Shown here piece after piece: positions 1 through 32,000 of a stretch of 32,000 nucleotides of DNA; within the stretch, counting starts at the first letter, position 1; each line of letters begins with the position of its first letter. The notes below the pieces were generated by a model. It had not been told where the DNA came from, made no database searches, and worked only from the letters and a program-made list of their open reading frames with translations. The translations under genes were made by a program, and so were the position numbers. The DNA is from an uncultured archaeon. GTDB lineage: Archaea > Asgardarchaeota > Thorarchaeia > Thorarchaeales > Thorarchaeaceae. The DNA is taken from positions 30,001-62,000 of the forward strand of contig CAZYLT010000013.1 in the NCBI GenBank assembly GCA_964648855.1, written 5' to 3'.

Positions 1-265
1 AGACATCGATAATAGTTTGCATCGGTTGAACCTGTCATTTCTTATGCTAGGAGATAGACTTGAGGTATCCATGTTCGCGCTGTGCTATCGAATAACAGCG
101 AGAGTTGCTTTATGCTCGAAAGTTGATGGCAACCAGCAACAACTAGCCATTGTTTGAATATCTTCCAGCTTCTCTGCCACCCATATAGATGGCATACGCA
201 TATTAAAGTCATTCTATGAAATCCATCCAATTTTTATACTGGTGCCCCATTCACGTCTTTAGGAG

Positions 266-1183
266 ATGCATGTGTCCGAGAATGTGCAGAACTATCTGAC
301 ATTGATTCTTGCTATGTTTCTTTGGGGAGCCAGTTGGGTTTCCGTCAAGATATTGGTTTCAATAGCACCAATAATGACTATCGGATTCTGTAGATACAGC
401 ATTGCAGGTCTATTGTTTCTCATCTTGTTGAAGTATCAGGGCAGATCTGTGAGATCCATCTTCTCCCAAGAAACAAATCGGAACCTTGTATTTGCAGGTC
501 TCACAGGGATCCTTGGATTTATGGTTTTTAGCCTGATTGGAACACAATTCACGACAGCGGGGCAAGCTTCAATTATTGCGGGGTTGAACCCGATTACAGT
601 GAGTGTTTTCGCCTATCTCATCCATAATGAGTCACCTGGCAAACGGTGGCAATACTCAGGATTTGTTCTGTCATTCATTGGCATTATCTTCGTCATAGGA
701 ATACAATCCCTTATTGACTTCAATCCTGACTATCTCCTTGGAAATAGCATTATTGTGCTCTCCATGATTTGTTGGGGCATTTATTCATCTGTTGGGAAGT
801 CCTTGATGGGCAAGCTGTCTCCGGTTGAGCTTACTGCAGGAAGCGTGTTTGTTGGCTGGACAATATTTGCAGTTGGGGCATTATTGGAATTACCAGCAGC
901 GATTAATGCGCTCTTGTTGCCGGGTTTCTGGATTAATGTGGGATTTCTAGGAGCATTATCGGCCTTCCTTGGATTCGTCTTCTATTTTCAGGGAATACAG
1001 CGAGTCGGAGCAACTCGAGCTGGAATGTTCATTAGTCTAGTTCCCGTCTTTGGTACCATCACTGCAGTCCTGCTTTTGGAAGAGCCGATCTATTGGACGT
1101 TTTTGGTTGGTCTGGCACTAGTTGTGACTGGAATTCTCATTCTAAATGCACCAGTTGATGAAGATGCAGAGAAGCCCACTTAG
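266..1183 (+). CDS. DMT superfamily (EamA) transporter
   Basis: 305 aa with about 10 hydrophobic helices in two EamA repeats (AMFLWGASWVS..K; TTAGQASIIAGLNP; GATRAGMFISLVPVFG..LLEE). GGAG lies just upstream of the ATG. Confidence 0.93.
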   Translation: MHVSENVQNYLTLILAMFLWGASWVSVKILVSIAPIMTIGFCRYSIAGLLFLILLKYQGRSVRSIFSQETNRNLVFAGLTGILGFMVFSLIGTQFTTAGQASIIAGLNPITVSVFAYLIHNESPGKRWQYSGFVLSFIGIIFVIGIQSLIDFNPDYLLGNSIIVLSMICWGIYSSVGKSLMGKLSPVELTAGSVFVGWTIFAVGALLELPAAINALLLPGFWINVGFLGALSAFLGFVFYFQGIQRVGATRAGMFISLVPVFGTITAVLLLEEPIYWTFLVGLALVVTGILILNAPVDEDAEKPT

Positions 1184-1214
1184 TCTCCGCCGTATTGGCA
1201 TACGTCTTTCATGC

Positions 1215-1883
1215 TTAGGATTCTTGAGTTTCGTTCTTAGCCAGAGTTCCGGGGTTCTTGACTCGAGGCAAGCAAACAAACTCGCGTATTTCCAGATCAA
1301 AGAAATTATTCATATGAGATGGTCTAATTACAACAGCGGTGTCGGCACCACCAGCATATCCAGCTATGCACATGACTTCAATATCAGGACCACAAGGAAT
1401 GTAACCACTGTCGGCTGCCATGATGATAATTTCTACGCAAACTTTCACGCCCACCCCAACTAGCCTACGAATGGCTTCGGCAATTGCTTCAACACGAGAA
1501 ACTCCGCCCAGCCGCTTTGAAATAGACCTTTCTACTCCAGAAAGAATGTGTGATTGGGTCATGACCTTTATCCCCAAATCATTGAGGCGGGACAAATGCT
1601 TCTTCTCCATGAACCATTCGCCCTCATCTCGGTATCCATAATGTTCTGACACAACGACTACTTCTATATCCGTATCACGGAATGCCTCCGCCGCGAGAAC
1701 ACCAGTTCGGCCCTTTGTGCTGGCAACCACGACATGTCTGACTCCGAGTTCAAGGGCTCTCTCTTTTGCCAGCTCGATTGTTTTTTCTGTATTGGCTTTG
1801 CCAGGCTTTTGGAAATATACAATTTCTTTTGCTTCATATATGCATTCATTACCCATTTTGAAGTCCCATCTCTTTTTGCTCAT
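1215..1883 (-). CDS. Stand-alone pyruvate kinase alpha/beta (PK_C)-like protein, MTH1675/COG1751 type
   Basis: Motifs [56 protein letters not shown] and [11 protein letters not shown]. The start may be the ATG at 1856. Confidence 0.88.
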
Positions 1884-1968
1884 TAAGCTGCATATATTTC
1901 AATATGTAGCCAACCTTTTTAGATGGTATGCAACTATGGCTCAGTGCTATAAAAAGGAGCTCTTTAAC

Positions 1969-2421
1969 TTGATTGGGAAATTTGACCATGTTGGTATTGT
2001 CGTAAGAGATGTAGAAAAAGCAGTTGAGTTCTATTCCAACGTATTGGGATGGAAACTTCCCGAAGAAGGACCATATTCGGAGATATTATCGATTGATGTG
2101 CCAGGGGAGAAGATCAGATATGCGATGCTCTCTTCGGGAGGCACATATCTGGAGCTCATAGAACCACAAGAAGGGACATGGCTGGAGTTTCTTGAAGAGA
2201 AAGGGGAAGGGGCAATCTGCGAGCTATGTGTTCTAGTTGATGATATAGAGGAAGCAAGAGAGAGCTTTGAGAATCAAGGTATCACGCCCATGGATAGATT
2301 CAGACAGCCTCTCGAAGGCGAAATCATGAGCGCTCCTTCTGGTTCCAAGTATTTCTATCTGCCAATGGAAGAAACATCAGGAACATGGATTGAGATTCTA
2401 CAACGGGCATGGAAGGAGTAA
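1969..2421 (+). CDS. VOC family protein (methylmalonyl-CoA epimerase/glyoxalase-like)
   Basis: FDHVGIVVRDVEKAVEFYSNVLG, YLELIEP, FLEEKGEGA and TSGTWIEI. The start is reassigned to TTG 1969 downstream of AAGGAG; the upstream part of the track ORF overlaps the opposite-strand gene. Confidence 0.87.
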   Translation: MIGKFDHVGIVVRDVEKAVEFYSNVLGWKLPEEGPYSEILSIDVPGEKIRYAMLSSGGTYLELIEPQEGTWLEFLEEKGEGAICELCVLVDDIEEARESFENQGITPMDRFRQPLEGEIMSAPSGSKYFYLPMEETSGTWIEILQRAWKE

Positions 2422-2447
2422 GTAGCAATCATGATTGCCGTGACGAA

Positions 2448-3437
2448 ATGAAACTGGAGATGAAACACGTGAATACGTCTAACGAGAAATTGGTCGAGTT
2501 GTATACTAAGACCTTGAAGGTGCGCCTCTTTGAACAGAAAGTATGGGACCTGTTTTCAGAGAATCTCATTCCTGGTACAGTACACCTCTATTTAGGACAA
2601 GAAGCTGTTGCAGCTGGTGTCTGTTGTGCCCTTGAAGAAGATGATTGGGTACAGAGTACGCATCGAGGACATGGTCATATAATTGCCAAAGGTGCAGATA
2701 CCAAGGCGGCAATGGCTGAATTGCTTGGGAAAGTCACCGGGTCCTGCAAAGGAAAGGGGGGATCGATGCACATAACCGAGTTCTCAGCTGGAGTCTTGGG
2801 AGCAACTGGTGTTGTGTCATCTGGCCTACCAATTGCCGTAGGAGCTGCCCTCTCTGCGCAGATGCGTGGAACAGAAGAAGTAGTAGCATGTTTCTTTGGA
2901 GATGGTGCCTCAAATAATGGAACATTTGGAGAATCACTCAATATGTCCAGCATATGGAACTTGCCGGTCATCTGGGTGGTCGAAAACAATCTATATGCTA
3001 TGGGAACGCCCATCAAAATAGCCTGCCCCAGCAAAGATATTGCAATCAGAGCGAACGGATATTGTATCCCATCTGAGGTAGTTGATGGAAACAATGCTGT
3101 TGAAGTATACGAGGCAACAGTAAAGGCTGTTTCACGGGCAAGAAATGGAGAAGGCCCGACTCTCATTGAATGCAAGACCTATCGTCATAAAGGTCACTCC
3201 CGATTTGATTCAGCAAAATACCGTCCCAAAGAGGAAGAGGATGAGTGGTTAAAGCGGGATGCAGTGGAAATCATTCAATCCGTCGCTATCAATAATGGGG
3301 CCCTGACAGAAGAATCAGCTGCTGCGATTAGACACCAGCTTCAGATAGAAATGAATGAGGCTGCTGAATATGCAAAGGACTCGGACTATCCAAGACCTGA
3401 AGTTGCGTTGGATGATGTCTTCACGGTGGTGAGCTAA
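2448..3437 (+). CDS. TPP-dependent 2-oxoacid/acetoin dehydrogenase E1 alpha subunit
   Basis: HLYLGQEA, STHRGHGH, GKGGSMH, TPP motif FGDGASN...ENNLY, and TYRHKGHS. Start is uncertain (ATG 2448/2460 or GTG 2469). Confidence 0.95.
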   Translation: MKLEMKHVNTSNEKLVELYTKTLKVRLFEQKVWDLFSENLIPGTVHLYLGQEAVAAGVCCALEEDDWVQSTHRGHGHIIAKGADTKAAMAELLGKVTGSCKGKGGSMHITEFSAGVLGATGVVSSGLPIAVGAALSAQMRGTEEVVACFFGDGASNNGTFGESLNMSSIWNLPVIWVVENNLYAMGTPIKIACPSKDIAIRANGYCIPSEVVDGNNAVEVYEATVKAVSRARNGEGPTLIECKTYRHKGHSRFDSAKYRPKEEEDEWLKRDAVEIIQSVAINNGALTEESAAAIRHQLQIEMNEAAEYAKDSDYPRPEVALDDVFTVVS

Positions 3438-4411
3438 TGCCCGAGATGACATATAGAGAAGCACTAAATTCAGGCTTAAGAGAGGAAATGCTGAGAGATG
3501 AGAGTGTCTTTTTGATTGGAGAAGACATCGGAAAAAACTGGGGAGGAGCGTTTCAGGTAACAAAGGGATTAGCTGAAGAATTTGGTGATGCAAGAGTAAG
3601 AGACACTCCCATCTCCGAGAATTCCTTTGTTGGTGCCTGTGTGGGGGCTGCTATTACTGGAATGCGGCCGGTAGCTGAGATAATGTTTGGCGATCTCATC
3701 ACTCTCGCCATGGACCAGGCCTGCAATCAGGCAGCAAAGATGCGTTACATGTTCGGCGGGCAGACCTCTGTCCCCATGGTTGTACGTACAGTCTTTGGTG
3801 AATTCAAGAATATGGCTGCTCAGCACTCGCAATCCCTAGAGGCCTGGTTCATGCACACGCCCGGGCTCAAGATTGCAGTTCCCGCATTTGCCTACGACGC
3901 AAAGGGTCTGATTAAGGCTGCAATTAGAGACCCCGACCCAGTCATGTTCTTTGAGCACAAGATGCTGTATGATAAGAAGGATGAAGTCCCCGATGAGGAT
4001 TATGTAGTGAAATTTGGTGAAGCGGAAGTGAAACGAGAAGGAGCAGATGTTACAGTCTGGTCTACGCACTTCATGCTACATAAGGTATTGGAAGTCGCGG
4101 ATGAACTTGCAGGAAAGGGGGTCAGTGTGGAGGTAATCGACCCTCGAACTCTTGTCCCACTAGATGAGGAAACTCTCATCAATTCAGTGAAGAAAACGGG
4201 TAGACTTGTTGTGGCTACTGAGGAGAATAAGACGGGCGCTACCACAGCGGAGATTGCCGCCACAGTACAGGAAAAGGCATTTGATTGGTTGGATGCTCCT
4301 ATTATTCGCGTTAATGCACCCGACACGCCCGTGCCATTCAGTCCACCTCTAGAGCAATTCTATGTTCCCTCCAAGGAGCAAATCGCCAAAGCCATAACTA
4401 GTATTATATGA
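3437..4411 (+). CDS. TPP-dependent dehydrogenase E1 beta subunit
   Basis: GEDIG, DTPISEN, RPVAEIMF, AAQHSQ, DPVMFFEHK and VEVIDPRTLVPLD. TAATG stop/start overlap with the alpha subunit. Confidence 0.96.
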   Translation: MPEMTYREALNSGLREEMLRDESVFLIGEDIGKNWGGAFQVTKGLAEEFGDARVRDTPISENSFVGACVGAAITGMRPVAEIMFGDLITLAMDQACNQAAKMRYMFGGQTSVPMVVRTVFGEFKNMAAQHSQSLEAWFMHTPGLKIAVPAFAYDAKGLIKAAIRDPDPVMFFEHKMLYDKKDEVPDEDYVVKFGEAEVKREGADVTVWSTHFMLHKVLEVADELAGKGVSVEVIDPRTLVPLDEETLINSVKKTGRLVVATEENKTGATTAEIAATVQEKAFDWLDAPIIRVNAPDTPVPFSPPLEQFYVPSKEQIAKAITSII

Positions 4412-4496
4412 CTTGCATATTCTGCAACCCAGAATAGCAGCACATAAACTGCCCAAGCAAAGACATTAAAACCACTAGACCACTGACAGGTTACTG

Positions 4497-5315
4497 GTGA
4501 CTGAAATGCTCAGGCTAGCCGTAGGTCAGATGGAACCCGTAGTTCATGACCAAGATGGCAATATGGAGAAAATGCGGGAACTGCTTTCATCTGCTGCAGA
4601 GGAAAATGTTGATGTCTTGGTTCTTCCAGAGCTTCTCAATTCAGGTTATTTCTTTGAGAATCAGGAAGAGGCTATTGAGATGTCTGAGGAGATTCCTAGT
4701 GGGCGATTTTCATCCGAGCTAAAGAAGTGGAGCAACAAGAATCGCATGGTTGTTGCGGGTATAGATGAGAAAACGGAAAAGGGACTCTATAATTCAGCAG
4801 CAGTCTTTGGGAATGGAAAACATCTTGCGACATATAGGAAAATCCATTTGTTCGATGCGGAAAAAATATGGTTTCTGCCAGGTAACCAAGTATCACCCAT
4901 TATCGATTTCAAAGGTTATCGTTTTGGAGTCATCATCTGTTATGACTGGGCATTTCCTGAATTATCGAGAATTCTTGCCTTAAACGGTGCTCAGGTTATT
5001 TTGCATCCAGCAAACCTTCTTCTGAGCTATTGTCCGCGGGCAATGATTACGCGTTCAATCGAAAATTGGATATTTACTGCAACGGCAAGCAGAATCGGAG
5101 TGGAACGGGGAACGAAATTCTTGGGATTCTCACAAGTAACAGACCCAAGAGGGCATATCCTATTGCAAATGGATGCCAGTGAACATGGTGTTGCGTGGGT
5201 TGATGTTGACCCTGCCGTTGCTGATGAGAAGAAGATTACGAAGAGAAATAATGTCTTGAAGGACAGAAGGCCAGAGTTGTATGGGCCGCTGGCAGAGATA
5301 TTCTCGAAAGAATAA
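4497..5315 (+). CDS. Carbon-nitrogen hydrolase (nitrilase/amidase superfamily)
   Basis: E-K-C triad motifs VLVLPEL, YRKIHLF and ICYDWAFPE; C-terminal DRRPELY. Confidence 0.93.
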   Translation: MTEMLRLAVGQMEPVVHDQDGNMEKMRELLSSAAEENVDVLVLPELLNSGYFFENQEEAIEMSEEIPSGRFSSELKKWSNKNRMVVAGIDEKTEKGLYNSAAVFGNGKHLATYRKIHLFDAEKIWFLPGNQVSPIIDFKGYRFGVIICYDWAFPELSRILALNGAQVILHPANLLLSYCPRAMITRSIENWIFTATASRIGVERGTKFLGFSQVTDPRGHILLQMDASEHGVAWVDVDPAVADEKKITKRNNVLKDRRPELYGPLAEIFSKE

Positions 5316-5395
5316 ATTCGATGAACAGAATGGCTGGTCACCTTAGTTCCCTCAAAGCCCATGCAATCCAGGATGATGGTGAAGCAGATGGCCTG

Positions 5396-5620
5396 CTATA
5401 TTGATACACAAGTTTCGGTGCTCTTGATTCCTGAAATCTCATGGATTTCAAAAACCACTCGGCGATAGTCTGATTTGTCTGGCAAATCAACATAGGCGAT
5501 GACATCATACGGTCCTGTCACCAAGTGCACCATTTCTACCTCATCGATTTCCTTGACCTTATCATATACTTGCTCAGCCTTTCCGGCCTCTACATGCATG
5601 AGAACCACAGCGGTAACCAA
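5396..5620 (-). CDS. Stand-alone Lrp/AsnC ligand-binding (RAM) domain protein
   Basis: AVVLMHVEAG...VHLVTGPYDVIAYV...ISGIKSTET, with no HTH. TTG start at 5620 downstream of GAGGGGGT. Confidence 0.88.
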   Translation of the reverse strand: MVTAVVLMHVEAGKAEQVYDKVKEIDEVEMVHLVTGPYDVIAYVDLPDKSDYRRVVFEIHEISGIKSTETCVSI

Positions 5621-5711
5621 TGAATTGACCCCCTCAAACTTTGCAGCTATACTATACATCCTTGTTTCAAAAAGATAGCTATTTCATTACTAGAGGGGTA
5701 TTCAACTGAAG

Positions 5712-6701
5712 TTATGATCTTGATTTTATGACCAGGATAACCAAAACTACTATGCTGAGAGAGCCTATAAGAAGAGAGATTTGTTCATAATCAATAAGAT
5801 AACCATCCACAATTCCGCCATTATCTCCTCCAGGTCCGCTGCCGGACCCGCTAATGCCTATCACCGGGTCGTAGAACAGAGATTCGTTGCCAAAATGCTC
5901 GAAAGCCAGGTATATAGTTTGACCAGCACCCTCACTATCAGTATCTGGAGATGTGCCTTTCACTGAAATTGTTCTGTTACCTGAGTAAGCCATTTCTGCG
6001 TATTCCATGTATGCAGGGCCAAACGTGAATTGGTTCCCTTCTTGACTGAAGTTATTGGGCGCAATTAATCCCTGATCATCCTCGTGAGGACTCTGTGAAA
6101 CTTCAAACTGAAATGCCAGTAGGGAGTCATCGTATATCCATTTCCATCCTGATAAGAAGATGCCGAATTTCAATTCATGTGGATTGCTTGCATTAATCTG
6201 GATGTGTATATCTATGGTAACCTCAAACTCCTGTTCTTGCGTCCCGATGGGATTTGTGGTAGTTGGTGGCGTTGTTGTGATTGTTGATAGAAACACTGCA
6301 TTGGTTGAGAAATTGAATTCAAGTGATTTGACGATTGAATTCTCCTCTATTGCATTAAACCCACTGAAGTTCCAATTGCTCATAGGCAATAGATACGGGA
6401 CGCCCGCAATTCTGTCCTGGGAAGGATCGAAAGCTCCGTTTTCATTCAAGTCAAGCACTTCAATGAATTTCAAGAAGATAAGATGGAAGTCAGTAGTTGA
6501 ACTCGTTGCGTTCCACCAATGGAAATGCGGAACTTGGGAACTGGCTGTGACTTTTGCACCCATGGAATCTGTGGTCACAGTCGCGACCCCTGCGCCATAA
6601 GAGTATTCGATTCCTCCATTCTGGGCAGATGCCAGGGGAACTATTAGCAATGCAAGGGTCACTGAAACTCCAAGTAGAACCCTGAATTGATTTTGTTTCA
6701 T
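5712..6701 (-). CDS. Type I membrane/surface protein, paralog A (predicted beta-rich luminal domain)
   Basis: Signal peptide (..PLASA), Dx[DN]xNG-like loop, Thr-rich insert, YDP motif, Gly linker, C-terminal TM helix and basic tail. GAGGTG RBS. Colinear with 6949..7935. Confidence 0.85.
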   Translation of the reverse strand: MKQNQFRVLLGVSVTLALLIVPLASAQNGGIEYSYGAGVATVTTDSMGAKVTASSQVPHFHWWNATSSTTDFHLIFLKFIEVLDLNENGAFDPSQDRIAGVPYLLPMSNWNFSGFNAIEENSIVKSLEFNFSTNAVFLSTITTTPPTTTNPIGTQEQEFEVTIDIHIQINASNPHELKFGIFLSGWKWIYDDSLLAFQFEVSQSPHEDDQGLIAPNNFSQEGNQFTFGPAYMEYAEMAYSGNRTISVKGTSPDTDSEGAGQTIYLAFEHFGNESLFYDPVIGISGSGSGPGGDNGGIVDGYLIDYEQISLLIGSLSIVVLVILVIKSRS

Positions 6702-6862
6702 CTCGACACCTCACTATTACATTCCCATTTTGCCCAATTGGGGAATTTTCAGTGATCCATATTTCATTATCTCTAATCCTTTTCCTGTACTGATGGTATT
6801 TCTTGTAGAGTTTTGCTCATTAAAGGTCTGTTGTTCCAAAGTCTTCAATTGAAGGATGGACA

Positions 6863-6932
6863 GGTACAATAAAATCATGGCGAGGTGGGAGCATGTACTC
6901 CGCACCTCGTTGATAGCGAGTGCTATTGTACC
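6863..6932 (-). other. Extended 3' RNA hairpin downstream of paralog B
   Basis: Outer 9-bp perfect inverted repeat ggtacaata/tattgtacc. Inner stem cgaggtg-ggag/ctcc-g-cacctcg at 6881-6909. Confidence 0.6.
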
Positions 6933-6948
6933 ATTATCATATGCCCTT

Positions 6949-7935
6949 TCAGCGTCGCAGCTTGACTATTGCAACGACCACTACCACAACAACGATTCCT
7001 CCTCCAATTAGCAGGAGCTGGTTGGATTCCATGATGCCATCAATTATGCCATCACCATCTCCACCATCGCTATCACCATTGGTTGATGATATGCCTAGGG
7101 TAGGATCGTATTCTAGGGTTTCTTCGCCAAAGTACTCAAATGCCAGATACACTGACTGTCCCTCTTCGTCACCAGTTCCTTCTCCAGAGGTACCGGCTAC
7201 TTGAACAGGTGTGTCGCCAGCCTGAGCTTGTTCTGCATATTCCATGTATCCTTCACCGAACTGGAACTCATTACCTTCTTGTACGAACTCAGGAGGTTCA
7301 TCGGTTCCATTATCCCCTTCGTGAGCACTCTCAGTGATAGTAAACTGAAAAACTAGAATGGAGTCATCATAGACCCAGTTCCAACCAGATATGATAAGAT
7401 CAAATTTCATCTCATGCGGATTGGCTGTATCAATGTGCACGCGGATCTGAATAGTCACATCGAAATTGGTTGGTTGTTGACCAGGAGTGATTGTAGTCGT
7501 AGGTACTGGGAGAGTAAAGGTTTCTGTTGTGGTGAAGTTGAAGTGAATTTCAGTCACAACCGAGTCTTCTTCAACGGTTTCGAAACCGCTGAAGTTCCAG
7601 TTCCCTGACGGAAGTAAGTATGGTGCTCCAACTAACTTATCAATTTCAGGATCAAATGCACCATCATTATCGGTGTCATTTGCCTCAAGCAGCTTGAGGA
7701 ACATCACATGATAGTCGGTCTCGTTCGAAGTTGCATTCCACCAAATAAAATGAGGAACCTGATTATAGGCTGTGACCTTAACACCGATCTCCCCGGTTGT
7801 CAGGCTAGCCATCCCTTCATTATATTGGTACTGTATTCCTTGCCCTTGCGCAGTCGCAACCGGCACTAATGCCAGTAGTGCAACTACCGCCAGAGCAGCT
7901 AAAATCTGTGTTTGTGTTGTGTTCATTCTGACCAC
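6949..7935 (-). CDS. Type I membrane/surface protein, paralog B
   Basis: Signal peptide (..PVATA), DTDNDG loop, KFDLIISGW, YDPTLG, Gly/Asp linker, poly-Val TM helix and KLRR tail. Confidence 0.87.
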   Translation of the reverse strand: MVRMNTTQTQILAALAVVALLALVPVATAQGQGIQYQYNEGMASLTTGEIGVKVTAYNQVPHFIWWNATSNETDYHVMFLKLLEANDTDNDGAFDPEIDKLVGAPYLLPSGNWNFSGFETVEEDSVVTEIHFNFTTTETFTLPVPTTTITPGQQPTNFDVTIQIRVHIDTANPHEMKFDLIISGWNWVYDDSILVFQFTITESAHEGDNGTDEPPEFVQEGNEFQFGEGYMEYAEQAQAGDTPVQVAGTSGEGTGDEEGQSVYLAFEYFGEETLEYDPTLGISSTNGDSDGGDGDGIIDGIMESNQLLLIGGGIVVVVVVVAIVKLRR

Positions 7936-8050
7936 ACAAGATATTATCTAAAGCAAGTATATAATCTTTTCATTCGATATTTGTGGAAATGCGACTTCGA
8001 GAGTTGTCGAGGTGAATTGGAGAGTATTATTGATAGATTGAGCAATCAGC

Positions 8051-8881
8051 TCATGTTAAAATCGTTAGCAGGATGAGATTCACATTAGTGACAATCAATG
8101 TAACAATCCCTGCACGTATCGGTCGAACGCTTCGTGATCTAGCCAAGGCGATTGTGAGGATATATGAACTCCACGAAATTGCACCCACAAGAAAGAGGGT
8201 CAAAATCCATCCTGAGATTGCTTGGGAAACTATCAAGAAATGAATTACCAAACCTGAGATGATATAGGGCAGAAACACAATTGGAAGCGACATAAACAGA
8301 GGAGGCGAGAAACCCCGATAACCAAGGATAATTGATGAAATCGATTCAACTAATAAATAGGTAGAAACCCAAGCGAGAAGAGTTGCTAGGATGGTAACCC
8401 CCAAGTCAAAAGGCCCTTCGATAAAGAAGAGTCCAATGGGTAGTAGTCCAACAAGGTGAGCCAAGTAGCCATATCCCCCAAGAAATAGAAGGATATCCAG
8501 CCAAAATCGCCAAGGATCTGCCTGGATTCTCTTTATTATGGGCATCATTGCCAATATGCTTAGCACTGTTGGTCCGCGACTAGTCCTCTTCTCAATCCAA
8601 TAGAAACTATCTTCTCCTTGTTCGAGTATATCGTAAGCAGACCGCCCAATTTCTGTTAGTCTGTACTGCTTATCCTCACTACGTTTTACTAGGGGACTTT
8701 CTCCCTTTAGCAGCACATCAATATGAAAATACAGAGTACCAGGCTCCAAATCAAGAATTTTCAGATCTGTATAGGACGCAGAGCCATGGCTTCCAATTAG
8801 AAGTATGATCTGTCGTCGAATATTGTGGGAAAGAGCATTGAACATGTCATCCAAGACAGATTTTTCATCCAATTTGCTCAT
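8051..8881 (-). CDS. Membrane-anchored ArsR-like winged HTH regulator (about 5 C-terminal TM helices, Yip1-like topology)
   Basis: N-terminal FNALSHNIRRQII...SYTDL...GTLYFHI...YRLTEIG, followed by a hydrophobic multi-pass domain. Confidence 0.8.
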   Translation of the reverse strand: MSKLDEKSVLDDMFNALSHNIRRQIILLIGSHGSASYTDLKILDLEPGTLYFHIDVLLKGESPLVKRSEDKQYRLTEIGRSAYDILEQGEDSFYWIEKRTSRGPTVLSILAMMPIIKRIQADPWRFWLDILLFLGGYGYLAHLVGLLPIGLFFIEGPFDLGVTILATLLAWVSTYLLVESISSIILGYRGFSPPLFMSLPIVFLPYIISGLVIHFLIVSQAISGWILTLFLVGAISWSSYILTIALARSRSVRPIRAGIVTLIVTNVNLILLTILT

Positions 8882-9010
8882 CTCCCATAGTTCATTCTAT
8901 ACCTCAGTAGACTGAGATTTCATAACTTAGCACTTTTGGTTATAGGTCCTGAAAGTATCAATGTAGTGCCAGAGTATCCATTCATCTCTATTCTTGCTCC
9001 TTTTCCTTAT

Positions 9011-10117
9011 TCATCGAGAATGAGCTTGGAGTTCTTCAAACGGTGTATCCACAACCCACTGTCGACCAGTTTTCCAGTTGTTCTTCGACTCATTGTAGTT
9101 CTCTGGGTAGAACCAATACAAACACGAATGCCCTCCTACTGTATCCATGGTAAATACCTGTAGCCGGGGAAGAAGATGCCAGAGAGAGTAGAATAGATGA
9201 TGTTCGTGAGATGGAGGCATGCGTCCCCATAGAATTACACCTCCTGATTTCAATAAATCAACTGATAACGGAAAGGGAGGAGCACTCTTGAAAGAAAAGG
9301 CATTGAAAAGCTTGTTTCTATTAACGTTGTCGGCTTCATCACAATAGAATAATTTCGTCGATACAATATCAAATTGCGACCTATCAATTTGTGCTCTCAC
9401 TGACTCGATGTGGTTTTTCATGATGTCTATTACTTTCCTACTCGTTGAACTCTGAGAGATAGAATATTTTTCTCGAAGATTCTTCTGACTGATTTTCGCA
9501 TTTGATGTAAGATCCCGTAAAATCTTCAAGTCAATCATGCTGAATTCGCTGACTCTTCCCAAATGATTTGGTTCAATATCAGGCAGTTCATTAGGTGAAG
9601 ATGTGATTTCCTTCGACCATGAGGTCCAATCATATTGCCAAGACATCGTATCTGGTTGATAGTGGTCGAGATTTGTGACCGTGGTAGTTCTGTGGCCAGA
9701 ACTTGGTTCGACGACCACGTTGTCACAGATATCAATCTCCTTGAGTTTTGAGAGAAATTCTTTAAGATTGGCAACAGCAGATGCAGGAATATCAAACTGG
9801 GCAAAAATCCCAGGATAAGGCCCATATATACGCGATCGATAATGAGTATAAGGGTGAATGTCGCACGCCTTTTCGAGTCGTTCGATTTGGCGTAAATCGC
9901 TAGCTAGGAAGAAGACGATGTATCGATTCAAACCCAGGCTTGTCGGGTTGAATACAGCGATTGGGGCAGATAAGACACCTATATCTTTTAGGTGTTGCAG
10001 GTGTTTTTTTGCCGTTATCCAACTAGTTCCTGCTTTTTCAGCCAGCTCTCGTACGGACATAGTTGGAGCTAGCTCAATTAACTGGAGGAGTTTGATATCT
10101 AGCTCTGAGAGACCCAT
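9011..10117 (-). CDS. Tandem (duplicated) Lrp/AsnC-like HTH transcription regulator
   Basis: Two HTH starts, LSELDIKLLQLIE..MSVRELAEKAG and FSMIDLKILRDLTSNAKISQKNL, each followed by an alpha/beta effector-like region. Confidence 0.8.
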   Translation of the reverse strand: MGLSELDIKLLQLIELAPTMSVRELAEKAGTSWITAKKHLQHLKDIGVLSAPIAVFNPTSLGLNRYIVFFLASDLRQIERLEKACDIHPYTHYRSRIYGPYPGIFAQFDIPASAVANLKEFLSKLKEIDICDNVVVEPSSGHRTTTVTNLDHYQPDTMSWQYDWTSWSKEITSSPNELPDIEPNHLGRVSEFSMIDLKILRDLTSNAKISQKNLREKYSISQSSTSRKVIDIMKNHIESVRAQIDRSQFDIVSTKLFYCDEADNVNRNKLFNAFSFKSAPPFPLSVDLLKSGGVILWGRMPPSHEHHLFYSLWHLLPRLQVFTMDTVGGHSCLYWFYPENYNESKNNWKTGRQWVVDTPFEELQAHSR

Positions 10118-10212
10118 TCTACATCACATACGATTGATTGTACATTTTTGAATATCATTAGTAGTGTTCTTACCGCATTATGATTTTGGGGAGTATTCTA
10201 TATCATAGAATC

Positions 10213-10707
10213 TCATTCACTGACAACCAAGAAGCCACATGGATCCGCATCTCCCGAGCCGCCCGGAGGGTCAAAGACATATTCCGCATATCCACATGCG
10301 ATGCCACCTGTGTACGAAACAATTTCAACCGAGAATATGTAATCTCCTGATTCAGTTGCATGGTCAATGAAATACATCGTACAATGTAGAAGTTCTAAAC
10401 GGGTGCTGATAACATAGGCGTAAGTATACTTAGTTCCTGAAGGCAGTGTCAAAGATGGATATACGTCGAGATTGTAACGCATCCCTCCATCCAACTCAAT
10501 ATCGAAGTACGCTACAACATCATCAGCATAGCCATCATCATCTGCATCAGTATAATTTGCATGAAGTATTGAGAGGCTCACAGACACCTGATTATTAGTG
10601 CTACTTATGGTTGTTGAAGATGCAAGAACTGATGGAACTCCATTCACAATGCATAAAACCACCAAGAGAGCAAAGGACATACATACGGTTTTTCTAAATC
10701 GGGTCAT
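10213..10707 (-). CDS. Small secreted beta-rich protein with DxDxDG Ca-binding motif
   Basis: Hydrophobic signal peptide, DADDDGYADD motif, alternating beta pattern and AGGAG RBS. Confidence 0.75.
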   Translation of the reverse strand: MTRFRKTVCMSFALLVVLCIVNGVPSVLASSTTISSTNNQVSVSLSILHANYTDADDDGYADDVVAYFDIELDGGMRYNLDVYPSLTLPSGTKYTYAYVISTRLELLHCTMYFIDHATESGDYIFSVEIVSYTGGIACGYAEYVFDPPGGSGDADPCGFLVVSE

Positions 10708-10835
10708 AGAAATCAGACTCCTAAAGGAGAGATTGAATATAAATTCTATGACAGTTTTCTAAAGATTTAACCCATAGGCAGATTTAGGCAATCATCTGAT
10801 TTTAGTTGTGTCAAGGAGATCATGCCTTAATTGAT

Positions 10836-10873
10836 AAAAAGAAAAGGGGACGTGAGGAAAAACTCAGCGTCCC
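10836..10873 (-). terminator. Hairpin plus U-tract downstream of the PLC-like gene
   Basis: Minus strand reads GGGACG-C-TGAG TTTTTC CTCA-CGTCCC, then CTTTTCTTTTT, starting 17 nt after the stop codon. Confidence 0.65.
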
Positions 10874-10890
10874 ATGAGTTTGTATTGTAC

Positions 10891-12201
10891 TTACACAGTG
10901 TAGGAGTCCGTAGTTTCCACATTCAGGGTGGAGTCGTATGTGCAGTCTGTTTTCACTACGTCCACGACGGATACTGTATGGGTCCCAGCAGCCACATCAT
11001 TTTGAGTGAAGGTAGCCACTCCGTTGGAGTCGGTGGTTGCCATCAGTGTGACCATACTGCCATCAGGATGTGTCCAGTCGATTTTAACATCAGCATTTGA
11101 CACAGCATTTCCATTTGTGTCAACAATTGTAACAAAGCAGTGAAGGTCCGTTCGCGGAAATCGTCCACGAATTATGTCTTCATCCCAGGATATATCCTGA
11201 ACATATATTGTTGACGCTGAACCATCCCCATCTCCACTATCGCCTGTAACACCAGCTTCAGTAGAGGCGTGATAAATCATCTTGCCAATTGAGGTAGCGC
11301 CTAGCTGCATAACCTCCACATTCCAAGAATAGAGCCTGTCAGTGGTTCCTTCTACTGTAATACCGTGGTGGGTTGTACAGATTTTGTTATCGAAACCATA
11401 GACGATTTCTTCTAGCACTTCTTGGTAATGGTCGCCAACATCTTGCCCCTCATACCCACTGGTCCGTCCATCTCGGTCGGATCCCATATTAGCGTATTGA
11501 GCACACCATAGTGCCTCATCGTGAGCAGAATTATTGACAAAACTGATTGTGATGTCTGGACGGATAGCATTGAATTCGTATTCGTAAGCCTCATACGCGC
11601 GCGTGGTTGATTTCTCATGGCAGCTATGATAGCTCATTCGATAACTATAGCTTCCTACTCTTCCACTGTAGGTCTCATGCTCCTTCCCAGTATCGGTTGC
11701 ATCATCATCAGTATGCATGGGATTAGAGATATCTGCCAGATAATGTGCAAGGAGTCCCATGGATTTTCGAGCATCCGAAGCGTACGAGGAACCACTTACC
11801 TCACCCTCATTCACCCAATACGTCAGATTCCCCACTACCCAATCATAACACGTCTGGATTGCTTCTGGAGCCCCTCTATCGGGGGGTCCCCCTCTATAAC
11901 CGTAGTCTCCAAAATCATAATTGTGGTTTGACCAGTCCTGATATTCCATATCAGGCACCTCGGTCCAGTAGAGATACTCCGCCATGTCTTCTTCTAACCA
12001 AGTTACCAGATTAGGATAGTCCTGCTTCACGTAGACCATTCCATATTTAGCAAATTGGTCATGTGTTCCATATTCCGGGTCGTCTTGTGTTCTGCTTGCT
12101 CCTCCATTGCTCCAAGCTTGGGCATTAATAACCCCAAATGCAAGGGGAATTAGCAACACACACAAGAATAGACCTAGAACAAACCTGTTTCCAGTGTTCA
12201 T
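10891..12201 (-). CDS. Secreted zinc-dependent phospholipase C / S1-P1 nuclease-fold enzyme with C-terminal Ig-like domain
   Basis: Signal peptide ending AQA|W gives an N-terminal Trp. Zn-ligand motifs YGTHD, PD..Y.D..NH, HYLADISNPMH and HSCHE. C-terminal TTDSNGVATF Ig-like domain. Start set at ATG 12201. Confidence 0.85.
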   Translation of the reverse strand: MNTGNRFVLGLFLCVLLIPLAFGVINAQAWSNGGASRTQDDPEYGTHDQFAKYGMVYVKQDYPNLVTWLEEDMAEYLYWTEVPDMEYQDWSNHNYDFGDYGYRGGPPDRGAPEAIQTCYDWVVGNLTYWVNEGEVSGSSYASDARKSMGLLAHYLADISNPMHTDDDATDTGKEHETYSGRVGSYSYRMSYHSCHEKSTTRAYEAYEYEFNAIRPDITISFVNNSAHDEALWCAQYANMGSDRDGRTSGYEGQDVGDHYQEVLEEIVYGFDNKICTTHHGITVEGTTDRLYSWNVEVMQLGATSIGKMIYHASTEAGVTGDSGDGDGSASTIYVQDISWDEDIIRGRFPRTDLHCFVTIVDTNGNAVSNADVKIDWTHPDGSMVTLMATTDSNGVATFTQNDVAAGTHTVSVVDVVKTDCTYDSTLNVETTDSYTV

Positions 12202-12442
12202 TTTTTCATCCTCCCGTACGCGAATTTGAATTCGGGTCAAGTAATGACTCCATCAATTCCAACTTAATAGTGTACCCGTCGGTTGTATGTTCGGTAATAT
12301 GAACGCGCCCAGTCCAGTCTTTGGGTATAGTATATACATCATTATATAAAGGAGTTAATAAAAAACCCAAAATATATTAGATGCCGAATGAGCAACTGGA
12401 CAATCTGATTTGATTAATCGGATAGTTATACAGGTGAAAAGA

Positions 12443-13483
12443 ATGAAAAAGAGGTTCTTCGCGGGAACGGTAATCATCTTCTTAGTTGTGGCCATCATGC
12501 CCGTTGCCACTTATGCAGTGGCGGTAGCTGATGATGGATTCACAATCTTCCCTGGCCCACCAAGCTGGATTGGTGGCGGGGATGATACCACATATGATTG
12601 GGAGGATGATGATCCTGAAACCCCGTGGGGCATTGAACGAGTTTTCAATGGAAACTATGATGGAGATCAATATACTGCTTCAGTGCAGGTAGCCATCCTC
12701 GACACTGGCATTGACCTAGATCATCCAGACCTGCAACCCAATATTGTCTGGTGGGCGGATGCGACGGGGAGAGGGGATGCAGATGACAAGCATGGACATG
12801 GAACGCATTGCGCTGGGACCGTTGGTGCCATTCGTGACAACAATGGAGTAGTGGGAATGTATGCAAACGTTGACTTCTATGCAATCAAAGTCCTTGGCAA
12901 CGGCGGTAGCGGAGATTGGGCAGACCTGAGCTATGGTATATATTTAGCCAGTCAAGGACCAGATGGCGTTGAAGGTACTGACGATGATGCTGACGTGATA
13001 AGCATGAGCTTAGGTGGCTCTTCTGCTCCAGAAGAGGTTCATGATGCCATTATACACGCATACAATCTTGGAATTGTATTGGTAGCTGCGGCTGGTAACG
13101 ACGGAGATGGAGATCCGTCAACCGAGGAGATTTCATATCCAGCTGCCTATGCCGAGGTAATTGCAGTGGGTGCCACAGAAAAGGATGACAGTGTTGCCTC
13201 CTTCTCTAATACTGGATCCTATCTCGAGGTTGCTGCACCCGGTGTGAGTATCTACAGCACATACAAGAATGGTGGCTATGACACATTGTCAGGCACCTCA
13301 ATGGCATGTCCGCATGTTGCTGGACTTATCGCGCTAATCATTGCGATAAATGGCAAGATGCCCGTAGGAACATTTGATGATACCAGTGATACCACAATCC
13401 GAGGGTACCTGCATAGTACAGCTCTCGATTTAGGACCAAGTGGCTGGGATCCAGCCTATGGTTACGGTTTGATTCAAAGATAG
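12443..13483 (+). CDS. Secreted S8 subtilisin, Tk-subtilisin-like
   Basis: Catalytic ILDTG, HGTHCAG and GTSMA; oxyanion AAGN; PWGIERV; C-terminal PVGTFDD...DLGPSGWD..YGYG. AGGTGA RBS precedes ATG 12443. Confidence 0.96.
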   Translation: MKKRFFAGTVIIFLVVAIMPVATYAVAVADDGFTIFPGPPSWIGGGDDTTYDWEDDDPETPWGIERVFNGNYDGDQYTASVQVAILDTGIDLDHPDLQPNIVWWADATGRGDADDKHGHGTHCAGTVGAIRDNNGVVGMYANVDFYAIKVLGNGGSGDWADLSYGIYLASQGPDGVEGTDDDADVISMSLGGSSAPEEVHDAIIHAYNLGIVLVAAAGNDGDGDPSTEEISYPAAYAEVIAVGATEKDDSVASFSNTGSYLEVAAPGVSIYSTYKNGGYDTLSGTSMACPHVAGLIALIIAINGKMPVGTFDDTSDTTIRGYLHSTALDLGPSGWDPAYGYGLIQR

Positions 13484-13503
13484 GTTTCCTAATCCGTACC
13501 AAT

Positions 13504-13554
13504 GGCACAAGCTGACAGAGCGCGGTATGTTTTTGCTTGTGCCTTTTTTCTTTT
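13504..13554 (+). terminator. Hairpin plus U-tract downstream of the subtilisin
   Basis: 9-bp perfect inverted repeat ggcacaagc/gcttgtgcc followed directly by TTTTTTCTTTT. Confidence 0.7.
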
Positions 13555-13742
13555 ACTCTTAAGAGTAACAGATTCAATTAGTTCACAGAGTAATCGTTTG
13601 TTTCCCATGCTATGAGAGGACAAACCTCAGCTTAAACGCCAGCGGTGCATATCTTGTTAAGTCCTATAAAAAACCCATTTCAGGATTGATGCATTAGGTT
13701 AAAATAGTGGATGCGTAGCTATAATTTTCAAAGGTGTTTAAG

Positions 13743-13964
13743 ATGGGTAAAGGACTTGCAGTTCTGGGATTGATTTTGATTATAGTTGGTCTTCTGCCAA
13801 TATGGGCAGTCTACATTGGAGCGTATGTAGATTTAAGCATGATACTTACATACTTCAATCAAGGAATATATTCGCTGAATCTAGCAGGATACACATTCAC
13901 AGAGGTAATGCTAGGACTTACTGGTTTGGGTGTTCTTCTCCTAATCATTGGTGCAGTGAAGTAG
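13743..13964 (+). CDS. Small two-TM membrane protein, hypothetical
   Basis: Two hydrophobic helices; AAGGTG RBS before ATG 13743. Confidence 0.7.
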   Translation: MGKGLAVLGLILIIVGLLPIWAVYIGAYVDLSMILTYFNQGIYSLNLAGYTFTEVMLGLTGLGVLLLIIGAVK

Positions 13965-14401
13965 ATCCCTCAAAACATTTGCATTGGAATTATCCCTATT
14001 GGGAATTGTCAAGGCAGGGGATTTTGAGAATTCGATCTTGATTAGTAACATCATAGGTTCTTTCAAGGTCCGGCTATTCAGCGGAATTCTGCTGAGTGAA
14101 CCAATTATTCAAAATCTTTGAAGGCGCTCTCGTTTGATATGCTGGACTTTCAATTAGTCGTTCCAGTGTCAGGGAGATCTACTATCAAAGCAAATCATCT
14201 CACCCTGCAAGAATCCATGACAATCTATTCGACTGTGCAAAAGTATATAGCTCCAACCTGTTTCTTTCACGGACTAAGATTGCTAATCCATTTTCTATTG
14301 AATTACTACAATAGGTCAGTCCTAAACTAGCTTGGAGATATGACATCATGTATTCCGTCCACCCAAGACTTATTCAAATTGCAGTCAGCTAATCAATCTG
14401 G

Positions 14402-16891
14402 CTAGGGCCAATCGTATGGTTTTATCTCAGTCCAATCAAACCCTTCAGAAGGCCCTGAAATGAGAACAAAATAGTAGAGTCCTGTATTATAGCCCCGAAG
14501 CTGTAACACCGGATCGCTAGGAGTCACCAAGAATTCTTCGATGACTGTGAGATTGGAAGACAGGACCATCCCCCAGAATTCTCCATTTGTGAGCGTTTCA
14601 GATATGAAATCGAACGCGGTACCAGATTCGATATAGATATAGCCCTGCAAAGGCCCTCCAGAGGGGGCCCATGGATTTGGTTCCCAATGATATGTATCAC
14701 TATCATTCATCGGATTGTCTGCATTCGATGGTAATTCAGTTGTTGGGGTCACTCTCAAACTGATTGAAACATCTGTTTCATTAAGATTCTCTTTGATAAA
14801 TATGAGCTTGGTAATAGATGTGGGCCCTGCATCAGGGTCAATAACATATCCTGGCCAAGTGCCATTCACGATTTCAGTGGTATAGGTATCATTGCTTCCG
14901 TCAGACCAAAAACGCAGAATTGTGATATTCCAATGAGTATATCCCTCAGTCCAATTCAAAAAGACAGAGAACGCTTGTGAACTGTTTACCTCGATAACCT
15001 CATAGACAGACTCTCCAGGCTCCAATTGCATCGTATCACCAATTGTGTCATTGTTATATGTCATCTCAATGCTGGGAATGAGTCGCATTGTTATCCGCCC
15101 GTCCACAGGTCCTTCTGTCACTGACTTGACTACCCAAATTCGCGATATTGGCTTGTCCAACGAGGGATCAATGAAGAGTTCACCACTCAGTGTAGTTTCA
15201 TTCAGTTTTATTGGGATGCTCTCATTGGTTCCATCCTCATAGAAAACAAGAGCAACGATAGTCCAGTTTTGTGCAACCCCACTATGATTCAGCTGGATTC
15301 TGAAGGATGTTGTATTGGAAACTTCAATCTCCTCTATGACTGCACCGCCGCCACCTTGCACACCCACTGTGTCATTTAGGCGGGTGCCCGTATAGTTTAG
15401 GCGAATATGGGGCGTATATATCGGAACACCATTCGCATGGTGAGAGTCAAGAAGAAGCCAGGTGAGAAACAGTCCATAGAGCTCAGACCATGTCATGTTT
15501 AGGGCTTGAGCAAAGGCATCTTTCGGATCCACATTCCGAGGGTCTCCCATGCCGTAGTACTTCGTGCGATTGAAGACCTCTAGCAGTGTTTCAGTGCCGA
15601 ATGTTTCATTGATGAATTTCGTAAAAAGAAATGCAGCCATATATGAATTCCATGAATGATCCCAATCGTGGAACGCTCCGGTGCCATTGATATCTCGAAA
15701 GTGATCCAACCAGCTCAATGAACCTAGTCGATGAGCCATTTCATTCCACTCGGTCATGGTCATATTAGGATAGTTCCTGAGCATGGAGTAGACAGCCCAA
15801 AATTCTGCCATTCCCTCATCCCACCAATAATCAGGTTCATGCAGAGGATAATATGAGCCCCCGCTAGAATCGGTTCTACGTTTGAACTGGAATAAATGTA
15901 GAAGCTCATGTTCACCGACAACTTTGAGCTCTTCCTTCGTTGCATCCCTTCCGACTCTGATAACTATCTCCCCATTGCTATTAGATGACCCCGTAGATTC
16001 GGGGCTACGACTTCTAACCAATCGAATCTTGACCTCGTTACCAGCAGCGGTTGCTGGGTCAGTGAAGTTATGCTCCCGGAAGAAATTCAATGAGAAATTG
16101 ATGTGTTCTTTAACGAGCGCCACAACAGATGCGTTGACCCCAGGTCCTGCCGTAATTGTGACATTCTCGCCCCGATTATCTCCTGGACGTACTATCCCAT
16201 CTGGTTCTTCGACTACCCTGATACCGTTGTAGATGAACACTTCTTCACCACCGTATGTACCAGTGGTGGTCAGAATTTCTATGTTCGGCTCACCTGGTGT
16301 TGCTATTGTTGGTATCCATGATTCTGAATAGCTATCCTCGTTTCCCATAAGGGAGATTGAGTCTTCCTCTGAGGAGGGAACATCAATACCTAACTCGGAA
16401 TCGGTCCAGCCCCCAAGCACTTGGTCGCCATTACCGCCGCCATATCGCATGAAGCTAACGAGTTTTCCTTCCGAATCATGAAGGCCGACCTCATCGCCAG
16501 GAGAATCAAGAATTTCAGCTTCGTCAACATAAATTATGACTTGTCCATCACTAGCATCCAGATCATCCGTGCCCTCACTCCAAGAAACTAAAATGAACAG
16601 AGAATCTGAATCGCCGCTAAATTCGGGGAGAATGATTCTATCGCCATCATAGGTTGTCAGAATCCAGCCGTCCATATTATCATATTCAGTGGGAGCATAA
16701 AGCTCCACAAAACCATCAGTCGATTCGGTTCCAGGCCGGACTTCATTAATCAGAACGCCCTGATACGAAGTCGATTGTTCCTCAACTAGTTCAATAGGGG
16801 GACTTATTCTGCCCTGCAACAGCAGAATGTAACTTGCAGAAGCAATCCCGATTACAATGATTATAATAATTGCAGCGGCAGGACGATTCAT
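14402..16891 (-). CDS. Membrane-anchored lamin-tail-domain plus gluzincin metallopeptidase with C-terminal beta repeats
   Basis: N-terminal TM helix; LTD motifs VLINEV..FVELY..GW.L..GDEVGL..TPGEPN; HELLH and downstream WWDEGMAE; two similar C-terminal modules; many NxS/T sequons. Confidence 0.85.
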   Translation of the reverse strand: MNRPAAAIIIIIVIGIASASYILLLQGRISPPIELVEEQSTSYQGVLINEVRPGTESTDGFVELYAPTEYDNMDGWILTTYDGDRIILPEFSGDSDSLFILVSWSEGTDDLDASDGQVIIYVDEAEILDSPGDEVGLHDSEGKLVSFMRYGGGNGDQVLGGWTDSELGIDVPSSEEDSISLMGNEDSYSESWIPTIATPGEPNIEILTTTGTYGGEEVFIYNGIRVVEEPDGIVRPGDNRGENVTITAGPGVNASVVALVKEHINFSLNFFREHNFTDPATAAGNEVKIRLVRSRSPESTGSSNSNGEIVIRVGRDATKEELKVVGEHELLHLFQFKRRTDSSGGSYYPLHEPDYWWDEGMAEFWAVYSMLRNYPNMTMTEWNEMAHRLGSLSWLDHFRDINGTGAFHDWDHSWNSYMAAFLFTKFINETFGTETLLEVFNRTKYYGMGDPRNVDPKDAFAQALNMTWSELYGLFLTWLLLDSHHANGVPIYTPHIRLNYTGTRLNDTVGVQGGGGAVIEEIEVSNTTSFRIQLNHSGVAQNWTIVALVFYEDGTNESIPIKLNETTLSGELFIDPSLDKPISRIWVVKSVTEGPVDGRITMRLIPSIEMTYNNDTIGDTMQLEPGESVYEVIEVNSSQAFSVFLNWTEGYTHWNITILRFWSDGSNDTYTTEIVNGTWPGYVIDPDAGPTSITKLIFIKENLNETDVSISLRVTPTTELPSNADNPMNDSDTYHWEPNPWAPSGGPLQGYIYIESGTAFDFISETLTNGEFWGMVLSSNLTVIEEFLVTPSDPVLQLRGYNTGLYYFVLISGPSEGFDWTEIKPYDWP

Positions 16892-17055
16892 GTGGATAGC
16901 CTCAAGCACTAGCTATTATTTACTATAGTTAACATGATATAACACTTGCGTTTAGACCAGTAACATGACATCTGCAAGTGAGTGAATCAATTTTCCGCAT
17001 CCATTAGTCTGGAGAACATCTATGCACGAAAGGCAAAGCTTGAGTTACTTTAGAA

Positions 17056-19728
17056 CTACCTATTTCGTTTCTTGATGATCCGCCACAGGCAAAATCGTTG
17101 TCGCCTTGGATGATGAATCACGATATTTCCACGCTGTAATTGACCAACGGGATTAAATCCTGCTTCGTGGAAGAGCATGCCATTTGAGTCATAAATACGG
17201 ATTTGAAAGATATCAGTTCTTCCACGTCTGCCTTTATCCCAGACGTCTATTCTGAGATAATAGTCAGCACCCATCCAGACTAATTGCTTCGTTTCGAAAT
17301 TCACCTTGAATATGTAGCATGTTCCCTCAAAGAACGCATGGTCATCACGAATAGCCAGCCCAACCAGCTTCGATGTCTTGACAAAGTAAAGCCAATCGCC
17401 TTCCTGATAGATATACAATGCATGTCCCCAGGGAGTTCCTGATTTCCTGTACTTCGCTAAGAGAGCAAAATGCCCGCGCTCATCCTCCGAGTCCATAATC
17501 CATCCCGCTCCAGTTATGAAGTCGCGAGACGGCTCTGCAATGGTAATGACTACCGGGGTAGAATCAGGACCGGTGTAGTACTCATTCACATCCGATGGGA
17601 AGACTACCACAACCGAGTAGTCGCCTGCCGGAAGATTCGATATGACTACCGTAACAACCCCTAAGCCTTGGACATCCGTGGCATTGAGCCGGTACGGTCC
17701 AAATACAATAGCGTTTTCGGAGCTAGCCGAGAAGATTAGAAATGAGACATATGCCTTTGAGATGTTGCCTAGAGAGGCATCATCGTCCTCGATGACAGTC
17801 GCACGAAGGGTAAAGCTTTCTGAAGTTGCAGAAGCAACAGTTTGGCCCGTATATGCTGCATTTGCATCCTCTCTTTGGACAAGAAAATCAACGGTGTCTG
17901 TTGAATTGACATAAGCAGAACTCCCCTCAAATGACGAAATCAGAGAGTACTCTCCTGCCGCTAAACCTATCGCTACCGAAGCGTCAGCAAATCCATCAGA
18001 GTCCGTGATAGCAAATACAATTGCCCCATCAAGCTCAAAGGACACTGTTTCTCCAGCTATTGCAGACTGTAAGGCGATATCAATCAATTGTGCCCTTAGA
18101 TGTACAATGTCAGAGTAGGTGCCTAATGTTTCACCAGTATAGTGTAACTGAGTCGCATTGACGACTAGATTAACAACCTGTGTGATTTCAGTGATTCCTG
18201 CATAGTCTTTGCTTCTGTATGCGAAGGTATGGTTTCCAATCACACCCATATTCAGCGGATCGATGTAAGGTAGCCAATCGCCAGAATCTATCTTGTATTC
18301 TATCTCCATCACACCAGAACCCGATAGACCATCAGTTGCAGACAACGAGAGTTCGGAAATAGTTGATATATAGAGAGGGTCAGTCCCAATAGGCGTTGGT
18401 GTTATTGTTAGAGTTGTCTGTGGTGCGGTCTTGTCAATCTGGAGAACGAATTTCTGGGTTTCTTCGACATTACCAGCAATGTCTGTTGAGTTAAAGAAGA
18501 TCTCAAGGGTTCCTTCTTCAGATATTTCGAATGGCGCAGTGTATTCAATCCATATAACACCATCAAAACTGTAAGCAGTTGAGGCAACACCCGTATCTTC
18601 ATCATCGGCAGACAGGATAACCGTGACATTTGACGTGTACCAGTTATTCATTCCGAGTGTGCCATCAATCTCGAGTGTGGTAATCGGGGGAATCCCATCA
18701 GATCCCAAAGTTTCAGTCTTGGTAGATTCAACATTGCCAGCCAAATCTGTCGAGTTGTAGTGAACTGTCACGAGAGTAGTCGATTGCACCTCGAATGGAT
18801 TTTCATAGACAAACCATTCTTCACCATCAAGGCTATACGTGGTCTGGGCAACACCTGAAATGGAGTCTGTTGCACTCAAGGTGACCACAATTCCACCCTC
18901 CTCATTTTCTTCATAGGAGAATACTGTTTGAGGAGGAGTCTTGTCGATATTAATGGAAATAAGCCCCTCTAATCGGAAACCCATATGGTCTCTAAGCTGC
19001 CAACGAATGGGGTGTCCACCCTCAGAAGTGAGTATAAAGCTGTTTCCGTCCCGGAATCCATCGTAATTGTCGAAATCAACCGCATACTCGAATTGCGAAA
19101 TGCCTGAATAATCATCAAAGGCGTGTAGCGTCACCTCCACATCAGATGTCCACCAGCCATTCGTTCCCTTTGTGCCGGATATCTGTAGATCCATCTCAGG
19201 TGGGCTGAGGTCGATTCCAATGGTGTGCTCATTTGTGGCTTCGACGTTTCCAGCGCTATCCGTGGCGTAATATTCCAGGGTGTGTAGACCCTCGCTTTCT
19301 ATTTCGATGGTAGTACCATTTTCATAAGGAAGCCAAGCGCCTGAATCTACACGATAGCTGCCATTGGCTACCGAAAGGTCATTTATCAAGAACTCCACTT
19401 CGACGGGAGAATATCCATACCAGATGTCATACCAGGGAGGATCTACTATGATGCTGCTCTCCGGCGGTTCATCATCTGAAGGTTCAATAACTTCAGCAGG
19501 TTCAGGGCTGCTTTTGTAGTTTATAGTAAAATCGTCAATATGGTCTTTGAGAGTTGGAGTAATGAGTTCAGCATTCTTGTCTGATACACCAAGAGTCACG
19601 GAACGCATATCTGTATGATGAGGAAGTGATTGCGATGCAAGTGAAACTCCATTGAAGGCAATAATCAATAATGTAAAGGAAAACAAAATGTATGATAATG
19701 CTCGACGGTTGTTCATTCTTTGTGCCAC
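17056..19728 (-). CDS. Secreted multi-Ig-like repeat protein (OmpL47/Big-type repeats) with post-COAP-1-like C-terminal domain
   Basis: Signal peptide; five repeats D..PP.T...VTLSATD..SGV..T.YS.DG..W..Y..PF..EG...STD.AGNVE; C-terminal FITGAGWI...DIFQIRI...GNIVIH. Confidence 0.85.
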   Translation of the reverse strand: MAQRMNNRRALSYILFSFTLLIIAFNGVSLASQSLPHHTDMRSVTLGVSDKNAELITPTLKDHIDDFTINYKSSPEPAEVIEPSDDEPPESSIIVDPPWYDIWYGYSPVEVEFLINDLSVANGSYRVDSGAWLPYENGTTIEIESEGLHTLEYYATDSAGNVEATNEHTIGIDLSPPEMDLQISGTKGTNGWWTSDVEVTLHAFDDYSGISQFEYAVDFDNYDGFRDGNSFILTSEGGHPIRWQLRDHMGFRLEGLISINIDKTPPQTVFSYEENEEGGIVVTLSATDSISGVAQTTYSLDGEEWFVYENPFEVQSTTLVTVHYNSTDLAGNVESTKTETLGSDGIPPITTLEIDGTLGMNNWYTSNVTVILSADDEDTGVASTAYSFDGVIWIEYTAPFEISEEGTLEIFFNSTDIAGNVEETQKFVLQIDKTAPQTTLTITPTPIGTDPLYISTISELSLSATDGLSGSGVMEIEYKIDSGDWLPYIDPLNMGVIGNHTFAYRSKDYAGITEITQVVNLVVNATQLHYTGETLGTYSDIVHLRAQLIDIALQSAIAGETVSFELDGAIVFAITDSDGFADASVAIGLAAGEYSLISSFEGSSAYVNSTDTVDFLVQREDANAAYTGQTVASATSESFTLRATVIEDDDASLGNISKAYVSFLIFSASSENAIVFGPYRLNATDVQGLGVVTVVISNLPAGDYSVVVVFPSDVNEYYTGPDSTPVVITIAEPSRDFITGAGWIMDSEDERGHFALLAKYRKSGTPWGHALYIYQEGDWLYFVKTSKLVGLAIRDDHAFFEGTCYIFKVNFETKQLVWMGADYYLRIDVWDKGRRGRTDIFQIRIYDSNGMLFHEAGFNPVGQLQRGNIVIHHPRRQRFCLWRIIKKRNR
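18160..19476 (-). repeat. Five tandem Ig-like coding repeats (about 80-90 aa each)
   Basis: Recurring ATDSAGNVE, STDLAGNVE, STDIAGNVE and SKDYAGITE units plus IDKTPPQT/IDKTAPQT. Boundaries are approximate. Confidence 0.8.
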
Positions 19729-20063
19729 TACTCCATACGAGGGAAGTAGTCTTAGCTAATTGATATCTGCATTGCTGCGTAGATTGGGGACACCGATGAT
19801 TTCGTTCTCCCTCGTGGTATTGTATTCGTATATACATTGACGGCTATTAGTGTTCTGATTGGTCTAGTTTAGTCCCAAGAATATTGAGAATCAAATTAGT
19901 ATCTGTGTTCTTTTGCTACTCATGGACTGAACACATCCTTCAGAATAGATGGGGGATTTCAAAAAGTACTAAGAGGGCAAACACTCATTTCAGCTCGATT
20001 ATTGGTGATGTGTCAAACCAAAAATACTGAAACACGTTTAGACTATTGATAGGAGATAGAAAT

Positions 20064-20381
20064 ATGCTTGATAGAAAAGAAAAAACAACGAAAGTCATAG
20101 CTGAACTTGTAATAGCACCCTATGGCGTAGGAACCAGCCTCAGCAAGTACGTTAAGGAATCAGTGAGTGAGATCGATCACTTTCCTGGAATTCGGGTTCA
20201 ACATACTCCAATGAGCTCAATCATTGAGGCAGACAGTGTCGACCAGGTTCTTGAGGTTACAAAGGCAGCTCATGAACGCATGTTTCAAGCAGGCGCTAAG
20301 AGAGTTTCAACTCTGCTAAGAATAGATGATAGAAGAGACAAAGCACGAGTCATGGAGGACAAGGTAGATACGATTTCGTAG
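20064..20381 (+). CDS. MTH1187/UPF0045 thiamine-binding protein family
   Basis: AELVIAPYGVGTSLSKYV, TPMSSIIE and RVSTLLRIDDRRDK; AGGAG RBS. Confidence 0.92.
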   Translation: MLDRKEKTTKVIAELVIAPYGVGTSLSKYVKESVSEIDHFPGIRVQHTPMSSIIEADSVDQVLEVTKAAHERMFQAGAKRVSTLLRIDDRRDKARVMEDKVDTIS

Positions 20382-20440
20382 TGATTTATCAATCATCAAT
20401 GAATGACATGAACTCTGTTTCCCGGTGAAATTGCGTCAGT

Positions 20441-21406
20441 TCAATCAGTATAATTGGCCATGAGTTCTTTCAGTTTCTCTAATGAGAGATTGCCCCCGGA
20501 GCAGATAATACCTACCGTGTCTTTTTTCAAACGATTCCGGATTCTGTAGGCCCCTGCAAGGGCTGCGGCTCCAGCACCCTCTGCCAAAGTATGAGCTTTC
20601 TTTATCATCCATACCACGGCTTGCATGATATCGTCATCACTCACCAATACGAAGTCATCTAGGTATTTTTTCAGAATTCTCTGTGGCAATTCAAAGGCCG
20701 TACCAGTCGAGAGACCTTCAATAATCGTCTTATTGGGTCTTTGAACGAGTTTCTTTTGTTTCCAAGAGTGGTAAGCCGCAGGTGATGATTCAGATTGCAC
20801 CCCGATGACTTTGATATTGGGATTAATTGCCTTGGCAACAATGCAGCATCCAGCAGCTCCACTACCTCCGCCGATAGGAACTATAATCTTGCTTATTTGG
20901 GGGCATTCCTCAAGCATTTCCAATGCCTCTGTTCCAACCCCCGCTATCAAATGTGGCTCATTACCTGAGTGAATGTAGCGATATCCATGTTTCTCTGCTA
21001 GGTGCTCGCAGTGTCTTTTTGCCTCATCATAAGTACGGCCGTGAAACACAACTTCTGCGCCCATGAGTTTCATAGATTCAATTTTTTCTGGGTTTGAATC
21101 CTCTGGCACTACAACTATGGCTTCAAGACCAAATATCTTAGAGGCGTAAGATATCGATTGACCATGGTTGCCGGTCGATGCTACTATAACGCCCTTGTCT
21201 CGTTCATCATCTGAAAGCTGCGAGATTAGATTAACCCCACCGCGTACTTTGAACGCTCCAACCGGTTGACAATTTTCGTGTTTGACCAAAGCAGTTGTTC
21301 CCAATAGTTGATTGATTGCCGGGTACGAAATCAGAGGAGTAGGCCTTAGATGTGGGCGAATACGTTCTTGTGCAGATAGTACATCATGTAGCGTTGGAAT
21401 ATACAA
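20441..21406 (-). CDS. PLP-dependent threonine/serine dehydratase (no ACT domain)
   Basis: KHEN..PVGAFKVRG (PLP lysine), STGNHG, PIGGGSG, EGAGA and SGGN. TTG start with GGAGTGA RBS. Confidence 0.93.
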   Translation of the reverse strand: MYIPTLHDVLSAQERIRPHLRPTPLISYPAINQLLGTTALVKHENCQPVGAFKVRGGVNLISQLSDDERDKGVIVASTGNHGQSISYASKIFGLEAIVVVPEDSNPEKIESMKLMGAEVVFHGRTYDEAKRHCEHLAEKHGYRYIHSGNEPHLIAGVGTEALEMLEECPQISKIIVPIGGGSGAAGCCIVAKAINPNIKVIGVQSESSPAAYHSWKQKKLVQRPNKTIIEGLSTGTAFELPQRILKKYLDDFVLVSDDDIMQAVVWMIKKAHTLAEGAGAAALAGAYRIRNRLKKDTVGIICSGGNLSLEKLKELMANYTD

Positions 21407-21579
21407 TATTTCTCACTCCGAGTAGTATATGCATCTGGGTACATGTTGAGTTGCATGGGAATGGGTATTTCTGTTTTCTGGAAAGCGTGCAAGGTCACTT
21501 GTCATTTCCCGTTCGGCAAAGTCTAAATCCCCTCAATCTTTGCGTGCACCATAGGATTTGCAGAGAGTGGGTATTTCCA

Positions 21580-22398
21580 GTGAATGCGCGGGAACCAAAT
21601 GACATTGAGAAATTCCAGCAGGAGATACTGGAATGGTGGGGGGAAAATGCCCGCGAGCTTCCGTGGAGAGAAGACCCCACACAGTATCACGTTCTAGTAT
21701 CTGAGATCATGCTACAGCAGACACAGGTAAGCCGTGTTGTTCCCAAATACCTTGAGTTCATCGAACAGTTTCCAACCATCGAGGCACTTGCAAATGCTGA
21801 AACTGCACACCTTCTCCGGGTATGGAGTGGCCTAGGCTATAACCGTCGTGCTCTATGGCTAAGAGAGGCTGCAAAGGGGATTGTTGAGAGAGGAGAGTTC
21901 CCAGAAAGAGAGGAGGAACTCAGAATGTTGAAGGGTATTGGACCCTATACGTCGCGCTCAATACTGATCTTTGCTTTCAATAGAGATTTGGCTACCGTTG
22001 ACACAAACATTAGACGGGTCCTGATAGCTTCGGGCTTTGCTAGTGAGGATATGACTGAAACTCAAATTCAAGAGATTGCAGAACGAACGCTACCAGAAGG
22101 AAAGTCAAGTGATTGGCATAATGCGCTGATGGACTATGGTTCCATGGTACTTACATCAGATTCTACTGGAATTACTCCACGATATAGTCAATCTAGATAC
22201 TCTGGTTCATCAAGAGAGATTCGTGGTTTAGTGATTCAACTCATGATAGAACACGATGAAATGACATTAAGTCATCTTTCATCCGAAGTCGGAAAAAGGA
22301 ACCTAGATACTGGGGAACTATCGGAGATAGTTGAACAACTTGTAAACGAAGGCTTTCTTACATGTTCCAACTCCGGCATACTTTCGATTGCAGATTAG
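21580..22398 (+). CDS. mutY: HhH-GPD DNA glycosylase, MutY-like, lacking the 4Fe-4S motif
   Basis: RELPWR, VSEIMLQQTQV, WSGLGYNRRA, LKGIGPYT, VDTNIRRV and ALMDYG. Start reassigned to GTG 21580. Confidence 0.85.
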   Translation: MNAREPNDIEKFQQEILEWWGENARELPWREDPTQYHVLVSEIMLQQTQVSRVVPKYLEFIEQFPTIEALANAETAHLLRVWSGLGYNRRALWLREAAKGIVERGEFPEREEELRMLKGIGPYTSRSILIFAFNRDLATVDTNIRRVLIASGFASEDMTETQIQEIAERTLPEGKSSDWHNALMDYGSMVLTSDSTGITPRYSQSRYSGSSREIRGLVIQLMIEHDEMTLSHLSSEVGKRNLDTGELSEIVEQLVNEGFLTCSNSGILSIAD

Positions 22399-22552
22399 AT
22401 TAGACCATATTGTGACTTCTGTCCTTCGAGTGATACCAGAGCGGGAAAAATCAATTCCAAATCTGCATCAATCCCAAAGATATTAGGAGAATCAGAGAAT
22501 ACACTATTGGATTCAGAAGGAATCCAAAGAATAGAATGGGAAAGGAAAACTC

Positions 22553-22759
22553 GTGTTTGAAGACCATAAAACGACCGATTTTGCTGTCTTTTGGGTTGGT
22601 GGCATCATACTAATGTCGATTGGCGTGCCGGGAATCCTACTTGGCATTATCTGGCATTATTTGATTTTCGGGCTGGGTCTCATATTCCTTCTACTTGGTC
22701 TCATCGGACAGAGAAGAGCAGTTGATGAGGATACAGCAGATGCCCCTAAACCAGCGTGA
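22553..22759 (+). CDS. Small two-TM membrane protein, hypothetical
   Basis: Two hydrophobic helices and a charged tail; fills the intergenic space without overlap. Confidence 0.6.
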   Translation: MFEDHKTTDFAVFWVGGIILMSIGVPGILLGIIWHYLIFGLGLIFLLLGLIGQRRAVDEDTADAPKPA

Positions 22760-22787
22760 TGAGGGAAGTGCCCCTTATGTTGTAGCG

Positions 22788-23399
22788 CTATTTTTTCCGT
22801 TTTACTACAAAGACGGCTAAAGAGATTACCAGTAGAATTCCAAAGAATACAGCCATGATTGGATTGGAAAGAGTGGTACCTATCAGTATCCCATGCACAT
22901 ATGCGAAGATTAGCGCCAGATAAACTAGCCCATGAAAATATCTCCAAGTATTTCGAATACGCCCACGTGCAAACGCCGCAAGAACTGCAATATAAATCAC
23001 ATACAGTGCTTGGCGACCCGCAAGTGACCAGAATGCATACCAAGATGAGAAGTCAGGAATGAAGACTGTTAGACTCGCGACATATATAGCGAAGGTCACG
23101 GGATGTGCTGTGGCTAAGATCAATCCCAAGGCTGCGAAAACATGATGAACAGTCATAAAAGGCCGGTTGAAATGAGTTCTGATTTCACGAAGATACATCG
23201 AGAGAATCGACGCGATGACCAGAGATACAAACCCTGACAAAGCAGAAATTCTAATGACCAATTGGAAGAGATTGTCATACGCCGTGAAAAAGGGACCTAT
23301 CACCGCAACCGCATAGGTACCGATAATTGCGAGAATGCCCAATAGTCCCAATTGTGAGAAACCACCGAAGTAGCGTTTTGTATCCTGAGAAGTAGTCAT
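22788..23399 (-). CDS. Ferric reductase-like transmembrane (heme b) protein, MsrQ-like, stand-alone
   Basis: About six TM helices with paired His motifs HHVFAALGLILATAHP and WRYFHGLVYLALIFAYVHG. Confidence 0.82.
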   Translation of the reverse strand: MTTSQDTKRYFGGFSQLGLLGILAIIGTYAVAVIGPFFTAYDNLFQLVIRISALSGFVSLVIASILSMYLREIRTHFNRPFMTVHHVFAALGLILATAHPVTFAIYVASLTVFIPDFSSWYAFWSLAGRQALYVIYIAVLAAFARGRIRNTWRYFHGLVYLALIFAYVHGILIGTTLSNPIMAVFFGILLVISLAVFVVKRKK

Positions 23400-23707
23400 G
23401 CCTTTACCGTCCTGTATAGATTCTTTTCTTCCTGAAGTACTCGGGTATATTTCAATCGTTTGGTATCGAAACTCACGAATAGTCTAACAGAATGCCCGGA
23501 AGTCCAAGAAAAATGAAGATAATGAATGCCCTGTTCACCTTGTCTATTTTCTGTGCGCAGACTTTTTTGTTTTGCCTTTTCCTTTAGAAATTGCAGGATA
23601 TTGATTATCGACCATCAGATTCACGTTAACATTCTACTGAATCACACATGTTTCACAAGACCAGAGAGCTTTTCTTGGTGACAACAATCACTTTGGTGGG
23701 ATGGCAA

Positions 23708-24808
23708 TTGAGTAAAACACTGATAGCCCATGAAGTACTGCGTGATTTTGTTATTGCCGTAATAAGCAAACTTGGGGCGCCAGAAGATGTCTCACTATAT
23801 GTTGCTGATAATTTAGTAACAGCCAATCTTCGGGGGATAGACTCGCATGGCGTGGGACGCTTGAAGAGATATGTAACTGGCATTCGAGACGGGTATATAG
23901 TCCCAGACGCCAAAGTCGATACAGTCATGGAGAACGCCGTTTTGGCAAATGTGAATGGCAATCATGCTTTAGGTCAAGCTGTCGGAGTACATGGCATGAA
24001 CCTAGCCATCCAGAAAGCATCATCAGAAGGCATTGGAGTGGTAACCGCATTCAATTCTAATCACTATGGGTTTGCGGGCTATTATGCAATGATGGCTCTT
24101 GACCAGGACCTGATAGGGATTTCAATGACGAATTCAGAACCTCTGGTTGTGCCGACATTCGGTAGGAATGCCAAACTGGGCACGAATCCAATAGCAATCG
24201 CTGTACCGACATCTGAAAACAAACCATGGGTGATGGACCAAGCTACGAGTGTCGTACCAAGTGGCAAACTCCAAGTCTACGAGCGAGCTGGAGAGAAGAT
24301 GCCTGAGGGATGGGCAACTGACGAAACGGGTCACAGCACAACCAATCCTGCACGAGTATTAAAGAACCTCTATGGAGGTACTGGAGAGGGAGGAATTTTT
24401 CCGCTCGGTGGCGAAGGCGAGGTTCATGGAGGTCACAAGGGCTATGGATTTGCAGTAATGGTAGATATTCTATGTGGAGTACTCTCGGGAGCGAACTATG
24501 CCGATGATGTGGTTTGGTCCACTGATGATGGAATAAAGCATCCCAGTGTTGGGCACTTCTTCATGGCGCTTGACCCTTCCTTCTTCGGTGATTTGGAAGG
24601 CTTCAAAGACAAAATGGATGACATGATAAATCGCCTTCACCTGTCAGAAAAAGCTGAGGGAGAAACAAGGATATTCGTGCATGGGGAAAAGGAGTTCGAA
24701 GAACGAGAACGAAGAGAGGAGAAGGGAATTCCTCTAGATGAAAAAACTGTTGAGAGTTTGAAGGGATTTTCCGAAGAATTCAATATTGAACTTGAATTCG
24801 TGAACTAG
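23708..24808 (+). CDS. Ldh_2 family (malate/L-lactate/ureidoglycolate-type) oxidoreductase
   Basis: ANLRGIDSHG, NSNHYGFAGYY, GTNPIA and GHKGYG. TTG start at 23708 is likely. Confidence 0.93.
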   Translation: MSKTLIAHEVLRDFVIAVISKLGAPEDVSLYVADNLVTANLRGIDSHGVGRLKRYVTGIRDGYIVPDAKVDTVMENAVLANVNGNHALGQAVGVHGMNLAIQKASSEGIGVVTAFNSNHYGFAGYYAMMALDQDLIGISMTNSEPLVVPTFGRNAKLGTNPIAIAVPTSENKPWVMDQATSVVPSGKLQVYERAGEKMPEGWATDETGHSTTNPARVLKNLYGGTGEGGIFPLGGEGEVHGGHKGYGFAVMVDILCGVLSGANYADDVVWSTDDGIKHPSVGHFFMALDPSFFGDLEGFKDKMDDMINRLHLSEKAEGETRIFVHGEKEFEERERREEKGIPLDEKTVESLKGFSEEFNIELEFVN

Positions 24809-24878
24809 GAAAATATGTGCTTCTAATGAATAGACTGTTTTCCGTTACAATCTGAAAAGCAATGCTGAGGCGAAAGTC

Positions 24879-25706
24879 ATGAGCCAAGTTGCGTTGGTAA
24901 GAACAAAACAGAATCTTCGGGACTCACTCGAAGATGCCATAGAGCTGATTGGTGGATTTGGCGATATCAAGTCCCCAGTATTGATAAAACCAAATATATG
25001 CACAATCTCAGATGGTACCGGGCACTCTGTGACAGATCCAAATCTAGTGCAGCACCTAATTGAACTAATCCTATGTCGTGATGAGAGTCTATCAATCAAA
25101 ATCGTTGAGTCCGACAGCCAAAGCAAGTACGCAGAGGAGGCATTCAAGAAGTTCGGGTATACAGATTTCGTAGACAAACTACAAGACGATGGTTCAGACG
25201 TAAAATTGGTAAATCTGAGTAAGTCACCGCTAAAGAGATTGGCTTTCGAGGGCGCCTATTTCGAAAATGCTGAGCTACCGATAGAGATTATTGATGAAAA
25301 CTACTTCATATCAGTAGCAATCGCAAAGACGCATTATCTCACGAAAATCACTGGATCGGTGAAGAACCTGTTCGGTCTTCTTCCCCAGAAGAATCAAGCA
25401 TCATATCACTCAGACATCAACGATATCATATTAGATTTCAGCAAAATAGTCAGACCCAAATTGTGTGTGATAGACGCCAGAGTAGGAGTTGAGGGATGGA
25501 ACGGTCCAAAGACACACCAGATGGATTTGTTGATAGCAGGAAGGGAGCCTGCCTCGGTAGACTCAGTGATGGCACAAATCATGGGATTAATTCCTGAAGA
25601 TGTGAATCATTTAGTGGCTGCTGCAGATCAAGGGATGGGAACACTAGAACCAGATATTATTGGAGAGGATTTAGAATCTTTATTTGGCTTATTCAATCCC
25701 AAATAA
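24879..25706 (+). CDS. DUF362 domain protein
   Basis: VLIKPN, VTDP, AKTH..TKITGSVKNLFG, IDARVGVEG..GP and PASVDSV. No C-terminal ferredoxin domain. Confidence 0.88.
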   Translation: MSQVALVRTKQNLRDSLEDAIELIGGFGDIKSPVLIKPNICTISDGTGHSVTDPNLVQHLIELILCRDESLSIKIVESDSQSKYAEEAFKKFGYTDFVDKLQDDGSDVKLVNLSKSPLKRLAFEGAYFENAELPIEIIDENYFISVAIAKTHYLTKITGSVKNLFGLLPQKNQASYHSDINDIILDFSKIVRPKLCVIDARVGVEGWNGPKTHQMDLLIAGREPASVDSVMAQIMGLIPEDVNHLVAAADQGMGTLEPDIIGEDLESLFGLFNPK

Positions 25707-25908
25707 TAGGCAACTAGGCTGACGAGATTGTTGCTGAATCTGAAGACTTTGAACTGCTTCCGTTGTATTTGCAAAGCTCATGCCGATTCACACCCAACAC
25801 TAGGATTGTAGAATAAGTTCTAGAATGGGCAAAGTATGCCACGAAGTATCGATTTCTTGACAAGGTTACAATGGTACAAAATCCTAAAGAATGATAGGAC
25901 GAGTTATA

Positions 25909-25930
25909 GGAGGGGATCCGCCACCCCTCC
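25909..25930 (-). terminator. GC-rich hairpin downstream of the Lys-rich microprotein ORF
   Basis: 7-bp stem ggagggg/cccctcc with an 8-nt loop. Confidence 0.45.
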
Positions 25931-25974
25931 CAGATTCTTGATTATCGCGAAGCACAGAAAAACCGAGATACTAG

Positions 25975-26037
25975 TTATTTCTTGGGCTTCTTCTCGTTCT
26001 TCTTCTGAGTCTTTGCTGGTTTCTTATCCTTTGCCAT
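25975..26037 (-). CDS. Putative 20-aa lysine-rich microprotein MAKDKKPAKTQKKNEKKPKK
   Basis: Read manually. GAGGTGA RBS 5 nt before the ATG, TAA stop, upstream TTTTTAAA box near 26161-26168 and a downstream hairpin. Confidence 0.55.
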   Translation of the reverse strand: MAKDKKPAKTQKKNEKKPKK

Positions 26038-26277
26038 CTTTTTCACCTCGACGGACATTCAGAGGCCCTCCACTGTCAGCCAACCTATACCATCCTCACT
26101 GTTTGTAGATATTTCGAGCTCAGAAATTAGGACCTCGAGCCCTTATTTTGGTAATATTAGTTTAAAAACATATCTAGTTAAAAATAAGGCACCTATATGG
26201 TTTCTATTGACATTTAAAGGTACTATATTCCCTTTTCATTTCTAGTTTCCTCAAAAATACAACTACGATTCGGATAT

Positions 26278-26304
26278 AAAAAGAGTAGAGAGGGTTCCGC
26301 TCTC
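26278..26304 (-). terminator. Short hairpin plus U-tract downstream of the DUF1059-like gene
   Basis: gagag/ctctc stem followed by TACTCTTTTT on the minus strand. Confidence 0.4.
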
Positions 26305-26340
26305 ACGGGAGCAGGACAAAAAGAGAAGTCGTGCCGTTGA

Positions 26341-26505
26341 CTATACTTTCTTGATCATCTTCTTTCTTTTGTCTAGTTCGTCTTTCGACATCTTTTCTAT
26401 GTCGTGAGCTCTTGCACCATGTGTCTTGATCTGTTCAACAGTGTCCGCCATGGTTTCGGCGGATATTACAGTATCGCACATCTGACACTTGAATTCATAC
26501 GGCAT
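26341..26505 (-). CDS. DUF1059-like small metal-binding protein (54 aa)
   Basis: Manual translation MPYEFKCQMCDTVISAETMADTVEQIKTHGARAHDIEKMSKDELDKRKKMIKKV shows CxxC...HxxxxH. It is below the ORF-track length cutoff. Confidence 0.85.
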   Translation of the reverse strand: MPYEFKCQMCDTVISAETMADTVEQIKTHGARAHDIEKMSKDELDKRKKMIKKV

Positions 26506-26782
26506 TTGTATTCACAATAGTTATTCTATCAAGCAGTCTTGTAACTTCTAGGAAACGTAACAACAATCGAATACAATGAATCTAATTAAATGCAAAAGTT
26601 CTGCATTGTTGCTCAGGGGGAATCAAAACTCAAAAACAATAAACCAGAACATGTGTGGGCGCATACATGGAAAGAAGATGAGCGTTCGAATATTGGACGA
26701 ATTTGTACAAATATGAAAACGATATGTACGCACACTACTTATTTCCCATGGAAATCACAGGTAGGGTAGGTGCCTGTCAACG

Positions 26783-29041
26783 ATGGTTAGTTTCAGGAAG
26801 ACCGAGAGCAGAGTTATAATCGGTTTTCTAATTATAATTGGCTTCGCATATCTTTTCTTCATAAGTGATCCTCCGTGGAGGACACACGGTTCTGCTCTGG
26901 CATATCATTCTGTCCTAGGATTCTTATCTGTGGTGGCAGTTGCATCAGCTACAAACAGAGTCATAATGGACCCGTCGCCTTCGCATAGAGTGTTTTTTGC
27001 CGCCACAGGGTTTCTTGCTATTATTCATCTTGGAGCTTCTTTGCTTCATATGATGCCCATGACTGAAGTTGTTGCACATACAGAATCAAAAGGAGTCTTC
27101 GTGGACATTGTGGAGATGGCGCTCCTTGGTTCAATGCTTTCTTTAGCAGCTTATCTCAATAGTGAGCCATCGAAGGAAAGACCCCTTTGGAACAAAGACA
27201 GAACAACAGCCGCTATACTTGTAATTTCGTTGGCTACATATGGCGCGGCTATTTTTGTTTCCGAGATACCCGCTCTCTCGCCTTATTTGGTGGCGAGTGG
27301 ATTCTTCATAGGATTTGCTACTTTGGGTGCATTTGTCCTTTCATGTTTCTTCGCTTTCAAGCGTCCTGTAGACATCTCTTCACATGACAGGAACCGACTG
27401 ATTGGCTCCTATCTCTTATTCAGTCTTTCAACAGTCGTACTTCTATCGGTCCTAAATTCGCCAAATAGCCTTTGGTTGTTCACAATAATCTTTCAGGCAG
27501 GTGCGCTGATTTTTATCCTCATCGCGGCAGGATACCCATTTCTACTGGATGTTGGACTTCAAGAGAATGTTGCTTATTCCTTCATAGTAGCGCTTACAGC
27601 CCTCGCGGTGGTACCTTTCATTCTTGCTCAGCTAGTGGGGTCTTGGCTTCCTATTGCGTCTTACGAGAATCAACCTCTAGGTATAATTACCCATGTTTCT
27701 GCGGGACTTCTGTCTGGGGTGTCGGGTTATATCCTCACACAGCGACTGCAAGAGAAGACGCCTTGGTATGACGGCCCAGCAATATTCGCATTGTTCTCGT
27801 GGACTCTTGTAGAATCAATCATTGTTGGCATTCGATTGTTCCAGCCGAATGGTATTGCTATGGAATCAATGGTGCCGTATTTGTTTGGAGGGGGCATTAC
27901 TTTCCTAGCACTGTCGATTGCCATTCACCGAACCCTTCAGCCACCTCACAAGGGTAAGCCCTATGGATACTCGTCTATTGGACGCATTTTATTGCTCATC
28001 ATCGCGATTCTGATTATTCTGATTGAAAGCACTCTAATCATGAGCCCGACATTACACACACTGGGGCAAAATTCGCAAGTCATTTCAGCAATTCTATACA
28101 TCATGAGTTATATTTCTGTGTTCGTAATCACTGTCTTTGTCATGCTACGGACTGCACGGGCCGGTGGCGTATACTCCGTTGAGATTGTGGGCGTAGGTTC
28201 TCTCTCACTCTGGGCTATCTCCCAAATATTGCGAGTCAACTTCTCTATATGGACTATCGGTTGGTGGGCTGCGGAGCTTTTACCATTCATAGTCTTTTTA
28301 TTCCTCCCACCTCTTGTCGCCGGATTGTACGTCGAAAAGCATCATTTGGAAGAGCGTCTAGAAACTGCTTCGAAAATCTACACGAATCTCTTAGTGGACA
28401 AAATAGACCGCCACCACAGACAAGCATTGGATTCACTCAGTGGAATACTAAGTGATGTGAGGCTCAAAGGCAGAGAGATGGAGGAGGTTTCCAGAGCGAT
28501 GACAGAGGTCTCTCGAGCAAATGATATAGTTGAGAGGTTTGACACGATAGTCAAAGGAAGAATACCTGAGGTCGAGGAAACTGGAACCATTGATTTGCAT
28601 GATGCAATGCAGGCAGCCTTTGAACAGATTTATCAAATCCACCCGCAGGTACCAAAACTGATGATGGAGGCTTGCACAAGGGAGTGCACAGTGCGGAGAG
28701 AGAAAATAGTTGTTGACCTATTCTACAATCTGCTGAAGGGGCTTCTGACAAGAATACATGCAACGTCCATTTCCGCGAGGGTGGAGAGATGCGAAGCTGA
28801 TATGTGGTGCACTGAGATTCGGATTGGAACGGATTCTGATATTCAGGATTCTTTGAGAGATTTAATCAGTCGATATCTATTCCAGGTCAGAGAGAGCAAT
28901 ATTGAGTTTCTTCTGGTCAATGAATACATGCGACTGCTAGGAGGAGATGTTGTTGTGGATGACACTGCAACGAAAGAAAGTCGTGATGCAATCATCATAA
29001 CAGTAAGGCTTCAAGCTGCCAACTTGAGTGATGAGAACTAA
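26783..29041 (+). CDS. Polytopic membrane sensor with degenerate histidine-kinase-like C-terminus
   Basis: About 16 hydrophobic segments, then a helical DHp-like region and an HATPase-like region (IDLHDAM; DLFYNLL; LVNEYMRLLGGDVVVDD; ITVRLQ) without canonical H/G boxes. Confidence 0.75.
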   Translation: MVSFRKTESRVIIGFLIIIGFAYLFFISDPPWRTHGSALAYHSVLGFLSVVAVASATNRVIMDPSPSHRVFFAATGFLAIIHLGASLLHMMPMTEVVAHTESKGVFVDIVEMALLGSMLSLAAYLNSEPSKERPLWNKDRTTAAILVISLATYGAAIFVSEIPALSPYLVASGFFIGFATLGAFVLSCFFAFKRPVDISSHDRNRLIGSYLLFSLSTVVLLSVLNSPNSLWLFTIIFQAGALIFILIAAGYPFLLDVGLQENVAYSFIVALTALAVVPFILAQLVGSWLPIASYENQPLGIITHVSAGLLSGVSGYILTQRLQEKTPWYDGPAIFALFSWTLVESIIVGIRLFQPNGIAMESMVPYLFGGGITFLALSIAIHRTLQPPHKGKPYGYSSIGRILLLIIAILIILIESTLIMSPTLHTLGQNSQVISAILYIMSYISVFVITVFVMLRTARAGGVYSVEIVGVGSLSLWAISQILRVNFSIWTIGWWAAELLPFIVFLFLPPLVAGLYVEKHHLEERLETASKIYTNLLVDKIDRHHRQALDSLSGILSDVRLKGREMEEVSRAMTEVSRANDIVERFDTIVKGRIPEVEETGTIDLHDAMQAAFEQIYQIHPQVPKLMMEACTRECTVRREKIVVDLFYNLLKGLLTRIHATSISARVERCEADMWCTEIRIGTDSDIQDSLRDLISRYLFQVRESNIEFLLVNEYMRLLGGDVVVDDTATKESRDAIIITVRLQAANLSDEN

Positions 29042-29103
29042 GATGCAACACCATTTGGAAGACATTATCAGTACTAAGCAGGAACAATTCCATGTAGATT
29101 ACC

Positions 29104-29499
29104 ATGGATGAAACTGACAAGAAATGGAAGGCAAAACTCACAACAGAGCAATTCAAGGTACTAAGACAGTGTGGCACAGAGCCCCCTTTTAGCGGAAAAT
29201 ATGTTCATCATAATGAAGAAGGAACGTACATCTGTGCAGCCTGCGGAAATGAACTATTCTCTTCAGAAACAAAATTCAAGTCTGGCAGTGGCTGGCCTAG
29301 CTTCTGGGATAAGGTCGATAAGAACGCAGTTGAAACAAGAACTGATACGAGCCATGGAATGAGAAGGACAGAGGTTGTCTGTGCAAATTGCGGCGGTCAC
29401 CTAGGACACATCTTCCAAGATGGGCCTCAGCCGACCGGGCTAAGATACTGCATAAATTCAGTCGCATTAGATTTCAAGAAGGAAGATACTGAGGAATAA
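29104..29499 (+). CDS. msrB: Peptide-methionine (R)-S-oxide reductase MsrB
   Basis: GTEPPFSG, two Zn CxxC motifs, SGSGWPSF, HLGHIF.DGP and RYCINS. Confidence 0.97.
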   Translation: MDETDKKWKAKLTTEQFKVLRQCGTEPPFSGKYVHHNEEGTYICAACGNELFSSETKFKSGSGWPSFWDKVDKNAVETRTDTSHGMRRTEVVCANCGGHLGHIFQDGPQPTGLRYCINSVALDFKKEDTEE

Positions 29500-29542
29500 T
29501 GTCCCAACGTCCTATAGCATTTGGAGCATAGTCAGATCTGAT

Positions 29543-30442
29543 GTGAAAGCAATGCGAATCGGATATGCCTGCATGAATAACACGGTTGGATGCACATCCG
29601 CCAGTACATTTCGATTGTCCTCTTGGTCAGAAGATCGCTTCAAAGAAACGGTCAAACATAATCTTGCTTGCTTAGAACGGATTTTGCAGTGGAATATAGA
29701 GAATGGCATCTACTTCTTTCGAATAACATCAGATCTCATCCCCTTCGCAAGCCATCCAGTTTGCTCCGTCGACTGGCAATCCATGTTCTCTGAACAATTT
29801 GCTCAGATTGGACGGTTCATTGCTGACAATAGTATCAGGGTGTCCATGCATCCTGGTCAGTACACTGTCCTGAACTCGAACAGAATGGACGTTGTGGAAC
29901 GCAGCATCTTTGAGCTTCAGTACCATGCTGATGTACTAGATCTCTTGAACCAAGATGCAGATGCCAAAATTGTCCTCCATATTGGTGGGGTCTATGGAAA
30001 TAAATCCAAGGCCATGAATCGCTTTGTGCAAGCCTATCAGAATCTACCTGACTCAATCCAGCGCCGTTTGATTATTGAAAACGATGAGAGGAGCTACACG
30101 GTTCCAGACTGCATTAGCATCCATGAGATGACAGGAGTCCCGATAGTTGTTGACAATCTACACCATTATGCCAACAACAATGGTGAGAGCTTCACTTCAG
30201 CATTTGATGTAGCAAAGGAGAGTTGGAGAGCAGAAGATGGTTCCCCAATCATTCACTACAGCTCTCAGGCATCTGGCGGCCGACCAGGAAAGCATGCGAT
30301 TTCTATCGATAATCGGCATTTCAAATCATTTCTTCTTTCTCTAAGAGAATATGAAATGGATATGATGCTGGAGGTGAAGGACAAAGAGAAGTCTGCAATC
30401 AAAGCAATAGCAATAGCCAAACAGATGATGCGTTCAAGCTGA
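29543..30442 (+). CDS. uvsE: UV DNA damage repair endonuclease UvsE
   Basis: RIGYAC, FRITSDLIPFASHP, SMHPGQY, HIGGVYG, IENDE, DNLHH, HYS and MLEVKDKE. Confidence 0.95.
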   Translation: MKAMRIGYACMNNTVGCTSASTFRLSSWSEDRFKETVKHNLACLERILQWNIENGIYFFRITSDLIPFASHPVCSVDWQSMFSEQFAQIGRFIADNSIRVSMHPGQYTVLNSNRMDVVERSIFELQYHADVLDLLNQDADAKIVLHIGGVYGNKSKAMNRFVQAYQNLPDSIQRRLIIENDERSYTVPDCISIHEMTGVPIVVDNLHHYANNNGESFTSAFDVAKESWRAEDGSPIIHYSSQASGGRPGKHAISIDNRHFKSFLLSLREYEMDMMLEVKDKEKSAIKAIAIAKQMMRSS

Positions 30443-30661
30443 AAAGTCAGCTAGGGTGTCCTTCAAGTTCATCATAAAGGCCTTGTCATTCTTGCTCCTC
30501 AATTCCTTAAATTTTTTCCAAGCTGCTGAACAGTTTTTGTATTCAACGCCGACAAAATCATGAATTTTCTTGTCGATTTCTTTCTTGTTGTCTGCGGTCA
30601 CCCCTATACTGAGTTCATCAAATACAGGCCCAATATATCTGAAGTAGCAGGTCACTATCAT
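30434..30661 (-). CDS. Small conserved hypothetical protein (TCYFR..YKNC..WK type)
   Basis: AGGAG RBS, protein-like composition and a 9-bp convergent overlap with uvsE. Confidence 0.7.
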   Translation of the reverse strand: MIVTCYFRYIGPVFDELSIGVTADNKKEIDKKIHDFVGVEYKNCSAAWKKFKELRSKNDKAFMMNLKDTLADFSA

Positions 30662-30842
30662 TGCATCTCCTTTTGCTAAATCAAAATACTCTATATTTTT
30701 GTTGAAAAGCCTTTGTTACCACTCTGATATGACGCTTACACCTGACAATTATTGACTGGGTGTGCAGCCGATTGGTTAAGCACTAGAGTCTGAGCCAGAT
30801 GAATGAAGGGATATGACATGGATTCAAGTCTTCCATCTTCAT

Positions 30843-31694
30843 CTATGCTGAAGTCTTCACAAAACTGCCTTGCCTGTATTCCATGAAAGCAGTACTGATT
30901 TCCTCTTGCGTGTTCATCACAATGGGCCCACGCCAGACAATAGGTTCGTTCAGTGGTTTACCAGAAACGAGTATAAACCGTGCTTGATTTGCGCCGGTTT
31001 GCACCCTAACTTGACTGCCCTCAGTGAGGACCACCAAATTACCTTTGCGAACGCTATCCTGATCAGGACCAAAAGCTGCCTCGCCCTCGACAACGTACGC
31101 AAATACAGTATGGTCTTTGTCTACTGAATGATTGAACTCCGATTTTGATGGCATCATTACATCAAGGTATTCGGGATCTACAGCTATTCCTTCAACCGGC
31201 CCTTTCATTCCCTCGACCTTTCCCGCTATTATTTTGACTCGGATTCCATCGTCGAGTTCAACTTCAGGAATGTCATCTTCTATCAGCCCTCTGTACATCG
31301 GATCCGTCATCTTTTTCGAGGATGGCAAATTTACCCAGAGTTGAAGGCCTCTTATTCTGTCTTCGTCAGGATCAGGCATCTCTTGGTGGATTATGCCACT
31401 TCCGGCTGTCATCCATTGAACCTCACCCGGGTGTATGACCCCGGAGCCCCCCGTGCTGTCTTCGTGTGCCACCTTTCCTTCTAGCATGTAGGTTACGGTT
31501 TCGATTCCGCGATGGGGATGCCACGGAAAACCCGCCTTAAACTCATCTGGGTTATCAGATCCAAAGTCGTCAAGAAGCAGGAAGGGATCCATTATATCAG
31601 TATCAAGATGGCCCATAGCGCGACGAACTGTCACTCCTGCGCCTTCTTTCATCTCTCGACCTTGTTGGACTCTGAATACTCGTCTAACAGTCAT
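30843..31694 (-). CDS. Pirin family protein
   Basis: EGAGVTVRR, DPFLLLD, GFPWHPHRGIETVT, WMTAGSGIIHQE, QLWVNLP and GPIVMNT. Confidence 0.96.
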   Translation of the reverse strand: MTVRRVFRVQQGREMKEGAGVTVRRAMGHLDTDIMDPFLLLDDFGSDNPDEFKAGFPWHPHRGIETVTYMLEGKVAHEDSTGGSGVIHPGEVQWMTAGSGIIHQEMPDPDEDRIRGLQLWVNLPSSKKMTDPMYRGLIEDDIPEVELDDGIRVKIIAGKVEGMKGPVEGIAVDPEYLDVMMPSKSEFNHSVDKDHTVFAYVVEGEAAFGPDQDSVRKGNLVVLTEGSQVRVQTGANQARFILVSGKPLNEPIVWRGPIVMNTQEEISTAFMEYRQGSFVKTSA

Positions 31695-32000
31695 TTTGCA
31701 GGCAGCTCCATAGTAGAATAATTAACAATAGCAAACTAATAAGGGCATTGTTGTGTGTCAATCCGTATAAAGACAGTAGCAGATGTAAAGGAAGTAACTA
31801 GGAAAACAAAATGAATTATTCATCGCGAGGTTGAAATAAATCAAAAAAAGCGGAGACTATGAGGGCTTCCAAGTGTAGTGCAGCAGCAGGGGCTCCAAAA
31901 AAGCATCTGCTGACAATAATCCCCGGCTTTGATTTGGTTTCTAGAGAACCCGCGATTGTTGGGCCCCTAGTTGATTCCCCCAGACCCAATGCGTCCGTCA

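What the first reader, a model, noticed from the sequence alone, without database searches (positions are those of the whole stretch)
5712..7935. Tandem surface glycoprotein pair resembling eukaryotic lysosomal GLMP/NCU-G1 and ComC/SAARP supersandwich proteins
Seen: two colinear paralogs of about 330 aa. Each has a signal peptide, F.K..E..D...NG/DG, PY.L...W, KF.(I/L)..SGW.W...DS.L.FQF, YMEYAE.A, YLAF..F....YDP.(I/L)G, a Gly linker, one C-terminal TM helix, a short basic tail, several NxS/T sequons and a Thr/Pro-rich insert. Recalled knowledge: human GLMP has a similar motif order (VFTRLLEFD..PYSL..FSW; QLEVAL.G...SLFGLEV; YLQW; FNLTFG..YLSW..LLG, then a TM helix), and amoebozoan ComC-type and coral SAARP domains carry KF.I.I..W.F...(Y/F)DP motifs. 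Inference: these may be archaeal members of a eukaryote-associated supersandwich membrane glycoprotein family. If the host is Asgard they are candidate undescribed eukaryotic-signature proteins, possibly transporter accessory or surface-coat subunits. The resemblance was judged by eye.
Basis: partly seen in the sequence, partly recalled or inferred. Interest (0 to 1): 0.8.

Follow-up and report, generated by a model that had tools for sequence, protein, structure and literature searches.

The report
Archaeal relatives of lysosomal protein GLMP
Two neighbouring genes of an Asgard (Thorarchaeota-type) archaeon encode membrane-anchored surface proteins, rich in glycosylation sites, whose fold is closest to GLMP, a protein described so far only from eukaryotic lysosomes; such genes almost always sit next to membrane-bound gene regulators, which suggests a role in surface sensing.

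Summary
There are two tandem paralogs on the minus strand (5712-6701 and 6949-7935; 52% identity). Each has a signal peptide, an acidic, Cys-free, sequon-rich ectodomain, one C-terminal TM helix and a short basic tail.

The GLMP idea holds. A confident AF2 model is closest to the solved GLMP luminal domain (Z 19.8, rmsd 2.6 A over 215 residues); the best generic supersandwich domain scores 14.4. GLMP also ranks first of 48,161 PDB representatives. The window proteins do not hit Pfam NCU-G1 themselves. Their Asgard relatives do (one above Pfam's cut-off), and hhalign joins the two sets at 99.5%. ComC/SAARP gets no support.

The family is common in the host phylum (164 of 301 genomes). It also occurs in Bathyarchaeota and Korarchaeota, so it is Asgard-enriched, not Asgard-exclusive.

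No MFS transporter lies beside any host copy. The conserved neighbour is a membrane-anchored winged-helix regulator, in two module types:
- an ArsR-type wHTH fused to five TM helices (window 8051-8881), adjacent in all 24 close orthologs and in other Asgard families;
- a single-pass MarR-type regulator beside a distant paralog (38 of the 40 best matches).

Most likely role: extracytoplasmic partner or sensor subunits of these regulators. That role is inferred, not shown.

The parts
5712..6701 (-). Paralog A (329 aa): GLMP-like type-I membrane glycoprotein. It is the faster-evolving copy of the tandem pair.
   Evidence: ORF. AF2 model with pLDDT 85.7. GLMP is the best structural match. A-clade support 100/99, branch 0.45 against 0.10 for B.
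6624..6701 (-). Signal peptide of A (residues 1-26, cleavage predicted after ASA before Q27)
   Evidence: Sequence. P22, A26 and Q27 are invariant or nearly so across the family. N-terminal helix in the model.
5847..6623 (-). Supersandwich ectodomain of A (residues 27-285): acidic, Cys-free, 7 sequons, Thr/Pro-rich insert at about 139-150
   Evidence: All-beta model. Aligned to GLMP 6nyq_C residues 40-358 at Z 19.8. Composition.
5718..5789 (-). C-terminal TM helix and basic tail of A (residues 305-328)
   Evidence: Helix 305-328 in the model. The alignment to GLMP in 8r8q_B runs through the TM helix.
6949..7935 (-). Paralog B (328 aa from GTG 7935; probably 325 aa from ATG 7926): GLMP-like type-I membrane glycoprotein. 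It is the conserved copy directly downstream of the wHTH-membrane gene.
   Evidence: ORF. 52% identity to A. The database copy is 325 aa. Position in the tree and synteny. The profile of NCU-G1-positive Asgard proteins hits B at 74.9 bits.
6952..7023 (-). C-terminal TM helix and KLRR tail of B (residues about 305-328)
   Evidence: Sequence and alignment with A.
8051..8881 (-). Conserved neighbour (276 aa): an ArsR/SmtB-type winged-helix domain (residues 1-100) fused to a membrane domain of five TM helices. It is the proposed partner of the GLMP-like proteins.
   Evidence: HTH_20 in 23 of 23 family members, HTH_5 in 13, weak Yip1 in 4. Model pLDDT 85.3 with five long helices. SmtB Z 13.5, rmsd 1.6 over 90 residues. 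Adjacent to a GLMP-like gene in all 24 close orthologs and in four other Asgard families (f3, f12, f15, f16).

Best explanation
The two genes encode archaeal homologs of the eukaryotic GLMP/NCU-G1 family. Each protein is exported by a Sec signal peptide. It is anchored by one C-terminal TM helix with a 2-4 residue basic cytoplasmic tail. It displays an acidic, probably heavily N-glycosylated beta-supersandwich ectodomain on the cell surface.

I propose that these proteins act as extracytoplasmic partner subunits (sensor, co-receptor or stabiliser) of membrane-anchored winged-helix transcription regulators encoded beside them. Here that regulator is the ArsR-type wHTH fused to five TM helices at 8051-8881. 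The proposed contact is through the TM helix and the juxtamembrane region, much as GLMP's single TM helix docks onto the polytopic MFSD1 and as ToxS serves ToxR.

Shown: the architecture, the fold, the homology chain to NCU-G1, and the conserved synteny with two kinds of membrane-anchored regulator. Inferred: glycosylation, a physical complex, and signalling. My confidence that this is a true GLMP-family homolog is about 0.8. My confidence in the regulator-partner mechanism is about 0.4-0.45.
For: Fold:
- The AF2 model has pLDDT 85.7 and pTM 0.75.
- Foldseek ranks GLMP first and second (6nyq_C E 2e-8; 8r8q_B E 5e-7).
- VIA-align gives Z 19.8, rmsd 2.6 A over 215 residues to the GLMP luminal domain, against 14.4 for the best generic supersandwich.
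- GLMP ranks first of 48,161 PDB representatives (Z 17.6; next 13.3).
- The ESM Atlas model of the relative L010 has the eukaryotic GLMP cluster as its nearest structure (TM 0.59/0.55 over 253 residues).

Sequence:
- NCU-G1 is the Pfam family hit by most divergent members (4 of 53).
- The NCU-G1 HMM hits 43 of 301 Asgard genomes and 0 of 14 control genomes. 36 of its 49 hits cover model positions of about 31-204 in ORFs of 281-450 aa.
- In 10 of 10 extracted proteins NCU-G1 is the top Pfam hit, and one scores 28.7 bits against a cut-off of 27.
- The Thor-only profile hits that protein at 30.7 bits.
- hhalign of the Thor family against the NCU-G1-positive set gives 99.5%, E 3.5e-22 over 202 columns.
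- The reverse profile hits B at 74.9 bits and A at 57.9 bits, and hits nothing in the genome outside the four copies.

Partner:
- All 24 wHTH-5TM orthologs with E<1e-80 lie directly beside a family gene. The adjacency persists in other orientations in families f3, f12, f15 and f16.
- The same pairing occurs in one non-Asgard genome (L049).
- A second module pairs the distant paralog with a single-pass MarR-type regulator (P0269): 38 of the 40 best matches are adjacent. It is also seen in family f7 (L011).
- GLMP itself works through its TM helix and one luminal loop on a polytopic partner (PMC11252000).
Against: - The window proteins give no direct Pfam NCU-G1 hit, even at E<=10. The sequence link is transitive and covers only the N-terminal half of the Pfam model.
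- HMM profiles of the family do not find the GLMP chains among PDB sequences.
- No eukaryotic sequence could be aligned or placed in a tree here. Common descent rather than convergence within the supersandwich superfold therefore rests on the Z-score gap and the Pfam hits.
- Adjacency to a regulator is equally expected if the regulator merely controls transcription of a surface-protein gene.
- One host copy (C36) lies beside transketolase with no regulator.
- The Bathyarchaeota locus L023 shows no such neighbour within 5 kb.
Confidence: 0.5

Rival explanations
1. They are structural surface-coat glycoproteins (a glycocalyx or an S-layer-associated layer). The neighbouring regulators only control their transcription, and there is no physical complex.
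For: Sequon density at the 97.7th percentile, a very acidic Cys-free ectodomain, a Thr/Pro-rich insert and a C-terminal anchor resemble archaeal surface glycoproteins. There are weak C-terminal matches to HVO_1552_C and GVDTG_CTERM sorting domains. The genome holds several paralogs. The C36 copy has no adjacent regulator. Divergent regulator-target gene pairs occur in family f12. The surrounding block is rich in exported proteins.
Against: An ectodomain of about 255 aa is small for a lattice-forming coat protein. Two unrelated kinds of regulator are both membrane-anchored and both tightly linked to this family across deep divergences, which is more than simple transcriptional control requires. 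No abundance or expression data are available.
Confidence: 0.28
2. They are accessory subunits of a polytopic transporter, as GLMP is for the MFS dipeptide uniporter MFSD1. They would protect or stabilise it on the outer face of the membrane.
For: Closest fold and identical topology to GLMP, including the TM helix. GLMP's known role is as an MFSD1 accessory (PMC11252000). The genome encodes many MFS transporters (about 30 HMM matches).
Against: None of the MFS_1 matches lies beside any of the three loci; the nearest is about 10 kb from the C1 copy. No transporter gene is conserved next to family members in the contexts read. An unlinked partner cannot be excluded.
Confidence: 0.08
3. The ectodomain is a generic galactose-mutarotase-like supersandwich carbohydrate-binding module with no specific descent shared with GLMP. 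The resemblance would be convergence within a common superfold plus a common membrane topology.
For: Hundreds of glycosidase, lyase and mutarotase supersandwich domains score Z 10-14. Identity to GLMP is only 11-14%. The window proteins do not hit NCU-G1 directly.
Against: GLMP stands 4-5 Z units above every other PDB entry in two searches. Of 24,736 Pfam models, NCU-G1 is the one that recurs among relatives, with one hit above the curated cut-off and none in the controls. The Atlas neighbour of L010 is the eukaryotic GLMP cluster.
Confidence: 0.12

Closest known systems
GLMP / NCU-G1 (Pfam PF15065), the glycosylated lysosomal membrane protein and accessory subunit of MFSD1 (PDB 6NYQ, 8R8Q)
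   Same: Type-I topology: signal peptide, a luminal/extracellular supersandwich domain of about 250-300 aa, one C-terminal TM helix and a very short cytosolic tail. Many N-glycosylation sequons. Best structural match by a clear margin. Asgard relatives hit the Pfam model.
   Different: Prokaryotic, so presumably at the cell surface rather than in a lysosome. 11-14% identity, and no direct Pfam hit for the window proteins. No linked MFS transporter. Encoded beside membrane-anchored wHTH regulators. Cys-free and strongly acidic.
Galactose-mutarotase-like supersandwich domains of glycoside hydrolases and polysaccharide lyases (GH38 C-terminal domain, LacZ domain 5, heparinase II/III C-terminal domain, GalM)
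   Same: Same superfold (Z 11-14, rmsd 3-4 A over 180-210 residues).
   Different: Those are soluble enzymes or enzyme domains, often with a sugar-binding or catalytic site. This is a stand-alone membrane-anchored domain that scores clearly lower against them than against GLMP.
Membrane-bound one-component regulators with a co-encoded extracytoplasmic accessory protein (ToxR-ToxS and TcpP-TcpH of Vibrio; from general knowledge)
   Same: A membrane-anchored winged-helix DNA-binding protein encoded next to a single-pass protein whose bulk lies outside the cytoplasm.
   Different: No sequence or fold relation to ToxS or TcpH. The regulator here is ArsR-type with five TM helices, or MarR-type with one. 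No physical interaction has been shown.
ComC supersandwich domain (Pfam PF22933 ComC_SSD) and coral SAARP proteins
   Different: No HMM match in the host genome or in any scanned family member.

Membership tests
GLMP / NCU-G1 (PF15065) | Match to the Pfam NCU-G1 HMM at or above the gathering score (27 bits) | tested here: not met
   A and B give no NCU-G1 hit even at E<=10. Relatives do: L010 scores 28.7 bits, nine others give E 1e-5 to 2e-3 with NCU-G1 as the top hit, and 43 of 301 Asgard genomes have a hit against 0 of 14 controls. I therefore file the window proteins as distant homologs (a sister family), not as Pfam-defined members.
GLMP / NCU-G1 (PF15065) | Luminal-domain fold closest to solved GLMP | tested here: met
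   6nyq_C: Z 19.8, rmsd 2.6 A over 215 residues; the next family scores 14.4. GLMP ranks first of 48,161 representatives. Foldseek ranks it first and second.
GLMP / NCU-G1 (PF15065) | Type-I topology: signal peptide, one C-terminal TM helix, short cytosolic tail | tested here: met
   Sequence. Model helices 2-19 and 305-328. The alignment to 8r8q_B extends through the TM helix. The same architecture is seen in 12 of 12 NCU-G1-positive Asgard proteins.
GLMP / NCU-G1 (PF15065) | Heavy N-glycosylation of the luminal domain | not testable with these tools
   Only sequons can be counted: 7 in each protein, the 97.7th percentile of the proteome. Actual glycosylation needs glycoproteomics.
GLMP / NCU-G1 (PF15065) | Obligate complex with an MFSD1-type MFS transporter | tested here: inconclusive
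   No MFS gene lies beside any host copy or in the contexts read. Gene linkage is not required for a complex, so this does not exclude one.
Transitive homology of the window family to NCU-G1-positive Asgard proteins | Significant profile-profile and profile-sequence matches over most of the domain | tested here: met
   hhalign A1 against A3: 99.5%, E 3.5e-22, 202 columns. The A1 HMM hits L010, L012, L013 and L014 at 31-58 bits. The A3 HMM hits B at 74.9 and A at 57.9 bits.
ComC_SSD (PF22933) / SAARP | Match to the ComC_SSD HMM | tested here: not met
   0 matches in the host genome at E<=10. Absent from the scans of 53 and 10 family members.
Galactose-mutarotase-like supersandwich superfold | Two-layer beta-supersandwich aligned over about 180-210 residues with Z above 10 to several member families | tested here: met
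   GH38, GalM, LacZ domain 5, heparinases and GH65/GH97 N-domains score Z 10-14.
ArsR/SmtB winged-helix regulators (the neighbour at 8051-8881) | wHTH fold and HTH_20/HTH_5 profile match | tested here: met
   HTH_20 in 23 of 23 members (best E 4.9e-8) and HTH_5 in 13. SmtB 8qkf_B: Z 13.5, rmsd 1.6 over 90 residues. The window copy alone is sub-threshold (E 0.046).

The most novel reading that the evidence does not exclude
Eukaryotic GLMP descends from an archaeal (Asgard-lineage) cell-surface glycoprotein whose original job was to serve as the outward-facing partner of polytopic or single-pass membrane-anchored transcription regulators. On this reading, the 'single-pass glycoprotein docks on a membrane partner' design of the lysosomal GLMP-MFSD1 complex was inherited from an archaeal envelope-signalling module that has not been described.
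Probability: 0.3. Interest if true: 0.8.

Novelty: new variant of a known kind. Interest (0 to 1): 0.66.

Why it matters
GLMP/NCU-G1 is described as a eukaryotic lysosomal membrane protein. I found no paper in the searchable library that links it to archaea.

Showing that Asgard archaea, and some Bathyarchaeota and Korarchaeota, carry a large family with the same topology and the closest fold gives a prokaryotic root for a component of the endolysosomal membrane. It adds a membrane glycoprotein to the list of eukaryote-like proteins in archaea.

Separately, the tight and repeatedly rearranged linkage to two kinds of membrane-anchored winged-helix regulators defines a candidate archaeal transmembrane signalling module. 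That module can be tested directly, and it could suggest what GLMP-like domains recognise.

Tried and rejected
- Complex prediction of the wHTH-5TM protein (alignment A4) with paralog B (alignment A5, residues 28-328) returned no verdict: score 0.00, controls not run. I do not use it either way.
- Sequencing-run search: only DNA runs from microbial-mat metagenomes hold the locus and no RNA holder is listed.
- HMM profiles A1, A2 and A3 against PDB sequences gave no GLMP hit, only chance matches at E 0.16-0.7.
- Protein-atlas feature search gave no usable hit for A or for L010. The structure part was useful.
- The word-indexed profile search with A2 returned only 14 close relatives.
- NCBIfam gave only chance C-terminal hits.
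- The sigma-70 promoter and terminator scan is not meaningful for an archaeon and was at background.
- I could not obtain eukaryotic NCU-G1 sequences by reference. So there is no direct profile-profile comparison or joint phylogeny, and I did not type sequences from memory.
- The idea of an ancient A/B heterodimer is rejected. A/B is a single duplication inside one archaeal family, with an independent duplication in G098.
Full report
**1. Observation**

The window holds two co-linear minus-strand ORFs, A (5712-6701, 329 aa) and B (6949-7935, 328 aa from a GTG). B more likely starts at the ATG at 7926, because the database copy is 325 aa. A and B are 52% identical over 262 residues (E 2e-96).

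Each protein has:
- a signal peptide ending A-x-A before Q;
- a beta-rich ectodomain of about 255 aa;
- a Gly/Ser/Asp linker;
- one C-terminal TM helix;
- a tail of 2-4 basic residues.

Each carries 7 NxS/T sequons, which puts it at the 97.7th percentile of the genome's ORFs of 200 aa or more. Both are strongly acidic (pI 4.1-4.3) and have no Cys. They form the conserved core of a family with 217 hits in the 90%-clustered collection.

**2. Host**

All named close homologs come from Thorarchaeota or other Asgard MAGs. The assembly is 3.1 Mb and 94.6% complete. Its DNA is held by microbial-mat metagenome runs.

**3. Fold**

An AF2 model built from a 34-sequence alignment is confident (pLDDT 85.7, pTM 0.75).

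| Search | GLMP result | Best other result |
|---|---|---|
| Foldseek against the PDB | 6nyq_C E 2.2e-8; 8r8q_B E 4.8e-7 | GH38, LacZ and lyase supersandwich domains, E 1e-6 to 1e-4 |
| VIA-align second look | 6nyq_C Z 19.8, rmsd 2.6 A, 215 residues; 8r8q_B Z 17.6, running through the TM helix | GH38 2wyi_B, Z 14.4 |
| VIA-align over 48,161 PDB representatives, no Foldseek | 8r8q_B rank 1, Z 17.6 | Z 13.3 |

The match to 6nyq_C, which lacks the TM helix, shows that the ectodomain alone drives the result. The published description of GLMP as a beta-sandwich luminal domain plus one TM helix packed against MFSD1 agrees with this architecture (PMC11252000).

**4. Sequence link to NCU-G1**

A and B hit no Pfam or NCBIfam family. 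The NCU-G1 HMM does not find them in the genome. The link comes through relatives:
- When 53 divergent relatives from the exhaustive search were scanned one by one, NCU-G1 was the Pfam model hit by the most members (4 of 53, best E 0.0049).
- In reverse, the NCU-G1 HMM hit 43 of 301 genomes of the host phylum at E<=0.1 and 0 of 14 control genomes. 36 of the 49 hits cover model positions of about 31-204 in ORFs of 281-450 aa.
- At least eight of those hits fall inside ORFs already found by the Thor-family profile.
- Twelve such ORFs all have a signal peptide, a C-terminal TM helix and a basic tail.
- For 10 of 10 scanned, NCU-G1 is the top Pfam hit (E 9e-7 to 2e-3). One scores 28.7 bits against the 27-bit cut-off.
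- The Thor-only profile A1 hits these proteins at 25-214 bits.
- The A3 profile hits B (74.9 bits), A (57.9 bits) and the two other host copies, and nothing else in the genome.
- The ESM Atlas's own model of L010 has the eukaryotic 'Glycosylated lysosomal membrane protein' cluster as its nearest structure (TM 0.59/0.55 over 253 residues).

I read this as distant but genuine homology. The window proteins belong to a sister family, not to the Pfam-defined family. ComC_SSD finds nothing.

**5. Distribution**

- Host phylum: the family profile matches 164 of 301 sampled genomes, covering 48 of 70 genera.
- Outside Asgard: relatives are labelled Bathyarchaeota and Korarchaeota.
- The divergent profile matches 41 of 401 genomes in the phylum of a Bathyarchaeota genome, mostly in ORFs of 450-780 aa.
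- Only two of those genomes give credible NCU-G1 hits.
- Atlas clusters from Bathyarchaeota and Thermoplasmatota share the fold.
- No bacterial source appeared among the 20 clusters whose names I looked up, but bacteria were not searched systematically.

The family is archaeal and Asgard-enriched, not an Asgard-only signature.

**6. Paralogy**

The host genome has four copies: A and B in the window, a copy on C36 beside transketolase (a context shared with P0028), and a distant 386-aa copy on C1.

A maximum-likelihood tree puts A and B in separate clades shared by four genera (A clade 100/99). The A branches are longer (0.45 against 0.10). G098 has an independent tandem duplication. The tandem pair is therefore a lineage-specific duplication, and B is the conserved copy.

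**7. Context**

No MFS gene lies near any copy. The conserved neighbour is a regulator, in two module types.

*Module 1 (this window).* The gene at 8051-8881 sits 115-124 bp upstream of B. It encodes an ArsR/SmtB-type winged helix (HTH_20 in 23 of 23 family members; SmtB Z 13.5) fused to five TM helices, with a weak resemblance to Yip1.
- All 24 orthologs with E<1e-80 in the host's family lie directly next to a GLMP-like gene, often with a further paralog on the other side.
- The adjacency persists in families f3, f12, f15 and f16, co-directional or divergent.
- It also occurs in one genome of the non-Asgard sample (L049).

*Module 2 (contig C1).* The distant C1 copy is directly upstream of P0269. 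P0269 is a single-pass protein with a signal peptide, a sequon-rich exported domain, one TM helix and a cytoplasmic MarR-type winged helix (DUF7343, E 5e-18).
- 38 of the 40 best P0269-like genes in 71 genomes have the C1-type GLMP-like gene within about 250 bp.
- A similar pair occurs in family f7 (L011).

**8. Mechanism**

The architecture, the fold, the homology chain and the synteny are shown. The rest is inferred.

I infer that these proteins are N-glycosylated surface proteins that work with membrane-anchored winged-helix regulators, most simply as their extracytoplasmic sensor or stabilising subunits. The proposed contact is through the TM helix and the juxtamembrane region, which parallels GLMP on MFSD1 and ToxS with ToxR.

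Rivals:
- a structural surface coat that the regulators merely control (0.28);
- an unlinked transporter accessory (0.08);
- a convergent generic supersandwich (0.12).

The single complex-prediction job returned no verdict and no RNA data exist, so the mechanism remains untested.

**9. Verdict**

- The ComC/SAARP part is not supported.
- The 'Asgard-specific' angle needs qualifying.
- The transporter idea is replaced by a better-supported link to membrane-bound regulators.

No prior description was found in the searchable literature. I rate this a new variant of a known kind, with interest of about 0.66.

Noticed in passing
window 8051-8881 (-): The membrane domain of the ArsR-type wHTH protein has five TM helices and invariant W171, P205 and W237. 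In 4 of 23 family members it weakly matches Pfam Yip1 (best E 1.8e-4). The protein family is found in 187 of 301 genomes of the phylum. Its membrane domain was not compared with solved structures, because the wHTH domain filled the hit list.
   Followed up: partly
L009:6154-7143 (-) = G000:C1:213153-214142 (P0269): A single-pass transmembrane regulator: signal peptide, sequon-rich exported domain, TM helix at about 224-246, and a cytoplasmic MarR-type wHTH (DUF7343). It is present in 58 of 71 genomes of the host's family, often in two copies, each next to a GLMP-like gene.
   Followed up: partly
L047:1469-3544 (+) (G048:C28); also P0135 (658 aa) and P0141 (698 aa): Long forms of the family (about 650-700 aa) match the profile in several stretches, which suggests tandem GLMP-like domains in one polypeptide. 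Bathyarchaeota forms (450-780 aa) carry extra domains such as a carboxypeptidase-regulatory-like domain.
   Followed up: no
L008:4612-5565 (-) (G000:C36) and L026/L027: The third close paralog lies next to a full-length transketolase. The same neighbourhood (transketolase upstream, a TFIIB-domain gene downstream) is seen for P0028 in other Thorarchaeota contigs. This copy has no adjacent regulator.
   Followed up: partly
window 9011-10117 (-) and 5396-5659 (-): The module is flanked by a 368-aa protein with two winged-helix regions (HTH_24 at the N-terminus and a MarR-like region at about 196-228) and by an 87-aa protein that has only the Lrp/AsnC ligand-binding domain. I did not examine whether either is conserved with the module.
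   Followed up: no
window 10891-13483: A 449-aa exported protein with a C-terminal Big_1 Ig-like domain lies divergent from an S8 subtilase (357 aa). Together with the GLMP-like pair this forms a block rich in exported proteins.
   Followed up: no
window 6702-6948: The 247-bp spacer between B and A is about twice as long as the 115-124 bp spacer between the wHTH gene and B, so A may have its own promoter. Not analysed further.
   Followed up: no
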